Made by a program: the position numbers and the translations under genes
Notes under the pieces: model-generated
The model's database searches: none
What the model saw: only the letters and a program-made list of their open reading frames with translations
What the model was told of the DNA's origin: nothing
Shown here: positions 1-64,000 of the stretch, piece after piece
How positions within the stretch are numbered: position 1 is the first letter of the stretch
Layout: the number at the start of each line of letters is the position of its first letter
Assembly: GCA_041661405.1 (NCBI GenBank)
Contig: JBAZUL010000003.1
Span: 20,707-84,706, forward strand
Reading direction: 5' to 3'
Length of the DNA: 64,000 nt
Source: Patescibacteria group bacterium
Lineage (GTDB): Bacteria; Patescibacteriota; Patescibacteriia; Patescibacteriales; JBAZCA01

Positions 1-520
1 ATTCTTCCAGATCCACTCCGTCCGGAGCGACTATAATTTTAGCGCCATCAACGCCGGCGGCTATCAACTCTTTTTTCAAATACCGCGTAAGGACAATTAT
101 TTTTTTGGCTTTTTTATAGGCTTTCTTGTGCCGACCTCTAATCCGGCTTGGAAGCTGGTGCACTTCCAGATAAAAATTATTAAAAAAAAGTCCGGCTAAG
201 GGAGTCCTAAAATATAAAAGATCATATTTCTTATTCAATAAATATAACCGGGCGCACAAGAAAAAACTTAAGGTTCTGATTAGAAAATTCAGACTGCTAG
301 ATCCTTTAGCTGATAAATCAAAGTAAGGGATTTTAATAATTTTAAATTTATTTTTTATATTGTAGAAAGAAAAAATTTCTTCGTCGCTTCCGTCTTTCAT
401 GCCCGTCATTAGCACCACCTCGTGCCCGGCCTCGGTAAAGGCTTCGCACATTTTAGTAATCTGGATACTATGGGCCCAGTTGCCAGGAAGATGAACATTC
501 GCTATATATATTAATCTCAT
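1..520 (-). CDS. glycosyltransferase family 4 (GT-B), N-terminal 173 codons only; 3' end lies beyond the left window edge
   Basis: Own translation of the minus strand from ATG at 520..518 gives MRLIYIANVHLPGNWAHSIQITKMCEAFTEAGHEVVLMTGMKDGSDEEIFSFY..., open to position 1. This is a typical GT4 N-terminal Rossmann half. It is missing from the ORF track because there is no stop in the window. It starts 5 nt after the upstream gene's stop. Confidence 0.75.
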   Translation of the reverse strand, partial: MRLIYIANVHLPGNWAHSIQITKMCEAFTEAGHEVVLMTGMKDGSDEEIFSFYNIKNKFKIIKIPYFDLSAKGSSSLNFLIRTLSFFLCARLYLLNKKYDLLYFRTPLAGLFFNNFYLEVHQLPSRIRGRHKKAYKKAKKIIVLTRYLKKELIAAGVDGAKIIVAPDGVDLEE

Positions 521-525
521 ATAAG

Positions 526-1662
526 CTAAGATCCTAACTTAAAATAAATTTCCTTTAATAGAACGGCTGCTTCGGCCCAAGTAAATATTTTTGACCGCTT
601 TAAACCGGTTGTTTTCAATCTTTCTCGCAACTCACTATCTTTTAATAGTTTAATCATCTCATCAGCCATATTATTGATATCATAAGGATTAAACAGGATG
701 CCAGCCTCGCCGACTATTTCCGGCATACTGCTTACGTCTGAAGCCATTACTGGGACTCCGCTCGCCATAGCTTCAACGAGCGGCAAACCAAAACCTTCGC
801 TTAGTGAAGGAAAAATAAATATTTTGGCGGCCGAATAAATCCGGTTGATTAATCGGTCTTCAACATAGTCAATAAAAATTATGTCATGGGAAAATTTAGA
901 TTTTTCGGCGATTTTAAAAATATCCCTGTACTTTTCCGTAGCTTTGCCGACTATTACCAATTTTTCATGGCGGTCAGATTTTTGGCGCATGCAGATATAA
1001 GCCCTGACCAGGTTGGCAATATTTTTATGCGGCTGCAGGCGGGCAACACTAAGTATATACTCACTTGAGACTTGCGGATATTCATTTTTGACTATCTCAA
1101 AAGATTTATTAGGGTCTAAAGGCTGAAATTTTTCCCCGCCTCCGTTATAAATCGCAATCAGCCGATTCGGCGCGATCTTGTATGTCTGGCAAGCCTCCTT
1201 TCTGGCTGTCTCTGAACACACGATTAAATAGCTGAACCAACGGTTGAAGTATCTTATAACCCAGTGGAAGACGCGAGCCGAAAAACAAAACTTCGGATAA
1301 TAAAATTTTCCGCCTCCATGAATCGTAATTATTTTATGCCGGGCTGGGGCAAGCCAATAACCGGGATAAGCCCGCGGCTGGAGCCAATGGATTATGTCAA
1401 ATTTTTCGCGACGATAAAGCCAAAAAAAGTATAATTGCCTTAAAAATCTAGAAGGATAAAAAATTTCCTTCATAATAATTTCTTTAGCCTTCCGATATAA
1501 CTCATCATTATTCTTTTCGTAGTGAACCAAAGTAAAATCAAACCGTTCATCGGCTATTAAATTCTCTATCAAATTTTTAGCGTAAACGGCCGTGCCCATT
1601 CCCTTCCTTTCGTCCATGGCATAGCTCATGAGCGCGACCGTAATTTTCTTATAATTTGCCAT
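526..1662 (-). CDS. glycosyltransferase family 4 (GT-B fold)
   Basis: 378-aa ORF. The C-terminal half carries the GT4 nucleotide-sugar binding region [34 protein letters not shown]. It is tightly packed with its neighbours. Confidence 0.88.
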
Positions 1663-1666
1663 TAAA

Positions 1667-2974
1667 TTATTTTTTTTCTTGCCGTAATATAAATATTATC
1701 TGGCGGCCAAAATATTTTGAAAAAAAAGAAAACCAGGCGTTATGCGGAACGTTAAGGCGCCTGCGCGAAATATAATAATAGCTGGGGTAATGCTTTACTA
1801 TGGAAAATCCTGCTGACTTAAATTCTTTTTTCATATCATCAATATTTCTAATATTTACCCATAAGGGGTGATAAGTCTTTTTTTTACGGCTATAATGGGA
1901 AAAGTTAGTGTAAGTAATTAAAATTTTTGTGTCCTTATTTGAAAGATTGCTATTGAGATATCTCAATAGTTCCCTTACCCGATCAATAGATAAGTACTCA
2001 ATGACTCCCGAAATAACGATTACATTAAAAATCTCGTTAAAAGGAAAGTTTTTAAAATTATCTTTTTCCAAGTCAAATACGGCGTAACGGCCAAAGACTA
2101 TTTTCTGCATAAACACATCAACGCCCGCGTACTTATAATTGCTGTTTTTCAGCATTTCTCCAAGCGAAGCCGGGCCGCACCCTATATCAATGATTGAACC
2201 GCCAGAACCGCCTTTAATAATCTCACCGTATATCTCATTTATTCTTTTATGCGGCTTTTTGTACTTTCGAGATTCGGCTGTCCAGTACTTATCCAATCCG
2301 ACGATAAACGGCTTCTGGAAATATGCCGCACCTCCGGATCCGAAAACCAGCTCGGCATCAATATTATTAATTCCCATAAATTCATCTACCGCCTTTTGGC
2401 ACCCTGGCCAGGCACGATAATCGTCAATGATAACATATCCGCCTGGAACGACATTTTCGTATAAAGTGTCTAGACAAAACTTTGTAGATTCGTACCAATC
2501 GCAATCAAGGCGCAAAAGTCCGATATCCCCAACCGACTGTTTGTGGGCGGGCAAAGTTTCGTTAAACCACCCGGGTACTATCTTTACCTTGTTTTTTTTA
2601 TTTCCCGTAACTTTTAATAATACCTCTTCAACATCCTCAATTTTGCACTCACCTTTATCTCTTTTATACTGCTTATGTGCTAAAATACCATCAGCGACAG
2701 AAGGCTCAGGCAAACCGGCGAAAGAATCAAAAAGCCACAAATTCCTTCTTTCGCCGTATTTATTAATAATCTCGGCCATTACGGCCGCCGCGCCGCCTTT
2801 CCAAACCCCGCATTCCACAAAATTTCCGGACATACCCTGTTTTTCAATTTTTTCGACGAGCTCATACAGTTCATAGAGCCTATCATGGCCGACCATAGTA
2901 TAACTCTCAACTTTTTTAAAAAGCAACCATTGCCTTAGATGCTTTATTTTTTTTATCGCGTCATTTAAAGTCAT
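1667..2974 (-). CDS. fusion of a TylF/macrocin-O-methyltransferase-like domain with a second class I SAM methyltransferase domain
   Basis: The N half has FVECGVWKGGAAAVMAEI, LWLFDSFAGLPEP, LRLDCDWYES and GGYVIIDDY, a TylF-family pattern. The C half has SAM motif I, IIDIGCGPASLG. The start lies 1 nt after the upstream stop. Confidence 0.8.
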   Translation of the reverse strand: MTLNDAIKKIKHLRQWLLFKKVESYTMVGHDRLYELYELVEKIEKQGMSGNFVECGVWKGGAAAVMAEIINKYGERRNLWLFDSFAGLPEPSVADGILAHKQYKRDKGECKIEDVEEVLLKVTGNKKNKVKIVPGWFNETLPAHKQSVGDIGLLRLDCDWYESTKFCLDTLYENVVPGGYVIIDDYRAWPGCQKAVDEFMGINNIDAELVFGSGGAAYFQKPFIVGLDKYWTAESRKYKKPHKRINEIYGEIIKGGSGGSIIDIGCGPASLGEMLKNSNYKYAGVDVFMQKIVFGRYAVFDLEKDNFKNFPFNEIFNVIVISGVIEYLSIDRVRELLRYLNSNLSNKDTKILITYTNFSHYSRKKKTYHPLWVNIRNIDDMKKEFKSAGFSIVKHYPSYYYISRRRLNVPHNAWFSFFSKYFGRQIIFILRQEKK

Positions 2975-2975
2975 A

Positions 2976-4271
2976 TTAATTAATATTTATAATATTCAGA
3001 ATTACCTCAATATTTTTTTTTGATAACATAATAGCCTTTGACCTGGCAGACAAAAAGGTTAGTTTGGGAGTATTTATTAAATTTTCAAAAGCATCTCTAA
3101 GGATTTCTGGGGAAAAACGGCGGATGTCTAGAATCAATTGGCTTAAATCTAAATCTTTAAAAATACCCGCGGTTTTCGGTTCGTAGCCGATAGCCATAAC
3201 TGACACGCCGCCAAGCAAAGCAAAAATAGACGAATGGAGCCTAGTGGCGATAAAATAATCCATTTTACTATACAACCGCAATAGGTCGTCCATTTCCAGC
3301 TCATCCTCTATTATTCTGACTCGCGCCTTAGCGTTATCGTCCAAGGCATTATAAATTTTTTTTGAAATAATTCTATCATCCTCGCTGAATGATGGTCCGA
3401 CTGATTGCGGCATTAAATAAAACCGGAATCCCCGAAGAGTATACTCGTTAATAAACGATATTAGAGAGCTTATGTAGACTTGAAAATCTTTTTTCTTTGA
3501 CCATGACCTGACAGTGAGACCGACACAAATGTGGCCATTTTTTTTATCTTCAATGGCTCCATAAAATGCTTTATTCTTGCCGCTCCCTTCATCGCTCATT
3601 TTAAGTAAAAATGCCGAATCGCCCGTTAAAATAACGTTTTTATAGAGACTAAGTTGATTTTTTAAAAAACTCATTGAATCCGTCTCTCTGACGGTAATCA
3701 GCGGGAACCGGCGCATAGCGCGACGCATAATAAATTTTGAGTATAAATTATTTATGGGGCCAAAAGACTGCGCCGATAGAATAACATTCTTTTTGAACTT
3801 AGCGCCGACAATAAGCTGATGTAAATGGCTCATAATTCCTACGGGTAAAATATTGATCCGGCACTCGGGCTCCCGAAAAAAACTACCTCCTTTTGAGATA
3901 ATGACATCGCACTTCTTGTAAGCATCCAATGTTTTCAGCGCCTCGCCCGAACCGCTATAATACCAATAGGCTAATCGGGGAAAATTTAGAAGCGCTAAAG
4001 AAATATAATATTTACCAAAAAAGAATATAGCTCCTGCCTTATTGGTCAAAGAATAAAACCATTTGCCTTGATTAAACTTAGGTAAATCAAGAAGAGGCAA
4101 AAAAAATTCAACCCCCGATGACTCCCACCATCCGCGATCATTTATATTGCGTCCGATGACACTAAAACGGAATCTTCTATTTACCGCCTTCAATCCTCCG
4201 ATTAATCCCAGAACTATCCCTAAGTCGCCTTTATTTTTAATAGAATGAAAGTTTGTAATCAAAATATTCAT
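2976..4271 (-). CDS. polysaccharide pyruvyl transferase (CsaB/WcaK-like)
   Basis: The ORF track gives 2976..4319. I prefer the ATG at 4271 (MNILITNFHSIKNKGDLGIV), which removes a 34-nt overlap with the upstream gene. The motifs ISKGGSFF and ATRLHSSIFALLGGVSVMAIGYEPK resemble the pyruvyl transferase family. Confidence 0.75.
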   Translation of the reverse strand: MNILITNFHSIKNKGDLGIVLGLIGGLKAVNRRFRFSVIGRNINDRGWWESSGVEFFLPLLDLPKFNQGKWFYSLTNKAGAIFFFGKYYISLALLNFPRLAYWYYSGSGEALKTLDAYKKCDVIISKGGSFFREPECRINILPVGIMSHLHQLIVGAKFKKNVILSAQSFGPINNLYSKFIMRRAMRRFPLITVRETDSMSFLKNQLSLYKNVILTGDSAFLLKMSDEGSGKNKAFYGAIEDKKNGHICVGLTVRSWSKKKDFQVYISSLISFINEYTLRGFRFYLMPQSVGPSFSEDDRIISKKIYNALDDNAKARVRIIEDELEMDDLLRLYSKMDYFIATRLHSSIFALLGGVSVMAIGYEPKTAGIFKDLDLSQLILDIRRFSPEILRDAFENLINTPKLTFLSARSKAIMLSKKNIEVILNIININ

Positions 4272-4285
4272 AAACAATAAAATGG

Positions 4286-5407
4286 TTAATTTATTAAAGA
4301 AACAAGTTGCCAGACGCACTTTTCTATGGTATATAATTTGCCCGTCTCTTTTGCCTTACTCTTTTGACTTTGAAAGTCTGCCGGATGTTTAATTACAAAT
4401 GTAATTATTTTTGCGAGCTGTTCCGCATTTCTAGTTTTAAAAGTGAAACCATTATAACCGTCTCTAACTAAAGCTGTCATGCCGGGAATTTCGGAAACTA
4501 CAACAATCTTTCCAAGCATCAATGCCTCAAGCAAAGATAGGCTAAGCCCCTCCCAAAGGGAAGGCATAACATAGATGTCGGCGCAATTTACTATTTCCTT
4601 AGCGTCATGCCTAGCTCCCAGAAAATGGACATGATCAGCATACGGACTCAATGCCGCCTGTTTTTTCAAGAACCGGGAATACTCATTCGTGTCGGAACCG
4701 CAAATTAAAAAATGAATTCTCGGATTTTCATCAACAACCTTCCCGACGGCGGCAATCAGCGTTTCATATCCCTTTTGAGGATTAACATTACCATTTGATA
4801 CTGCTAATATATCTTTTTCACTAAACCCCAACTTGCCTCTCACATCGTCCGCGGCCGGTATATTTTTAATAAAATCCTCGGAAATACCGTTCTGAACTAC
4901 TACAATTTTATGCTTAGAAATTCCTTTTTCTATTAAATAATCTTTTACTTCTTCGGAAACCGCGACTATTTTATGGGTCAGAAAGGAGAGCAAGCGATCA
5001 ATAAAAAAATGCTTAAAGCTCTTTTCCTTTCCATAGGAATTATGTTCATAGGCAATAATTTTATCAAAACGAAAGGCCAAAAGGCAAGCCAAGCGAACCA
5101 AAGTATTTGCCAAAAATAAATGTGAAATTATCGCCTCGTACTTCTTCCCCTTAATTAATTTAGCAATCAGCCATATACCATGAAGCGAAAACCCTTTAGC
5201 GTCAATATTTATCAGCTTCCCCTGGGATAATTTCAAATCTTCATAAAAGCCTTGCTTGAGGCTTGGCAATATAACAAGCACATCCACTGCGTACCCCAAC
5301 TCCTCTAGGCAGTTTGCCTGGTCAACGACCAATCTTTCGGCTCCCCCGAAAGATAGGTTATTTATGACTACAAGAATCTTTTTTGGCTGTTTACTTCGCA
5401 TAATCAA
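4286..5407 (-). CDS. glycosyltransferase family 4
   Basis: 373 aa. N-terminal KILVVINNLSFGGAERLVVD and C-terminal PSLWEGLSLSLLEALMLGKIVVVSEIPG are classic GT4 motifs. Confidence 0.88.
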   Translation of the reverse strand: MIMRSKQPKKILVVINNLSFGGAERLVVDQANCLEELGYAVDVLVILPSLKQGFYEDLKLSQGKLINIDAKGFSLHGIWLIAKLIKGKKYEAIISHLFLANTLVRLACLLAFRFDKIIAYEHNSYGKEKSFKHFFIDRLLSFLTHKIVAVSEEVKDYLIEKGISKHKIVVVQNGISEDFIKNIPAADDVRGKLGFSEKDILAVSNGNVNPQKGYETLIAAVGKVVDENPRIHFLICGSDTNEYSRFLKKQAALSPYADHVHFLGARHDAKEIVNCADIYVMPSLWEGLSLSLLEALMLGKIVVVSEIPGMTALVRDGYNGFTFKTRNAEQLAKIITFVIKHPADFQSQKSKAKETGKLYTIEKCVWQLVSLIN

Positions 5408-7142
5408 GCTTATAGATATCTACTATTGGACCATTTTGTCTTAATTTCGGCAACTTAACGAGCGGATTATCAATCGCTCCTCCCAAATCCATGCCAATAT
5501 CATCTTCCGTGGCTCCGGCCGGAAATCTCTTTACTAAAGAAAGACTGGACAGATTAAGGTTAACTTCCTCTAATTTCCCCTTCCAGTATTGCAGATCATC
5601 CTTATTAAGCCAACTAATAACAAGATAATCGTATTTTTTATCAAAAATTTCTTTTGGTATTTCATTGTAGTGCGGAAAGGATAAAACATAATAATTAGGT
5701 TTGGGAAGCGCATCATCCGGCTGACTTAAGAGATAGAGCCGCTTTTTAGTGGCAAAAGAAGTGTGCGCGGTCATATCTTTTATTGTTTGCCGATTTTCGT
5801 TTAGCTCCAGGTGGCCGTCAAAATTTATGATATTCTCTCCCGCTGGCAGGTTATTATAAATCCAGTTGACAGCTTCAAGCCGGCTTGAAGGCAGTAAAAA
5901 TTTATAATCCCAAAGCAAGGGCGGATATAAAGATAAAAGGCATAAAACGGCTATCAGTAAAGCGGCTGCCTTTTTACGGCTCGTCCGCTGATAAAACCAG
6001 GATAATCCGAAAGCGGAAAAAAGCGCCAGCACAGGAAGAATGGGCAGCAGATAACGGGCGATTTTAATACTGATTGAACTAATCGCAAAAAAATAAACAA
6101 AAACAAAAGAAGCTAAAATTAAAAAAATATCCCTTTTTTTGAAAAACATAACAACAGAGCCGAATAAGGCGCCGGTCAAGAGCAATGGATCACTCTGCCA
6201 AAGCGCTCCCAGATAGTAAAAAATAGATTTGCTAATGGTGTTAGAACCGTCCGGAACTAATGGAGCGGACCGATCAACTAAAGGGCTGAAAGTTTCAGAC
6301 AAATTAAGCATCTTATTCGGATTAGGGAATAATCCCCCGAGGTAATGGATAAAGCCGTAGGTGTTTAAAAAATAAACTATTAGATAAACAACGGTAAAAA
6401 TAAGATTGGCCGACCAAAAATACGGATTAATAATAATATTCTTAATCTTTTCTTTTTTATTCTTTAAATAATGCGCGGCTAAAAATGAAACATACGCAAA
6501 AATTCCTACCACGTGCGTGCCAAAAGCCAGGCCAATAGAGAGACCGCACCATAAATAATGCTTAATTTTAGCCGACGGCGCCTGATAAAAATCAATAATC
6601 ATATACAAAGCCAAAAGTACGGTAAGCGTTTGCGGTAGCCAAACTCTTGCGAAGTGCGAGGCCTGGATAAAAAGCAAACTGGAAGAAAGTAAAAAAACCG
6701 ACAATAAAGAAACTAATTTATTATTAAACAACTTCTTGCTAATCCTGTATAAAAAGTAGAGGCAAGCCAAGCCGGCAAGAACAGATATAAATCGCCCGAG
6801 AGGTAAAAATTTCGCGAATTCAACTTGGCCGAATCGCTCAAGCGCCGCCAGACTGGGAAAAAGGCCGGACAGGCGCATTATAAATAACGCAATTGCGAAA
6901 AACGGCAAGTAAAGATAAGCGCCTAATGATAAATGATAAAATGAAGGATAATTCGGCCGCAGGCTGTGGCCCGCGATCATTTTCAGCGCCGCGGATAAGA
7001 GCGGCGCTTCATCGCCGGTAGTATTAAAAAGCGAATAGTTAAAAAAGATACCGGCCGATGCCATGATAAAATACGCCGCCATAATAACCAGCAAGGCATT
7101 TTTCTGCCAAAAATCTTTTTGCCAAATATTATTCATTTTCAT
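5391..7142 (-). CDS. GT-C fold polyprenyl-phosphate-sugar dependent glycosyltransferase (ArnT/PMT, GT39/GT83-like)
   Basis: 583 aa with about 12 predicted TM helices. The acidic first-loop motif TGDEAPLL is typical of GT-C enzymes. There is a C-terminal soluble domain of about 130 aa. The ATGA start/stop overlap with the upstream LAB_N gene suggests translational coupling. Confidence 0.75.
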   Translation of the reverse strand: MKMNNIWQKDFWQKNALLVIMAAYFIMASAGIFFNYSLFNTTGDEAPLLSAALKMIAGHSLRPNYPSFYHLSLGAYLYLPFFAIALFIMRLSGLFPSLAALERFGQVEFAKFLPLGRFISVLAGLACLYFLYRISKKLFNNKLVSLLSVFLLSSSLLFIQASHFARVWLPQTLTVLLALYMIIDFYQAPSAKIKHYLWCGLSIGLAFGTHVVGIFAYVSFLAAHYLKNKKEKIKNIIINPYFWSANLIFTVVYLIVYFLNTYGFIHYLGGLFPNPNKMLNLSETFSPLVDRSAPLVPDGSNTISKSIFYYLGALWQSDPLLLTGALFGSVVMFFKKRDIFLILASFVFVYFFAISSISIKIARYLLPILPVLALFSAFGLSWFYQRTSRKKAAALLIAVLCLLSLYPPLLWDYKFLLPSSRLEAVNWIYNNLPAGENIINFDGHLELNENRQTIKDMTAHTSFATKKRLYLLSQPDDALPKPNYYVLSFPHYNEIPKEIFDKKYDYLVISWLNKDDLQYWKGKLEEVNLNLSSLSLVKRFPAGATEDDIGMDLGGAIDNPLVKLPKLRQNGPIVDIYKLDYAK

Positions 7143-7432
7143 GCTTTTTTATTAACTTCATCATTGCCCTTAGATAGCATAATATTTCTTACATAAATCA
7201 ACAGCCCCAGACCCTGACCCAAAGAAAAGACAATATCTTTGATATGGATGGCATAAATAAAGAGAATCACGCCTCCGGCAATGCTAAAGTACCAAAAGGA
7301 AAAAGGAAAGACGCTTTTTTTGTGCTTTTCAGAATGAAGCCATTGGATAAAGAACCTCAAAAAAAACATAAATTGGCCGAAAAAACCAAGAATAACCCAA
7401 AAATTCATGTTTTTACCGATTAAACCTGACAT
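7139..7432 (-). CDS. lipid-A-biosynthesis N-terminal (LAB_N) domain small membrane protein
   Basis: 97 aa. ILGFFGQFMFFLRFFIQWLHSEKHKKSVFPFSFWYFSIAGGVILFIYAIHIKDIVFSLGQGLGLLIYVRNIML follows the LAB_N pattern (GQ..F..RF..QW..SE...S..P..FW). An alternative start is the ATG at 7408. Confidence 0.8.
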   Translation of the reverse strand: MSGLIGKNMNFWVILGFFGQFMFFLRFFIQWLHSEKHKKSVFPFSFWYFSIAGGVILFIYAIHIKDIVFSLGQGLGLLIYVRNIMLSKGNDEVNKKA

Positions 7433-7441
7433 AAGCTACAG

Positions 7442-9070
7442 TTAAAAATTAAAAATCCGGCGCAGGGAGCATCCCCCGCGCGAACCGCTAAACTCTTTTT
7501 CTGCCCGGCCGCCATTATCTTCCACTTCCTGGGAGGTAAAAAACTTAGAACTGGGAATAAAATTATACGAAGTTTTTTGCTCGCAAAAAAAATCTTTTTC
7601 CTTGATTATTTTACTAATCCAATCTTTAACTATTAAAGAATCATTGTTAATAATAAATTCCCGTTTAAATAAAATATGTGACGGGTCTTTATAGCTGATC
7701 ATTTTTTTTCTTAAAAAATCCTTTAAGAATGCCTGCCAGTTGCTGAATTTCCCGAAGACAATCTGCCAAGTCTTAAATAATATCATAATTGGCGTTTTCA
7801 TTAATGGCTCCTTAATCGGCTTTAACCTTCCGCTCACTGTAAGGCAGCCTTCCTCGCTCGCGATTTCATTAGAGTAGTCAAGCGCGCCGGAAATCAAGCC
7901 TCTCCCTGCTAGCTTAATTTCAACTCCCGAATCAAAATATTGACGGCCTGGTAAATAAAGCCGGAAAGCGCCTCCTTTGTATAGATTGGCCGCGAAATAA
8001 TATTTTTCGGTTTGTCTGATTCTTATGCCGGAATCTTTAAGAAAGATATTAATCCTCCTCGCGGTCAAATAGTCATTAATATCGGCGCGCTGGCTGATGC
8101 CGCTATGGCTCAGAGAAATTCCGGCCTGCAGCCAGTTATATAAAATATAACACAAATAACGGTCATCTAGGCTGGCCGGCCCGATGCCTGATCCGGAAGA
8201 AAGGGAGGCGATGTTAAAAGCAGTAATAATTTTAGCGTTTGCGTCTAAATCCGATAAATAAACAAAGCCTGAAGGAATCAGATACTCGGTATTGCGCGAC
8301 ATATATTCCCCTCCAACGGTAAAATTGGGGTGAAGGAAGTTAATCAGGAAAGCACAAGCGCGCTTAATTGAAATAAGAACATCCTCTCTTTTATCCAGTT
8401 CGTAATATTTCGCGAGATAATCAATCATTAGCGATAAATAGCCGACATCAGGCCCGCCATATTCTCCCCACCAACCTTCCGAAGACTGGCGGCTGATAAT
8501 TAAATTTAATTTTTCACCAGCGGTTTTTAAATATTTTTCACAGCTAGTCAAGAACGAGATTTTAGCTAAGGCAAAAACGCTTCCGGCCAGCTGATTAAAA
8601 ACCGACGTTTCGTTATGTTTAATGAGCCAGTCGGCCGCTTTTTCCAACCCGCCCAATATCTTATCGTAATCTTCAAGTTTTTCTTTTCCCATCAGGCCGA
8701 TTGTTTCCGCCAAAGCCGCGCTCAAGAAAGCCGTGGCCACGTAAGAGCTTTCGTTAATATACCATTCATTAAATGAACCGTCCCTGTTCTGAATTTTTAA
8801 AGCAAAAGAAAGTGAAGCATTAATCCAACCCAGTATTTTTTCACTATGATAATATTTATTTCCCGGAAAATTATGCTTATAAAGCAGAGCAAGAGTTAGC
8901 GCGGCTTCCTGGCAGCGGGCACTACTAATATCATTCGTGCGGTAATGCCAATAATCCCGGTCAAAAGACCCGTAGCTACCGGATAAAGGGTTACGATTTA
9001 GCTGACCCAATAAACGAGGTGCGTTCGCCAAGACTGATGACAAAAAAATGTTTTCAGGGACAGATTTCAT
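7442..9070 (-). CDS. uncharacterised protein, possible alpha/alpha-toroid fold (QW-like repeats)
   Basis: 542 aa with no TM helices or signal peptide. KIQNRDGSFNEWY and SRQSSEGWWGEYGG resemble the Q..DG.W repeats of prenyltransferase/terpene-cyclase-like toroids. The coding call is supported by its length and operon packing. The function is unknown. Confidence 0.6.
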   Translation of the reverse strand: MKSVPENIFLSSVLANAPRLLGQLNRNPLSGSYGSFDRDYWHYRTNDISSARCQEAALTLALLYKHNFPGNKYYHSEKILGWINASLSFALKIQNRDGSFNEWYINESSYVATAFLSAALAETIGLMGKEKLEDYDKILGGLEKAADWLIKHNETSVFNQLAGSVFALAKISFLTSCEKYLKTAGEKLNLIISRQSSEGWWGEYGGPDVGYLSLMIDYLAKYYELDKREDVLISIKRACAFLINFLHPNFTVGGEYMSRNTEYLIPSGFVYLSDLDANAKIITAFNIASLSSGSGIGPASLDDRYLCYILYNWLQAGISLSHSGISQRADINDYLTARRINIFLKDSGIRIRQTEKYYFAANLYKGGAFRLYLPGRQYFDSGVEIKLAGRGLISGALDYSNEIASEEGCLTVSGRLKPIKEPLMKTPIMILFKTWQIVFGKFSNWQAFLKDFLRKKMISYKDPSHILFKREFIINNDSLIVKDWISKIIKEKDFFCEQKTSYNFIPSSKFFTSQEVEDNGGRAEKEFSGSRGGCSLRRIFNF

Positions 9071-9077
9071 ATATAGT

Positions 9078-10025
9078 TTAGCTGTTAGTAGTTTTCGGGA
9101 CGCCGTTGTTAATTATTTCTTTAATAACGTAATTTTTTCTATCCGCCCCGTTTTGCCGAATGATCAGTTCCCCAAGACAACCTAATGAAAATGACTGCAC
9201 CCCCACGACAACTAGCAACATGCCAAAGATTAATAAAGGCCTCGAACCAATTAAAACGCCCTGAAAAACTTTTATCCAAAAAAGGTAAAATAGGATCGCG
9301 GATCCAAAAAAGAAAAGCGCGAGACCGTAAAGACCGAAAAAATGCATCGGCCGATCAATAAAGCGGCGCAAAAATAAGAGGGTTATAAAATCAAAAAGTC
9401 CGTTTGACAATCTTTTGAGCCCGTATTTTGTTTTACCATGCATTCTCTGGCGGTGGTTTACTTTAATTTCATTTACGCGCAAGCCCATATCGGAAACAAT
9501 TGCCGGAATATAGCGATGCATATCGCCGTATAGCCTGAGCTGTTTGGCTGTTTCTTTTTTATAGCCTTTATAGCAGCAATTCATGTCATGTATATTTGTT
9601 TTTGTAATGCGCTTGGTTATGCTATTGGCAATGAACGAAGCGAATCTCCGGCTAAAGCTGTCCAGTCTTCGGTACTTCCAGCCGCAAACCAAATCGTCGC
9701 CCTGCTCCAACGAATTAATAAAATTAGGCAGCTCTTTCGGGTCATCCTGCAAATCGCCGTCAAGCGTAATAATATACTCCCCGTCGGCTTCGTCAAAGCC
9801 CGCTTGCAAGGCCTGTGACTTGCCAAAATTCTTCGTAAAGGAAATTATTTTTACGCCAGCAATTTTTCTTAATTCCGCCAAGGTGCCGTCGCGGGAACCG
9901 TCATTTATAAAAATAATTTCATAAACCAAAGCGGTTTTTTCCATAACAGCCTTAATTTCAGCGAACAATTCGCCGACGGATTCTTCCTCGTTATAAACAG
10001 GAATAATAATTGAAATCTTTTTCAC
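9078..10025 (-). CDS. GT2 polyprenyl-phosphate glycosyltransferase (GtrB/ArnC/DPM1-like)
   Basis: 315 aa with ISIIIPVYNEEESV, INDGSRDGT and the DxD-type motif LDGDLQDDP. Two C-terminal TM helices (FFGLYGLALFFFGSAILFYLF and LLIFGMLLVVVGVQSF) match bactoprenol-phosphate sugar synthases. Confidence 0.88.
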   Translation of the reverse strand: MKKISIIIPVYNEEESVGELFAEIKAVMEKTALVYEIIFINDGSRDGTLAELRKIAGVKIISFTKNFGKSQALQAGFDEADGEYIITLDGDLQDDPKELPNFINSLEQGDDLVCGWKYRRLDSFSRRFASFIANSITKRITKTNIHDMNCCYKGYKKETAKQLRLYGDMHRYIPAIVSDMGLRVNEIKVNHRQRMHGKTKYGLKRLSNGLFDFITLLFLRRFIDRPMHFFGLYGLALFFFGSAILFYLFWIKVFQGVLIGSRPLLIFGMLLVVVGVQSFSLGCLGELIIRQNGADRKNYVIKEIINNGVPKTTNS

Positions 10026-10029
10026 ATGT

Positions 10030-10674
10030 TTAATTGTTAAATTTTTTTACCAATTTATCAGTTAAAGGCATTATAACTTTTTTAATAAAATCGGGCAGAA
10101 CAAAATAAATCTTTTTCGCAGCCCTTTTCAACCGGATTTCCGGCTTTAATTTTTCACAAGGCCAAACGAATTTATTGACCGCCCACATTTCCTCCAGCCG
10201 GTACCGGCGCGGCATAAAAAGCGGTTCGGTTTTAGGATAACCAAAGATTAAATAAGCTACCGGCGAGTAAAGCTTCGGAATGTTAAAAATTTTCCGCAAA
10301 ACTTTTTTGCGGGGCAAATGGCAAATCCAGCAACCGCCCAATCCTAAATCATGAATGGTAAGAAGCATGTTTTGGATGGCGGCGGCCGAGCTTTGAAGCC
10401 AGTCGCGATATTCCAGGTTATCACTTAAAGCGGTGTTATAAAGAACTAAAATACCATAAGGAGCATTTCTCACGGCGCAAGAACCTCCAGCAGCGAAAAT
10501 TTTTTCCTTAACATCAGCATCATCAATAAAAATAAACTTCCAGCCCTGAGTATTACAGTGGCTTGGGGCGTGGATACCGGCATGAAAAATTTTTTCTAAA
10601 ATCCCCTGCTCTAGTGGCCGGCTGGAAAAATGCCTGATACTTCGCCTGGTTTTAATTGCTCGCTCTAGTTCCAT
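10030..10674 (-). CDS. nitroreductase family protein
   Basis: 214 aa. AIKTRRSIRHFSSRPL and HAPSHCNTQGWKF are nitroreductase-family N-terminal motifs. There is a basic C-terminal tail of about 45 aa. Confidence 0.8.
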   Translation of the reverse strand: MELERAIKTRRSIRHFSSRPLEQGILEKIFHAGIHAPSHCNTQGWKFIFIDDADVKEKIFAAGGSCAVRNAPYGILVLYNTALSDNLEYRDWLQSSAAAIQNMLLTIHDLGLGGCWICHLPRKKVLRKIFNIPKLYSPVAYLIFGYPKTEPLFMPRRYRLEEMWAVNKFVWPCEKLKPEIRLKRAAKKIYFVLPDFIKKVIMPLTDKLVKKFNN

Positions 10675-10677
10675 AAA

Positions 10678-11724
10678 TTATAATCCTGCCAAAATTTTAT
10701 CTATAAAATCAGACAGGCTATGATCCTTTGCCACTATTTCCCTTAAATCATTCCCGATTTTCGCGCGCTCTTCAGAACTTAAACCCATAATATATTTTAT
10801 CTTTTCACTCAATTCCATGTAATCTTTCTTCTTATACATCAATCTCCCGCTATAATTCCCAATCACATCCTCTAAGGCTTCATTGCAGGTTAGAATTGGC
10901 AGTCCGGCGGCCATGGCTTCAAGGATTGCCTTATCAAGGCTTCCGGTAAGACCCATATTCACGAATAAATCAGCTTCATTCAGGGCCGGCGCAATTTCCC
11001 GGTTCGGCAGAGAACCCCTGAAATTTATCGCGTCTTCCAATTTTTTTTCCTTTACCATCTCTCTCAATTTTCCCAGATATTCTTTCTGCCCCGGCGTCCC
11101 CGGACCACCAATAATATCCACCTTAACCTTCGCATTCTGCCTAACTAATGCTTCCGCCGCCCGGATCAATGTTTCATAATCCTTGGATGGTGAAATTCTT
11201 CCAATAGTTATAATCTTGAATCTATTATTTTTAATTCTTAATTTATCATTCTTAATTCCGTCAACGTCAATCCCCTGCCCGACCACTTTAATCTTTATAC
11301 TGTCTATCCGGCAACCGCTCTTAGTTGAAGTAAAAATTACATGAGTCAGCTTTTCGGCGATTCTTAAACCAATAGGAACATATCCGTGCGCATACCATAA
11401 AGCAACTTTCTTTCTTAATATTCGCCAATAAACAGCACCGAGAATGATGTATTCATAATTCATGTGCACAAAGACTTTATCATAATCCTGACGATTTTGC
11501 CAGATGTGCTTATAAAAATTAAAAAGATATGCAATCCTTGATTTACGCCTTTCTTTACCTAAGCTTAACACCCTCACATTGTCCGGCAAACAATATTTCC
11601 CGCTTTTCAAGCACACTACCGTAACCCGCTCGCATTTTTTGGCAAAACCGGCAATCCAGCCGTGCATAAAACCGAGTACGTCGTCTTTATTGTCAACAGT
11701 CTGGGTAAGAATTAATAATTTCAT
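10678..11724 (-). CDS. glycosyltransferase family 4
   Basis: 348 aa. The C-terminal GLTGSLDKAILEAMAAGLPILTCNEA is a GT4-type motif. Confidence 0.82.
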   Translation of the reverse strand: MKLLILTQTVDNKDDVLGFMHGWIAGFAKKCERVTVVCLKSGKYCLPDNVRVLSLGKERRKSRIAYLFNFYKHIWQNRQDYDKVFVHMNYEYIILGAVYWRILRKKVALWYAHGYVPIGLRIAEKLTHVIFTSTKSGCRIDSIKIKVVGQGIDVDGIKNDKLRIKNNRFKIITIGRISPSKDYETLIRAAEALVRQNAKVKVDIIGGPGTPGQKEYLGKLREMVKEKKLEDAINFRGSLPNREIAPALNEADLFVNMGLTGSLDKAILEAMAAGLPILTCNEALEDVIGNYSGRLMYKKKDYMELSEKIKYIMGLSSEERAKIGNDLREIVAKDHSLSDFIDKILAGL

Positions 11725-11794
11725 AATCGCGTTAATTTTTGATTGGCGCTATTTTTTAGGCATAGCCCAAAAAACCACAGCAACTGCCTATACG

Positions 11795-12901
11795 TTATAA
11801 CCAGGATTTTTTATACTGACGCAAATATTCCTCTTTATCCGCCAGTTTTTTTATTGTTTCGGCCGCCCGACGGGTTAAACTTTCCCCAAGCTTATGATCA
11901 CCCAGTACCCTGATAATCGTCTGGCTCAAAACGTCTCCATCCCCGACCGGAACTATGAACCCGTTTTCCCCGTCCTTTACGAGCTCCCCGGCGCAACCGA
12001 CATCGGTCATGATAACTGGACAGCCGGCCGCCATAGCTTCAACCGCCGCCATGCCCCAGCCTTCATAATTTGAGGTCAAAAGAAAGAGATCGGCTGTTTT
12101 ATAATACGAGGCCAAATCATCGGTCCAGGTTTCCAAAATCACCCGGCTGGCTAATCCGTTTTTTTTAATCAACGATTTTAGGCGGACTTCCTCCCGGCCG
12201 GAACCAAAAATTATCAATCCGATTCGCGGCTGTTTTTTTACGACCTTCAACATTGCTTCAATGGCCAAACCGATATTTTTTTCCGGACTGAGGCGCGAAG
12301 CCATTAAAATTATTTTTTCGAATTGCGGATATTTGCTTTTTAAATCTAACTTAACGCTGGCGCCGGTAATTTTTCCGACATCCGTATAAATCGGCAAAAC
12401 AAAAATTTTTTCTGAAGCCACGCCCAGCTTAATTAAAGAAGTTTTGATTCTCGCGCTCACCACCCTTAAGCTGTCCGCCCTTTTGATTAATACTTTAGCG
12501 AGCATCACCCTTATTTTGTTAGTCCGCGACTGGCGCCAAAAATAGAGACTGAAAACATCGGTGTGAAATTGCAGTTGCAACTTAATCCGGTTGAAAACGG
12601 CTAATAAAACGCCGGCCAGCCCGGTCTCAAAAGGATCTTGGGTAAAAATAAGGTCTATCTTATTCTTTCTTAAAATATTTCGGGCCAGCCGCCAAGTGTC
12701 AAAATAATAAAACAAACGACAAGAGGAATTAGTCGGATAAATAACCAGCCTGTCGTCAAAAATAATGGGAGAAAACTTTTCCCTTGTCCAAACAATAACA
12801 AAAAGCTTTTCAACGATAGCGCTGTATTCTTTTAATCTCTCAAAGCTTGCGGAATTTTTCTTAAATATGGCTTTGTCTAAATTGATAACGAGGATATTCA
12901 T
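11795..12901 (-). CDS. glycosyltransferase family 4
   Basis: 368 aa with TSNYEGWGMAAVEAMAAGCPVIMTDVGCAGELV. Start and upstream stop overlap (ATGA). Confidence 0.88.
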   Translation of the reverse strand: MNILVINLDKAIFKKNSASFERLKEYSAIVEKLFVIVWTREKFSPIIFDDRLVIYPTNSSCRLFYYFDTWRLARNILRKNKIDLIFTQDPFETGLAGVLLAVFNRIKLQLQFHTDVFSLYFWRQSRTNKIRVMLAKVLIKRADSLRVVSARIKTSLIKLGVASEKIFVLPIYTDVGKITGASVKLDLKSKYPQFEKIILMASRLSPEKNIGLAIEAMLKVVKKQPRIGLIIFGSGREEVRLKSLIKKNGLASRVILETWTDDLASYYKTADLFLLTSNYEGWGMAAVEAMAAGCPVIMTDVGCAGELVKDGENGFIVPVGDGDVLSQTIIRVLGDHKLGESLTRRAAETIKKLADKEEYLRQYKKSWL

Positions 12902-14346
12902 TTTTTTCTTAAAAAATTATAAACCTTCCTTAACCCCTTGCCAAAAATGCCTTTTTCGGAAATGGCGGCGTGGGCTAAATACTCTACCAAATATATGTCC
13001 AAGGGTAAAGAAAAAAAATTCAGCTTCACTCTTAACTCAAACCATTTCTTGAATATTTTCGCGTCCCAGCTCATGATCTTATAGCACTCCCGGATTACCC
13101 AGACTTTTTTCGCGTCAATCCAGGGCGAGTTAAAATCCTTTCGGAAGCGGTCAATACTGCCCCAGTCTTCGGTTTTTTCCGGCGGTTTAAAACCCGTCTC
13201 TAGGCTGGTTTGATAGAGCTTTGAGCCCGGATAAGGAAGATAAGCGCCCAAAGTAAAGCCGGCCCGGGGATGGATCTTGTAGATTTTATACATTAGTTTC
13301 AGGGTTTCATCAAACTCCTCTTCAGTCTCGCCCGGCAAACCGACAATAAAAGAGTAGGTGGCGTGAAGATCATGCTTGGCGATAGAGCGCACCCCCTTAA
13401 CCATCTTTTCCACGGTAAAATTTTTATCTATCATTTTTAGAATCCGGTCAGAGCCGGACTCTAAGCCGATTAACATATCAAAAACCTTAAATCTTTTCAG
13501 CCGGCCGGAGAGCTCATCATCAATAAAATCAATCCGGATTTCTAAATGGCTTGGCAGATTGATTTTTTCCAGTATTTCCAAGGCTCTCCTTTTATCAACG
13601 AAAAAATTATCATCATAAAACTTAACCGCGTCAATCTTATAATTCTCTTTAAGAAAATTAATATCCTCTATAACCGCCGCGACCGGCCAGGCGCGCCAGC
13701 GGTTCTGGTTGAATTCGTTATTATAGCAGAAAGCGCAGCCGAACGGACAGCCGCGGCTGGCTTTATAGGCGATGACTCGTTTGTATTTTCCCAGGGAATA
13801 GACATAATCGTTGACATTGAGCAGGCTGAAATCAAGGCGCCAGTCGCCCAAATTTTCTATTAACGGTCGGCGCTGGTTCATGACCGGCTCGCCTTTTTCT
13901 TTATAGCCCAAACCCAATATGTTTTTAAACCGGTAATTTTCCCTGGCTCCGCCTTCGGCCAAGGCTTTGGCGAATTCCAGTATGGTTTCTTCGCCTTCGC
14001 CCTGGATTAAAAAATCAACATAATCTTCCTTTAAACATTCCAGCGGCAAAAGCGAAGGATGGATGCCGCCCCAGAGAATCGGCAGATCCGGGTTAAGGGC
14101 TTTTAATTTTTTTGACAGCTCGGCTGAATGTTTGGTCTGCGCCCCGGTGATTACTGAAAAACCGACAAATTCCGGATTCTTTTCCGCGATTTTTTCCGCT
14201 GTTTCATTAATCTGATCTTCGTTAATATTTACGAGTTCCACGTTAAAACCACGGCTTTTTAAGGCGCTGCCGACCGAAAGAATGCCTAAGGGCAGTATCT
14301 TTTCCGCGTGATCTTCGGAAAAATTTATCTGAGCAAGAATTATCAT
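12898..14346 (-). CDS. B12-binding-domain radical SAM enzyme (class B)
   Basis: 482 aa. The N-terminal cobalamin-binding-like domain has FVGFSVITGAQTKHS and PILWGGIHPSLLP. The CX3CX2C cluster motif is SRGCPFGCAFCYN. Confidence 0.85.
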   Translation of the reverse strand: MIILAQINFSEDHAEKILPLGILSVGSALKSRGFNVELVNINEDQINETAEKIAEKNPEFVGFSVITGAQTKHSAELSKKLKALNPDLPILWGGIHPSLLPLECLKEDYVDFLIQGEGEETILEFAKALAEGGARENYRFKNILGLGYKEKGEPVMNQRRPLIENLGDWRLDFSLLNVNDYVYSLGKYKRVIAYKASRGCPFGCAFCYNNEFNQNRWRAWPVAAVIEDINFLKENYKIDAVKFYDDNFFVDKRRALEILEKINLPSHLEIRIDFIDDELSGRLKRFKVFDMLIGLESGSDRILKMIDKNFTVEKMVKGVRSIAKHDLHATYSFIVGLPGETEEEFDETLKLMYKIYKIHPRAGFTLGAYLPYPGSKLYQTSLETGFKPPEKTEDWGSIDRFRKDFNSPWIDAKKVWVIRECYKIMSWDAKIFKKWFELRVKLNFFSLPLDIYLVEYLAHAAISEKGIFGKGLRKVYNFLRKK

Positions 14347-14356
14347 AAACTTATTT

Positions 14357-15988
14357 TTATTGATCCTGGCATCTATCCTTAAAGACAGTCCTTAGCGTCT
14401 CAGCGGTTTCGTCCACCGTCTTTTCCCAGCTGAAAAATTTTATTTTCTCTTTCGCGTTAACGGCTATTTTTTTCGCGAAATCATTGTCGGAGAGAATTTT
14501 TTTCGCGGCTTTAAGCAGTTCCGCTTCATTATTATAATTCACTAACAATCCGGTTTCGTTATCAGTAATCACCTCCGGATTGCCTCCGCGGTTAGTCGTA
14601 ATAATCGGTGTCCCGGATTGCATGGCTTCCAGTAATACATGCGACATGCCTTCATAATTGGAATTTAAAATAAACAAATCGGCGGCCTTAAAATAATTCA
14701 TTATTTTTTCATGCTCAATCCTTCCGAGAAAATGAACATATTTGCTCACCCCCCGCTCTCGCGCCAGAGATTCCAAGTTATCATGCTCCTGCCCTTTTCC
14801 TAAAATAAGCAGGTTGATTTTCAAGTTTAGCTCTTTCATCAATTCAGGCATTATTTTTATAATGCCGTCAAAACCCTTCCAGGGGTTGAGCTGGCCGGGA
14901 GAAACTATAATCTTACTGCCCCGGCCGTATTTTTCTTTTATAGAAACCACGGAATTTTCATCAAAAGGATAGCGGGAAAAATCAAGCGAGTTGTAAATTA
15001 CTTTCACCCTTTCCTTATCAACGCCGATTTTTTCTAGAACTAGCCCGATAAAATTGCTCGGCGCGACAATTTTGTCGGCTTCCAAAAGGACTTTTTTTCT
15101 TCGCGCTTTCAGCCTCTCAATTTTTTTATCGTAAACCTTGTCCTGAAAATCAAGAATATAATCGCAACACCAGCCATTCCTTACCGCCGTTTCCCAGGCG
15201 CTGTCACCGACAAAACGGACAACGTATTTCATTCCCCTTATCTTTTTTATGAGATAGGTAAAATATCCCGCGCTGTAAACGTCCAAAGCGTAAATTTCAT
15301 CGGCCCAGTCCGCCAATCGCCACAGTTTAGCTAAATAACGAATTTGGGATAGGGCGGCGATTCTTCCCCTTTTTATCCGAAAAACCATTCCCCTTTCTTC
15401 CGACCGCGTTTTTATGAAAGAATAAGTGATTATTTTTACTTCAATTCCCTTATCAATAAGCGCGCGCGGCAAAGCTTCAAGCAAAGTGGCCGGCCCGCGG
15501 TAATCCGGCGGATAAATTCCGGTGGCAATCAGTACTTTTAAAGTTTTTCCGCTTTCCGGCTCGGCTAAAGAACTTTCCGGCTTTTTTACGAAGATATAAG
15601 TTTCATAAATGATAAAACTGAATATGGCAATTATTATGGTTACAATAATCTGAGCCAAAAGATACCAGACGCCAAAAATTTCCACCGCCAGATACATGCC
15701 AAGGGTATTTAGCCCTAAATTAATAAGACCGACAAAAAGATACTGGCCCATTTGTCGGTAAATGCGTTCTCGCCCCGCGTCGCGAAAAGTGAAAAATTTT
15801 TGCAGATAAAAGCTTACAAAAAACGAGCCGATAAAAGCGAGTATCGCGGAAAAGAGATACCAGATACGAAAAAAATCGGTCAAAACGAATAAGAGAATCA
15901 AATCCGCTAAAGTCGCGATACCTCCGGAAATGATAAATTTCACGATAGTTTTTCTCTTATATATCGCCCTTAAAATTCTTATTGCCAT
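14357..15988 (-). CDS. GtrA-like membrane domain fused to a GT4 glycosyltransferase
   Basis: 543 aa. The N-terminal 130 aa have four TM helices with FIISGGIATLADLILLFVLTD and YLQKFFTFRD (GtrA pattern). The C-terminal region has NSNYEGMSHVLLEAMQSGTPIITTNRGGNPEVI (GT4). Confidence 0.82.
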   Translation of the reverse strand: MAIRILRAIYKRKTIVKFIISGGIATLADLILLFVLTDFFRIWYLFSAILAFIGSFFVSFYLQKFFTFRDAGRERIYRQMGQYLFVGLINLGLNTLGMYLAVEIFGVWYLLAQIIVTIIIAIFSFIIYETYIFVKKPESSLAEPESGKTLKVLIATGIYPPDYRGPATLLEALPRALIDKGIEVKIITYSFIKTRSEERGMVFRIKRGRIAALSQIRYLAKLWRLADWADEIYALDVYSAGYFTYLIKKIRGMKYVVRFVGDSAWETAVRNGWCCDYILDFQDKVYDKKIERLKARRKKVLLEADKIVAPSNFIGLVLEKIGVDKERVKVIYNSLDFSRYPFDENSVVSIKEKYGRGSKIIVSPGQLNPWKGFDGIIKIMPELMKELNLKINLLILGKGQEHDNLESLARERGVSKYVHFLGRIEHEKIMNYFKAADLFILNSNYEGMSHVLLEAMQSGTPIITTNRGGNPEVITDNETGLLVNYNNEAELLKAAKKILSDNDFAKKIAVNAKEKIKFFSWEKTVDETAETLRTVFKDRCQDQ

Positions 15989-16000
15989 AGGAAGTTAATT

Positions 16001-16100
16001 TGCGTGCGAGTGCCGAGCGTGCGAGCGAGACATCCCGCAGCCGCAGGCATGCGGGATCCAGCGTGTGAGCAAATTATTGAGCCTGCCCGATCGGAGCGAG
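16001..16100 (-). repeat. GC-rich palindromic intergenic element, copy A
   Basis: It lies between the ackA stop and the start of the glycan operon. The 30-nt block GAGTGCCGAGCGTGCGAGCGAGACATCCCG (16008..16037) and GGCATGCGGGAT (16046..16057) recur at 42925..42954 and 42984..42995. It has an 8-bp hairpin, ATCCCGCA/TGCGGGAT. Confidence 0.7.
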
Positions 16101-16124
16101 GAATAAAAACTCCTTCGCATTAAA

Positions 16125-17246
16125 TTAATTCATCAGCACTCTTACCTTTTTAGCGATCGCCAGTTCCTCGTCCGCCTCAACAGCAACATGCGGGCATTTT
16201 AAAAATTTCAACTTGCGCGTTACCGCGTTTCTTGTCATCGGATTGCCGGCTCCTATCCGCCCGGTAAAAACAATGCCATCCAGCCGGCCTTCCAGAGCCG
16301 CGTAATACGAACCGATGTATTTTACCAGCCGATAGACTGCCATGTCAAAGGCTGTTTTCGCCGCTCCGTTGCCAAGCGAAACAAGCTTTAATAGCTCTTT
16401 GTAATCTGCTATCCCGCCGGAAACTCCCTTAATGCCGGAAGAGTAATTTAAAATTTTTTCCAGCCTTTCAGCCGCTTCGCCCGTGCCAGTTCCAATTTCG
16501 GTTTGGCTATCTTTATTCCGGCTGAAATCAATCACCGCTTCCCGCTTTCCGCCTGATTCAGCGGAGTCGCCTTGTTTTAAAAGATAGAAAATAATTCCCG
16601 GATCAATATCTCCCGGCCGGGTCATCATCATAAGGCCTTCCATCGGAGTAAAACCCATTGAAGTATCAATTGGCTTGCCTTTTTTTATGGCGGCGACCGA
16701 CCAGCCGCCGCCAAGATGGCAGGTGATTAAATTAGCCTTTTTAAAGTCCAGTCCGAGTTTTTTTGCTCCGACCATAGCGGCGTATTCGTGGGAAATGCCA
16801 TGGAAGCCGTAGCGCCGGATATTGAAACGGTCGGACAAATCTTTTGGCAAAGCGTAACTTTTAGCCTCTTCCGGCAAATCCCGGAAAAAACCAGTATCAA
16901 AAACCGCCGCCTGCGGTATTTCCGGAAGATAATTCATGGCCGCCCGGATGCCAGCCAAATTGTAAGGGTTATGAAGCGGCGCCAGTCCGTTATATTCTTC
17001 CAGCCGGCCGATTTTTTCGCTGTCCAGAATGAGCGGATCGTAAAAATCATCGCCGCCGTGCACTACCCTATGGCCGACCGCGGCTAAATCGCGCAGGTCG
17101 CCGATTTGTCGCAAGATGTCTTTTAAGGCTTTTTCATGGTCAGCCGCGCCGTCAATAATGCCGCTTTTCAGGCATTTTTCCTCGTCATTAAAAATCTTAT
17201 ATTTTATTGAAGTGGATCCGGAATTAAGAACCAGGATGTTGGACAT
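16125..17246 (-). CDS. ackA: acetate kinase
   Basis: 373 aa with MSNILVLNSGSTSIKYKIF, VGHRVVHGG, RRYGFHGISHEY and LITCHLGGGWSVAAI, all canonical AckA motifs. Confidence 0.93.
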   Translation of the reverse strand: MSNILVLNSGSTSIKYKIFNDEEKCLKSGIIDGAADHEKALKDILRQIGDLRDLAAVGHRVVHGGDDFYDPLILDSEKIGRLEEYNGLAPLHNPYNLAGIRAAMNYLPEIPQAAVFDTGFFRDLPEEAKSYALPKDLSDRFNIRRYGFHGISHEYAAMVGAKKLGLDFKKANLITCHLGGGWSVAAIKKGKPIDTSMGFTPMEGLMMMTRPGDIDPGIIFYLLKQGDSAESGGKREAVIDFSRNKDSQTEIGTGTGEAAERLEKILNYSSGIKGVSGGIADYKELLKLVSLGNGAAKTAFDMAVYRLVKYIGSYYAALEGRLDGIVFTGRIGAGNPMTRNAVTRKLKFLKCPHVAVEADEELAIAKKVRVLMN

Positions 17247-17257
17247 ATATAATTTCT

Positions 17258-17288
17258 ACGAAATACGAAATTGACGAAATACGAAATT
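17258..17288 (-). repeat. four copies of heptamer ACGAAAT (mRNA AUUUCGU) in the pduL-ackA spacer
   Basis: Plus strand reads ACGAAAT ACGAAAT tg ACGAAAT ACGAAAT, read directly. It sits 12-42 nt upstream of the ackA ATG (17246). Confidence 0.85.
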
Positions 17289-17304
17289 TTCACAGAGTCT
17301 AGCT

Positions 17305-17892
17305 TTATCTATCACTTGACAGCAATCTTCCGTAATTTTTCTTCTTCCATAACCCGGCGGCATTAGCCTCGTCAGTGTCAATATGCATGGAAAGCCGGAA
17401 ATTTTCCGCCACTCTGACGATTACATTTTCAAAAATAACTCCCCGCTCGCCCGCGGCTGACACCCTTACTTTATGCCTATGCCCTAATTTTAATTGCTTT
17501 GCTTCTTCGCGGCTCGCGTGAATATGCCTCTGGGCGATGATCACCCCGTTTTTAATCTTTATTTTTCCTTTCGGACCCCTAAGCGCGATCCCCGGCGTTC
17601 CTTTTAAATCGCCCGAAAGCCGGACCGGAACTTTAATTCCGAGCTGATAGGCTTCAGTAGCGGTAATTTCAAGCTGGGTTCGGGAACGAACCGGGCCGAC
17701 GACTCGGACTTTAAGCGCCATTTTTTTGCCATCAACTATGACTGTTTCCCTGGCGGCAAATTCGCCGATCTCGCTTAAATCTTTAAATTTTTTTAGTTCA
17801 TAACCCGGGCCAAAAAGCCGCTCTAGGTCTTTTCGCGACAAATGGATATGGCGGGCCGATATTTCAATGGGAATTTTCATAATAATTTTCAA
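17305..17892 (-). CDS. pduL: phosphate acyltransferase PduL (phosphotransacetylase substitute)
   Basis: 195 aa with two PduL repeats: IEISARHIHLSRKDLERLFG and IIAQRHIHASREEAKQL, followed by MHIDTDEANAAG. Confidence 0.88.
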   Translation of the reverse strand: MKIIMKIPIEISARHIHLSRKDLERLFGPGYELKKFKDLSEIGEFAARETVIVDGKKMALKVRVVGPVRSRTQLEITATEAYQLGIKVPVRLSGDLKGTPGIALRGPKGKIKIKNGVIIAQRHIHASREEAKQLKLGHRHKVRVSAAGERGVIFENVIVRVAENFRLSMHIDTDEANAAGLWKKKNYGRLLSSDR

Positions 17893-17930
17893 CTGTTAAT
17901 TTTCACCGTTATTTGGAAAAATCATGACAA

Positions 17931-18926
17931 TTATTCAGGCAAATCTTTTTTCCTCAATAACCCCGTCTGCGCGCCGTAATGGCCGACGACCGAGGCGGTA
18001 TTTTTAACCCCTAAAAACATGGCTTTTTTTATGTCGCTATTATAGATTTCCAGTCCGGCTATAAAAGACGAGCCAAACGCGTCGCCGACTCCGGCGGTAT
18101 TGACCCGCTTTTTCTCTTTTAAAATTTTCTGATAATAATTTTTATTTCCCGCCCGGACGCTGGCGCCATGCTTGCCGTTGGTAATTACGACGATTTTTGA
18201 ACCCCAGGAACTTATGGCATAAAGCAGATTTCCCATATCATTAAAAAAAGCGCTGTCTTTAGCCGTAAAATCCTTGCATGATTTTACAAGCTCAATGGCC
18301 TCGTCTTTATTAACGATCAATACTTCAGTCTTTTTTAAATATTTTTCCAATGTTTTGTAGCCTTCCATGAGCTGGCGATGCCCGGGGTTCCAGGCGATTT
18401 TCGGCCCGCTCAGTTTAAAGACTTTACTTAAAACATCCTGCCACTCTCCAGACAGCGAAGTTATATACACCCATTTTGTTTTATCCAAAATTATTAATTC
18501 ATCATCCCGAGTACTCGGGATTCTTAATTCATCGTTAGCCGCCCGGTTGGAAAAAACTACGTGCTCGTTCTCCTGCCCGGTAATAAGAAAAGAAAAACCA
18601 GTCTCTTTCTTTTTCGTAAATTGCGCGAGGCTCGTATCTACCCCCTCTTTTTTAAAATTTTCCTTAATCCTTTTTCCCCGATCGTCATTGCCCAAAGAAA
18701 CCATGGCCGCGGATTTAAGCCCGAGCCGCGAAGCCGAAACCGCGACGTTCGCCGCGCCGCCTCCGAAAGTGAAATGCGCTTTATCAACTTTAATCTTGGC
18801 ACCGTATTCAAAGCAGATCAATTTCTGCCTTAAAACATCCTTCTTATTGTCCAGGAGTATTCCCTCTCTGGTATAAAAAGTGATGTCCTCGGTCGCCCCG
18901 CCGATGGAAATTAAATCATGTTTCAT
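17931..18926 (-). CDS. PfkB-family carbohydrate/nucleoside kinase
   Basis: 331 aa. It has FGGGAANVAVSASRLG near the N-terminus and NTAGVGDAFGSSFIAGL near the C-terminus (ribokinase-family signatures). Confidence 0.85.
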   Translation of the reverse strand: MKHDLISIGGATEDITFYTREGILLDNKKDVLRQKLICFEYGAKIKVDKAHFTFGGGAANVAVSASRLGLKSAAMVSLGNDDRGKRIKENFKKEGVDTSLAQFTKKKETGFSFLITGQENEHVVFSNRAANDELRIPSTRDDELIILDKTKWVYITSLSGEWQDVLSKVFKLSGPKIAWNPGHRQLMEGYKTLEKYLKKTEVLIVNKDEAIELVKSCKDFTAKDSAFFNDMGNLLYAISSWGSKIVVITNGKHGASVRAGNKNYYQKILKEKKRVNTAGVGDAFGSSFIAGLEIYNSDIKKAMFLGVKNTASVVGHYGAQTGLLRKKDLPE

Positions 18927-19073
18927 ATAAGTAAAAATGGTTAATTCAGGCTTCTTTCCTTCTGAAATTATATCATATTCCGGCCTAAATAAAAAATCGC
19001 CATTACAGCGATCTTTACCAGACTAATTTTCTTAAATTATCAATACCGCCCGAACCGGCCACTCTGCTATTTT

Positions 19074-19985
19074 TCATTTAAAGTCTTCTGTTTTTTTATT
19101 AAACGCGTCGCGATCAGACTTCGAGATCAAGTAAATATTGTCGCTGTCGGCGCGCTTGGCAAAGTATTGGCTCTGGCCGTTGTCTTTGCCGATCATGATG
19201 GCGCCTTTAACGCCATCACCGCTAAACTCAACGATTATCAGATTCTTTTCCAGGTCAGTTCCGCTGAACTTCTGGGGCGGAATGGCTTCAGCTTGCAAGT
19301 CGGCAAGGGCGGTTAATATCGAATCTATTTTTTCTTCTTTTACATCAAAAGAAATGGGCGAGACTCCTTTCCATTTTCCGTCTTTTTTCTCTAAAATAAA
19401 TTCCCGGTCCGGATAATGGAATCTGATCTTTGCTATTTTATCCTTATCAAACGCCAATAGCGTCCTGTCCCGCCACTCATAAGGCAAAAACGCGGCGGAT
19501 AATCGGACGGAAATAGCGTAAGTATTATCATCACCCTCTTTGCCGATATAAACTCCGGAATAATCGCCGGTCATCTTGCCGACAATAAAACTTCCCGACT
19601 CATTTCCGCCCTGATAAAACCTCACTTCAGTTCCAAATTCCTTATCAAGATCAAAATCGCTTTTTTTATCTTTATTGGCGCTCGCGATTTCCAATCTCGC
19701 GGACTGGGCTTTTCTAAATTCAGTCTCCAGTTCATTTATCACTTCCGGGTCGGCAAAAAATTTTCCCTCGCCTTCCACTTTCCAGCGCTCCCCTTCCTTA
19801 ACCAGCTTAACAATTTTTTCATTTCTAGCGATTTCAATTCTTTCAACCCGGTTAATATCCATTGCCGCTAAAAAATTCTTCGGCACCCGCCTTTTATCGT
19901 TCCAATCGCGAACCGGACCGGTCAATAGATAAGCGCCCCCGGCCAGAACGATTAATATTACCAATAATTTAATATTTTTCATCAT
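19074..19985 (-). CDS. DUF4340-like secreted/anchored protein, partner of the GldG-type ABC system
   Basis: 303 aa with an N-terminal anchor, MMKNIKLLVILIVLAGGAYLL. The repeated beta-rich modules and the position immediately after a GldG-like gene match the usual DUF4340 context. Confidence 0.65.
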   Translation of the reverse strand: MMKNIKLLVILIVLAGGAYLLTGPVRDWNDKRRVPKNFLAAMDINRVERIEIARNEKIVKLVKEGERWKVEGEGKFFADPEVINELETEFRKAQSARLEIASANKDKKSDFDLDKEFGTEVRFYQGGNESGSFIVGKMTGDYSGVYIGKEGDDNTYAISVRLSAAFLPYEWRDRTLLAFDKDKIAKIRFHYPDREFILEKKDGKWKGVSPISFDVKEEKIDSILTALADLQAEAIPPQKFSGTDLEKNLIIVEFSGDGVKGAIMIGKDNGQSQYFAKRADSDNIYLISKSDRDAFNKKTEDFK

Positions 19986-20010
19986 CTTTTTTTATTTTTT
20001 TTAATAGCTT

Positions 20011-21528
20011 TCATACCTCGCTCTTCTTTCGCCTTCTTCGCGAAACATATCTTATGGTTCCCAAGACAATTACTAAAATCGTAATTCCAAAAACATTGCC
20101 GTAGCGCGCGGCCGCCTTTCCGGTTTCGGACAATTCTTTTATCGGCCGGCTGGAAATCGCCTTGGATCGGATGTTTATGAGATCCTCGTCAAGGCTTAAT
20201 AAGTCCGCGAGATTTTGGAACAACGCGAGATTATCCGGCGCGTTGCGGAGGAAGCTGTCTTTGATAAAATCGCTGTCCCCGACCACTGCCATCCTTGAAG
20301 AAAAAGTTTTTCCGTTTTCGTAAGCAGACGTAAAATTTCCGACCGCGAGCGCGGCCAGGCTGTATTTTCCCCGGCCGTCAGCCGGCGCCGGTATGTTTTG
20401 CGGGCTTAAATTAAAGCCGTCAGAAACTTTCCAGCTCTTTTCCGAACTCATGATTAGATTAGATACTCTAGTATCTTTATCCATTTTATCTTTTATAATA
20501 TCCACACCAGACACCCATGGCAGTACAACGGTTTCAAGATTGGCGACCGCCGAAATATCCTTGTCAAACCCTTCCTTTAAAATTTTCGGCCAATACGGGT
20601 ATTCTACGGAAAAAGCTATAAACCCTTGGTTAAAGGAGGCAACGCCCGACTGCTGGTCCAAAATCAGGTTATTTTCAACCTTTATCCCATATTTCGCGAG
20701 CAGTCCTTCCAGCCCGGTAATGTTCTTCTCGGCGCTTAGCCCGTCGCCGACTTTTACTCCGTCAATAAGGGCGAGAAGGTTCCCTCCGCCAGAGAGGAAG
20801 CTATCAATCGCTTTCAGCGCCTTATCATCAAATTTTTCCATCGGCCCGGCAATAATCAGGGTCTTTAAGTTTTTCGGTATTTCACCCGTTGATTTTAAAT
20901 CCACTTCTTCGGCTTCATATATTTCCGCGAGCTTTTTCGCGGCAATGCTTCTTTGTTCCGGCGCGACCGTTCCATAACCCGCGAGCCAGCCTAAACCCGG
21001 CGTTTCTCTAGCCGCGGCTTTTTTAATAGCCGCGGTAATCCGGTATTCAAGGTCTTCAGTCCCCTCTATTACCGGAATAACCTCGGTTTTATCGCCATAG
21101 CCGATAGTCATGCCCATATAGCCTTCCGTAACCTGATATTTGTCTTTTTCAACGACATTAAGCTGCAGGGGCGGAATACCGGCCGCGTAAATCCTGGATT
21201 TTAATTCTTCGTCATTTCCCGGATCAATAAATTCCACTTTTATTTTTCCCCGGCCGTAAGTTTCATATTCGGCGAGAATGTCGGCTACTTCCTGCCTTAA
21301 GGCGATAAACTGGGCTGGAAGGTTTTCGGAAAAATAGGCTTTGATACTGACAACGTCATCCAAATTTCCGGCCGTGTCCTTGGAAGCTTTGGAAATGGAA
21401 AAGTCATTAGTTTCGGTAATATCCAGGCGGTAAAACATTTGGTAAGAAATAAAATTAATCACGCCTAAAATCGCGATGACAAGGATTATGGTTATGGATT
21501 TATTTAATTTTACTAAAATTTTACTCAT
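20011..21528 (-). CDS. GldG-like ABC-transport auxiliary protein
   Basis: 505 aa with N- and C-terminal TM anchors flanking a large external domain. It follows an ABC-2 permease and an ATPase, as in gldA/F/G-type operons. Confidence 0.7.
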   Translation of the reverse strand: MSKILVKLNKSITIILVIAILGVINFISYQMFYRLDITETNDFSISKASKDTAGNLDDVVSIKAYFSENLPAQFIALRQEVADILAEYETYGRGKIKVEFIDPGNDEELKSRIYAAGIPPLQLNVVEKDKYQVTEGYMGMTIGYGDKTEVIPVIEGTEDLEYRITAAIKKAAARETPGLGWLAGYGTVAPEQRSIAAKKLAEIYEAEEVDLKSTGEIPKNLKTLIIAGPMEKFDDKALKAIDSFLSGGGNLLALIDGVKVGDGLSAEKNITGLEGLLAKYGIKVENNLILDQQSGVASFNQGFIAFSVEYPYWPKILKEGFDKDISAVANLETVVLPWVSGVDIIKDKMDKDTRVSNLIMSSEKSWKVSDGFNLSPQNIPAPADGRGKYSLAALAVGNFTSAYENGKTFSSRMAVVGDSDFIKDSFLRNAPDNLALFQNLADLLSLDEDLINIRSKAISSRPIKELSETGKAAARYGNVFGITILVIVLGTIRYVSRRRRKKSEV

Positions 21529-21567
21529 ATCGCGCTGTTCACGTTTTTAATTTACGGCAAAATTTAG

Positions 21568-21606
21568 ATACCAGATACATAATACTAAATACAAAATACC
21601 AGATAC
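21568..21606 (-). repeat. six ATAC-cored heptads in the permease-gldG spacer
   Basis: ATACCAG ATACATA ATACTAA ATACAAA ATACCAG ATAC. ATAC occurs at 21568, 21575, 21582, 21589, 21596 and 21603, an exact 7-nt period. The last unit overlaps the TAG stop of the permease gene. Confidence 0.85.
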
Positions 21607-22334
21607 TATTTCCTCTCCTCTATCACTTTTACATTCAGCCACAAAAACAAAAATATGAATGACAAATAATAGAGGATGTCCCTCGTGTCAATCACTCCTT
21701 TGGCAATATTGTAAAAATGGCTGCCCAATCCGAGAAAACGCATTGTTGGCTGTAAAATTTTCGGCGCGCCGGAAACGGCAAAATCAGCGCCGACGATAAA
21801 CGCGGCAAAGCAGGCGGCGAGCGCCAGGACAAAAGCGATTATCTGGTTGCGGGTCAAGGAAGAAATAAAAAGCCCGAGAGCCAGATACGATCCGCCTAAA
21901 AGCAAAGCGCCGAGATAGCCGCCAATCATCGGACCCGGATCAATATTGCCGAGAAAAGCGATTGTTATTGGCAGGCTTGCTGACAAAAGAAGAGTAATTA
22001 TTAAGAAAGCCAGAGCGCCGAAAAACTTGGCTAAAACCGCTTCCGAATCTTTAATCGGCAGGGTTAAAAGGAATTCAATGGTTCCGGTTTTCCGCTCCTC
22101 CGCCCAAAGCCTCATGGTAAGAGCCGGGGCGAGGAATAAAAACATCCACGGCAGGAGGGAGAAATAATTTCTCATGGAAGCCTGGCCGGCCAGGAAGAAA
22201 GAATTAAAATAAAGCCAGTTCCCGGCGATCAAAAAAACCGCGATAAAAATATATGCGATGGGCGAATTGAAGTAGGACCAAAGCTCTTTTTTAAACAGGA
22301 TGTAAATATTTCTCACGCTATCAGACTTAAACAT
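21606..22334 (-). CDS. ABC-2 type transporter permease (GldF-like)
   Basis: 242 aa with six predicted TM helices. It sits directly downstream of the ATPase. Confidence 0.8.
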   Translation of the reverse strand: MFKSDSVRNIYILFKKELWSYFNSPIAYIFIAVFLIAGNWLYFNSFFLAGQASMRNYFSLLPWMFLFLAPALTMRLWAEERKTGTIEFLLTLPIKDSEAVLAKFFGALAFLIITLLLSASLPITIAFLGNIDPGPMIGGYLGALLLGGSYLALGLFISSLTRNQIIAFVLALAACFAAFIVGADFAVSGAPKILQPTMRFLGLGSHFYNIAKGVIDTRDILYYLSFIFLFLWLNVKVIEERK

Positions 22335-22348
22335 AAATAATTTAAAAT

Positions 22349-23278
22349 TTATTTCGTCAGCTCCCTGAACACGTCTTCCAGTGAAACGCTTTTTTTAGAA
22401 AATTCCAGTATGCTCCAGCCGCTATTCATGATCGTCATGGATAAATATTCCCTTAAATCAACGCCGGGCTTTGGTTCAATTTCGTAGCCGTAAATTTCGT
22501 CCGATTCCCTGTCTTTTACTTCCGCCCGCCCGACGTTTTCCATGGCCATGATTTTTTCCAAAACCGCGCCGCGCGGGCCTTTGATTTTTACGTAAATCAA
22601 ATCCTTGCCCGCGAACCGGCGCGCGAGCTCGTCCGGAGTCCCTTCGCCAACGATTTTTCCTTTATTAATAATCACCGCCCGGTCGCAAATCGCCGCCGCT
22701 TCGGCGAGAATATGGGTGGAAAAAATTACGGTTTTTTCTTTGCCTAAATTTTTAATGAGTTCGCGGATTTCGGCGATTTGGTTCGGATCCAGGCCGGTCG
22801 TCGGCTCGTCTAAAATCAGAATCTCCGGATCATGGATTATTGCCTGGGCGAGACCCGTCCGCTGGCGGTAGCCTTTGGACAGTTCGTCAATGGGGCGGTC
22901 GTAAACATCTTTTAAGCCGCAGGACGCGACAGTCTCCCTGATCCTTTCTTTTATCTTTTCTTTCGGAATTTTTCTTATCTCGGCGGCGAATTTCAGATAC
23001 TCGCTCACTTTCATGTCGTCATAAAGCGGGACATTTTCCGGCAGATAGCCGATTTTTTTTCGGGTCTCAAGCGAATTATTCTTAACCTCCAGCCCGTCCA
23101 CTAAAACGCTCCCTTCAGTCGCTGACCAAAACGAGGTGATAATTTTCATGGTAGAGGTTTTTCCGGCGCCGTTCGACCCGAGAAAACCCAAAATTTCTCC
23201 CTTTTTCACGGAGAATGAGATGTTATCTAAAATAGTGCCATCGCCGAGTTTTTTTGTGAGATTTTGAATTTCAATCAT
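22349..23278 (-). CDS. ABC transporter ATP-binding protein (GldA-like)
   Basis: Walker A GSNGAGKTS, signature LSKGYRQR, Walker B ILILDEPTTGLD. I start it at ATG 23278 (MIEIQNLTKKLG) rather than the ORF-track start 23323, whose 15 extra codons are atypical. Confidence 0.92.
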   Translation of the reverse strand: MIEIQNLTKKLGDGTILDNISFSVKKGEILGFLGSNGAGKTSTMKIITSFWSATEGSVLVDGLEVKNNSLETRKKIGYLPENVPLYDDMKVSEYLKFAAEIRKIPKEKIKERIRETVASCGLKDVYDRPIDELSKGYRQRTGLAQAIIHDPEILILDEPTTGLDPNQIAEIRELIKNLGKEKTVIFSTHILAEAAAICDRAVIINKGKIVGEGTPDELARRFAGKDLIYVKIKGPRGAVLEKIMAMENVGRAEVKDRESDEIYGYEIEPKPGVDLREYLSMTIMNSGWSILEFSKKSVSLEDVFRELTK

Positions 23279-23343
23279 GTAAGAAAAATAGCTTATAGCG
23301 CACAAAAAATGTTCACTATTCACTATTTACTGCTTACTGTTGT

Positions 23344-23838
23344 CTATTTTCTATCTTTATACTCCCTTATCGCCTCCACTACCTTTGATTCGGGTTTTAA
23401 ATTCTCCACGAACAGGACATGCTCAAGGTTCACGGACATGTTGTCTTCCGGGCCGTGAATTTCATTGCCTAATTTTACCAAAGAAAAATTTTCCGTGTCA
23501 ATACTTTCCGGATTCGCCTTTTCCGGCGTTTCTCCAGCACCCCCTTCGCTCGCCTGCAAGGTCTGGACGGTTTTTAAATAATATATGTCCTCAATCAACA
23601 GAGTTTCCGGAGTAACGTCAGCCACCCGGCCAAAATATACTTGGCCGTTTGATAAAAATATCGCCTGATACCTGTCCGGATTAACCCAGTTTGAAAGGCG
23701 GTTGAATTTTTTTGAGCTGTAAAAAAGAAAATCAGCGACCATCAGCATGATGATCACGCAAACGATAATAACCACCGCCCAAAAAATGGTCTTTTTGCTC
23801 CGCGAATTGCCTGATAAAATTTCGGTAATGTTTGGCAT
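23344..23838 (-). CDS. hypothetical N-terminally anchored protein
   Basis: 164 aa with a single TM helix (IFWAVVIIVCVIIMLMVADFLF) followed by a soluble domain. No recognisable motif. Confidence 0.6.
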   Translation of the reverse strand: MPNITEILSGNSRSKKTIFWAVVIIVCVIIMLMVADFLFYSSKKFNRLSNWVNPDRYQAIFLSNGQVYFGRVADVTPETLLIEDIYYLKTVQTLQASEGGAGETPEKANPESIDTENFSLVKLGNEIHGPEDNMSVNLEHVLFVENLKPESKVVEAIREYKDRK

Positions 23839-23864
23839 AATTGTTAAATTTGCGAATCAATTAA

Positions 23865-24899
23865 TTAATTATCTTCCGCCATCCGATGGTCAAAAATATC
23901 CTGGATAAAAACGCTGGCGGCCGTCGCGACCGGGATGGAAAGGATGGCTCCGGCTATGCCCGCTAACTGAAAACCGATTAAAAGCACGGCAATGCTTACG
24001 ATCGGATTCAGCCCCACGGCTTTTTGCATGATTTTCGGAACCAAGACGTTATTTTCGGTAAACTGGACTAAATAATAGAAAACCGCGGTAACGAGCGCGA
24101 GCATCGGAGAAACGGAAAAAGCGATTAAAACCGCCGGTATTGCCCCCATGATCGGCCCGAGATATGGAATAAATTCGGTAATCCCGGCGATCAGGGCGAG
24201 CACCAAAGCGTATTTTATACCGAGTATTTTCAGGCCGATATAGACAAGCAAGCCGACGGCAAAGCATAATACGAGCTGGCCGCGAAGCCAAAGGCCGATT
24301 TTTTTCTGCATCCGGCCGACTAAATCAAGGGCGTAAGGCTGGTGCTTAAAAGGAATAATGGATCGGACGATTTTTTTCATGGCATTATCTTCAACCGCCA
24401 TGTAAAAAGTTACGACCAAAGTCAGGAAAAAAGAAAAAATACTGCCGAACACTCCGGTTACCGTGGAAAATACGTTGCCGGCGTTCGTTTCCAGTCCCGA
24501 TCGGACGGCGTCCAGGGCGCCTTTAATGCTCTCCAGGGTTCCTCCTTCCTGAACGCTGAAAAACGAATAGCCTTTAATGATTTTATTTATGTAATCGGGA
24601 AAGTTTTCCGACAAATCCCGGACCTGCTCCGAGATCGGCGGAATCATCAGATAAATAATTGAGCCGAACAGGATAAGCAAAGCCAGGTAAATAAAAATCA
24701 CGCCCAAAGTGCGGGGAATTTTCCGCTTCTGCATCCAGTCCACTAAGGGACCGATGGCGGCCGCGAAAACCAGGGAAACAAAAAAAACCACGAGAATATC
24801 GCGAATTAAAAACATGATATAGATCAAAAAGCCTATCAGGATCACTTTTACCAAGGTGACGGTAGAAATATTTATGTTGGTATAGCGGTTTGATTCCAT
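23865..24899 (-). CDS. AI-2E family transporter (PerM/UPF0118)
   Basis: 344 aa with about 8 TM helices. The conserved-looking C-terminal half has EFIPYLGPIMGAIPAVLIA. Confidence 0.85.
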   Translation of the reverse strand: MESNRYTNINISTVTLVKVILIGFLIYIMFLIRDILVVFFVSLVFAAAIGPLVDWMQKRKIPRTLGVIFIYLALLILFGSIIYLMIPPISEQVRDLSENFPDYINKIIKGYSFFSVQEGGTLESIKGALDAVRSGLETNAGNVFSTVTGVFGSIFSFFLTLVVTFYMAVEDNAMKKIVRSIIPFKHQPYALDLVGRMQKKIGLWLRGQLVLCFAVGLLVYIGLKILGIKYALVLALIAGITEFIPYLGPIMGAIPAVLIAFSVSPMLALVTAVFYYLVQFTENNVLVPKIMQKAVGLNPIVSIAVLLIGFQLAGIAGAILSIPVATAASVFIQDIFDHRMAEDN

Positions 24900-24927
24900 A
24901 TTATTTCGCCAATTTATTATTATTCAT

Positions 24928-24956
24928 ATTATACGCTATCATCAAGTCTTAAGCAA
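24928..24956 (-). promoter_or_regulatory. putative sigma70-type promoter for the AI-2E transporter gene
   Basis: The minus strand reads TTGCTT-N17-TATAAT (-35 at 24951..24956, -10 at 24928..24933), about 30 nt upstream of ATG 24899. Confidence 0.45.
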
Positions 24957-25011
24957 CAGTTTTCATCGCGACGAATTTTAGAATCCGGCGGCTTTCCATA
25001 ATCCATCCCGG

Positions 25012-25050
25012 CATAAAAAACACAAAAAAGCGCCCCGATTAAGGGCGCTT
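25012..25050 (-). terminator. Rho-independent terminator after groEL
   Basis: 8-bp stem AAGCGCCC/GGGCGCTT (25028..25035 and 25043..25050) followed on the minus strand by TTTTTTGTGTTTTTT. Confidence 0.75.
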
Positions 25051-25095
25051 CAAATATTCGTTTTATTCGTCTAAAATTCGAGCGGATTCGCGATT

Positions 25096-26793
<1,698 letters not shown>

Positions 26794-26839
26794 CTATGAA
26801 TTTTTCAATTTAACAATAATCAATGCTGTAATTTTTGAA

Positions 26840-27148
26840 TTATTCCAAAACCGCGATAATATCGCTTTCGCTTAAAACCAGATATTCAACGTCGTCAATT
26901 TTTACCTCATCCGGCGAATACTTTTTAAAAATAACTTTGTCTCCGACCTTGACGCTCATCGGCGCGCGGCTTCCGTTATCCAAAAGTTTTCCTTCGCCAA
27001 CGGCGACTACTTCCCCGCGTTCCGGCCGTTCCTTATCAACGGTATCCGGTAAAACGATTCCTGATTTTGTCACCTCTTCCTTAGAAGCGGGTTTTACGAC
27101 AACATTCGCGTGAATAGGCTTTATTTTCATAATTTCATCATATCCCAT
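26840..27148 (-). CDS. groS: co-chaperonin GroES
   Basis: MKIKPIHANVVVKPASKEEVTKSGIVLPDT...VGDKVIFKKY...DVEYLVLSESDIIAVLE. The start is either 27148 or ATG 27130. Confidence 0.95.
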   Translation of the reverse strand: MGYDEIMKIKPIHANVVVKPASKEEVTKSGIVLPDTVDKERPERGEVVAVGEGKLLDNGSRAPMSVKVGDKVIFKKYSPDEVKIDDVEYLVLSESDIIAVLE

Positions 27149-27230
27149 AGCTCGTAAAGGCGGCGTTCATACTTAGCGTTTCGCGAATTACGGCCGGGCG
27201 ATTTTATTAATATAAAAAGCTAAATTTTGA

Positions 27231-27257
27231 TTAGCACTCTGACTCCTAGTCTGCTAA
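27231..27257 (-). promoter_or_regulatory. CIRCE-like (HrcA operator) inverted repeat upstream of groES
   Basis: TTAGCACTC-N9-GTCTGCTAA versus the consensus TTAGCACTC-N9-GAGTGCTAA (2 mismatches in one arm). It lies just downstream of the predicted -10. Confidence 0.7.
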
Positions 27258-27267
27258 ATTCAACCAT

Positions 27268-27296
27268 ATTTTAGCCCGAAGAATTTTTCTTGTCAA
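27268..27296 (-). promoter_or_regulatory. sigma70-type promoter of groES-groEL
   Basis: The minus strand reads TTGACA-N17-TAAAAT (-35 at 27291..27296, -10 at 27268..27273). Confidence 0.65.
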
Positions 27297-27315
27297 GAGG
27301 GAGCGGGAATGTTTG

Positions 27316-28449
27316 TTAAATGATGAATCCTCGCATGTCGTCCGGACAAATAATTTGATAGGAACTATCCTGATACTCCAGCCATTTTAAGGACGGCCTG
27401 CTCGTTTTCTTTTTTTTATTCCATTTAAATTCAAACCCATAAAGCCTCCCTTCCCTTTCTTCAACTAAATCAACTTCCGCGCCGTCGTAAGTCCGCCAAA
27501 AATAATTATTCGCGTAGATTTTATGATAAGCTTGATATTTAAGCCTTTCTGCTACAAGAAAATTTTCCCATAATACCCCTTTGTCATTTCTTTCGCCCAA
27601 TGCGTTAAAATTATTGATTATTGCATTTCTTATTCCCAGGTCATAAAAATAAATTTTTCTTAACTTTGAGATTTCCCTTCTTTTGTTTTTGGCGTACGGG
27701 GGCAAACGAAAAATAATATAACTTTTTTCCAGCAAATCAACGTATCTTTCAACTGTATTTTTATCAATTCCCACTAAACTGGAAATTTCGGTATAAGAAA
27801 CTTCGTGACCGATTTGCAGAGCCAGAGCTTTTAGCAGATTCAAAATTATCGTTGAATTTTTTATTTCCTGAAATTCCAGTATGTCCCTGTACAGACTGCT
27901 TGAAGACAATTCTTTTAAAAGTTCTTTTTTTTCGTCAAATGAACTTTTTGTTACGACATCCGGATAATTTCCGTAAATCAGATAATTTTCTATCTCTTTG
28001 GAAATTTTTAAGTAATCTTTACTGGGATATATTTCTTCAAGGCTGAGCGTAAAAAGATGATAAACGAATTTTCTTCCCGTGAGCGCTTCCTGAGTTTTAT
28101 CCAATAAATTAATACTGGAGGATCCGGTCGCTATGATTTGCTTTTTATCTTTAAAATAGTCCGCCAACAATTTTAATGTCTGGCCGATGGTTTCAACTTT
28201 TTGGCCTTCATCTATTAAAATAATTTCGGCATCCCCTATCAGAAGTTCCAGATACTCTAAATCTTTGTTATTTAACAATTCCCGGTCAGTGGGATTATCG
28301 CAATTAAAAATTTTAACTTTTTTATTGGCTTCGCTTAATATTTCTCCGGCCAAAGTTGTTTTTCCTGTTTGTCTGGCGCCGGTAATTATTACGGCTTTGC
28401 CTTTAAATAATTTTTCCTGGATTTGCTCTTTTAAAAGTCTTTTATACAT
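27316..28449 (-). CDS. AAA+ ATPase with DUF4143-like C-terminal domain
   Basis: 377 aa with Walker A GARQTGKTTL and Walker B-like IILIDEGQ. The C-terminal half (RDILEFQEI..., YFYDLGIRN, YFWRT..GAEVDLV) matches the common ATPase-DUF4143 architecture. Confidence 0.8.
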   Translation of the reverse strand: MYKRLLKEQIQEKLFKGKAVIITGARQTGKTTLAGEILSEANKKVKIFNCDNPTDRELLNNKDLEYLELLIGDAEIILIDEGQKVETIGQTLKLLADYFKDKKQIIATGSSSINLLDKTQEALTGRKFVYHLFTLSLEEIYPSKDYLKISKEIENYLIYGNYPDVVTKSSFDEKKELLKELSSSSLYRDILEFQEIKNSTIILNLLKALALQIGHEVSYTEISSLVGIDKNTVERYVDLLEKSYIIFRLPPYAKNKRREISKLRKIYFYDLGIRNAIINNFNALGERNDKGVLWENFLVAERLKYQAYHKIYANNYFWRTYDGAEVDLVEEREGRLYGFEFKWNKKKKTSRPSLKWLEYQDSSYQIICPDDMRGFII

Positions 28450-28582
28450 ATATGCGTAATTTAGTGATTACATTCACTACTTTACGCCTATTTTAAAAAT
28501 AAGTCAAATATAAAAATTTCCATAAATTTTATTATTCTAATATCATTTTTAACACAAATTCTGATATTAAGCCTGAATTTAG

Positions 28583-28622
28583 TAAAAAAACACCGCGGGT
28601 CTCAAAATGACGACACCGCGGT
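28583..28622 (-). terminator. second of two tandem Rho-independent terminators after the atp/NTF2 unit
   Basis: Stem ACCGCGG/CCGCGGT (28592..28598 and 28616..28622), then TTTTTTT on the minus strand (28584..28590). Confidence 0.55.
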
Positions 28623-28669
28623 AATAGTTGTTTGCGTTTAATAGTCTTTTATACACATTATGTGTAACG

Positions 28670-28706
28670 GGAATAAAAATCCCCGAAGACGGGTTGGCCT
28701 TCGGGG
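28670..28706 (-). terminator. Rho-independent terminator directly after the tandem NTF2-like gene
   Basis: Perfect 8-bp GC-rich stem CCCCGAAG/CTTCGGGG (28681..28688 and 28699..28706), followed on the minus strand by ATTTTTATT. Confidence 0.75.
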
Positions 28707-28733
28707 CATAGCTGTTAAAAACGTCTTAAATAA

Positions 28734-29441
28734 TTATTCGTGGCTCGGTCTCATTGATAAATGATGCTGAATTATTTCCCATTCTCCTGAATCATCTTTT
28801 TTCCAGGTGATAGTAAACCTGGCCTCTCTACCGTCAGAAAGATTATACATCCCCGAATGAAGATAGCTATTGTCAGAGAGCTTCTGAACCGCGTCTTCGC
28901 TAATTACGCCGATATTGTTTTCGGAAAAATACTTAGCAAAATATGCCTGCTCATTATCTTCTTCGGGATTGCCGGACAGCTTAACATCCAACCTGAATCC
29001 ATTCTCCAGTTCAAATTTCTTTTCATCATTTCTCGCGGAAGAATGGTGATGATCTACTTCCCACTCACCTGCCTCATTTTTTTTCCAGACATAAGAAAAT
29101 TCCGCTTCTACAACCGCTCTTCCTTCTTCAGCATCTACGGTAAAATTATATTTACCCGAGTGAACATAGCAATCCGCCGAAATAACATCAACTTTTCCTT
29201 CAATAATCTCGCCTTCGGGATTTTTCTCAAGAAAATGTTTAAAGTATTCCTTTGCTCCGTCTTTTCCTCTCTTAAAATCGCCCGAAACTGTCGGAAGAAA
29301 GGTATTTTTTTCCGTATAAAGGGACGCGACTTTTTCCGCTTTACCGGATAAAAGCTGATCGTTCCATTTTGAAAAATTTTCTTTGGCAATCTGCTCCATT
29401 GTTTCTTGTTCTGGATTAATAATAGTTTTAACTTCGTTCAT
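28734..29441 (-). CDS. tandem NTF2-like (SnoaL/DUF4440/CaMKII-association-domain-like) protein
   Basis: 235 aa with two repeats. Each ends in W(K)K..(A/S)GEWE(V/I)..HH.S: FSYVWKKNEAGEWEVDHHHSS and FTITWKKDDSGEWEIIQHHLS. It starts 24 nt after the atpC stop. Confidence 0.65.
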   Translation of the reverse strand: MNEVKTIINPEQETMEQIAKENFSKWNDQLLSGKAEKVASLYTEKNTFLPTVSGDFKRGKDGAKEYFKHFLEKNPEGEIIEGKVDVISADCYVHSGKYNFTVDAEEGRAVVEAEFSYVWKKNEAGEWEVDHHHSSARNDEKKFELENGFRLDVKLSGNPEEDNEQAYFAKYFSENNIGVISEDAVQKLSDNSYLHSGMYNLSDGREARFTITWKKDDSGEWEIIQHHLSMRPSHE

Positions 29442-29465
29442 AATTTATTTATCAAAAATATTAAT

Positions 29466-29909
29466 TTATTTTTCCATCCCCTTTATCCTCCTCCACCGGT
29501 TCGCCGCCCGGGTGCGAGCCATTTCCTTGGCGATTTTAGCGGCAACGCTGGTAAACTGTTCGGCGTCTTGTCTTTCAAGATTTTTTCGGGTTTCTTCGGC
29601 TCGGGCTCGCGCGACTTCGGCGCGGGAAATATCAATCTCCGCCGCCCGTTCGGCCGTATCAGCCAAAATCACAATCTTATCCTTTAAAACTTCAATAAAG
29701 CCGCCGGAAACGGACATCACTTCAATGTTGCCGTCCGGCTGCCGGACTTCAATCACGCCGGGCGCGAGAATGGAAACTAAAGGGATATGGTGCGGCAAAA
29801 TCGTAATTTCGCCGTTTCTCGTCGGCACGGTAACCTGCGCCACCATCTCCTTAAACACTTCCCGCTCAGGAGTGACTATTTCAAATTTAATTGTTTTTGT
29901 ATCGGCCAT
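29466..29909 (-). CDS. atpC: F1 ATP synthase subunit epsilon
   Basis: 147 aa. IKFEIVTPEREVF...VTVPTRNGEITILPHHIPLVS is the canonical epsilon beta-sandwich start. It follows atpD. Confidence 0.92.
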   Translation of the reverse strand: MADTKTIKFEIVTPEREVFKEMVAQVTVPTRNGEITILPHHIPLVSILAPGVIEVRQPDGNIEVMSVSGGFIEVLKDKIVILADTAERAAEIDISRAEVARARAEETRKNLERQDAEQFTSVAAKIAKEMARTRAANRWRRIKGMEK

Positions 29910-29932
29910 AACTTTATACTTTTGACTTTCTA

Positions 29933-31348
<1,416 letters not shown>

Positions 31349-31358
31349 TTAATGCGAC

Positions 31359-32345
31359 TTATTCCGCTAGAGCGTTCGCGCCAGCCGAAATCTCCGCTAT
31401 CTCCCTCGTAATTCCCGCCTGCCGGGCTTTATTGTAAAATAACGTTAACTCGCTGATCATGTCGCCGGCCGCTTCAGTCGCCTGATGCATGGCCGCCATC
31501 CGGGCTGAATGTTCGGACGCGTTTGACTCTAACAAGGCCTGAAATAACTGGGCTTCAACGAGCCGCGGCACCATCTCGTCCAAAACTTCCCGGGGCGACG
31601 GTTCAAAAATGTATTCGTATAAAAACTCTTCAGTTTTCAAATGCTTTGCCTTTTTTTCCTCCATGAACTTTTTATCAATCCCAAGCCTGGAATCAGCGCC
31701 AACCACTCCCAAATATTCGTCGTCCGCGGTTATTTCAACCGGTAAAAGCTGTTTTACCCGCGGAACCTGCCGGGCCGGATTAACGAAATCGGTATAGCCG
31801 ACCATAACTTTATCGTAATTGCCCGCCAGATATTCGTCAATAATGAATTTTGACATCGGAATTACTTCTTTCACTTCAGTAACAAAATCTTCTTTAGAAA
31901 ATTCGGCGCCCAGCTTATAGCCGTAATACCGGGCAATGGCTTTGCCCCGCGATCCGATAAGGATTATTTCCGGTTCAACCGCCTTTTCTTCGCCGATGAA
32001 ATGGAATTTTTTTATGGATTCATGAACCTTATTGACTATATTGGTATTAAAGCCGCCGCAAAGTCCTCGGTTAGAAGTAATCAATACAATTCCCACCTTT
32101 TTAAGATCTTTTCTTTTGGCGAGCAAAGGATGCGATGCCTCACTGCCACCATTCCCGTTACCGTTCGCCATTTGCGACAAATGCAAAACTGTTTCCCAGC
32201 TTAAATTGGCGTAAGTCCGGGTTTTTAAAACCGCTTCAATGGCTTTGCGCATTTTTGAAGCCGAGACCATTTCCATAGCCTTGGTAATTTTTTTTGTATT
32301 GCCGACGGATTTGATTCGCCGCCGGATGTCTCTCGTTGATGGCAT
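31359..32345 (-). CDS. atpG: F1 ATP synthase subunit gamma
   Basis: 328 aa with IRRRIKSVGNTKKITKAMEMVSASKMRKA at the N-terminus and ITREIAEISAGANAL at the C-terminus. Confidence 0.95.
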   Translation of the reverse strand: MPSTRDIRRRIKSVGNTKKITKAMEMVSASKMRKAIEAVLKTRTYANLSWETVLHLSQMANGNGNGGSEASHPLLAKRKDLKKVGIVLITSNRGLCGGFNTNIVNKVHESIKKFHFIGEEKAVEPEIILIGSRGKAIARYYGYKLGAEFSKEDFVTEVKEVIPMSKFIIDEYLAGNYDKVMVGYTDFVNPARQVPRVKQLLPVEITADDEYLGVVGADSRLGIDKKFMEEKKAKHLKTEEFLYEYIFEPSPREVLDEMVPRLVEAQLFQALLESNASEHSARMAAMHQATEAAGDMISELTLFYNKARQAGITREIAEISAGANALAE

Positions 32346-32367
32346 TTGTTTTAATTTTCAGTTATGA

Positions 32368-32431
32368 ATCTGACTACAATTATATTGCGAGCGAAGCATT
32401 GAAAAATTATGGTTTGTAATTGTAGTCAGAT
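32368..32431 (-). repeat. perfect 15-bp inverted repeat (stem-loop) in the atpA-atpG spacer
   Basis: ATCTGACTACAATTA (32368..32382) and TAATTGTAGTCAGAT (32417..32431) with a 34-nt loop. It occupies most of the 89-nt spacer. Confidence 0.85.
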
Positions 32432-32434
32432 CTA

Positions 32435-33949
32435 CTAGCTCAAGGTCGCTTTATAGTCCTCAATCAATTTCTTTACGTCTTTTTCAATCTGCTCGTTCAA
32501 TTCCTTTACTTCGCCAATGGCTTTTAAGACCGCTTCGGCATTGTTAACGGCGTACTTATGGAGGCCCGCCTCAAACTCGCGGACTTTTTCCACCGGAACG
32601 TCATTAATATATCCATTGATTAAGGCGTAGAAAATAAGCACCTGCTGACTGACGGAAATGGTTGAATATTGATCCTGCTTTAAAACTTCCATGAGCCGCT
32701 TCCCGAGTTCCAGCTTGGATTTTGTTTCTTCATCCAAGTCCGAACCGAACTGGGCGAAAGCCGCCAGTTCCCGGTATTGAGCCGCGTCCAGCCGCATCTG
32801 GCCGGCCACTTTTTTCATGGCCTTGATCTGGGCTGAACTGCCGACGCGGGATACGGAAAGTCCGGCGTTAATGGCCGGGCGCTGACCCTGGTAAAAAAGA
32901 TCGCCTTCCAGGAAAATCTGGCCGTCGGTAATGGAAATGACGTTAGTCGGAATATAGGCGGATAAATCTCCGGCTTGGGTTTCAATGATCGGCAGAGCGG
33001 TAATGGAGCCGCCGCCAAAATCTTTATTTAATTTACAAGCCCGCTCTAAAAGCCTTGAATGAAGGTAAAAAACATCGCCCGGATAGGCTTCGCGTCCCGG
33101 AGGCCGCCTTAAGAGAAGCGATATTTCGCGGTAAGCGACCGCGTGCTTTGAGAGATCATCGTAAACCACTAAAACATCTTCGCCCTTGTCCAGGAAATAT
33201 TCGGCAATGGCCGTACCTGAGTAAGGCGCGATATAAAGTAGCGAAGCCGGATCCGAAGCGCCGGCGAGCACTACGGTCGTATATTCCATGGCTCCGGCTT
33301 CTTCAAGTTTGGCGACAATATTGGCGACTTTGGATTCTTTCTGGCCGATGGCGACATAAACGCATTTCATGTTCTCGCCTTTCTGGTTGATAATCGCGTC
33401 AATGGCAATGGCGGTTTTCCCGATTTGGCGGTCGCCGATAATAAGTTCCCGCTGTCCCCGGCCGATCGGAATCATCGCGTCAATCGCTTTAATTCCGGTC
33501 TGCATCGGCTGGCGGACGCCTTCCCGGGTAATTACGCCCGGAGCGATTTTTTCCACCGGATAATCATTCTTAGAGTCTATCGGTCCTTTGCCGTCCACCG
33601 GTTCGCCTAAGGCGTTGACCACCCGGCCGATTACCGCTTCGCCGACCGGCACGGACAGAATTTTTTCCGTCCGGTTTACCTGATCGCCTTCTTTGATTTC
33701 AGTATAATCGCCGAGAACTACGGCTCCGACGTTATCTTCTTCAAGGTTGAAAACCACTCCAAAAACCTTTTTTCCTCCGCTAGTTACGAACTCAAGCATT
33801 TCCGAAGCCAAAGCGTCAGAAAGGCCGGATACGCGGGCAATGCCGTCCCCGACTTCTACAACAATTCCGACTGACTGCTTTTTCGCCTCAGCCTTAAAAC
33901 CGGCGATTTCGTTTTTTAACTGCTCAATGATGAAATCTTTTGTAGCCAT
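32435..33949 (-). CDS. atpA: F1 ATP synthase subunit alpha
   Basis: 504 aa with Walker [12 protein letters not shown] and a canonical alpha fold sequence throughout. Confidence 0.98.
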
Positions 33950-33966
33950 ATTGGTATAATAGGTAA

Positions 33967-34368
33967 TTATTTAGCTAAATCCATTTTAAGCCGGAACAAC
34001 TTGCTCCTTAAACTGCCATCCACTATTTTATCTTCATACTTAATAATCACTCCGCCTAAAATTTTCTCGTCCAGGCTTTCTTTTATTTCCAGTTTTTTCG
34101 CGCCGCTCATCTCTAAAATATATTCCTTTAAATCTTTCATTACATCTTTCTTTAAGGGATTGGCGCTTATGATTTCCGCTTCCAATATCCCCTCTTCTAT
34201 TCTGAAAATCTTATCTAAATTCCGAATCACGTCTTTGGCTTTTTTAAAATCATTGTTTTTCGCCAAAACCGCGATAAATTTTTTCACTACGGCTTTAATT
34301 TCCCCGTCCTTTTTTTCCCGGACAGCTTCGTATAATCCCGTAGCGTATTGTTTGGCTGAAATTCTCAT
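33967..34368 (-). CDS. atpH: F1 ATP synthase subunit delta (OSCP), unusually short
   Basis: 133 aa. N-terminal [12 protein letters not shown] and C-terminal [22 protein letters not shown] match the delta pattern, and its position is between atpF and atpA. Typical deltas are about 180 aa. Confidence 0.8.
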
Positions 34369-34370
34369 AA

Positions 34371-34412
34371 TCCAAATCTAAAATCAAAATTCAAAAATCT
34401 AAAATCTAAAAT
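34371..34412 (-). repeat. six heptad words filling the atpF-atpH spacer
   Basis: TCCAAAT CTAAAAT CAAAATT CAAAAAT CTAAAAT CTAAAAT, an exact 7-nt register from the atpH start side to the atpF stop codon. Confidence 0.85.
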
Positions 34413-34915
34413 TACAGATCCTTAGCTTCTTTCACCATTTTATCAATCAGTTCTTTATCCTCTTTGGCGTCCACTTTTTTGTCCAAAACTTTTTCCACCG
34501 CCAAAACTACCAATTCCCCGATTTCTTTCCTTATTTCCTTTAAAGTAATCTCTTTCTCCACCTGCATCTTTTCTTTTTCTTTATTAATAATCATCCCGAT
34601 TTCTTCCCGGGCTTTAACTACCATTTCTTTCTTTTTTTCCTCGGCAATGGCGTTGGTTTTCTCAATAATGTCATTAGCTTCCTTTTTCGCGCGCGCGAGG
34701 ATTTCCGCCCGTTCTTTCTCGGTTTTCTTTAATTCCTTTTCAATCCGCTCCGCGTCCGAAAGGCTCTTTTCTATCTTTTCCGTCCGCTCTCCCATGGTCT
34801 TTAAAAGAGGCTTTAGAATTAAAAAATACAAAACCGCCAGGACAATGGCAAAATTTATCACCTGGGCGATTATCAGTTTTACGTCAATGTGGAAAGTTTC
34901 AATTAGGGACTCCAT
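34412..34915 (-). CDS. atpF: Fo ATP synthase subunit b
   Basis: 167 aa with one N-terminal TM helix (IIAQVINFAIVLAVLYFLIL) followed by a long charged helix. The operon position fits. Confidence 0.9.
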   Translation of the reverse strand: MESLIETFHIDVKLIIAQVINFAIVLAVLYFLILKPLLKTMGERTEKIEKSLSDAERIEKELKKTEKERAEILARAKKEANDIIEKTNAIAEEKKKEMVVKAREEIGMIINKEKEKMQVEKEITLKEIRKEIGELVVLAVEKVLDKKVDAKEDKELIDKMVKEAKDL

Positions 34916-34929
34916 AGAATCTATTTTAA

Positions 34930-34978
34930 ATTTTAGATTTTTGATTTTAGAATCATATCAAAAATCGCAAATCAAAAA
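34930..34978 (-). repeat. heptad words plus a 10-bp inverted repeat in the atpE-atpF spacer
   Basis: ATTTTAG ATTTTTG ATTTTAG (the reverse complement of the CTAAAAT/CAAAAAT words at 34371..34412), then TCAAAAA TCGCAAA TCAAAAA. The inverted repeat is GATTTTTGAT (34936..34945) / ATCAAAAATC (34957..34966). Confidence 0.8.
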
Positions 34979-35044
34979 TATTAATAATCTCACTTCTACC
35001 CCACGCCTTAAAAAGCAGTGGAGCAGCGGGTAAAACCACTAATC

Positions 35045-35278
<234 letters not shown>

Positions 35279-35282
35279 TTAA

Positions 35283-35336
35283 AAGTTTATAAAGCACAAA
35301 GTTGAATACTTTCAACATTAATCTTTATAAACTTTC
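35283..35336 (-). repeat. nested AT-rich stem-loop in the atpB-atpE spacer
   Basis: Outer perfect 13-bp inverted repeat AAAGTTTATAAAG (35283..35295) / CTTTATAAACTTT (35324..35336). Inner hairpin GTTGAA-TACT-TTCAAC (35302..35317). This is followed by ~7-nt-period words TTAACTT TTAACTT TATTACTT TCAACTT (35344..35372). Confidence 0.8.
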
Positions 35337-35380
35337 ACCTTATTAACTTTTAACTTTATTACTTTCAACTTTATACTGTA

Positions 35381-36310
35381 TTAATGCTCTTCCTGAATCG
35401 TGTTCATGGTAAGATAGGCAAGGATCAGCATGGAAAAAATCAAAGCCTGGATTAACCCGACTACTACTTCTAAAAACATAAAAGGCACCGGCAGGCCGAA
35501 AGCGAGGATTGCCGCCATGGAAGCGAGTAGCACTTCTCCGGCGAAAATATTGCCGAATAACCGGAAAGAAAGGCTGGCGATTTTCGCCGCTTCGCCGACG
35601 ATTTCAATCAGGCCGACAAAAGCCTTGATCGGATTAACGATTATGATTGTCGGGTCTTTCCTTATTTTTCCCGGTATTTCCAAAAACGCCTTTATGTTAA
35701 TGAACTTGTTGAAATATTTCCAGACTCCGAGCGCCATGACCCCGAAAATATGGCTCGCTACCACGCCGATAATCGCCAGAGCGAGCGTTGTATTAAGATC
35801 AGCGGTTCCGCCGCGCAAAAAAGGGACAAAAACTTTTTCTCCGTGCTCGGAAACTACCTTACCGACCGAGCCGACTCCCGGCAAAAGGCCGAGCCAATTA
35901 TTGATCAATATCAGCATGAAAAAGCTGAAAACAATGGGAAAAAACTTCAGGGATTTTTCCCGCGATCCGGTTACCGAATCAAACATTCCTAAAAATCCCT
36001 CAATAATCATTTCAAAAGCGTTCTGGATTCCCCGCGGAACAGCCCTGATTTTAGTCCGCACCGCTATCGCGATAACAAGGATGATGATTATTGCCAGCCA
36101 GGAATTGATTAAAGAATTGGTAATGCTGAAACTGCCAAAATGGGCGATTGGTTCGGCAAACAGGGTATTTTCACGCACCAGCTCTTCCTTATTGCCATCT
36201 TCGGCGCGGCTGGCTTCGGCTTCCGTTTTTGCTCCTGATTCTTCAGTCCCTGTCTGAGCAATTTCATGCTCAACGCCCTCTTGAGCCAATTGTGTTTCGC
36301 TATGCTCCAT
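35381..36310 (-). CDS. atpB: Fo ATP synthase subunit a with acidic N-terminal extension
   Basis: 309 aa with the essential-Arg region LSFRLFGNIFAGE. About 60 aa of E/A/T-rich sequence precede the first TM helix. Confidence 0.92.
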   Translation of the reverse strand: MEHSETQLAQEGVEHEIAQTGTEESGAKTEAEASRAEDGNKEELVRENTLFAEPIAHFGSFSITNSLINSWLAIIIILVIAIAVRTKIRAVPRGIQNAFEMIIEGFLGMFDSVTGSREKSLKFFPIVFSFFMLILINNWLGLLPGVGSVGKVVSEHGEKVFVPFLRGGTADLNTTLALAIIGVVASHIFGVMALGVWKYFNKFINIKAFLEIPGKIRKDPTIIIVNPIKAFVGLIEIVGEAAKIASLSFRLFGNIFAGEVLLASMAAILAFGLPVPFMFLEVVVGLIQALIFSMLILAYLTMNTIQEEH

Positions 36311-36313
36311 ACT

Positions 36314-36631
36314 TTAAACTTTTGGTTTATTTCCGCCTTTCTTAACTTTTTCCTCTTCTTCAATTCTTCTGTATTCCCGGCCGACTTCCTTTACCAGCCC
36401 GAACATTGAAATTACAAAAGAAAAGCCGACGCTGAAAAAAATGTAAAATGATTTATCATTATTATACCTCTCGTCCAGCCAATTTCCTAATAGCGCCCCG
36501 ATGAGGACCGGCGCGGCGATCCAGCCGGAAAACCGAAAAAATAAAATAAGCGCCGGCTGCCACCAGGCGTTGTCTTTGGATCCCTCTCTGTCCGCGTCCA
36601 ATGCTTCTGGCTTTTTTCCTTTATCGCTCAT
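36314..36631 (-). CDS. AtpZ/AtpI-like small membrane protein leading the atp operon
   Basis: 105 aa with two TM helices. WWQPALILFFRFSGWIAAPVLIGALLGNWLDERY resembles the AtpZ family. It sits 3 nt upstream of atpB. Confidence 0.65.
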   Translation of the reverse strand: MSDKGKKPEALDADREGSKDNAWWQPALILFFRFSGWIAAPVLIGALLGNWLDERYNNDKSFYIFFSVGFSFVISMFGLVKEVGREYRRIEEEEKVKKGGNKPKV

Positions 36632-36751
36632 ATGCCAAACGAATAGGGACGCAACAGTCCCTATTCTCCTTACTCTTCTTTTTAGCTTAATTCATGACAA
36701 AAGTCAAGAGGTTTTTAGTATTTTTAGCCGATGGCGGCAGGCCCTATCGCC

Positions 36752-37594
36752 TTAAATACCGAATAATTCTCTCGCGTTTCTCGTAGTTACTTCAGCGATT
36801 TTTTCCAGGGTCAATCCCTTAGCTTCGGCAATCCTCCCCGCGACGTATTTAACCAAAAGCGGCTCATTCCTTTTCCCCCGGAAAGGCTCGGGCGCCATGA
36901 ATGGACAATCAGTCTCAACCATAAATTTATGCAAAGGCGCTTTGCGGATGATCGCGTCAGCCTTGTCGGTAAAAGTTATGAGGCCGGTGAAAGATACCAT
37001 GAGCCCGAGATTAAAATACTGCCAGGCCAGGTCTTCTGATCCGTAAAAGCAATGCATAACTCCCCAGGGTCTTCCGTCATCAGGAAAAAGATCGCGATTC
37101 TTCCGCTTAAAATCTTTTAAAATCGCGAGCATATCGTCATGGGCGTCGCGGCAATGGATAATAACCGGAAGATTCTTTCTCCGGCCTAAGGCGACCTGCG
37201 AAAGAAACACCTCTTTCTGCTTCGCTTTTATCGCGGCGATGTCGCCGGTCTTTGGCAGATGAAAATAATCCAAGCCGACTTCGCCGATAGCGACGACTTT
37301 TTCAAAGGTAGCGAGTTTTTCATAAATGTCATAATTAAATTCTTCGCCGGTCGTATTTATCTCCTCGCCTTCTTCTTCGGCTTCGGTTTCATGGAGATGG
37401 ATCGGATGGATGCCGATGGCCGCGTAAACCCCCTTTTCATATTTATTGGCATAATCAATCGCCCGCTTTGAAGTGCGGTACTCCGAGCCGACTAAAATCA
37501 TCCAGGTATCGTTTTCCAAAGCCCGCTTTATCACTTCGTCGGCATCTTCGCGGAAAGCGCGGAAATTTACGTGGGCGTGGGTGTCTATGAGCAT
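36752..37594 (-). CDS. tatD: TatD-family metal-dependent hydrolase (DNase)
   Basis: 280 aa with MLIDTHAHVNF, AIGEVGLDY, PVIIHCRDA and ETDCPFMAP. Confidence 0.92.
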   Translation of the reverse strand: MLIDTHAHVNFRAFREDADEVIKRALENDTWMILVGSEYRTSKRAIDYANKYEKGVYAAIGIHPIHLHETEAEEEGEEINTTGEEFNYDIYEKLATFEKVVAIGEVGLDYFHLPKTGDIAAIKAKQKEVFLSQVALGRRKNLPVIIHCRDAHDDMLAILKDFKRKNRDLFPDDGRPWGVMHCFYGSEDLAWQYFNLGLMVSFTGLITFTDKADAIIRKAPLHKFMVETDCPFMAPEPFRGKRNEPLLVKYVAGRIAEAKGLTLEKIAEVTTRNARELFGI

Positions 37595-37625
37595 GATTTT
37601 AAATTTAAAACATAATTAGCCAGGC

Positions 37626-38222
37626 TTATTGCCTCAAAATCTTCACATGATTTATGTCCCTCAAATCAACCAGCCTTGACGGCTTTGCTTTCAGCTCTCC
37701 GGCGTCTATTACTAGATCCGGCCGGTATTGCTTAAATATTTTTTCCGTTTCCGAAACATCCTTGATTAACGGCTCCCCGCTTAAATTAAGACTTGTTGAA
37801 ACGAGCGGCGCTCCGGTCTTCTTGATTATTTTAATTAAAAAATCATTTTTCGGCAATCGGACAGCGATTGACCGGCCTCCGCCCCGCAAAATACGGGGCA
37901 AATTGCCTCTGGATTCAAGAACAACCGACAGTGGAACTGAGCGGGACCACGCCATTTTCAAATATTCATCCTGTTTTTTGTTTATTCGGCAATATTTTTT
38001 TGCCATCGCGAGGCTTTTTACAAGGATTAAAAGCGGTTTTTTCTTTTCCCTTTTTTTTATTTTAAAAATTTTCCGGACTGCCTTAGCGTCAGTCGCGAGG
38101 CATCCTAATCCGTAAACCGTATCAGTCGGATAAGCGATTACTTTTCCCTGATTTAAAAAATTGACTATCAAGTCAATTTCCTTTTTCCCGGGACTCTTAA
38201 AATTTATTTTGATCCGTTCCAT
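37626..38222 (-). CDS. tsaC: L-threonylcarbamoyladenylate synthase (YrdC/TsaC type)
   Basis: 198 aa with GKVIAYPTDTVYGLGC, KKKPLLILV, IAVRLP and APLVSTSLNLSGEP. Confidence 0.9.
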   Translation of the reverse strand: MERIKINFKSPGKKEIDLIVNFLNQGKVIAYPTDTVYGLGCLATDAKAVRKIFKIKKREKKKPLLILVKSLAMAKKYCRINKKQDEYLKMAWSRSVPLSVVLESRGNLPRILRGGGRSIAVRLPKNDFLIKIIKKTGAPLVSTSLNLSGEPLIKDVSETEKIFKQYRPDLVIDAGELKAKPSRLVDLRDINHVKILRQ

Positions 38223-38851
38223 ACTTTTTCTTTGAGATAAGCGCCGGTTTCTTTTAATTTTTCCGTGTTAAAGCTGTCCGTATCAATTCCTTTAAAATCC
38301 ATGTTTTTCAGGCCGGCGCTTTTGCCTTCCCCTAGATTCTTAATCTTCTCCCAAAGGTTGGGTAAAAGCGGGACGATTACACCCGCGTATTTAAGAAGAA
38401 TCGGCGCTATTTTTGAAGTTTTTATGTATCCAGCTAAAAGCTTGGCTCCGATTTCAACCTGGTTAAGGCCGTATAAAGCCAGCCCGATTATCAGCCCGCC
38501 TAAAACCAGGCCGAAGATAGCGCCGAGCAAACGATTGATGGACTTTAAAAACGGGATGAAAAAAAGCGAATTATAGCTCCCCTCAACCAAAATAAAGAAA
38601 AAATTTATGAGCCGGTTGGCGATGATGAATACGACCATGAAAATCACCGCCCTCCCCAGGCTCTCAAAGCCGAAGAATAATTTTTCCGCCAAAGCGTAAA
38701 CCGGAAGGTAAAAAATATTAGCGATCCAGACGCCAATAACCAAAGCGATAATCGCGCCGATGGTTTTTATGAGTCCGTTAAATAAGCCGTAAAAAGCAAA
38801 ACCGGCGATAATAAGAATGAGTATGATGTCAAAACCGGACATAAAAATCAA
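38204..38851 (-). CDS. cvpA: CvpA-family membrane protein
   Basis: 215 aa. FDIILILIIAGFAFYGLFNGLIKTIGAIIALVIGVWIA is a typical CvpA N-terminus, and there are 4-5 TM helices. Confidence 0.8.
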   Translation of the reverse strand: MIFMSGFDIILILIIAGFAFYGLFNGLIKTIGAIIALVIGVWIANIFYLPVYALAEKLFFGFESLGRAVIFMVVFIIANRLINFFFILVEGSYNSLFFIPFLKSINRLLGAIFGLVLGGLIIGLALYGLNQVEIGAKLLAGYIKTSKIAPILLKYAGVIVPLLPNLWEKIKNLGEGKSAGLKNMDFKGIDTDSFNTEKLKETGAYLKEKVWNGSK

Positions 38852-38857
38852 TTATTG

Positions 38858-40291
38858 TTATATTCTCGGAAATAATGGATCTTCTTTTTTTATCTGCTTC
38901 TCGCCGAACTGCCGGACAATTTTCTCCGCGGTTTCCGGTAGAAACGGGAGGAGCAACCGGCCGATATTAAGGATGTTTTTTGCCACCGGCTTTAATACCT
39001 CCATTATCTCATCTTTTCCTTTCATTTTCCAGGGGGCTTTTTCGCTTAAAAACGCGTCGCTTTCGGCGATTTTTTCCCAGATAATTTTCAAAGCCTGGTC
39101 AAACTGAAATTTTTCCATTTCATCGTTCCATCTTCTCTCCAGTTCCTTGTCTTTCGCTTTGGCCAAATCCAATTCAATGCCGTTTTTTTCCAGAAGCGTT
39201 GCCGTCCGGCTAACGAGGTTCCCTAGCCCGTTCGCCAGGTCGGCGCTATATTTTTTTTCAAACTTGTCAAAAGAAAAATCGCCGTCTTCAAAGGGAGTAA
39301 TTTCCGCCAATAGATAATATCTTAAAGCGTCGGTCCCGTATTTTTCCACGACTTCGTAAGGATTAACAACATTACCCAAAGATTTACTCATCTTTTTCCC
39401 GTCGGCGGTAATAAATCCGAAAATTAAAATCTGTCTGGAAGCCGGCAGTCCGGCTGACATTAGCATGGCCTGCCACATAGCTGACTGTTGGCGTAAATTG
39501 TCTTTGCCCGCCACCTGCGTAACCGGCCAATACTCGGCAAACTTTTTTTCATCTTCAGGCCAGTTTAAAGCCGAAATATAGTTTACCAAAGCGTCAAACC
39601 AGACATACATAACATGCTCTTCGTCGCCCGGCACGGGAACGCCCCAGGGCATCTTTGATTTTAACCTTGAAATGCTAAAATCCTGAAGCCCGGATTTAAC
39701 AAAATTTTTTATCTCATGAAGACGGTGGCCGGGCATGACAAAAAAAGGATTTTTTTCATAAAGCTCCAAAAGTTTTTCCTGGTAATTTGACCATTTGAAA
39801 AAATAATTTTCTTCCTCAATAATTTCCAGTTCCTGGTTCGGATGCAGAGGGCATTTGCCGCCAACCAACTCCGAATCGGTTTTTTCCAGCTCGCAACCAA
39901 CGCAGTATTTGACTTTATAGATCTTTTTTTCAATATCGCCGTTTTTGTCGCACCTCTTCCAGAATTCCCGCGCGGCTTTAATGTGATGCTCGTCCGTAGT
40001 CCGGATGAAATTATTGTAGCTCAGGTTAAGCGATTTTTTTAAGTCTTCAAACCGAGCCGCGTACTGGTCGCAGTAAGCCTTAGGATCAATGCCGGCTTCC
40101 AGAGCTTTGCGGTAAATTTTCAGGCCGTGCTCGTCAGTACCGGTGTTAAAAAAAACCTCTTCCCCTTTTTGGGCGTGGTGCCGGGCGATTACGTCCGCCT
40201 TAATAATCTCCGCCGCGAACCCGATATGCGGGTCGGCGTTAACATAAGGCAGGGTCGTTGTAATATAAAATTTTTTATTTTTGCCGGACAT
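38858..40291 (-). CDS. metG: methionine--tRNA ligase (short form)
   Basis: 477 aa with YITTTLPYVNADPHIGFA (HIGH-type), KMSKSLGN, and the zinc knuckle CVGCE...GKCPLH. There is no C-terminal tRNA-binding appendage. Confidence 0.96.
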   Translation of the reverse strand: MSGKNKKFYITTTLPYVNADPHIGFAAEIIKADVIARHHAQKGEEVFFNTGTDEHGLKIYRKALEAGIDPKAYCDQYAARFEDLKKSLNLSYNNFIRTTDEHHIKAAREFWKRCDKNGDIEKKIYKVKYCVGCELEKTDSELVGGKCPLHPNQELEIIEEENYFFKWSNYQEKLLELYEKNPFFVMPGHRLHEIKNFVKSGLQDFSISRLKSKMPWGVPVPGDEEHVMYVWFDALVNYISALNWPEDEKKFAEYWPVTQVAGKDNLRQQSAMWQAMLMSAGLPASRQILIFGFITADGKKMSKSLGNVVNPYEVVEKYGTDALRYYLLAEITPFEDGDFSFDKFEKKYSADLANGLGNLVSRTATLLEKNGIELDLAKAKDKELERRWNDEMEKFQFDQALKIIWEKIAESDAFLSEKAPWKMKGKDEIMEVLKPVAKNILNIGRLLLPFLPETAEKIVRQFGEKQIKKEDPLFPRI

Positions 40292-40349
40292 TTACATTTA
40301 TATCTTTAGAAATTTAAACAATTCTTCGGGATAGTTATTAATAATAATA

Positions 40350-41207
40350 TCAACCGATTATAACGACAAACTCCCCTTTTTGGTCGTTAGTATTGGCTTT
40401 TATTTTCTCAATGATATTCGGAAGGCTTCCCCGGTAAACGGTTTCAAACATTTTTGACAGCTCCCGGCAGACGACCACCGAGGTAATTTCTTTTTTCTTT
40501 ATTTTATCCTTCTCGTTTTTTTTATCTTTCTTGTAATACCCTTTCCCAACTTCCTCCAGCGGTAAAATATCTTCCGCTCCTCCAGCCAAACCGGCGGCCA
40601 GTTCCTGCAATTCTTCTAAAAACCTAATTATACGGTGTTTTGATTCGTAAACCACGACCGGATATTCGCTTTGGAGAATCCGGCGGATAAATTTTTGCCT
40701 CCCCTTCTTATGAGGCGGAAAGCCCATGAATATGAATTTATCGGTCGGGATGCCGGAAATGGAAAGCGCCGCGGTTACGGCTGAAGGCCCGGGCACGGAT
40801 TCAATCTGCACGGCCGCGCCATGCCGCGTCCTTACCATTTCTTTTTCAACCACAACAGATTCTTCGCCCTTTTCGTCATTGTCTCCGCTTTCGGGGCTAA
40901 AACGTTCTATTACGGCCTGAACGAGCTTACCGCCCGGATCGGAAATTCCCGGCGTTCCGGCGTCCGAAACCAAAGCCAGGTTCTTGCCGCGGGCGAGCAG
41001 GTCTAATATGTATTCTATTTTTTTCAGGTCTGAGTGCTGGTGGTAGGAAATCGCCGGAGTGGCGATTTTGTAGTGATCTAAGAGCCTTTTTGTTATCCTC
41101 GTGTCTTCGCACAAAATAAAATTCACCTCCCCAAGGATGCGCAGAGCCCGCAGGGTTATGTCCTCAAGATTTCCGATTGGAGTAGCGACAATGTATAGCG
41201 TTGACAT
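40350..41207 (-). CDS. rsmI: 16S rRNA (cytidine1402-2'-O)-methyltransferase RsmI with two charged insertions
   Basis: 285 aa with LYIVATPIGNLEDITLRALRIL, ILCEDTR, LVSDAGTPGISDPG and VVCRELSKMFE. The insertions are SPESGDNDEKGEESVVVEKEMV and a KKDKKNEKDKIKKKE segment. Confidence 0.9.
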   Translation of the reverse strand: MSTLYIVATPIGNLEDITLRALRILGEVNFILCEDTRITKRLLDHYKIATPAISYHQHSDLKKIEYILDLLARGKNLALVSDAGTPGISDPGGKLVQAVIERFSPESGDNDEKGEESVVVEKEMVRTRHGAAVQIESVPGPSAVTAALSISGIPTDKFIFMGFPPHKKGRQKFIRRILQSEYPVVVYESKHRIIRFLEELQELAAGLAGGAEDILPLEEVGKGYYKKDKKNEKDKIKKKEITSVVVCRELSKMFETVYRGSLPNIIEKIKANTNDQKGEFVVIIG

Positions 41208-41208
41208 A

Positions 41209-42897
41209 TTATCCTATCTCATCCCTTCGCTCTTTAACGTATTTCGCCCATTCCTCGGTCACTTCCACCAATATCTTAAAAGGCGCTTCAATGATGAAAT
41301 CAAGGATAAAGACAAAAACATTCATGCGGGAAAACTTTTCCGACAGCCATTTCCCGACCGCCAGTATCGGCGTGTAAAAAAAGTCCGCTAAGAGGCCAAG
41401 AATATTTTCGTGGGTCTCTATTACATGAAGCTCCCTCACCCGGGCGCGGATGCGGATCCCGAAAAAACTTACTAAAGTCAAGAAAAAGAGAAAGAGGGTT
41501 ATGCTTATGAAATTAAAGTTTATTTTAGTAAGCAGCCAGACAACCGCCCCGAAAGTGGCGAAAAAAGTCACCGCGTAAAGCGCGCCAAAAAAACTATTCA
41601 GGCTTCCGCTTTTGCCCGGAAGCGTCCTTACCTTATAAGGGTCTTTCCTTCTTGATCCGGGAAAAATTACTTCCCTGATTCCTTCTATGATTTTTTTCGT
41701 ATTTTCATCGGAAGGCACCGAAGTAAAAACGACAATCAGGAAAAGGAGAAACGGGGGAAAAGCGATATTGACCGCGAGCGATTCAAAATTTATAGATTGG
41801 CCGAGAATTCTCGTTACCGGAACTTCAAGGATAAACGCTAGAATCATCTTAGTCAGGAAAATGTAAATAATACTCCGGACGGCCGCCCGCCAGAGCTTTG
41901 ACCGGGTTTTTTTATACTTTTTTTCACAAACTTCTTTGATAGTTTTTTCAAACTCCGGCAGATCGCTTTTCAGCTTATGATAAGCGCCGACCGGATCAGC
42001 CTCAATCACCTCGGAAAGGACGGAAAAGAAAACCGTATAGCGCGCGATTATCCGGTCAAGCCTTTTCGCGAGCGGATGGCTGAGCTGATAATCAATCGCC
42101 TCCCTTAAGGAATAAATATTAGCGGCGATTTTTTTTATCTCTTCTTCGCCGGCTTCGTTCCAGCCCTGGTTGTAATATTTTAACAGGATAAATTCCATCA
42201 TGTCCCGGTCAAAACGGAAATAATTCCTATGGATGCCGGTATATATCTGGATATCCTTGTCCCGCTCAAAAGCGGAATCAGTAAGCTCTATGCTTTGGCC
42301 TAAAATATCAAAAATATAATTAATGAGTATCTCGTCCGATTCTTTCCGGCCGAGCTTTTCCTCAATCTCCGAGGCCGCCAGGCCGATAATCCAGTTAGCA
42401 AGGCTGTCGCCGTTTTTCCTCTGCCCGTCCTCTTTCGGGGAATAAAGCTTTAGCAGGACGTATTTATTGATGGTCGCGGCGATCTCGTTGATTTTTGTTT
42501 CGGGAATTTTATTGTTAGGAAGATAATCGGCGCGGATCAGTTCGGTTAAAAGATGCCGGGATACTTCTTCAACCCTCCCCGCGGTAAGCGCCCCCTGGAT
42601 TACGAGCTGTCTTTTTAAAATCCTTTCAATGGCGTATTTCCGGAGCAGATGCTCGTCTTTGTAATCAACCGAATTTCTGATCTTTTCATAAAAAAAAGCC
42701 ATCTTGGAAATCAGGGTGGAAACTTTTATTTTCGGTTCGCCGGTTTCGGGTTCAACTTTCTCCTTTTCATCGTAAATAACGCCGAAGAGTTTCTTCGCCC
42801 TGTCGTCTATTATAAGGCTGTTTTCGGTTTTTTTACGGGTTAAAGTGGGATTTTGCATAAAATGCCTCATTATCTTAATCTGCCTCCACCTTATCAT
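41209..42897 (-). CDS. hypothetical membrane protein (large helical N-terminal region, 4-5 TM helices, amphipathic C-terminus)
   Basis: 562-aa ORF. Alternative starts are ATG 42870 and ATG 42858; the latter has GAGG 6 nt upstream. The TM cluster runs IIYIFLTKMILAFILEV ... LFLFFLTLVSFFGI. The C-terminal sequence is NVFVFILDFIIEAPFKILVEVTEEW. Confidence 0.65.
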   Translation of the reverse strand: MIRWRQIKIMRHFMQNPTLTRKKTENSLIIDDRAKKLFGVIYDEKEKVEPETGEPKIKVSTLISKMAFFYEKIRNSVDYKDEHLLRKYAIERILKRQLVIQGALTAGRVEEVSRHLLTELIRADYLPNNKIPETKINEIAATINKYVLLKLYSPKEDGQRKNGDSLANWIIGLAASEIEEKLGRKESDEILINYIFDILGQSIELTDSAFERDKDIQIYTGIHRNYFRFDRDMMEFILLKYYNQGWNEAGEEEIKKIAANIYSLREAIDYQLSHPLAKRLDRIIARYTVFFSVLSEVIEADPVGAYHKLKSDLPEFEKTIKEVCEKKYKKTRSKLWRAAVRSIIYIFLTKMILAFILEVPVTRILGQSINFESLAVNIAFPPFLLFLIVVFTSVPSDENTKKIIEGIREVIFPGSRRKDPYKVRTLPGKSGSLNSFFGALYAVTFFATFGAVVWLLTKINFNFISITLFLFFLTLVSFFGIRIRARVRELHVIETHENILGLLADFFYTPILAVGKWLSEKFSRMNVFVFILDFIIEAPFKILVEVTEEWAKYVKERRDEIG

Positions 42898-42921
42898 TTT
42901 CCGGGCTAAAAATCAATGATT

Positions 42922-43003
42922 TGCGGGTGCCGAGCGTGTGAGCGAGGCATCCCGTCCCGCCCCGCACTATGCGGGGCGGGAAAGGCATGCGGGATATGGC
43001 ACG
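42922..43003 (-). repeat. GC-rich palindromic intergenic element, copy B
   Basis: GGGTGCCGAGCGTGTGAGCGAGGCATCCCG (42925..42954; 27/30 identical to 16008..16037) and GGCATGCGGGAT (42984..42995; 12/12). Between them is a perfect 12-bp hairpin, TCCCGCCCCGCA-cta-TGCGGGGCGGGA (42955..42981). Confidence 0.8.
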
Positions 43004-43013
43004 AAAACGAGAC

Positions 43014-43044
43014 ATTAAAAAACCCTCCTTTGATATAGAGGGTC
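43014..43044 (-). terminator. Rho-independent terminator after the 74-aa membrane protein gene
   Basis: Stem ACCCTC/GAGGGT (43022..43027 and 43038..43043), followed on the minus strand by TTTTTT. Confidence 0.55.
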
Positions 43045-43080
43045 ATGCCATTCTGCCAGTTTAAAAATCTTAACGCCCGG

Positions 43081-43305
43081 CTACATTTTTATAAACTTAT
43101 TTATTTCTTTTTTTATGGCGTAAATCTTATAAGCCATGTAAAAAAATCCGTAAGCGATGATTATCGTCGCCAGCCCGACAACCAGCCGGAGCATAAAATC
43201 AGTCCAGACGATAAGGATGCCGAGAATCAGCAATATGATCCCGTTGCCGATTAACCCGTAAATAAAATGGTCAGCCTTTTTTTCAATTTTTTTGTAAATC
43301 AGCAT
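43081..43305 (-). CDS. small two-TM membrane protein
   Basis: 74 aa with two hydrophobic helices (IYGLIGNGIILLILGILIVW and LVVGLATIIIAYGFFYMAY). No known motif. Confidence 0.55.
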   Translation of the reverse strand: MLIYKKIEKKADHFIYGLIGNGIILLILGILIVWTDFMLRLVVGLATIIIAYGFFYMAYKIYAIKKEINKFIKM

Positions 43306-43335
43306 AAAATTAAATATTTAAATTACCACCGAAGA

Positions 43336-44307
43336 CTACTGGCTTTTACCGAACATCCTTATGATCTTGCTTGTCCCGCCTTTATTAATAAGTTCCAGAA
43401 ACAATCCGGTCCAAGCCGATACCTGGAAAGTCGCAAGTATGGCTCCGACCAAAAAAAGTAAAACCATGAAGCTCGCGAAACCCAATAAAACAACAAGCCA
43501 GAAACCGGCAACTGATCCGAATTTGATAAAAATGGCCGCCAAAAAAAGAAAAGGCACGGCCAGGACAAGAACGATGAATATGGCGATGAGTCCGAGCGCG
43601 AGATTAATTAACGCCAGGAGCAAGGCCATCTCAATACTAATAAGCCAGTTTTCTTTAAACAGTTTCCAGCCGTTTCGCAGGGAAATGATAAGCGGCTGGT
43701 CTTTCACTACCGCGTAACCGATTGAGTATTTTATAATAAAAGAAATAAAGATTGAAGCTGGTATAAATATTATGAACAGCGCTACGTAAAGCGGGGCGGC
43801 CAGACTGAGACTCGCGACCAGCGGAATAAGGAGTAAAAGAAAGATGCCGGAAAAAATCAGCCGGTTGAATAAATTCAGGATAAAAACCGGCCAGAAATTA
43901 TTCATGCCCGATTGAAGCGCTTCGCGGAAGGCCGTCTTTTTATTCTGAATTATTTTAGCCGAAGAATTTACCAAAGCCGCCTGGGAAATTATTACCAACC
44001 AAACGAGGAAAGCTCCGACCGCCAAAGTCAGTAAGAGAATGATGATGACAACGGAAAAATTTACCGGATCAGTGGCGGCGGTCATGGCGACATTTCTTAG
44101 ACCTTCCATGGTAAAAATTCCCGTATCAGCCAAAGTCTTTAACCCGGGAAAAAACCCGGCGCTCTCATCACCCCCGAAAGTCTTCATGATGATTTCGTAC
44201 TCTCCGCCGTTTCCTAATAGGGCGGTAAACAGTCCGAAAAACCAAAGAAACCGGAATTTCCAAGTTATTTCCCAGGCTTTTTTTATTATGTGGCGGTAAA
44301 AAGTCAT
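43336..44307 (-). CDS. polytopic membrane protein of unknown function
   Basis: The ORF track starts at TTG 44325. I prefer ATG 44307 (MTFYRHIIKKAWEITWKFRFLWFFGL). There are about 7 TM helices. The N-terminal pattern resembles the DUF975/GDPD-membrane-domain style, but this is unverified. Confidence 0.65.
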   Translation of the reverse strand: MTFYRHIIKKAWEITWKFRFLWFFGLFTALLGNGGEYEIIMKTFGGDESAGFFPGLKTLADTGIFTMEGLRNVAMTAATDPVNFSVVIIILLLTLAVGAFLVWLVIISQAALVNSSAKIIQNKKTAFREALQSGMNNFWPVFILNLFNRLIFSGIFLLLLIPLVASLSLAAPLYVALFIIFIPASIFISFIIKYSIGYAVVKDQPLIISLRNGWKLFKENWLISIEMALLLALINLALGLIAIFIVLVLAVPFLFLAAIFIKFGSVAGFWLVVLLGFASFMVLLFLVGAILATFQVSAWTGLFLELINKGGTSKIIRMFGKSQ

Positions 44308-44445
44308 ACCTTGCGCGTATCTCAAATCCCATATCCCGAATCCCGTCCGGACGCGAAATGTGAGTTGCGAGAAATAATTTTTAACTGATCCGATTATACC
44401 ATTTATCCGAAAAGCTGAAAAGGGGTGTTAAAAATTACTAGGCGG

Positions 44446-46317
44446 TTAAGCTGTTTTAGGAGCGGCTTCTTCTTTTTTACCGAACGCTAAAGGTTTTTCG
44501 CCGACCAATTTTTCAAAGTCTTCCTTTTCAATGGTTTCTTTCTCCATGAGTTCCTTAACGACTTTTTCCAGCTCGTCTTTTTTCCGGGAAATAATTTCTC
44601 CGGCGAATTTCATTCCCTCTTTCATTAACAAGGATATTTCTTTATCTATCTCTTCGGCCGCTTTTTCCGAATAATCCCTCTGTTCGTGGATTTCGCGCCC
44701 GAGAAAAATCATCTCGTCTTTTTCGCCAAAAGTCCTTGGCCCGAGTTCGTCTGACATGCCGTAATCGGTTATAAGCCGCCTCGCGACCTGGGTCGCGCGC
44801 CGAAGATCCGACTGGGCGCCGGTTGACGGTTCGCCAAAAATCGCTTTTTCAGTCATATGGCCGGCGAGGAGAACGGCAATTTCTTCAATAAACTCTGTCC
44901 GGGTATGGTAATGCTTGTCTTCTGACGGAAGTTTTAAGGTGTAGCCGCCGGCCCGGCCGCGGGCGATAATGGATATTTTATGCACCGCGTCGGTATGGGG
45001 AAGGAAATGGGCGACAACGGCGTGCCCGGCTTCGTGATAGGCGGTAATTTTTTTCTCATGATCCGAGAGGACGCGCGAACGCCGCTCCGGACCGAGCATA
45101 ACTTTTTCAATTGATTCCAGAACATCAGGCATTTCAATTATTTTTTTGTCGCGCCGGGCGGCAAGGATGGCGGCCTCGTTTAAAAGGTTAGCGAGATCAG
45201 CGCCGGAAAATCCCGGAGTCCGCTCGGCCACCCGCCTTAAATTAACATCTTTAGCGAGCGGCTTTTCCCTGGCATGAACTTTTAAAATCGCTTCCCGGTC
45301 GGCGATATCCGGCTCGTCCAGAATTACCCGCCGGTCAAAACGCCCGGGCCGAAGGAGCGCCGGATCTAAAACGTCCGGCCGGTTAGTCGCCGCCACAATA
45401 ATTACGTTTTCATTTTCTTCAAAGCCGTCCATTTCCACTAAAATCTGGTTTAAGGTCTGCTCCCGTTCGTCGTGTGAGCCGCCGAGCCCCGCTCCCCGCC
45501 GCCGGCCGACCGCGTCAATTTCGTCAATAAAGACGATGCAGGGCGAGCTTTTTTTCGCCCGCCGAAAAAGGTCCCGCACCCGGGAAGCGCCGACGCCGAC
45601 GAACATCTCAACGAATTCGGAGCCGGAAATGCTGTAAAAAGGCACGTTCGCTTCGCCGGCCACGGCTTTGGCTAAGAGAGTTTTTCCGACGCCGGGCGCG
45701 CCTAAGAGCAGAACGCCTCGGGGAATCCGGGCTCCGAGCTCAATGAATTTTTTTGGATATTTTAAAAAGTCCACTACTTCCTTTAATTCTTCTTTGGCTT
45801 CTTTTACGCCGGCCACGTCCTTAAAAGTAACTTTGACTTTATTTTCTTTGCCGAATTCTTTGGCCTGGGACTGGCCGAACATCATCGCCCGGCTGTTCGC
45901 TCCGGCGACCGAACGCATCATAAAATAGATAAATACTCCGATTAGAAGTAAAGGCAGAAGAAAAGGCAAAACCGAACCGATTAAAAACGAAGAGCCGGAT
46001 TCGCCCTTAACTTCAACGCTTATTCCGGCGATCTTTTCCGGAGCGACGCCGTAATTTTTTACGATGTCGGAAAAAGATTCTCCCGGTTCTTTCTTTACGG
46101 TTTCTTCTTTGCCATCCTTTAAGCGGACAACAAGGTTATCCCCTTCCACGGATATTTTATCTACTTCGCCTTTATTGATCTGCGCGACAAGCGCCGGGAC
46201 TCCAACGGTTTCGGTTTCTCCTCCCGTGTTAAAGCCGTTCTGAAAAACGCTGAACAGGCTGATTATCAAAACGAAAATCAGGAAAAATATGAAGAAATTT
46301 TTTATGAGGTTGGACAT
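44446..46317 (-). CDS. ftsH: ATP-dependent zinc metalloprotease FtsH
   Basis: 623 aa with Walker [19 protein letters not shown], Walker [33 protein letters not shown] and the zinc site HEAGHAV. Confidence 0.98.
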
Positions 46318-46520
46318 ATGGTTTTGCGGCTAAACGCGCCGATTTTATCGGTTTAAATACCAGCCAGCGCCATTTTAAGGCTGGATTATGACGCGAACAT
46401 TAAGATAATTTATCATCCCAATTATATAATCTTTGATGGCGAAAGACAAGGATGCAACCTGATAATTACAGATATGCGTTAATCTGTAACTATTCTATTA
46501 CACTTTTACCGGATTTACAA

Positions 46521-46563
46521 AATTTAAAATAAAATACATCCCGCCTTAAAAAGCGGGATGTAT
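46521..46563 (-). terminator. Rho-independent terminator after rpsA
   Basis: Perfect 11-bp stem ATACATCCCGC/GCGGGATGTAT (46534..46544 and 46553..46563) with an 8-nt loop, followed on the minus strand by TTTTATTTTAAATTTT. Confidence 0.85.
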
Positions 46564-46576
46564 TGATTTTGTTGGT

Positions 46577-47932
46577 TTATTCTTTCTCTTTCTTCGCTTC
46601 CTTGTCCTCCGTAGCTTTGGCAGAGGAGGGCTTCTTGGCCTTTGCTTTCTTCGCCGGCTTTTCTTCGGCCGCGTCAACCGGAGAAGCTTCGGTTTTCTCA
46701 ACTTCGGCCTTGTCAACTTCGGCTTTAGCCTTCGGAGTCTTCTTTACTTTCTTCGGCTCTTCAGTTTTTTCACCGGCTTCCTGAGCGGATGCCTTAGTTT
46801 CGTCAGCCTTAGCTTTCTTGCCCCGCGTAGCTTCAGCGGAGTGGGGGTCTTCTTCTTTTTTTACCGTAAGACCTAAGCGGTGCTCTTTCGGTTCAAGGGA
46901 AATAATCGTAAATTCCCTTTCTTCCCCTTCCTTATAGGCTTCGTTTATTTTCTGGTTCGGCGCGAGGCCTAGCTGGTTGATATGGGCGAGGCCGTGAATA
47001 TCCGCGTCTAGGGCGACAAAAAGTCCGAACGGGTTGATTTTCAATATTTTTCCTTTTACTACCTGCTCAACTTTATATCTTTCGCCGGCTTCTTCCCACG
47101 GGTTTTCCATGAGTTTTTTCGCGGAGAGGAATATCTTTGAGCCGGTCATGGAAATAATTTCGGCTTTAATCGTATCGCCGACTTTATAGAGAGAAGACGG
47201 ATTTTCAATCCTTTGCCAGGCCAGTTCGGAAATATGGATAAGCCCTTCAAGGTTATCGCCGAATTTTATAAACACTCCAAAATCGGTTACCGCCGTGATA
47301 ATGCCATCAATCATTGAACCGATCTGGTATTGGCCGATAATATCCTTCCGGCGCTCCAGCCAGGCGTCTTTTTCCGAAAAAATGATTTTATTTTCCTTTT
47401 CGTCAAGCGTGATGACTTTTACCTCAAACTCCCTTCCGGCAAAAGTGCGGAGCTTATCTAAAATCTTTGACTTGTCGCCGCCTTCCACCCGGGGGTAGTT
47501 TTCCGGCGAAAGCTGGGAGACCGGCAGGAAGCCGGCAATCTGCCTAAAATTGGAAAGCAGTCCGCCTTTATTCGCGGCTACGATTTTTACTTTGATATTG
47601 CTCCGGTCTTCATAAGCGCCGCGCAGAACCTGCCAGGCTTTTTCCTCGCCCGCATGGCGGAATGAAAGCTCAAGCTCGCCGTTCTCGTTTTCTTCCTCAG
47701 TCACGGTCGCCTCGGTCGTATCGCCGGGTTTTAAACTTGAGTATTCTTCGGCTTCGTTGTAAAGCTCGCGGCCGCGAACCACGCCGGTCATAAAGCCGTC
47801 AATATCAAGCTTTACCTCGGCTTTTGAAGCGGAGACTACTGTTCCGGTTACTGTGTCCCCGACTTTAGGGACTTTGATCGGATTTTCATCCAGCAAAGTT
47901 TGAAAATCTGAATTTTCTTGAACATCATTCAT
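46577..47932 (-). CDS. rpsA: 30S ribosomal protein S1 (four S1 domains) with Lys/Ala/Glu-rich C-terminal tail
   Basis: 451 aa with repeated S1-domain cores (VGDTVTGTVVS, GSMIDGIITAVTDFGVFIKF, VVKGKILKINPFGLFVAL). The last 95 aa or so are low-complexity KAKAE-type sequence. Confidence 0.9.
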   Translation of the reverse strand: MNDVQENSDFQTLLDENPIKVPKVGDTVTGTVVSASKAEVKLDIDGFMTGVVRGRELYNEAEEYSSLKPGDTTEATVTEEENENGELELSFRHAGEEKAWQVLRGAYEDRSNIKVKIVAANKGGLLSNFRQIAGFLPVSQLSPENYPRVEGGDKSKILDKLRTFAGREFEVKVITLDEKENKIIFSEKDAWLERRKDIIGQYQIGSMIDGIITAVTDFGVFIKFGDNLEGLIHISELAWQRIENPSSLYKVGDTIKAEIISMTGSKIFLSAKKLMENPWEEAGERYKVEQVVKGKILKINPFGLFVALDADIHGLAHINQLGLAPNQKINEAYKEGEEREFTIISLEPKEHRLGLTVKKEEDPHSAEATRGKKAKADETKASAQEAGEKTEEPKKVKKTPKAKAEVDKAEVEKTEASPVDAAEEKPAKKAKAKKPSSAKATEDKEAKKEKE

Positions 47933-48085
47933 AGTAGCATTTCCTTTCTTGATGGCTGTTTACTGATAACAGCCAAAGCCTTTTAAATAAAAAAAGACTG
48001 TTTTAACCCCTCCGCCAAAAACGGAGAAAGTTCCCGGTTCGCCTGAATACCGGAAAGTTTATTAAAGGCGTAATGAATTTCCTTA

Positions 48086-48113
48086 ATTATACATAAAAAT
48101 ACCGATAAATCAA
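48086..48113 (-). promoter_or_regulatory. putative sigma70-type promoter of rpsA
   Basis: The minus strand reads TTGATT-N16-TATAAT (-35 at 48108..48113, -10 at 48086..48091). This gives a leader of about 150 nt containing the hairpin GGCTGTT-atcagta-AACAGCC next to the AAGGAA Shine-Dalgarno sequence. Confidence 0.45.
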
Positions 48114-48207
48114 GAGGTGGAGAATAAAACAAAAGAGAGACCCGATTTTCGAGCCCCTCTATTATCATGTATCCTAAATTTCAATTTTCCATTCCCAAAT
48201 TCAGCTT

Positions 48208-49209
48208 TTACTCCGCGCAACCGGCATCGGCCGAGTTTCCGGCGACTGTCCCTTCGCCAAATCCCGGAGCCGGGCTCTCGGACGACAACTTTTCTTTGCA
48301 CTCATCCGGAGCGTTATTAAAGCCGGCGCAAATCGTCGCCATCAAATCAGCCTGGCTCCGGCCGGACTGGGCTTCAGTGCCGTTCACTATTAGGGTTGGC
48401 GAACCGCCTACCCCGTATTTCGCGTTATCAGCCGCGTAAACCCCGAAAGAAGGATAACTGCCTTTAAAATCAGTCTTAGCGTTAAACTTTTTCATAACTT
48501 CAAATTGCTGGTCAGTTTCGCTCGCGCAGGAAGAAAGCTTAGCCTTGTCAATTCCGGTTTCCGTCAAACAGGCTTCGCCATTTCCTTCTTTTAAGAAGCA
48601 TTTTAAATAGGTTAGGAGTTTTGTCGGTTCGTTTTTGTCTATGCAATACTGGTTTAATTCTTCTTTAAGCTCTTTTTCACCGTGCATGGCGTAGTCGCAA
48701 AACTTCAATTTAAAATCAATTTTATTGCCGAGCTTTTCCACGACCGGGATTATGCCTTTTTCAATCTGCGTGCCGTAAGGGCAATGGCTCATGACAAAAA
48801 GTTCAACCGCCGGCTTGTCGCTTTTGGCTATGTCAGCCGCGGGGGGTTGGCTGGCGGCATCCTCATTCCCGGTATTATCAGCGGCCGCCTGAGCGCCTTC
48901 AACGCTTAAGGCCTGCGGGAAAAAAGTCGTCCCGTCTTTTGTAATGTAGGAATCAACTTTCTGCCCTTCGCCTAGGTCTACCGATAGTTTATAGAGCCCG
49001 TTTTCCTCTATAATAGATTCAACCGTGGCTTTCCGGCCTTGCATCAGATTTTCGTTAATATAAGTTTCCGCTTTGGCTTTGGCTTCTTCGGGTTTTAATA
49101 TTTTCGCTTTGGAAGATTTTAAGTCCGCTAAGGAACAGCCGGTTAAAACCAAAGCTAAAGCCATTGATATTCCTCCGATTTTCGCCCATCTAAGCATGAT
49201 TGTTTTCAT
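48208..49209 (-). CDS. thioredoxin-fold (DsbA/GILT-like) lipoprotein
   Basis: 333 aa with a lipobox, ALALVLTGC. There is an N-terminal PepSY-like module, then FVMSHCPYGTQ with further conserved-looking Cys (KFCDYAMHGEKE, YLKCF, EACL, TICAGF..DECK). The functional assignment is tentative. Confidence 0.55.
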   Translation of the reverse strand: MKTIMLRWAKIGGISMALALVLTGCSLADLKSSKAKILKPEEAKAKAETYINENLMQGRKATVESIIEENGLYKLSVDLGEGQKVDSYITKDGTTFFPQALSVEGAQAAADNTGNEDAASQPPAADIAKSDKPAVELFVMSHCPYGTQIEKGIIPVVEKLGNKIDFKLKFCDYAMHGEKELKEELNQYCIDKNEPTKLLTYLKCFLKEGNGEACLTETGIDKAKLSSCASETDQQFEVMKKFNAKTDFKGSYPSFGVYAADNAKYGVGGSPTLIVNGTEAQSGRSQADLMATICAGFNNAPDECKEKLSSESPAPGFGEGTVAGNSADAGCAE

Positions 49210-49320
49210 ATTTTTTTCCTCCTTTATATTATTAATTTTTTAAACACGCGAAGTTAGTTAACTTCTACTGATTTTTATCCTGCGAAACATTATGGCACAC
49301 AAAAAAAATAAATCCCATTT

Positions 49321-49389
49321 TTACAGGTTAACCAGCAGAACAATCACCGCTATAAGAGCAAAAAAAAGAAAAGCTATAATTTTTAGCAT
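49321..49389 (-). CDS. possible 22-aa hydrophobic micro-protein
   Basis: Own translation gives ATG CTA AAA ATT ATA GCT ... = MLKIIAFLFFALIAVIVLLVNL*. GGGGTG lies 4 nt upstream of the ATG. It sits in the 283-nt gyrA-lipoprotein spacer. There is no conservation evidence. Confidence 0.25.
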   Translation of the reverse strand: MLKIIAFLFFALIAVIVLLVNL

Positions 49390-49492
49390 TGACACCCCAA
49401 GTCTTTTTTCATCAATTATTGGCACGGATTAGTTTATTAGTTGATTAGTTAATTAAGAAAATTAAAATACCAGCCAACCGCTGATCACCTTA

Positions 49493-52087
49493 TCAAACCC
49501 AAGTCGTGCTCGCTACCTTGTCTCCCTTTTCCTTAAACCGCATTAAGCGCACGCCTTGCGTGTCGCGCCCGAGCTTTGGCACTGTTTTAAAAGGCAAACG
49601 GATAACCTGGCCGCTCGCGGCGATTATAATCATGTCCTTGTCGCTCATCTTTTCCTTATCAACGATAAAAGCGTTGACAATGTCTCCGGTTTTAGCCGTA
49701 ACTTTGGCCGTCCGGATCCCTGATCCGCCCCGGCCCTGGATTTTAAAGAGGTCTAAGGGGGAAACTTTTCCAAACCCGTTTTCCATGACAACAAGCGCCA
49801 TGCTCTTTTTTAATTTTTCCTTATCATTTTTTATTACTCCCATGCCGACGACAAGGTCGCCTTTTTTAAGGCGGATACCTCTTACTCCGGCCGCTCCCCG
49901 GCCCATATCCCGAACATCGGTTTCCTTAAACCGGATGGACTGGCCTTTGGCGGTTATGAGCTGGATTTCATCCTTGCCGCCGGTCGGTTTGGCCCAGATC
50001 AGCCGGTCATCCGCGTTAATCTTTATGGCAATGAGGCCGGAACGCCGGACATTGGCAAAAGCCGAAAGCTCCACCTTTTTAACCAATCCCAGCTCAGTGG
50101 CGAAAAAAAGATATTTGCTCGCGGTAATTTTGTTTAAAGGCAAAATTGAAGTAACGCTCTCCGACCCTTCCAGCTGGAGGAAATTGACTATTGCCTGCCC
50201 TTTGGACGTGCGGGCTGATTGCGGTATTTCGTAGGCTTTGAGCTGGAACGCCCGCCCCTTAGTCGTAAAGAACAATAGATCGGAATGGGTATTGGTCGTA
50301 AACATGAATTCCACCATATCCTCTTCTTTAGTCGTAAGGCCGATTACGCCTTTGCCTCCCCGAGCCTGGGATTTAAAAGTGTCGGGCGGCAGGCGCTTTA
50401 TATAGCCGTCGCGGGTCATCATGACCATAGTTTCTTCGTCCGGTACAAGGTCTTCCATTTTAAATTCCTTGATATCCCCGGCAACAATGGCGGTTCTTCT
50501 CTCGTCCCGGTAATTTTCGTTCAGCTCTTTCAGCCCGTCTTTGATAACGCCGCGAATCTTGTTTTTTGATTTTAAAAGTTCTTCCAGCTCTTTTATGAGC
50601 TTCATCTTATCCTTTAACTCGGTTTCAATTTTCAGCTGTTCCAGGTTAGCGAGCGTCGCCAGCTTCATTTCCAAGATGGCAATGGCCTGCCGTTCGGTCA
50701 GCTTGAATTTTTTTATGAGGTTAACCTTGGCATCTTCGCGATCTTTTGATTTTTTTATGGTCGCGATCACCTCGTCAATTTTCGCCAGGGCAATCATTAA
50801 ACCTTCTAAAATATGAGCCCGGTCTTTGGCTCTCCGGAGTTCAAATTCCGTCCGGCGCCGGATTACAACTTCTCGGTGTTTTATATATTCTTCCAGGATC
50901 ATTTTCAGGTTCAAAACTTTCGGCTGGATGCCGTCCACTAACGCGAGCATGTTGACGTGGAAAGTTTCCTGAAGCTGGGTCATTTTGTAAAGGTTGTTTA
51001 AGATCTTTTTCGGGTAAGCGTCTTTTTTCAGTTCAATGACAACGCGGACGCCGTCCTTGTCGGATTCATCGCGCAGATCCCTGATGCCTTCAATTTTTTT
51101 GTCTTTTACCAGGTCGGCGATTTTTTCCACTAGCGTGGCTTTGTTAAGCTGAAAAGGAATTTCCGTGATTATAATCCTGAAGCTCCCGCCTTTGGTTTCA
51201 ACGATTTCAGCTCGGCCGCGCATGACGATTCCGCCTTTGCCGGTCGCGTAAGCTTGCAGGATATCCCGCCGGTTGTAAATAATTCCGCCGGTCGGAAAAT
51301 CCGGACCTTTGATAAAAACCATCAGATCCTCAACCGTAGCGTCGGGGTTGTCTATTAAATGGGTTATGCCGTCAATCAGTTCGCCTAGGTTATGCGGCGG
51401 GATGTTGGTAGCCATGCCGACGGCGATGCCCATGGCGCCGTTCATAAGAAGATTCGGCAGTTTAGCCGGAAGAACTCTAGGCTCTTTTTGCGAGCCGTCG
51501 TAGTTTGGAACAAAATCCACCGTATCTTTGTCTATGTCAAAAAGTATTTCTTCGGCGATTTTCGCGAGCTTAGCTTCGGTATATCTCATAGCCGCCGCTC
51601 CATCGCCGTCCATGGAACCGAAATTTCCTTGGCCTTTAATAAGCATGTAGCGCAGGGAAAAATCCTGGGCCATCCGAACCATGGAATCATAAACCGCCGT
51701 ATCGCCGTGCGGATGGTATTTGCCGAGCACTTCTCCGACGACGGTGGCCGATTTTCTGAACTTGGCGTTGGCGCGGAGCCCTAAATTCCACATGGCGTAC
51801 AATATGCGCCGATGCACCGGTTTTAAACCGTCCCGGACATCCGGCAGGGCGCGGGCGACGATAACGGTCATGGCGTAATCTAGGTAGGATTTTTCCATTT
51901 CCCGGACGATAGAGTGCGGTTCAACCATTCCGTATGCTGTTTCCATCTTTTTTTCAATAACCAAAGAAGCGGCTGGTTCAGCGCCGCTCTCTTTTTCAGC
52001 GGCGCCGTTCTCCTCTTTTGCCGCCGGAACTTTGGCTATCTCTTCTTCGTCTTTTTTCTTCTTATTTTTTTTTATATCCTTTGCCAT
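49493..52087 (-). CDS. gyrA: DNA gyrase subunit A
   Basis: 864 aa with the active-site region [14 protein letters not shown] and [15 protein letters not shown]. The C-terminal beta-pinwheel repeats are present. There is a K/E-rich N-terminal extension of about 45 aa. Confidence 0.98.
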
Positions 52088-52166
52088 AGTTGGTCATTTA
52101 ATGCTGTCCGATAATCCTTAAATAGCTTGCGCGTTATTTTATTTTTGAAACGAGGACATGTACGGT

Positions 52167-52754
52167 CTATTCTCCCTGCAATTTCCTTTCCAATTCTTCT
52201 ATCTTCTTCCTTAATTCTTTCAGGTCAACTTTTTCGGCTGATTCGTCGGTTGAACTAGCGATCGCGTTTCCGGCTTCCGGGCTGGATCCATCGCCCGAGG
52301 GAGTAGCGCTTGCCGCTTCGTCCGAAGGTAAAACCGCCGGGGTAGAAGTCGCGTTTTCTTCGCTGGCAATATCTTTTACTTCATCAATCCCCTTTTTCGC
52401 TTCTTCCATTGATCTGGAAAAATTATCCGATATCTCTTCCCAATTAAAATCGCTTTTCGCCGTCTCGGGCGTTGCCTGAAAAATATTTTTTATGTTTAAA
52501 ACCCAGATAACAATTATCGCCAGCATGAAAAAAGTCACTCCGCTCCACATCACCAGCCGCTTATTTTTTTCCACCTCTTCGGGATTGGGAAAAACTTCCA
52601 ACGGCTCTTCAAATTTAAGGTTCACGGCGTTAATTTTATCTTCCCGCGGCTTATCTTCGGCCGATCTGTTAACCACTCTTACGTTTTTCTTTACCGATTT
52701 CTTCGGCCGCTTAGCGCGGGTTTCTTTTTTTAGCTCGTTCTTCCTCCTTGGCAT
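52167..52754 (-). CDS. hypothetical single-pass membrane protein
   Basis: 195 aa with a basic N-terminus (RRKNELKKETRAKRPKK), one TM helix (LVMWSGVTFFMLAIIVIWVL), an S/A/E-rich external region and a short C-terminal coiled coil. Confidence 0.6.
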   Translation of the reverse strand: MPRRKNELKKETRAKRPKKSVKKNVRVVNRSAEDKPREDKINAVNLKFEEPLEVFPNPEEVEKNKRLVMWSGVTFFMLAIIVIWVLNIKNIFQATPETAKSDFNWEEISDNFSRSMEEAKKGIDEVKDIASEENATSTPAVLPSDEAASATPSGDGSSPEAGNAIASSTDESAEKVDLKELRKKIEELERKLQGE

Positions 52755-52763
52755 AACAAAAAA

Positions 52764-53411
52764 TTAAATTTTTAATATCACCAGTTCCATATCTTCCTGC
52801 GGCAAATCCTTTTTGGATATTTTCAGTTTTTCTTCCTCAGTCGGTTTGATCCCGAGCTCTTTTACGAATTTTTCCACCCCGTCTATGTCGGTAATCTTGG
52901 AACCGGCCGTTTTGTAATGCATCGGAATGACGATCCGCGGTTCTATCTGGTTTATCACTTCAACGGCTTTTTTCGCGTCAATCGTGTATTTGCCGCCGAC
53001 GGGTATCATAAGAATGTCGCACTTGCCTATTTTTTCCAGTTGTTTGTCGGTTAAGACATGCCCCAGATCGCCTAAATGGACTATCGCGATGCCTTCCATC
53101 TCCATCCAGTAAATTACGTTCCGGCCGCGCTCGGCGCCTTCTCTTTCATCGTGGTGCGAATCAATCCCTTCAATGGAAATCCCTTTAACGTCGTATTCGC
53201 CGGCCGATTTTATTACGAAAGGTTTGCCGCGCAGAGCGTCGGCGTTGTTATGGTCATGATGGTTGTGGGAAACAGTAATAATGTCCGCCTCAAAATTAGG
53301 GACTTTAAACCCGGTATCTTTATCAAAAGGATCGGTAACGATGGTTACCGCGTCCGATCCGGTTTTATCCTGGATTTTAAAGCATGAATGTCCAAGCCAG
53401 GTGATATGCAT
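52764..53411 (-). CDS. MBL-fold metal-dependent hydrolase (UPF0173-like)
   Basis: 215 aa with MHITWLGHSCFKIQ and the HxHxDH motif VSHNHHDHNN. Confidence 0.88.
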   Translation of the reverse strand: MHITWLGHSCFKIQDKTGSDAVTIVTDPFDKDTGFKVPNFEADIITVSHNHHDHNNADALRGKPFVIKSAGEYDVKGISIEGIDSHHDEREGAERGRNVIYWMEMEGIAIVHLGDLGHVLTDKQLEKIGKCDILMIPVGGKYTIDAKKAVEVINQIEPRIVIPMHYKTAGSKITDIDGVEKFVKELGIKPTEEEKLKISKKDLPQEDMELVILKI

Positions 53412-53507
53412 AATGTTTTTAAATACAAAAAATAGGCTTCAATACCTATTTTTAATATAGCAGATTGGGGAGGGATGTCAACGCGGGAAATAGCGGGTTC
53501 TCTTATC

Positions 53508-53720
53508 TTAATCAGCCGTCTCCCCGGTTTTTTCCTCTTCCAAAATATCCTTGGCCATTCTTAAAACTTTCAAATCGTCACTTACCAGTTTTCTCTTATA
53601 ACGCAAGTCAAAATCGGCCAGCTTGCCTTGTATTTTGGTTAATAAGGCTAAGCCGTCCTTATTGGCCGCCTCCATCTCGCTAACCGCGTCCTGTAATGCT
53701 TTGGAATTATCATCACTCAT
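53508..53720 (-). CDS. hypothetical small helical protein
   Basis: 70-aa ORF predicted helical/charged. It starts 9 nt downstream of the stop of the 579-aa coiled-coil gene. Confidence 0.5.
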   Translation of the reverse strand: MSDDNSKALQDAVSEMEAANKDGLALLTKIQGKLADFDLRYKRKLVSDDLKVLRMAKDILEEEKTGETAD

Positions 53721-53729
53721 AAAAAATAT

Positions 53730-55469
53730 TTATTTTTTTAAAGCTTTTTCGGCTTTTTCAATCGCCTTAACGACAGCTTGCATATCATTTGGAGTATTTT
53801 TTCCATATCTTTGATATATTTGCTGGTAAATCTGAAGCGCTGTAGCCTTTTCCAGCTGGGTAGATTCCGTAATTTTCTTTTTTTGCTGTTTCGAAATTTC
53901 GCTTATAACCTGATTCATCGTTTTCACGAAATTTTCCATTCCCCTGGGGCCTTTAGTTAATTCACCTCTGATGCTTGAGGTAGCGTCATACCAATCTTGA
54001 AACGTTGGATGTTTTTCTTTATAGGTAAGCACTTCTTTTAACGTCGCTGGCTCTTTCTTTTCCTTAGCCCCGCTCTTGGCTTTTTCCTTCTTTTTTCTGC
54101 CGCCGGATTTTACCATTTCTCTGACTGTTTCCTGCAGACGCTCCCGCTCATCCTCGTTCAAACCCTGAAGATCAGATTCTTCAAATATATCTTCAAGATC
54201 ATCTTCCTCCAAGCCGTCAAAATATTCCTGCAAACTGCCTTTGGCTTTTTTAGCCGCTTTTTCCATTTTTTCCACGGCCGAATCGGCCATATTTTCAATT
54301 TTTTCGGTTGCCGCATCTTCTTTAATCCGCTTTTCTTCAGCGGCCTCGGCAATTTCTTTATCGGTTTTTCCAGCGTTATTTAGCCGTTCCATAAAGGCCT
54401 CGGCCTGATCTTTACGGGTTTCCATCGCGCTCTTTCCAACCTCAGCGCTTTCGAGAGCTGTATTTAACCCTTCAATTATTCTCTGATATTCTTCCCGCTT
54501 CTGCGTTGCTGCCTTAAGAACATCTCTTTCCATGGGCAGTAAACTTTTTTTCTCGGTCAACCTCCGAATTGTTTCCTCGGCCCGGCCAAACCTTTCCTGA
54601 TAGTCAGCCAACCCCTTGGCGGTCTCATCGCATATATTGGATATATCGTTAAACATCTTAACACTTTCTCCCATTTCGACCTCGGCTAACTTCTTGTAAG
54701 GGGCCAGTTCTTTCTGTAAATACCCGTCCAGCCGATTCATCCATTTAATTTTTGTCGCCTCTTCGCCTTCAAGCTTCTTTATCAAACCATCTTTTGCCTC
54801 AGGTCCCAACTCTTTGAATTCCATCATTTCCTGAACGGATTTCTCCCTGTCGGCGATAGAAGCTTCCAAATCCTCCATTTGCCCTTTTCTTCTCGCTCCG
54901 GTTGTTTCTTCTATGTTCTTAAGTTTTTTGTCAATCAAGTTTCTAGCCATGGCTATTTGCCCTTCCACTCCTCTTTCTTTGACCACGGTCCGATAGTATT
55001 CTCTTTTTCCTCTTCTTTCTATTATGTGAGATTCGTCAGCGCTCATCACCACTTCTTCACTGCCCGGTTTATCGCGATAAGCCAAGCCTGATAAAATATT
55101 ATCTTTTCCTTTATATTCTTCCGGCAAATAAGTTTTTCGCCCGAAAAAAGTTTTAACGTTTTTTATCTTCTTAAAAATCCCTTTATCCTTTACAGCTTCC
55201 CTGCCCCCTCCGAAGTATCCCTTTTCCAATTCAATCTTCTCCTCCTGGCCTCTTTCTTTGGCAATTAAATCTTTTTCCTGTTCATCAAAACGAATTCCGC
55301 CTCTTTGGCCCAATACCATTTGATCTAACTTGGATGCTTCCAATTCCTGCATCCTGATAGTCCGCTCAAAATCTTTAATTTTAACGGCTGTTTCGGAAAC
55401 TTTTTCCGGCGCTTGTTGCGCTTCGGGCGGTTTTACCGCCTCGGTTTGTTCTGCTTCGGATGTAGCCAT
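53730..55469 (-). CDS. hypothetical highly charged coiled-coil protein
   Basis: 579 aa, E/K-rich, with no TM helix or signal peptide and no recognisable enzymatic motif. It has long heptad-like helical stretches (for example LEASIADREKSVQEMMEF and EEYQRIIEGLNTALESAEVGKSAMETRKDQAEAFMERL). Confidence 0.7.
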   Translation of the reverse strand: MATSEAEQTEAVKPPEAQQAPEKVSETAVKIKDFERTIRMQELEASKLDQMVLGQRGGIRFDEQEKDLIAKERGQEEKIELEKGYFGGGREAVKDKGIFKKIKNVKTFFGRKTYLPEEYKGKDNILSGLAYRDKPGSEEVVMSADESHIIERRGKREYYRTVVKERGVEGQIAMARNLIDKKLKNIEETTGARRKGQMEDLEASIADREKSVQEMMEFKELGPEAKDGLIKKLEGEEATKIKWMNRLDGYLQKELAPYKKLAEVEMGESVKMFNDISNICDETAKGLADYQERFGRAEETIRRLTEKKSLLPMERDVLKAATQKREEYQRIIEGLNTALESAEVGKSAMETRKDQAEAFMERLNNAGKTDKEIAEAAEEKRIKEDAATEKIENMADSAVEKMEKAAKKAKGSLQEYFDGLEEDDLEDIFEESDLQGLNEDERERLQETVREMVKSGGRKKKEKAKSGAKEKKEPATLKEVLTYKEKHPTFQDWYDATSSIRGELTKGPRGMENFVKTMNQVISEISKQQKKKITESTQLEKATALQIYQQIYQRYGKNTPNDMQAVVKAIEKAEKALKK

Positions 55470-55556
55470 ATGCTTTGCCCCTTTTATTAATTCAAATTTT
55501 GTCTGTCTTAATGCAATTATACCCTAACCCCAACAATTCATCAATCAATCCTCCCC

Positions 55557-58205
55557 CTACCTCGCGAAATACATCCCGTCATCGTCATCATCCGCCGGAG
55601 CGCTTGCCGCGTCCGCAGTTTCGCCGCCAAAATCAGCAATAGTCTCTTTCTTCACTTTTCTCCGGCCGGATTTTTTTTCCGCGATTTTTTCTAATACATC
55701 CTCGGCCTTCTCTTCGTCATCATGAAAATCGTCAACCTCTTTTATGTCTTCTTCGCTGTATTCATTTTTTTTCTTTGCCGATTTTTTTCTGTCTCCTTCG
55801 CCATCTTCATTATCCGGCTCATCATCGGTTTTGTCATCTTCATCCTCCTCATCGCCTTCATCATCAGCGTCATCAGAGCCTCGATCGATATCAGCGGTTC
55901 CGACAGGCAGGTACTCATCCGGCGCTACGGCCTCGTCGCGGTTATGGAGCGACACGCCGGAAACTCCGGTTTCTATCATGCCTTCGTATTGCTCCTTGGA
56001 AACTAAAATTTCTCTCGGCTTACTGCCGTTGCCCGGACCGACTATGCCATTTTCTTCAAGTAAATCTATGAGCTTGGCCGCCCGCGAATAGCCGACCGAA
56101 AGCCGCCGCTGTAAAAGCGAAGTTGAAGCCCGGCCCATATTGATGACGATCTCTTTAGCTTCTTCAAAAAGATCATCCGAATCCGCGTCGCCGCCCGACA
56201 TGCCGACCCCGCCTAAGCCCCGGACTTTTTGCCGCTCGGTAATGCCTTCAATATAATTAGCTTCCCCGCCGTTTTCTTTTATGTAGCGGACGATTTTTTT
56301 AATCTCATTATCCGAAACAAAAGCCCCCTGAATCCGCTTGGGCTTTGAAAGTTCGGCGGTTACGAAAAGCATGTCCCCGGAACCTAAAAGTTTTTCCGCG
56401 CCGAGCGAATCCAGAATCGTCCGCGAGTCAACGCTTGAGGCGACGGAAAACGCTATCCGAGCCGGCATGTTAGCTTTAATCAGACCGGTGATAACGTCAA
56501 CGCTCGGCCTTTGCGTCGCGAGGACTAAGTGAATCCCGACCGCCCGCGCCATTTGCGCGAGGCGGATAACAGCGGTTTCAACTTCCCGCGCCGAAACGAC
56601 CATCAAATCGGCGAGTTCGTCTATGATAAAAATGATATAGGGCATTTTTTCCAATCCAGTTTTGCCGTTCTTCTTCCCGTTATTCATGGATTCGTTATAG
56701 GACTGGATATTTCTTTTTCCGACTTTGGAGAGAATATCAAATCGCCGATCCATTTCGTTTAAGCACCATTTTAAAGCGTTAATAGTCTTATCCACGTCCG
56801 TAATAACCGGGGTTAAAAGATGCGGAATGCCGTTATAAATCGGCAGTTCCACCCGCTTCGGGTCAACCATGATAAACCGGAGATCATCGGGATTGTTCTG
56901 GTATAAAAGGCTGACTATTATTGAATTAAGACAAACCGATTTTCCGGAATTAGTCGCGCCGGCAACGAGAAGATGAGGCATTTTGGCGATATTATAAGTC
57001 CAGGGTTTGCCGGAAACGTCCTTGCCGAGGGAGATATAGAGATTTGATTTTCGGTCTTTAAATTCCTTTGACTGTAAAACCTGGCGGAGCCCGACTACCG
57101 CTTTGGTCTGATTCGGCACTTCAACTCCGACGAGTGATTTTCCCGGAATCGGCGCTTCAATCCGGATCGGGTGCGCCGCCAAAGCCAAAGCCAGGTCATT
57201 CCCCAGGGTCGTAATTTTCGCGAGCTTTATGCCCTCGGCCGGTTTAAAAGTGTATTGGGTTACGGTCGGCCCGACTGAAACCTCGCCCATGCCGACGGCA
57301 ATGCCGAAATTCTTTAGAGTCCTTTCAATCACCTCGGCGTTATTTTTTATATCGCCGCTCATCGGCTTGGTTACCTTATCGGATAACAGGTCTAGGGGCA
57401 GGTCAATTTTAACATGGCTTGATTTCCAGGGCTTTTCTTCTTCTTTTTCTTTTATTTTTTTCGCGTCCATGGCCGGATTGATTTTTCTCGCGCTGAATTC
57501 GGCTGCCGCGAGAATTTCTTCTCCGGCTGTTTCTTCCTCCGGCTCGTCCTCGCTTTCCGGTTCATTGTCCGGTTCGCTGTTTTCTTTTCGCCTCATGATA
57601 AAAGCCATGACCCGGTTAACCCCGGACAAGGCTTTGGCAAAAATGCTTTCGCTTCCGACAATGGCGCTTAAAGTCGTATCAAAAACCAGCATCAGGGAAA
57701 TGATAACTAAGCTAATAACCAAAATTACCGAAGCCCATAATCCTAAAACGCGAATCAGCCCCAAACCGAGAAAATATCCGAGATAGCCGCCGCCCCGGCC
57801 TTGTTCCAGAGCGGTTTTCCACTCATCCTGGCCGATAAAGAGCTGGAAAATGGCTTCCATTGAGAGGACAAACAAAAAGAGCCCGAGATAGTTTGATCCG
57901 CGGATATGGTATTTTTCCGAAGCGTAAAGAAGATAGCCGAGCCCGAGTAGCGCGAGCGGGAGCATGAATTTTCCCCAGCCAAATACGTAAGTCAAGCCTT
58001 TGGCGTAATAAATTCCGAAACTGCCAGCCAAATCAAAAAGACTTAAGACGCCGATCGCCCCGAGCGTAAGGATTATGACAATATAGATGCCCTTTTTCGT
58101 CGCTGGATCAAGATCCATGGACGGCATAGACGGCAGGCTCGGCGAATAAAGCCGGTTTAATAGTTTTCTTTTTCTTCCTCTTCTGGCCATATTTTTAGCT
58201 TTCAT
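55557..58205 (-). CDS. ftsK: DNA translocase FtsK/SpoIIIE with acidic C-terminal extension
   Basis: 882 aa with 4-5 N-terminal TM helices, Walker A GATNSGKSV, Walker B IIDELADLM and a gamma-like winged helix (SLLQRRLSVGYSRAAKLIDLLEENGIVGP). A D/E-rich tail of about 150 aa follows. Confidence 0.95.
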   Translation of the reverse strand: MKAKNMARRGRKRKLLNRLYSPSLPSMPSMDLDPATKKGIYIVIILTLGAIGVLSLFDLAGSFGIYYAKGLTYVFGWGKFMLPLALLGLGYLLYASEKYHIRGSNYLGLFLFVLSMEAIFQLFIGQDEWKTALEQGRGGGYLGYFLGLGLIRVLGLWASVILVISLVIISLMLVFDTTLSAIVGSESIFAKALSGVNRVMAFIMRRKENSEPDNEPESEDEPEEETAGEEILAAAEFSARKINPAMDAKKIKEKEEEKPWKSSHVKIDLPLDLLSDKVTKPMSGDIKNNAEVIERTLKNFGIAVGMGEVSVGPTVTQYTFKPAEGIKLAKITTLGNDLALALAAHPIRIEAPIPGKSLVGVEVPNQTKAVVGLRQVLQSKEFKDRKSNLYISLGKDVSGKPWTYNIAKMPHLLVAGATNSGKSVCLNSIIVSLLYQNNPDDLRFIMVDPKRVELPIYNGIPHLLTPVITDVDKTINALKWCLNEMDRRFDILSKVGKRNIQSYNESMNNGKKNGKTGLEKMPYIIFIIDELADLMVVSAREVETAVIRLAQMARAVGIHLVLATQRPSVDVITGLIKANMPARIAFSVASSVDSRTILDSLGAEKLLGSGDMLFVTAELSKPKRIQGAFVSDNEIKKIVRYIKENGGEANYIEGITERQKVRGLGGVGMSGGDADSDDLFEEAKEIVINMGRASTSLLQRRLSVGYSRAAKLIDLLEENGIVGPGNGSKPREILVSKEQYEGMIETGVSGVSLHNRDEAVAPDEYLPVGTADIDRGSDDADDEGDEEDEDDKTDDEPDNEDGEGDRKKSAKKKNEYSEEDIKEVDDFHDDEEKAEDVLEKIAEKKSGRRKVKKETIADFGGETADAASAPADDDDDGMYFAR

Positions 58206-58230
58206 GCCGGCTGGCGGCAGGTTTTGGCAA

Positions 58231-58262
58231 TAAAAAACAGTTAGTTTTATTTAACTGCTTTT
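58231..58262 (-). terminator. probable Rho-independent terminator downstream of the giant surface-protein gene
   Basis: Stem CAGTTA/TAACTG (58238..58243 and 58252..58257) followed on the minus strand by TTTTTTATT. The stem is weak. Confidence 0.4.
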
Positions 58263-58362
58263 AATTATATCATTTATCAGGGATGAAAAAAAGGGCAACG
58301 GAGCGTCTCTACAATTTGCGTTTACCGTTTCGCCCGCTATACGCAATCGCCCGGATAATGTC

Positions 58363-58401
58363 CTCCCGCGACTCGCTGACGCTCGCGCGGGACAGGCACG
58401 C
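58363..58401 (-). repeat. GC-rich hairpin element, copy C, abutting the TAG stop of the giant gene
   Basis: The minus strand reads GCGTGCCTGTCCCGCGCGAGCGTCAGCGAGTCGCGGGAG (39 nt). It shares GC(G/T)TGCCTG, CCCGC, TCAGCGAG, GAGTCG and GAGG blocks with copy D at 61821..61877. The hairpin is TCCCGCG/CGCGGGA. Confidence 0.65.
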
Positions 58402-61400
58402 CTATCTCTTGGCTCCGCTATAGGCAATCGCTCTCACAATGTCCCAAGCCATAGCGCTCTTTGGCGCGTAGCCGTAGATGAATTTAAAAGATTTGATGGC
58501 TTGTTTTTCCGAATTCAAATTCCTGTTGGCTGGTCTTAGGCCATAGGAGATTACGGCAATGGCGTTATTGTCGTGAGTATTGGTTTTGTCCGGTTCTCTC
58601 AGATAGATTTTCTTAAACGCCGCCTCGGCGTTCTTCTCAGTCACAGTGTTCTTCTGTCCCGGCCATCTGCCATTGGCGATTTTAATGATATCGTTCCAAT
58701 CGGTTTCGGTTGCCGGGTTTCGGCCAAAGGCCGATTTGAATGAGGCGATGACGCCGGAGCGTTCGCCCGAGCCTAGTATTTTTGTTGTCCCGGTTCCGGC
58801 GGTGATGAAACTGGTTAGAGCGTTTTTGGCTTTTGACGCTATAGCTTTGGCTTCGCTCTGGAGGGTTTCCAGGGCCGGAGTTGCGGTTTTCGGGGTTTCA
58901 CTATTGCTGTTTTTGTTATCATCGCTTCCCTCGCTGGCATTGGCCGCGGTTCCGGAGCTGTCGCCAATATCAGCGCCAGAGCTGTCATCACTGCTTCCAT
59001 CTCCTGTTTCATTATCATCATCGCTTCCGCTGTTCGCGCCAACGGACTGGTTTTGCTGGTTAAAAAGATAGCTGGGAACGGTATTGCAGTCCCGGGTGTA
59101 GGTCAGGGTATTGGAGTTAGTCGTGTTGCCGTTATTATCTAATGCCGCGATATACCAGGTATGGGCGCCGCAGGAGAAGTTTTGGGTTGGGTGTCGGGAG
59201 GTGGCGGTATTCGCGATATTGTCGGTATCCAGGATATTGTCTATGTAGAGCCGATATTTTTCTATGCCGGATTCAGTGTCGGATGAGGCGTTCCAGGAGA
59301 GCGTTGGCCGGGCCTCGGAGTTTACCGTATTATCCGCCGGGGAGGAGAGGGTGAATGAGGAGGGAGCGGCAGTATCTTTTTCCAATGAGAACGTATGGGT
59401 GGAATAGCCGCCCGAGTAGGTGAACTGGATAATACCTGAGGAGTCGGAGAGGCAGGTCAGGTTAGTTCCGTTGCCATAGCTCGTGGAACAAGTAGTATCG
59501 CCATAGCCGGTGATGGCCGTCGTAGTGGCAATATTGTCTATTTTAAATGTGTAGTAGGTACTGGCGAGGAGATCGCCTATTGTGTGGATGGTTGATGTGG
59601 CATGGGTCTGGCCAACGGCAGTGGCGCTAGAGGTCGCAATCCAGGATTTATTCTTGGCTCCGGTGGTTGACCATTCGGTGATGGAGATGTCCATGTAGGC
59701 CGAGGTTGAGGCCGTGTAGTACCCGCCTCCGGCGGGTACTACCGAGAAATTGGAAGTGGCGATAGTTTCAGTGGTGGTAGAGGCGGTTAATGCCCTGTAT
59801 TTGCCGTTAGAGTAGATCCTTATGGAGCCGGTTTTAGGGATGGCGTTCGTTCCCACAGTATAGGGCGGCTGGTACTCATACGCTCCGATGTCGGGGAGAC
59901 CGTAGATCGGGAAACCAGCGTAGTCGGTAGCTAGAGAGACGTCGGTTCCGGCGTCGATGGCGGGACTGTTGTAGGCCAGTTGGAAGTCGGCGGCGGCGGA
60001 GTAGTCGCCATTAGCATTTGTGAAAACAGGATTAGTCACAAAACCATTACTTTCACCGGATGCGCTTTGCCACGCAGTAAAATTTGCGCTCGCTACTCCA
60101 TTCCACATCCACCAAGCACCATCAACCGCATAATTATTATAATCAGCCACTGCAGTCATGCCCGCCGAAAATCTCACATGCCTAGTAGATGGCGTAGATC
60201 CAAAAATATTGTTTTTTATGGTAAAATTATGTCCCGTATAATTTCCTACATAAATACCATTTCCAGCTGTATATCCATAAAAAACATTATCATAAAAAAT
60301 ACCCGCGATACCTCCGGCGACAGTATTGTTATAAATAGAAGAGTTGAAACCATTAATGACATTATTATAAACTGTAACAGTTAAAGTCTGTGAAGTACCC
60401 AAATCAATGCCGTATAGATGATTGATTGTTCCCCCTGACATATAATTTCTATACACTAACCATGCTCCGGTTGGATAAGTATTAGCCCCAATATCCATAC
60501 CTCTCCTCGTATTTGTTATTATATTTCCATATATTTCACATCCTGATCCTCCAAAATCCCCCGCATATATTCCATTTGTATCTCCAGAATCATCTAGTGT
60601 GATAGTATTATTGTAAATCTTAACCGCACTGGAATTTACGCCGCTTACAGCTATACCCGAGTTAGTAGTACTGCCTCTTGTATTAGCCACTTTATTGATA
60701 GTATTTTCGTAAACATTGCCGTTATCTATTCCTTCATTAGTACCTGCGTTTGGTTCAAAATCGACGCCGGCATGTCCGCCACTGATTGTGTTACCAAAAA
60801 TATCCATGCCATCAGCATCAACAACAGCGATTCCTTGCCTGTCGATACTGTCCGCTCCTCCTCCAATTACATTATTACTAATAACAATATCTTCTGGTGT
60901 TTTTTCCGTTGCTATTTCCCAACTCACAAATATTCCATCTCCTTGAGTACCAATTTGTTGAGACTCAATCAAGTTTATTATATTGTTATCAATCGTTACA
61001 TTAGTAGCACCTCTAACGCAAGCGCCATAGCCAGTACCTGATTGAATAGTGTTATTATTTATATTTATGTAATCAGAACCAGGAGTAGCATAAATACCTC
61101 CTCCGTTAGTTGACCCGCTTGCCTCACCTTGAAAATATTCTATTACCAAACCATCTATCGTTATATAATCTTTGTCGTTAGTGCTTATCCCCATTCTTTG
61201 AGCGATTTCAAACGTATTTCCTGAAGGATCACTGCCGAGATATAAATTTCCGCCAGAATATTTCCATTCGTCTGCGCCAAGAGAACCGATTGTTCCTTTA
61301 AGCAAAACTGTACTTCCACGCATAACCCAAAAAGGTTCAGTAGCGTATGCCTTGTTGTACTCCCCATTTCCGTCCGGACCTGTCCAACCAGTGCCATTAT

Positions 61401-61842
61401 CCTGCATGCTGCCGTAAATCTTCGGATCATCCCCGCTCCCAAACGCTCCGAACGTAATTACACTACCGTCCGTCCCCGAAGCCGGAACCGTCAACTGCTC
61501 TCTCCAAGTTTGTCCTTTTCTAAAATAAACAAAGTCGCCAGGCTGAAGAGCAGCAAAAGCATTGATGTCGGCAATGGTTTTGAAGACAGAATCTGTACCG
61601 GTGTCGGTGGCGAAAGTAGTGTGGTCATAGGTGGTAAAATCCGGCGTGGCGCTCCCGACATTAGTGTCAGTCACTGAGGAGTCTACATAATATGTCGCCG
61701 CCTCCGCCCTCCCCGCCCCAAAAACAAAAAAACTTCCCAAAAAAATTGCGAAGAAAAAGACAAAATTAAAGAATCTGAAATTTTTAACTTTGAGATTTGA
61801 TTTTTGATTTTCTGTTAATCCCCCCCCCTGAGCCTGCCTCAT
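58402..61842 (-). CDS. giant secreted right-handed beta-helix protein with FN3-like domain and a repeated C-terminal module
   Basis: The ORF track gives 58402..61929. I prefer ATG 61842 (GAGG 7 nt upstream), giving 1146 aa. The signal peptide is KNFRFFNFVFFFAIFLGSFFVFGAGRAEA/ATYYVDSS. The N-terminal cap (FKTIADINAFAALQPGDFVYFRKGQTWREQLTV) and many PbH1-like turns (NNTI, NNII, GNTI, NNVI) indicate a beta-helix. The FN3-like region is PSSFTLSSPADNTV...PTLSWNASSD...YRLYIDN. An acidic S/D/G linker follows. The C-terminal double repeat ends in WDIVRAIAYSGAKR. Confidence 0.85.
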   Translation of the reverse strand: MRQAQGGGLTENQKSNLKVKNFRFFNFVFFFAIFLGSFFVFGAGRAEAATYYVDSSVTDTNVGSATPDFTTYDHTTFATDTGTDSVFKTIADINAFAALQPGDFVYFRKGQTWREQLTVPASGTDGSVITFGAFGSGDDPKIYGSMQDNGTGWTGPDGNGEYNKAYATEPFWVMRGSTVLLKGTIGSLGADEWKYSGGNLYLGSDPSGNTFEIAQRMGISTNDKDYITIDGLVIEYFQGEASGSTNGGGIYATPGSDYININNNTIQSGTGYGACVRGATNVTIDNNIINLIESQQIGTQGDGIFVSWEIATEKTPEDIVISNNVIGGGADSIDRQGIAVVDADGMDIFGNTISGGHAGVDFEPNAGTNEGIDNGNVYENTINKVANTRGSTTNSGIAVSGVNSSAVKIYNNTITLDDSGDTNGIYAGDFGGSGCEIYGNIITNTRRGMDIGANTYPTGAWLVYRNYMSGGTINHLYGIDLGTSQTLTVTVYNNVINGFNSSIYNNTVAGGIAGIFYDNVFYGYTAGNGIYVGNYTGHNFTIKNNIFGSTPSTRHVRFSAGMTAVADYNNYAVDGAWWMWNGVASANFTAWQSASGESNGFVTNPVFTNANGDYSAAADFQLAYNSPAIDAGTDVSLATDYAGFPIYGLPDIGAYEYQPPYTVGTNAIPKTGSIRIYSNGKYRALTASTTTETIATSNFSVVPAGGGYYTASTSAYMDISITEWSTTGAKNKSWIATSSATAVGQTHATSTIHTIGDLLASTYYTFKIDNIATTTAITGYGDTTCSTSYGNGTNLTCLSDSSGIIQFTYSGGYSTHTFSLEKDTAAPSSFTLSSPADNTVNSEARPTLSWNASSDTESGIEKYRLYIDNILDTDNIANTATSRHPTQNFSCGAHTWYIAALDNNGNTTNSNTLTYTRDCNTVPSYLFNQQNQSVGANSGSDDDNETGDGSSDDSSGADIGDSSGTAANASEGSDDNKNSNSETPKTATPALETLQSEAKAIASKAKNALTSFITAGTGTTKILGSGERSGVIASFKSAFGRNPATETDWNDIIKIANGRWPGQKNTVTEKNAEAAFKKIYLREPDKTNTHDNNAIAVISYGLRPANRNLNSEKQAIKSFKFIYGYAPKSAMAWDIVRAIAYSGAKR

Positions 61843-61877
61843 CGACTCGCCTCGCTGAGTCGAAGCGGGCAGGCAAG
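61821..61877 (-). repeat. GC-rich nested hairpin element, copy D, containing the SD and ATG of the giant gene
   Basis: Outer stem GCCTGCC/GGCAGGC (61832..61838 and 61868..61874). Inner stem TCGACTC/GAGTCGA (61842..61848 and 61857..61863). GAGG lies in the inner loop (61850..61853) and the ATG at 61840..61842. GGCAGGCTCA is shared with copy A. Confidence 0.7.
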
Positions 61878-62036
61878 CTATTTCAGTTTTTGTATATTCT
61901 CTTCTGTTTAGAGACATTCGTTGGAACATGTCTTTGGTTTTAGTTTTCCCGTTCCTTTCTTGTCTTATCTTCCAGCCAAAGGCGCGGGATTGGTTTATGT
62001 ATTTTAAAACTTTCTGGCTTGCTTGGTTCTTGAGTA

Positions 62037-62071
62037 TATTATAGCCGATTATTTCTTCTTTTTCGACAACA
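62037..62071 (-). repeat. 35-bp repeat (copy 1) spanning the last 7 codons, the stop and 12 downstream nt of the RhuM-like gene; contains TATAAT
   Basis: TATTATAGCCGATTATTTCTTCTTTTTCGACAACA is 32/35 identical to 63108..63142. The minus strand reads ...GAAGAAATAATCGGCTATAATA. Confidence 0.85.
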
Positions 62072-63050
62072 GCAATTTTTTCACTTCCCTGTCAAAATCG
62101 GAAATGTAATTTTTATCTTGCTTTTTGCGATATTTTTCAAACTCCGCTCCGGCTTTTTCTTCCGCCTCTTTGGCGCTGATTATTCCGGCGTTGGCTAGCA
62201 ACTTTTTCTCGCTTAATTTCAGAAATTCGTCTAGCTTGGATATCCAGTCTCGCATAGTCATCAGCCGCTCATTGGTAGCCTGAAGTTCCGCGAAATCAAG
62301 ATAAAGCGAGACGATTAAGTTCAGCTGTTTAATTTCTTTTTCCGACAAATAATTTTTGGCAATTTTTATGTCATGAGCGGTAATATAATTTCCCTTAAAA
62401 CTTGTCAGCCCCATCAGCGGCTTTTTGCTGTCGGCTCGTTTCACGATTATCTCGGCCGCCGTGTGCCCATGCACGGCATAATGCATCTTATTTTGCACCG
62501 TGGCGAAAAATTGTTTGGTGTTTTCCGTATCTTTTTTATAATCAACGCTAGTCGCGTAGATATCCGTCACTTTTTGATAAAAGTTTCGCTCGCTGGAACG
62601 GATATCGCGAATTCGCTGTAAAAGTTCCTGGAAATAACGCGCCCGTTCGCCGCCTTGTTTCAGCCGTTCGTCATCCAAAGTAAACCCCTTGATAATATAT
62701 TCCTTTAACCTCTGCGTCGCCCAAATCCGGAACTGGGTGCCTCGCAAAGAATTTATCCGATAACCGACGGAAATAATTGCATCAAGGTTATATAGTTTGA
62801 CTGGGCGGTTTACCGCTCTAACTCCCTCTTTTTGAACTACCGAGGATTCCTCGGATGTTCGATTTTCTTCTAATTCTCTTTCTATGTAAATATTCTTCAG
62901 GTGCAAGGCGACATTATCAATACTGCAATCAAAAAGCTCCGCCATCTGTTTTTGCGTCAGCCACACTGTTTCATGATCCAATTTCACTTCAACCCGGGTC
63001 TTGCCGTCGTCGGTAGTATAAATTATAATTTTATTGCTTTCTTTTTTCAT
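62049..63050 (-). CDS. rhuM: RhuM-family protein
   Basis: 333 aa. IIIYTTDDGKTRVEVKLDHETVWLTQKQMAELF...NVALHLKNIY, YNLDAIISVGYRINSLRGTQFRIWATQRLKEYIIKGF and SSERNFYQKVTDIYATSVDY fit my recollection of the RhuM family pattern. Confidence 0.8.
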   Translation of the reverse strand: MKKESNKIIIYTTDDGKTRVEVKLDHETVWLTQKQMAELFDCSIDNVALHLKNIYIERELEENRTSEESSVVQKEGVRAVNRPVKLYNLDAIISVGYRINSLRGTQFRIWATQRLKEYIIKGFTLDDERLKQGGERARYFQELLQRIRDIRSSERNFYQKVTDIYATSVDYKKDTENTKQFFATVQNKMHYAVHGHTAAEIIVKRADSKKPLMGLTSFKGNYITAHDIKIAKNYLSEKEIKQLNLIVSLYLDFAELQATNERLMTMRDWISKLDEFLKLSEKKLLANAGIISAKEAEEKAGAEFEKYRKKQDKNYISDFDREVKKLLLSKKKK

Positions 63051-63107
63051 AAATCAAACACCGCAAAAAAATCAAACGCAAGCTATTATTAGTTGCTTTG
63101 CTATCTT

Positions 63108-63142
63108 TATTATAGCCAATTATTTCTTCTTCTTCAACAACA
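63108..63142 (-). repeat. 35-bp repeat (copy 2) at the 3' end of the DinD/Bro-N-like gene; TTGAAG-N17-TATAAT promoter-like
   Basis: TATTATAGCCAATTATTTCTTCTTCTTCAACAACA. The minus strand reads TTGAAG aagaagaaataattggc TATAAT, about 60 nt upstream of the RhuM-like ATG. Confidence 0.85.
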
Positions 63143-63971
63143 TCTTCCCATCCGGTTTCCTTAAAAAGTTACCGGAAGATATCACCTTCTTTCCGGTCTT
63201 GCTCTCCAAATCAATCCGCGTTCTCCTCGCCACGCCTCCGCCTCTTCTTCCGGCAAGCTTGTTTTCCTCCATACTATCGGCGTTTTCACTTTGGGCGAAT
63301 TGCCGGGTAGAAAATTCCGCCAGAGCCGTGAAAATCAATTCCGCCTCGCTCATATGGTCGCGCAAATTTTGGGATTTTAGTCCTTTCAGATTTTTATGTT
63401 CCTTTACCGTCAGATCCGACCATTCCTTATGAATAATATTGGTTAGAATAGCAAACTCCTGTTTTTCGGAAATTCCGTGTTCACTCCAGTAATCCGTCAA
63501 TTTATTCCGCGTCTCCTGCCCCATCATCCTCTGCTGGATCCATTTTTGGCTTCGGCCGTGTTTTTTCCAGTTTTCCCGCGCCCGATTCAAAGACCTTTCC
63601 GGATCAGACATTTCCTGCAATCTTTCATAACCGACTTTGGCCAGCCACAATTTTATCGGTTCGGCTTTTTTGGATGGCACGGATTGGATAAGACGAAAAA
63701 TAGTTTCGGGATTAGCGACATCGGTTTCTCTCATTTTTCCATCTTCGGCGATCATTTTCAACCGGTTACATTTTGTAACCGCTTCACTTCCTTCCGCTTT
63801 TAAGCGATTTTTCAAAACTTTCCAATAATTTCTGGCTGCTTGAAAGTCGGGCTGATCCAGTAATGCCCGGATTATGTCCACCACAGAAAAATACCAAATC
63901 TCCGCCTTTTCGTCATAATGCCGGCGAATTTGGAAATTTTCAAAAATCGCTATTTTTGTGTTAGCATCCAT
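63120..63971 (-). CDS. Bro-N domain protein, DinD (DNA-damage-inducible protein D)-like
   Basis: 283 aa. The N-terminal sequence FENFQIRRHYDEKAEIWYFSVVDIIRALL is Bro-N style. The central/C-terminal VKEHKNLKGLKSQNLRDHMSEAELIFTALAEFSTRQ parallels the KEHNK...DHMGSTELAANLF region I recall from E. coli DinD. This was not verified by search. Confidence 0.65.
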   Translation of the reverse strand: MDANTKIAIFENFQIRRHYDEKAEIWYFSVVDIIRALLDQPDFQAARNYWKVLKNRLKAEGSEAVTKCNRLKMIAEDGKMRETDVANPETIFRLIQSVPSKKAEPIKLWLAKVGYERLQEMSDPERSLNRARENWKKHGRSQKWIQQRMMGQETRNKLTDYWSEHGISEKQEFAILTNIIHKEWSDLTVKEHKNLKGLKSQNLRDHMSEAELIFTALAEFSTRQFAQSENADSMEENKLAGRRGGGVARRTRIDLESKTGKKVISSGNFLRKPDGKMLLKKKK

Positions 63972-64000
63972 AAAAATACTATTAACTGCCTTCTGTCTGC

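Follow-up and report, generated by a model that had tools for sequence, protein, structure and literature searches.

Does the GC-rich hairpin that encloses a potential start codon of a giant surface-protein gene in this Patescibacteria genome gate translation of that gene, does it mark one edge of a mobile cassette together with a second element at the gene's 3' end, or does it have some other origin? The gene lies on the minus strand of the 64,000-nucleotide stretch analysed here in its entirety (hereafter the window) and encodes a large secreted or anchored beta-helix protein with a widespread, conserved C-terminal module (Table 1). The last 149 amino acids match 1205 protein clusters, all ending in ...AIAYSGA[KT]R*, and homologues of the protein have in common a signal peptide and, after it, ATYYVDSS. 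A different contig of the MAG encodes a paralogue with more than 90% identity. The genes neighbouring the surface-protein gene include FtsK, RhuM and Bro-N, the latter two upstream of it. Where the protein begins is itself a point of disagreement, with NCBI and IMG gene calls for its start differing by ~200 residues and the IMG call taking the hairpin into the coding region.

The architecture of the 5' hairpin (e5) put forward in the original prediction was borne out by direct reading of the minus strand. GCCTGCC (61868-61874) pairs with GGCAGGC (61832-61838) as an outer stem and TCGACTC (61857-61863) with GAGTCGA (61842-61848) as an inner one; GAGG lies 7 nt upstream of an ATG at the stem junction, the A of which is the final base of the inner stem, and a G9 tract follows the hairpin directly. 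The open reading frame stays open through the 20 codons of element and tract. Folding supports the structure: the 50-nt hairpin has a predicted energy of -26.5 kcal/mol (z = -3.2), with none of 200 shuffles as good, and its 101-nt context reaches -28.6 kcal/mol (z = -2.3). Searches against Rfam gave no match at either the gathering threshold or permissive thresholds. A role for e5 as an intrinsic terminator was rejected, as it is followed by G9 and not by a T run. At the other end of the gene, the TAG stop codon (58402-58404) and the 39-nt GC-rich element abutting it (e3) are located where they had been placed, the string originally given for the element being, trivially, one base too long. 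The fold of e3 is no better than its composition predicts (z = -1.1; 30 of 200 shuffles as good), and no relatives of it were found in the other loci compared.

Table 1. Features of the surface-protein gene and its two ends, in window coordinates.
Feature	Position	Strand	Basis
Large secreted/anchored beta-helix surface-protein gene	58402..61929	-	Pfam Beta_helix match
First in-frame ATG of the ORF, favoured start	61927..61929	-	ORF open from here
Second upstream in-frame ATG	61915-61917	-	IMG gene call P0323 starts at 61917
e5, nested GC-rich hairpin, copy of a dispersed palindromic repeat	61829..61878	-	Fold, core identity, covariance-model score
GAGG, Shine-Dalgarno-like	61850..61853	-	Part of invariant repeat core CAGCGAGGCGAG; columns invariant in four-copy alignment
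In-frame ATG inside the hairpin, start proposed earlier	61840..61842	-	Direct reading and four-copy alignment
G9 homopolymer encoding Gly-Gly-Gly, candidate slipped-strand (phase-variation) tract	61820..61828	-	Directly 3' of hairpin
Copy A, canonical last 13 codons and stop (DIVRAIAYSGAKR*)	58402..58443	-	C-terminus same as 150/150 listed homologues
e3, 39-nt GC-rich hairpin (TCCCGCG/CGCGGGA) in 3' UTR	58363..58401	-	Directly after TAG
Copy B, decayed in-frame second gene end, DIIRAIAYSG(A)KR*, with 1-nt deletion	58322..58362	-	Direct reading
Terminator-like stem GGGCG..ACGG / CCGTTGCCC, then T7	58286..58335	-	In MFE and centroid structures

The nature of e5 is best approached through its relatives. 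The suggestion that the 5' hairpin belongs to a repeat family is upheld by near-identical cores in other genomes and unrelated contexts: a conserved 32-nt core (61846-61877; CCTGCCTGCCCGCTTYGACTCAGCGAGGCGAG) recurs, with 31-32 of 32 bases identical and unrelated flanks, in L066 and in L128 (= L129 = L130), L066 and L129/L130 being unrelated low-GC contigs. The copy in L066 is intergenic, between divergent genes. That in L128, a single observation, is 45 nt long and lies in-frame in the 3' tail of a gene for a RAYT-like Y1 transposase (best NCBIfam match REP_Tyr_transpos, 55.8 bits), where, as a 15-codon insert relative to homologues, it splits the conserved C-terminus (WERDRN[LPARFDSARRAGETG]NLEDMRI vs WERDRNNVENLWM in homologues). 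A diverged copy forms an 18-codon GC island in-frame in gyrB of the L128-L130 organism and is read in the same QRGE frame as in the surface-protein gene. The repeat therefore exists outside the source genome and inserts in-frame in other genes, three of the five known sites being inside coding regions. In an alignment of four copies the element spans 45-60 nt, and all four fold into imperfect hairpins with energies between -19 and -27 kcal/mol. When four clear relatives of e5 were used to build a covariance model, it scored family copies at 60-79 bits and matched e5 itself (61830-61880, minus strand) at 64 bits.

Copies of the repeat are few. One significant copy is present in the 64-kb window, no second was found by the covariance model in 169 kb, and the L129/L130 organism carries 1-2 per 17 kb. 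Wider scans added little: a loose two-gap pattern run over a genome collection returned, among the matches listed, mostly chance occurrences in high-GC genomes, with only L066 informative, and a tighter pattern run over metagenomes gave five chance matches and one real one. Scans of viral contigs yielded nothing relevant for this element, and BLAST against plasmids and phages gave nothing, or only chance matches to haloviruses. A motif-profile protein search with the e5 peptide in its present frame produced no further match, which suggests that in-frame copies of this type are rare. Mobility, as originally proposed, is plausible for the 5' repeat itself, judging by where its copies lie and not by a comparison of occupied and empty orthologous sites in the source genome; for the 3.4-kb gene as a bracketed cassette it is unsupported.

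We therefore favour, at a probability of roughly 60%, the reading that e5 belongs to a dispersed family of palindromic repeats, lies in-frame inside the gene and is read through from an upstream start, and that e3 is not its partner in a cassette. A non-autonomous, GC-rich palindromic repeat of ~45-52 nt, resembling the selfish REP and RPE elements and occurring sporadically in low-GC, Patescibacteria-type genomes, would have landed in-frame within the first 40 codons of the surface beta-helix gene, where e5 and G9 together would lengthen the cytoplasmic n-region that precedes the membrane-spanning signal segment by 20 residues (ACLPASTQRGESMRQAQGGG). Translation would most likely begin at one of the two upstream ATGs (61929 or 61917), with elongating ribosomes passing through the hairpin; GAGG would then be a component of the invariant core, the ATG at 61842 a quirk of the present copy, and e3 (58363-58401) a separate 3' UTR hairpin. 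The insertion is presumably neutral. Nothing equivalent to the 20 extra residues is present in the homologues, many of which have long n-regions.

The context of the candidate starts bears directly on this reading. Folded from -30 to +30, the sequence around the ATG at 61842 reaches -23.3 kcal/mol, below all 49 ORF starts in the window; the other start windows average -5.2 +/- 3.1 kcal/mol with a minimum of -14.4, leaving 61842 more structured than other starts by 5.8 SD and its context atypical for the source genome. The corresponding values for the two upstream ATGs are -6.6 (61929) and -5.1 kcal/mol (61917), typical for this genome and set in an AT-rich context, and it is from such context that an upstream start codon would be chosen.

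A translational gate, the alternative first proposed for this locus, would take the ATG at 61842 as the real start and GAGG as its ribosome-binding site, both masked by the hairpin, so that melting or unwinding would control expression in the manner of a thermometer, a helicase-dependent switch or translational coupling. The 7-nt spacing, the paired A at the stem junction and a stability beyond that of shuffled sequences are all consistent with this model, as is the fact that the ATG occurs only in the present copy (GCA or GCG in the others), the 3' half of which approaches a perfect palindrome more closely than in other copies, which could reflect selection. Moreover, P0008, the closest homologue by N-terminus, begins roughly where e5 ends, and a start near e5 is thus not absurd. 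In holding GAGG and AUG within a stable stem-loop, e5 also resembles the hairpins that sequester Shine-Dalgarno sequence and AUG in RNA thermometers and translational operators. Unlike these, however, it has no conserved counterpart in front of homologous genes (those of L135 and L137 begin in plain AT-rich sequence with no such hairpin), it matches no Rfam family, and it resides in a Shine-Dalgarno-poor host, in which a Shine-Dalgarno-like motif accompanies only 4 of the window's 49 ORF starts. Its GAGG, furthermore, is invariant across copies of the repeat, intergenic and in-frame alike, and so also occurs where there is no start, whilst two upstream in-frame ATGs with normal start context compete with an ATG buried in exceptional structure. 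A gate is on these grounds unsupported, and we regard it as unlikely.

The G9 tract may instead be the functional feature, with slipped-strand mispairing toggling the surface protein and the hairpin incidental, a reading compatible with that of an in-frame repeat copy. It is the sole run of at least eight G or C in 64 kb, against ~0.15 expected from composition, and lies within the 5' coding end of the gene, between the candidate starts, all of which precede it, and the signal segment. Poly-G contingency loci occur in surface-protein genes of Neisseria, Haemophilus and Campylobacter, and the position of the tract at the 5' coding end of such a gene recalls them. In contrast to those loci, G9 is here a single assembled sequence, so that length variation is only a candidate property, and the G run is absent from the other copies of the repeat. 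We know of no demonstration of phase variation by such a tract in Patescibacteria, and this reading is decidedly unlikely. One further reading, highly improbable as a whole, is that the e5-type repeats are an undescribed family of palindromes tolerated in-frame by Patescibacteria and that e5 has here been co-opted, its hairpin-masked internal start and the slippage-prone G9 beside it together acting as a phase-variable switch, with two starts, of a major surface protein.

The original prediction further held that e5 and e3 are direct copies of one repeat, of which the window would hold four, and that they could mark a cassette that moves or recombines. In such a reading the 3.4-kb gene would have been inserted or exchanged in one piece. 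The pairwise part of the claim finds some support: local alignment of e5 and e3 scores 25, against 13.8 +/- 2.5 for dinucleotide shuffles (p about 0.0015-0.004), with similarity in the same orientation only. The covariance model, on the other hand, gives e3 9.8 bits (E = 4.7 in 169 kb), and the relatedness of the two, as read from these alignments, is suggested rather than established, with e3 a distant relative at best. Nor do the four elements form one family, since there is a clear relationship between those at 16002-16105 and 42921-42995 (p<0.001), and both have only weak, patchy similarity to e5 and e3. The shared orientation of e5 and e3 and their pairwise p of about 0.002-0.004 would suit a cassette, as would the paralogue on another contig, the RhuM and Bro-N genes upstream and a decayed copy of the last 14 codons beyond e3, the type of scar expected from replacement. 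Yet e3 has no significant family match and is without relatives in other loci, the other copies of the e5 family are solitary, within or between genes and never around them, no recombinase was found among the nine genes scanned, and L134 has the same layout of gene end, element and remnant with different intervening elements. Bracketing by direct copies is consequently unsupported and a cassette extremely improbable; an integron attC or gene cassette in particular was rejected, as direct reading of e5 and e3 revealed no RYYYAAC ... GTTRRRY core sites. That e5 is a chance GC-rich palindrome without relatives, which the many GC-rich stretches of the window and the almost exclusively chance, high-GC matches among those listed for the loose pattern might have encouraged, is already refuted by its core identity in two unrelated low-GC contigs and by the covariance-model scores; the fold, better than that of all 200 shuffles, also speaks against it.

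Amongst known repeats, e5 is closest in kind to three groups. Firstly, there are the sequences of REP/REPIN-RAYT systems, ~20-50 nt long and mobilised by REP-associated tyrosine transposases (RAYTs), which are IS200/IS605-like Y1 HUH enzymes. Like these sequences, e5 is a small, imperfect, GC-rich palindrome scattered over unrelated loci without detected target-site duplication or other insertion signature (repeats in the flanks are no better than in shuffled flanks, p = 0.16-0.56); a RAYT-like gene carries one copy in its tail, and classical-looking REPs (GTAGAGACGC...GCGTCTCTAC) are abundant beside and inside RAYT genes at related Patescibacteria loci. REPs and REPINs occur in many copies per genome, overwhelmingly extragenic and often as inverted doublets; their hairpins have a conserved GTAG tetranucleotide at the side, and the genome holds one RAYT gene with REPs around it. 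The e5-type repeat differs in that its apparent copy number is very low, unlike the high number expected of a classical REP, in that copies lie inside coding regions, and in that no inverted doublets were seen among the known copies. There is, moreover, no conserved GTAG at its hairpins in the alignment (only the L066 copy has GTAG, on the reverse strand), and neither a RAYT nor any other Y1 transposase is encoded in the 64-kb window. The GTAG-flanked repeats of L134 and L139 are a class different from e5. The RAYT homologues of L139 and L141 are tightly packed among housekeeping genes, and the idea that RAYT genes are regularly flanked by e5-type copies was discarded, as GTAG-type REPs are found there instead.

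Secondly, Rickettsia palindromic elements (RPEs) are reportedly (Ogata et al. 2000) selfish palindromes that lie in-frame in protein-coding genes; they are about 100-150 bp long. The e5-type element likewise is in-frame, a multiple of three and stop-free in a RAYT-like gene, gyrB and the surface-protein gene, adding a short peptide in a tolerant region in each. It is 2-3 times shorter (45-60 nt vs about 100-150 bp) and comes from a different phylum, and it is not known to be related to RPEs in sequence. Thirdly, MITEs such as the Correia elements of Neisseria can create promoters or alter the translation of neighbouring genes. As a small, non-autonomous palindromic repeat, e5 is comparable, being able to insert at the edges of genes and to supply expression signals by accident; it differs in being much shorter and in having neither target-site duplication nor terminal inverted repeats apart from the hairpin itself.

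If e5 is indeed such a repeat, the apparent 'start codon in a hairpin' would be a selfish element that has landed in a gene and not a dedicated regulatory RNA, which should temper similar calls in genomes of this type. In-frame GC-rich palindromes in Patescibacteria genes (gyrB, RAYT-like) echo the RPEs, and we found no description of such repeats for Patescibacteria in the searchable literature. Insertions of this kind affect gene calling, and may account for some of the protein insertions frequently reported from the reduced genomes of Patescibacteria.

Directly beyond e3, the last 14 codons of the surface-protein gene recur in decayed form (copy B). L134 holds a comparable gene-end remnant with the same deletion, arranged there as gene end, GC-rich or REP sequence and remnant; the homologues L135 and L137 have none. 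An origin of the duplication through a diversity-generating retroelement (VR/TR) was rejected, since the two copies do not differ specifically at adenines. Overlapping copy B, the terminator-like stem has an energy no better than that of shuffled sequences, and its loop contains half a copy of the GTAG-type REP, GTAGAGACGC, at 58303-58312.

The hairpin near the 5' end of the beta-helix surface-protein gene is real and its best explanation is an ordinary one: the element (hereafter e5) is one among the copies of a dispersed repeat, and would represent a small palindromic selfish repeat of a known class, lying in-frame near the 5' end of this gene. The stems, GAGG, ATG and G9 tract placed by the original prediction all match the sequence of the minus strand, on which all genes in the window lie, exactly, and its claim of a stable nested hairpin at the gene start is sound: the 50 nt of e5 fold at -26.5 kcal/mol against -17.6 +/- 2.8 for dinucleotide shuffles (z = -3.2), with none of 200 shuffles folding as well. 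A pattern scan of public genomes, in which chance matches in high-GC genomes dominate, gave among the matches listed a low-GC contig (L066) carrying CCTGCCTGCCCGCTTCGACTCAGCGAGGCGAG, which shares 31 of 32 bases with e5 and is situated in an AT-rich intergenic region separating divergent genes. A tighter pattern applied to a metagenome collection yielded one real match, L128 (38% GC; L129 to L133 are further representatives of the same organism), the other five being chance matches on contigs of 64-73% GC. Flanks are unrelated among these three copies. When they are aligned with a fourth, diverged copy inside gyrB of L129, the block CAGCGAGGCGAG is invariant and the 5' half is conserved; the 3' halves are variable, yet the imperfect hairpin still closes. 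A covariance model built from the four copies scores those same four at 60-79 bits, and in 169 kb of sequence it returned no match beyond them better than E = 0.1.

Features of the surface-protein gene, its GC-rich elements and related repeats (window coordinates unless a locus is named)
Feature	Position	Strand	Remark
Beta-helix surface-protein ORF	58402-61929	-	1175 residues; Pfam PF13229 match
e5 outer stem	GCCTGCC 61868-61874 / GGCAGGC 61832-61838	-	direct reading
e5 inner stem	TCGACTC 61857-61863 / GAGTCGA 61842-61848	-	direct reading
GAGG	61850-61853	-	direct reading; 7 nt before ATG
ATG within e5	61840-61842	-	direct reading
G9 tract	61820-61828	-	direct reading
Copy A, the gene's own end	58402-58443	-	canonical vs module clusters
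Copy B, decayed second copy of last 14 codons	58322-58362	-	directly after 3' element, in frame with gene
Second GC-rich repeat family	16002-16105, 42921-42995	+ as written (genes -)	33 nt at 91% + 13 nt at 100% identity
GTAGAGACGC-N4-8-GCGTCTCTAC REPs	L134 5082-5131, 5451-5478, 7948-7976, 8460-8597; L139 9889-9980, 10283-10362		

Insertion into coding sequence is not confined to the window. The 45-nt copy in L128 falls within the last codons of a gene encoding a homologue of Y1 (IS200-like) transposases (Pfam Y1_Tnp, E = 3e-7), for which the best NCBIfam match, REP-associated tyrosine transposase, reaches 55.8 bits, below the curated cut-off of 80. More than 100 homologues of this transposase end ...WERDRNNVENLWM; the L128 C-terminus reads WERDRN[LPARFDSARRAGETG]NLEDMRI, a clean 15-codon in-frame insertion by comparison. 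In gyrB of the same organism, an 18-codon GC island (ARLAALPELQRGEVARQG) can be aligned to the e5-type repeat and is read in the frame of the window copy (QRGE). Another, classical-looking REP class, GTAGAGACGC-N4-8-GCGTCTCTAC, is abundant in related Patescibacteria loci: in L139 it lies beside a RAYT-like gene and in-frame within it, and in L134 it occurs within the surface-protein gene. The window has a single half copy (58303-58312). As palindromes of both types are found inside coding regions, in-frame palindromic insertion seems habitual in these genomes. The same gyrB contains a second GC island (DEREAGKEPASPAGR; L129 8447-8489) with a CCTGCC...GGCAGG hairpin, and stems of this type are shared by otherwise different elements: e5, a hairpin upstream of the RAYT gene in L128, and window positions 16081-16089.

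Like REPs and RPEs, e5 is short, palindromic, dispersed and tolerated in-frame. Unlike REPs, its copies have no conserved GTAG; the number of copies observed is low, and there is no RAYT within the window. For an RPE it is too short. No Rfam family matched e5, no target duplication was found flanking the e5-type element, and the searchable literature gave no description of REP-like elements in the Patescibacteria phylum. By the criteria for an attC site or a terminator, e5 is neither.

Whether e5 is translated depends on the start codon. Three in-frame ATGs (61929, 61917 and 61842) precede the membrane segment, with no further ATG, GTG or TTG in the ORF ahead of it. The original prediction took the third, within e5, as the start, with the hairpin as a possible gate on translation. 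This start, though the less likely, is credible, as P0008, the homologue most similar at the N-terminus, begins about where e5 ends. The gate is conceivable but not supported: intergenic and in-frame copies of the repeat both carry the GAGG found before 61842, as part of their invariant core; only 4 of 49 ORF starts in the window have GGAG, GAGG or AGGA 4-17 nt upstream; and e5 does not pass as a conserved translational operator. Leaders in the window are AT-rich, and most initiation in this organism appears to proceed with no Shine-Dalgarno pairing. The 61-nt start windows of the 49 ORFs are nearly unstructured (-5.2 +/- 3.1 kcal/mol, minimum -14.4; 31% GC); that of 61842, at -23.3 kcal/mol and 66% GC, is lower than all of them, whereas those of 61929 and 61917 are typical (-6.6 and -5.1 kcal/mol). 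Homologues often have long positively charged n-regions (e.g. P0014, P0017 and P0044). No counterpart of ACLPASTQRGESMRQAQGGG was found among those compared, and IMG places the start at ATG 61917 (1171 aa), including e5 in the protein. On these grounds we favour an upstream start, inferred from context, with e5 translated as a 20-residue insertion. Public annotations of this gene differ: the NCBI start is Met203 (973 aa, MFA6106409.1), so that the signal peptide is lost together with ATYYVDSS, the conserved motif that follows the N-terminal membrane or signal segment and is common to many homologues.

The G9 tract is the sole run of at least eight G or C in the 64 kb, against a composition expectation of about 0.15, and is located in the 5' coding end of the gene, between the last of the candidate starts and the signal segment. 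Such a position is classic for a slipped-strand contingency tract, and G9 is offered as a lead, a candidate phase-variation tract. No other copy in the four-copy alignment has a G run.

The gene had also been proposed to be a cassette delimited by direct copies of one repeat family, e5 and the 39-nt element after the TAG stop (e3, 58363-58401). Pairwise, a weak resemblance is seen: local alignment of the two scores 25 against 13.8 +/- 2.5 for shuffles (p = 0.0015-0.004), in the same orientation only. Membership of one family is not supported, with e3 scoring just 9.8 bits (E = 4.7) under the e5-family covariance model. As e3 also has no match in the related loci compared and e5-type copies elsewhere are solitary, the bracketed cassette is not supported. 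The 7-bp GC stem of e3 folds no better than shuffles (z = -1.1), and elsewhere among the window's GC-rich elements several pairs are equally weakly similar (p = 0.003-0.03), for example e5 with 16061-16108 and e3 with 16000-16060. Rather than being copies of a single unit, these elements seem to have short modules in common, among them GCCTGCCCG and AGCGAG. Of the four window elements predicted to form a single family, the two intergenic ones at 16 and 42 kb are clear copies of each other, but of a family separate from that of e5. Their shared blocks surround a hairpin, ATCCCGCA...TGCGGGAT, and each ends 14-24 nt before the ATG of the following gene (15988 and 42897). In the 42921 copy an extra perfect hairpin (TCCCGCCCCGCA-cta-TGCGGGGCGGGA) is nested within this one, giving the impression of a palindrome inserted into another.

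At the 3' end, the last 14 codons of the gene are present twice, once on each side of e3. The module made up by the final 149 residues is very widespread: it matches 1205 clusters at 50% identity, invariably at the very C-terminus, and every match ends ...AWDIVRAIAYSGA[KT]R*, which identifies copy A as canonical. Copy B encodes DIIRAIAYSG followed by GGGCGAAACGGTAA, and its tail would read SGAKR* were 1 nt not deleted; the same tail supplies the 5' arm of a stem that resembles a terminator and has T7 after it (58286-58335). The same layout recurs in L134, a non-syntenic homologue, at 8400-8600: gene end, REP and GC-rich sequence, a remnant with the same deletion as copy B, and a GTAGAGACGC REP. 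Homologues in L135 and L137 have clean gene ends. A partial paralogue, MFA6106493.1 (247 aa), more than 90% identical, is located at a contig end elsewhere in the same MAG, making recombination between paralogues a plausible source of the duplicated-end scar. GC content and GC skew change between positions 58 and 60 kb in the window, and immediately upstream of the surface-protein gene are RhuM-family and Bro-N-domain genes (62049-63971), kinds of gene frequent in prophages or islands.

What the first reader, a model, noticed from the sequence alone, without database searches (positions are those of the whole stretch)
62037..63142. Two unrelated accessory genes end in the same 35-bp module, which also encodes a promoter
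The sequences at 62037..62071 and 63108..63142 are 32/35 identical. Each covers the last seven codons (LL(S)KKKK), the TAA stop and 12 downstream nt (T(C/T)GGCTATAATA) of the RhuM-like and the DinD/Bro-N-like genes. The two proteins are otherwise not homologous. On the transcribed strand, copy 2 reads TTGAAG-N17-TATAAT. Copy 1 keeps the perfect TATAAT but has a weak -35. Each gene therefore carries at its 3' end a ready-made promoter for whatever lies downstream: the RhuM-like gene in one case and the giant phase-variable surface gene in the other. A shared 3' junction on unrelated genes resembles a cassette boundary or recombination site. It is analogous in logic, though not in sequence, to integron attC or shufflon sites.
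Basis: seen in the sequence. Interest (0 to 1): 0.58.

Follow-up and report, generated by a model that had tools for sequence, protein, structure and literature searches.

The report
Duplicated junction flanking inserted RhuM gene
The shared 35-bp gene ending is real, but it is most likely the scar of a known kind of insertion (a "long target duplication" that copied a neighbour's last codons and a promoter -10 box) left when a small defence-type RhuM gene was inserted in a Patescibacteria genome; there is no evidence that it is a dedicated recombination site.

Summary
The repeat is confirmed. 62037-62071 and 63108-63142 are 32/35 identical, occur nowhere else in the window, and have unrelated flanks. 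They bracket one gene, the RhuM gene plus a 57-nt leader.

A 1.1-kb segment (62023-63121) recurs at 91% nucleotide identity in an unrelated context (L003). There too it is bounded on both sides by the core AATYGGCTATAAT. A third copy of the core lies 1-13 nt beyond the window end, as the -10 region of the Bro-N/DinD-like gene.

In 75 RhuM loci from other species, 7 have significant flanking direct repeats of 29-105 nt, and one repeat reaches 881 nt. None of 192 neighbouring genes has such repeats (p = 1e-4). Each repeat is locus-specific and usually copies the 3' end of the upstream gene or its promoter region.

This matches "insertion with long target duplication", described for restriction-modification genes. 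I found no recombinase, hairpin, tRNA or type I R-M locus nearby. The motif is confined to this lineage in what I searched.

A promoter role for the TATAAT boxes is plausible but untested.

Verdict: real feature, ordinary in kind, new member of a known class. The cassette-boundary idea is partly right. The attC/shufflon analogy is unsupported.

The parts
63120..63971 (-). Bro-N / DinD-like gene (283 aa), PADLOC candidate defence family PDC-S13. Its C-terminal tail GKMLLKKKK* fits the family's usual KKLLK-type ending.
63108..63142 (-). Upstream copy of the 35-bp direct repeat: last 7 codons + TAA of the Bro-N gene + 12 nt. It contains the -35-like TTGAAG (63137-63132) and the -10 TATAAT (63114-63109) that precede the RhuM gene.
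63051..63107 (-). 57-nt RhuM leader. It is conserved with the leader of the 95%-identical RhuM in L003, so it travels with the RhuM gene.
62049..63050 (-). RhuM-family gene (333 aa, PF13310; PADLOC PDC-S05), the single gene enclosed by the repeats.
62037..62071 (-). Downstream copy of the 35-bp direct repeat: last 7 codons + TAA of RhuM + 12 nt. It contains TCGAAA (62066-62061) and TATAAT (62043-62038), the only sigma-70-like candidate in the 119-nt gap before the giant gene.
62023..63121 (-). 1.1-kb segment that is 91% identical at nucleotide level to L003 1865-2954, a different genomic context. The homology begins at the core AATYGGCTATAAT and ends about 15 nt after its second copy.
   Evidence: (L001 8068-9166 = window 62023-63121)
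63972..64000 (-). Leader of the Bro-N gene. The third copy of the core (AATCGGCTATAAT, with TTGTCC-N17-TATAAT) lies immediately beyond the window end, at the equivalent of 64001-64029.
   Evidence: L001 7160-7188; window 64000 = L001 7189
58402..61929 (-). Giant secreted beta-helix protein gene downstream of the repeat, with a G9 tract (61820-61828) near its 5' end. It is the gene whose promoter region appears to have been duplicated.

Best explanation
The two 35-bp copies are the direct repeats left on either side of a single-gene insertion. A RhuM cassette (short leader + ORF, about 1.04 kb) entered the junction between the DinD-like gene and the promoter of the downstream giant surface-protein gene. 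The insertion was accompanied by duplication of the target: the last seven codons and stop of the DinD-like gene plus the 12 nt that carry the -10 box.

The right-hand join probably formed where RhuM's own KKLL-KKKK tail resembled the neighbour's tail, so RhuM now terminates in the duplicated copy. Because the duplicated piece contains the -10 hexamer, RhuM and the giant gene each keep a TATAAT box at a suitable distance. That is a by-product which selection would favour, not a designed portable promoter.

The process is the recombinase-independent 'insertion with long target duplication' described for restriction-modification genes. Its molecular mechanism is unknown; template switching or homology-assisted illegitimate joining are inferences. 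Once flanked by repeats, the unit can be lost, amplified or exported together with its repeats. That would explain the same bounded unit in L003.

Shown: the repeat, its geometry, the bounded homology with L003, and the recurrence of locus-specific repeats around RhuM genes. Inferred: the direction of the event, the join at tail microhomology, and promoter activity.
For: (1) The repeats bracket exactly one gene plus a 57-nt leader.
(2) The RhuM segment is 91% identical in nucleotides to L003. It is bounded there by the same core on both sides, while the outer flanks are unrelated.
(3) Survey of one-genome-per-species RhuM loci. Seven of about 75 independent loci have flanking direct repeats scoring >=23, against a maximum of 17 in 400 mismatched controls. 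None of 192 neighbouring ORFs reaches that score (Fisher p = 1.1e-4). Wider windows add repeats of 133-881 nt.
(4) The repeats differ in every locus and copy what lies upstream. They cover the last 60-105 nt of N6-methylase genes (L015, L052), the last 10 codons of a Gln/Glu-tRNA synthetase (L039), the stop region of an ABC transporter (L012), and intergenic promoter regions (L035, L010, L005).
(5) The inserts are tight: leader 3-57 nt, and the downstream repeat starts between -22 and +76 of the RhuM stop. The window fits this pattern.
(6) The DinD-like tail aligns position for position with family tails such as NKPDSKKLLKNN. The RhuM tail KKLL+LLKKKK (L001) is two residues longer than its nearest relatives' KKLLKKKK, as expected for a fusion.
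(7) The literature describes the same signature for R-M genes: variable repeats of more than 30 bp, unique in the genome, overlapping the 3' end of the upstream gene, with no mobility genes (PMC2853133). RhuM and DinD are known companions of R-M loci (PMC3710099, PMC9881135).
(8) No recombinase, tRNA or R-M genes are nearby.
Against: No empty-site allele (DinD-like gene directly followed by the giant gene with one copy of the module) was found. The insertion and its direction are therefore inferred, not observed.

L003 carries the same tail and core without a DinD-like gene. This requires that unit to descend from a window-like locus, or else means that the tail and core belong to the RhuM unit.

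The Bro-N leader also resembles the RhuM leader for about 25 nt beyond the core (29/38, E = 0.002). A single RhuM insertion does not explain this. It hints at a second, older duplication or at recombination between junctions.

RhuM-family tail lengths vary (6-8 residues after VKK), so the 'two extra residues' argument is weak.

About 90% of RhuM loci show no repeat.
Confidence: 0.55

Rival explanations
1. Local duplication and slot swapping. A promoter-RhuM-tail unit, already flanked by the 13-nt core, duplicated in tandem by unequal exchange. The first RhuM ORF was then replaced by a DinD-like ORF (or the two tails were homogenised by gene conversion). That left leader-like sequence 5' and RhuM-type tail 3' of the DinD-like gene.
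For: It explains both similarities at once: Bro-N leader to RhuM leader (29/38) and Bro-N tail to RhuM tail. Allelic replacement scars are common in these families. There are RhuM remnants upstream of intact RhuM in L003 and L056, and a remnant 3' end of another DinD-like allele after the intact gene in L137-L140. A polymorphism is shared between copy 1 (window) and copy 2 (L136) at the AAR codon, which is compatible with conversion. L003 has the full promoter (TTGTCC-N17-TATAAT) directly in front of RhuM.
Against: It needs two or three successive events. The DinD-like tail looks native to its own family. No tandem RhuM-RhuM array with this junction was found. The cross-phylum pattern of repeats copying unrelated upstream genes is not produced by this route.
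Confidence: 0.2
2. Dedicated site-specific cassette system. Each cassette carries tail + AATYGGCTATAAT at its 3' end as a recombination site. A trans-acting recombinase integrates cassettes at a promoter containing the same core, integron-like, so every cassette receives and passes on a promoter.
For: Three tandem junctions share the core in the window lineage. The same RhuM unit sits between two copies of the core in a second context (L003). The outer halves of the junctions in the two genomes look weakly alike: TTGTCC at the same 17-nt spacing on the left, and ATAsyCAArAwCCAA on the right. This is as expected if the same kind of promoter was targeted twice.
Against: No integrase or invertase lies within about 7 kb upstream or 20 kb downstream. 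The site has no inverted-repeat or hairpin character. The core is absent from 80 RhuM loci of other species. The metagenome scan for the adjacent, partly overlapping leader motif returned only the same contig. Viral-contig hits are chance matches without shared context. Other RhuM insertions have non-conserved, target-derived repeats. Only two cassette types and two contexts are known.
Confidence: 0.12
3. Coincidence or convergence. Both families need a basic KKLLKKKK C-terminus, and both genes happen to be followed at once by a strong -10 box, so the DNA looks alike without any copying.
For: Both families natively end in KKLLK-type tails. TATAAT boxes are the usual promoter element in this genome: they are 4.2-fold enriched in intergenic DNA, and all 10 intergenic copies lie 28-153 nt upstream of a start.
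Against: The copies use identical codons, an identical stop, and an identical offset for AATAATYGGC upstream of TATAAT. That context is found at no other TATAAT in the window. The match score exceeds all 400 controls. Homology with L003 starts and stops at the core.
Confidence: 0.03

Closest known systems
Insertion with long target duplication of restriction-modification genes (Nobusato et al. 2000, as cited in Furuta, Abe and Kobayashi 2010, NAR 38:2428, PMC2853133)
   Same: A small defence-type gene unit with no transposase or integrase is bracketed by direct repeats longer than 30 bp. The repeats are unique to the locus, vary in length between loci, and overlap the 3' end of the upstream gene (the H. 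influenzae 46-bp repeat overlaps 15 bp of HI0105). The unit can be amplified or lost through the repeats.
   Different: The cargo here is a single RhuM gene (and perhaps a DinD-like gene), not an R-M pair. The proposed link to R-M double-strand cleavage therefore does not obviously apply. The host is a Patescibacteria MAG. No empty-site genome comparison was available, and that comparison is the defining evidence in the published cases. The duplicated piece happens to include a -10 box.
Integron gene cassettes (attC x attI, IntI, Pc promoter)
   Same: Promoter-proximal stacking of single-gene units with a shared sequence at the 3' end of each unit. Upstream elements supply expression.
   Different: There is no IntI. 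The repeat is direct and unstructured, whereas attC is an imperfect palindrome recombined as a folded single strand. The motif is not conserved across cassettes elsewhere. Integron cassettes are normally promoterless, whereas here the shared piece contains a -10 box.
attL/attR repeats of integrative elements that target the 3' end of a gene (tRNA or protein genes)
   Same: Direct repeats that reconstitute the 3' end of the upstream gene after insertion.
   Different: No tyrosine or serine recombinase and no tRNA. The element is only about 1 kb. Repeat sequences differ at every RhuM locus and do not match an element-borne attP.
RhuM and DinD/Fic genes embedded in type I R-M operons (PMC3710099; PMC9881135)
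   Same: The same two protein families are accessory, defence-associated, often adjacent or even fused, and widely exchanged horizontally (65-80% identity across phyla). L015 and L052 show RhuM right after an R-M methylase gene.
   Different: In the window there is no R-M locus. The pair sits between large surface-protein genes in an otherwise housekeeping region.
Shufflons and phase-variable hsdS inversion systems; Xer/pdif modules
   Same: Only the general idea of short repeats bounding exchangeable gene segments.
   Different: Shufflons and hsdS inversion systems use inverted repeats and an adjacent invertase. pdif modules use 28-bp XerC/D sites. None of these features is present here.

Membership tests
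Insertion with long target duplication (Kobayashi-type) | Inserted unit flanked by direct repeats >30 bp that are unique in the genome | tested here: met
   35-bp repeats, 32/35 (33/35 in L001), only two copies in 64 kb
Insertion with long target duplication (Kobayashi-type) | No transposase, integrase or other mobile-element genes in or next to the unit | tested here: met
   The unit holds only RhuM. The neighbours are LTD/PKD protein, Cyt-b5, Metallophos, beta-helix protein, FtsK, GyrA and FtsH. No recombinase family was hit. The rest of the window was not scanned.
Insertion with long target duplication (Kobayashi-type) | A related genome without the insert carries a single copy of the repeated sequence (empty site) | tested here: inconclusive
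   No empty site was found. Near-identical strains all carry the insert (L001, L002, L136). The giant protein has no close orthologue (best 46%), and that locus is unrelated.
Insertion with long target duplication (Kobayashi-type) | Repeat length and sequence vary from locus to locus and derive from the target, not the element | tested here: met
   RhuM loci in other species have repeats of 15-105 nt (up to 881 nt). These copy methylase, tRNA-synthetase and ABC-transporter 3' ends or intergenic DNA. The enrichment over neighbouring genes has p = 1.1e-4.
Integron cassette / attC | attC: imperfect inverted repeats able to fold into a hairpin | tested here: not met
   No inverted repeat at or near the module. 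Folds of both junction regions are not better than shuffles (z = +0.94 and -1.57).
Integron cassette / attC | Adjacent IntI tyrosine recombinase with attI and Pc | tested here: not met
   No integrase domain in genes 7 kb upstream (L001 Pfam list) or in the 12 genes downstream that were scanned
Integron cassette / attC | The same site class terminates many different cassettes | tested here: inconclusive
   Only two gene types carry it. The core is absent from 80 other RhuM loci. The leader-motif scan of metagenomes hit only the same lineage.
Shufflon / invertible hsdS system | Inverted repeats plus an adjacent invertase and alternative gene segments | tested here: not met
   The repeats are direct. 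No invertase or hsd genes were found.
Integrative element at a tRNA or gene 3' end | Element-encoded integrase; att core identical between element and target | tested here: not met
   No integrase. No tRNA in 55-64 kb. The element is about 1 kb with one ORF.
Sigma-70-type promoter | -35/-10 hexamers at 16-18 nt and a mapped transcription start | tested here: inconclusive
   The hexamers are present (10/12 for both copies). TATAAT is enriched 4.2-fold in intergenic DNA, always upstream of genes. Start sites cannot be tested with these tools.
RhuM family (PF13310) / PADLOC PDC-S05 | Full-length match to the family model above the curated cut-off | tested here: met
   PF13310 E = 3e-113, 377.7 bits against a cut-off of 33.7. 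PDC-S05 E = 7e-146.
DinD (E. coli-type, NF008573) | Equivalog score >= 242 bits | tested here: not met
   16.7 bits only. The protein has a Bro-N domain (33.5 bits against a cut-off of 25.6) and matches PADLOC PDC-S13 (E = 5.5e-119). 'DinD-like' is a database label, not membership.

The most novel reading that the evidence does not exclude
RhuM (PDC-S05) genes may be autonomous single-gene mobile cassettes that spread across bacterial phyla by recombinase-free insertion with long, variable target duplication. This would extend a phenomenon so far tied to restriction-modification systems and their DNA cleavage. In Patescibacteria one RhuM clade would preferentially land in the promoter or 5' region of giant, simple-sequence-repeat-bearing (phase-variable) surface-protein genes, duplicating the -10 box so that both the cassette and the surface gene stay expressed. 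The repeated core AATYGGCTATAAT would then be a preferred landing and exchange point for defence cassettes.
Probability: 0.25. Interest if true: 0.6.

Novelty: new member of a known kind. Interest (0 to 1): 0.4.

Why it matters
For this window, the result turns an apparently exotic 'portable promoter / recombination site' into an insertion scar. It also identifies the RhuM gene, and possibly the DinD-like gene, as recent accessory arrivals in an otherwise housekeeping stretch of a CPR genome.

More generally, about one in ten RhuM genes across phyla carries the long-target-duplication signature. This suggests the poorly understood insertion mode is not specific to restriction enzymes. That bears on how single-gene defence modules move without mobility genes.

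The duplication of a -10 box also shows how such insertions can avoid polar effects in compact genomes with tiny intergenic regions.

Tried and rejected
- Generic promoter consensus. The context AATAATYGGC precedes none of the other 34 minus-strand TATAATs. The 13-mer with up to 2 mismatches occurs at chance level in the window.
- Structured RNA or terminator in the junctions. Folds are not significant, the scan calls no terminator there, and there is no Rfam hit.
- tRNA-linked integration. No tRNA.
- Viral-contig scans with a 17-mer and a 21-nt pattern. There were 31 and 16 hits, all without shared context, so chance or an unrelated phage family.
- Metagenome scan for the leader motif. Only the same JGI contig was returned.
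- Empty-site search. Exact-protein look-ups of close DinD-like and RhuM relatives gave the same layout (L001, L002, L136), unrelated contexts, or no DNA. The giant protein has no close orthologue, and its best relative's locus has no related promoter.
- E. coli population comparison for RhuM insertion polymorphism. No DNA match.
- Foreign base composition. RhuM is 41.7% GC and Bro-N 43.9%, against 43.8 +/- 4.0% for the window, so there is no signal.
- Homology between the two proteins outside the tail. None.
- Regular DinD-RhuM pairing as an operon explanation. Only 1-2 of 80 RhuM loci have a DinD-like neighbour.
Full report
**Observation.** The two 35-nt stretches are present exactly as described. 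62037-62071 is TATTATAGCCGATTATTTCTTCTTTTTCGACAACA and 63108-63142 is TATTATAGCCAATTATTTCTTCTTCTTCAACAACA. They are 32/35 identical, are the only two matches in the window at up to 3 mismatches, and have none in 100 shuffles. The repeat finder lists them as a direct repeat spaced 1071 nt. Alignment of 150-nt contexts shows similarity ending at both edges.

All genes in the window are on the minus strand. On that strand each copy is the last seven codons, TAA and the next 12 nt of an ORF: RhuM (62049-63050...KKLLLSKKKK*) and a Bro-N/DinD-like gene (63120-63971...GKMLLKKKK*). Pfam gives PF13310 (E = 3e-113) and PF02498. PADLOC files them under the candidate defence families PDC-S05 and PDC-S13. 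BLASTP finds nothing in common but the tail. Both copies are returned as sigma-70-like sites with 10/12 matches: TTGAAG-N17-TATAAT and TCGAAA-N17-TATAAT. Two independent assemblies of near-identical strains (L001, L002; 99.66% identity over 4.7 kb) have the same layout. In L001 the copies are 33/35 identical.

**How improbable is it?** Both protein families natively end in basic KKLLK-type tails. Examples among DinD-like relatives are ...NKPDSKKLLKNN and ...SRKLLK. Examples among RhuM relatives are ...REVKKLLKKKK and ...KKLLGKKK. The coding half of the repeat is therefore less surprising than shuffles imply.

The non-coding half is not a generic promoter context. None of the other minus-strand TATAAT boxes is preceded by AATAATYGGC. 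The 13-mer AATYGGCTATAAT occurs only at these two places in the window. In a like-for-like test (200 nt upstream of the start against -45..+200 around the stop), the window scores 26 and L001 scores 29. Across 400 mismatched locus pairs the mean is 8.5 and the maximum 17. DNA copying is the reasonable reading.

**Anatomy beyond the finding.** Three results change the picture.

First, the repeats bracket exactly one gene: a 57-nt leader plus the RhuM ORF.

Second, L001 extends past the window end. It shows a third copy of the core 1-13 nt beyond position 64000: TTGTCC-N17-TATAAT, with AATCGGCTATAAT followed by GCAGACAGAAGGCAGTTAATAGTA, directly upstream of the Bro-N gene. The window lineage therefore reads: promoter, Bro-N, tail+core, leader, RhuM, tail+core, giant gene.

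Third, a RhuM gene 95% identical in protein (P0122; L003 from GCA_964511705.1, and L004) lies in a different context. Upstream are a disrupted second RhuM allele and a PDDEXK_3 gene. Downstream is a different large secreted protein. blastn aligns L003 1865-2954 with window 62023-63121 at 91% over 1100 nt and aligns nothing else. The alignment starts at AATCGGCTATAAT and ends about 15 nt after the second copy, AATCGG-ATATAAT. The 1.1-kb RhuM unit is thus a discrete transferable segment whose ends coincide with the repeated core.

**Is this peculiar to RhuM genes?** I fetched 80 RhuM loci, one per species, from many phyla at 65-81% protein identity. I then tested each for direct repeats between its upstream region and its 3' end.
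- Seven independent loci score >=23: L052, L035, L015, L010, L048, L039 and the window lineage. L005 and L012 are weaker.
- Wider, gapped searches add L029 (881 nt at 99.7%), L084 (178 nt), L056 and L065.
- None of 192 neighbouring ORFs of >=200 aa in the same loci reaches 23 (Fisher p = 1.1e-4).

The repeats are different in every locus and copy whatever lies upstream:
- the last 60-105 nt of N6-adenine methylase genes of R-M operons (L015, L052);
- the last ten codons of a Gln/Glu-tRNA synthetase (L039);
- the stop region of an ABC transporter (L012);
- intergenic promoter regions (L035, L010, L005).

The enclosed insert is always tight. The leader is 3-57 nt, and the downstream copy begins between 22 nt before and 76 nt after the RhuM stop. 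The window's case is an ordinary member of this series. It is unusual only in that the downstream copy overlaps the RhuM stop, so RhuM ends in duplicated codons, and in that the duplicated piece contains a -10 box.

**Comparison with what is known.** The signature is the one described as 'insertion with long target duplication' for restriction-modification genes. The unit is flanked by direct repeats of more than 30 bp. The repeats are unique in the genome, variable in length, and often overlap the 3' end of the upstream gene. No mobility genes are present (Furuta et al. 2010, PMC2853133, citing Nobusato et al. 2000). Those authors note that the mechanism is unknown and speculate that it depends on R-M double-strand cleavage.

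RhuM and DinD-like genes are known passengers of type I R-M operons and are sometimes fused (PMC3710099, PMC9881135). I found no report of RhuM itself showing this insertion signature.

**Best explanation.** A RhuM cassette was inserted at the junction between the DinD-like gene and the promoter of the giant surface-protein gene. The 35-nt target was duplicated, and the right-hand join fell where the two tails already resembled each other.

The evidence on direction is modest. The DinD-like tail aligns position for position with its family. The RhuM tail in L001 (KKLL+LLKKKK) is two residues longer than its closest relatives' KKLLKKKK.

The L003 unit would then descend from a window-like locus and have been exported with its repeats. 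Its tail, KKLLLKKNNRI, is the same DNA with small deletions. I put this explanation at 0.55.

**Rivals.**
- Tandem duplication of a repeat-flanked RhuM unit, followed by replacement of one ORF by a DinD-like ORF, or conversion between tails (0.2). It explains the additional 29/38 similarity between the Bro-N and RhuM leaders. It fits the allelic-replacement scars seen in L003, L056 and L137-L140. It needs several steps.
In its favour are three stacked junctions and the same unit between two cores in a second genome. Against it:
  - there is no recombinase within 7 kb upstream or about 20 kb downstream;
  - there is no hairpin character;
  - the core is absent from 80 other RhuM loci;
  - the metagenome scan hit only the same lineage;
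  - the repeats elsewhere are target-derived.
- Convergence (0.03).

**Promoter claim.** The claim is plausible but untested. TATAAT is 4.2-fold enriched in the window's intergenic DNA. All ten intergenic copies lie 28-153 nt upstream of a gene start in the gene orientation. Each module copy is the only sigma-70-like candidate in its intergenic gap, and no terminator-like site separates the three genes. The internal boxes could therefore be active promoters, or could be silent within one operon driven from the copy upstream of the Bro-N gene.

**Limits.** No empty-site allele was found, so the insertion is inferred from geometry and analogy. Only two contexts of the closely related unit are known. 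The survey used MAG contigs and simple ORF calls.

**Verdict.** It is a new member (RhuM, Patescibacteria) of a known kind of insertion scar. Interest is moderate at 0.4. This rests mainly on the cross-phylum recurrence around a non-R-M gene, and on the association of the closest RhuM clade with phase-variable giant surface-protein genes.

Noticed in passing
window 61820-61828 (G9 on the coding strand) in ORF 58402-61929; L003 ~2985-2998; L005 ~11130-11150; L143 ~1190: In the closest RhuM clade (81-100% aa), the gene sits directly upstream of giant secreted surface-protein genes that carry simple-sequence tracts near their 5' ends: G9, (GA)7, (CT)10 and G8. None of the RhuM loci from other phyla shows such tracts. 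This may reflect insertion-site preference or a functional link.
   Followed up: partly
L142 1-101: Immediately upstream of an 86%-identical RhuM there is a fragment encoding ...LGEFFVFGVGQASAATY*. It resembles the signal-peptide region of the window's giant protein (FLGSFFVFGAGRAEAATYY), as if RhuM had been inserted inside such a gene. The contig ends at the RhuM stop.
   Followed up: no
window 58402-61929: The NCBI protein for this gene (P0241) is 973 aa, so it starts 202 codons downstream of the ORF's ATG, after the G tract and the signal peptide. This may reflect a different tract length or phase in the deposited assembly, or a start-calling choice. The closest other homologue is only 46% identical, so the gene is hypervariable.
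   Followed up: no
L029 951-1831 and 2957-3837: RhuM is flanked by an 881-nt direct repeat at 99.7% identity that duplicates most of a PRiA4_ORF3-like gene. This is the extreme end of the flanking-repeat series. It could be a Campbell-type integration or an assembly issue.
   Followed up: partly
L003 855-1914; L056 1-176; L137 ~2130-2230: Scars of allelic replacement. In L003 a second RhuM allele is interrupted by a PDDEXK_3 gene, with its tail left upstream of the intact RhuM. L056 has a RhuM 3' fragment upstream of the intact gene. In L137-L140 a 3' remnant of a different DinD-like allele follows the intact gene.
   Followed up: partly
L048 3889-4003, 4992-5045, 5287-5339: A frameshifted RhuM and a GIY-YIG nuclease gene, upstream of an apparent R-M methylase-type gene (not domain-checked), are each bracketed by copies of a ~54-nt palindromic element (CCCCGTTAGATA...TATCTAATGGGG). 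This is a different kind of cassette boundary.
   Followed up: no
window 61840-61885: An inverted repeat (GCCTGCC...CGACTC AGCGAGGC GAGTCG...GGCAGGC) lies just upstream of the G9 tract inside the 5' part of the giant ORF. It was not analysed.
   Followed up: no
L138 3198-4713: A diversity-generating-retroelement-like set (bAvd, RVT_1 reverse transcriptase, Lcl_C target-like gene) lies between two Bro-N genes in a relative's contig.
   Followed up: no
whole window: All 51 substantial ORFs are on the minus strand. Intergenic DNA is only 8.4% of the window. TATAAT boxes mark most intergenic gaps of more than 30 nt.
   Followed up: partly
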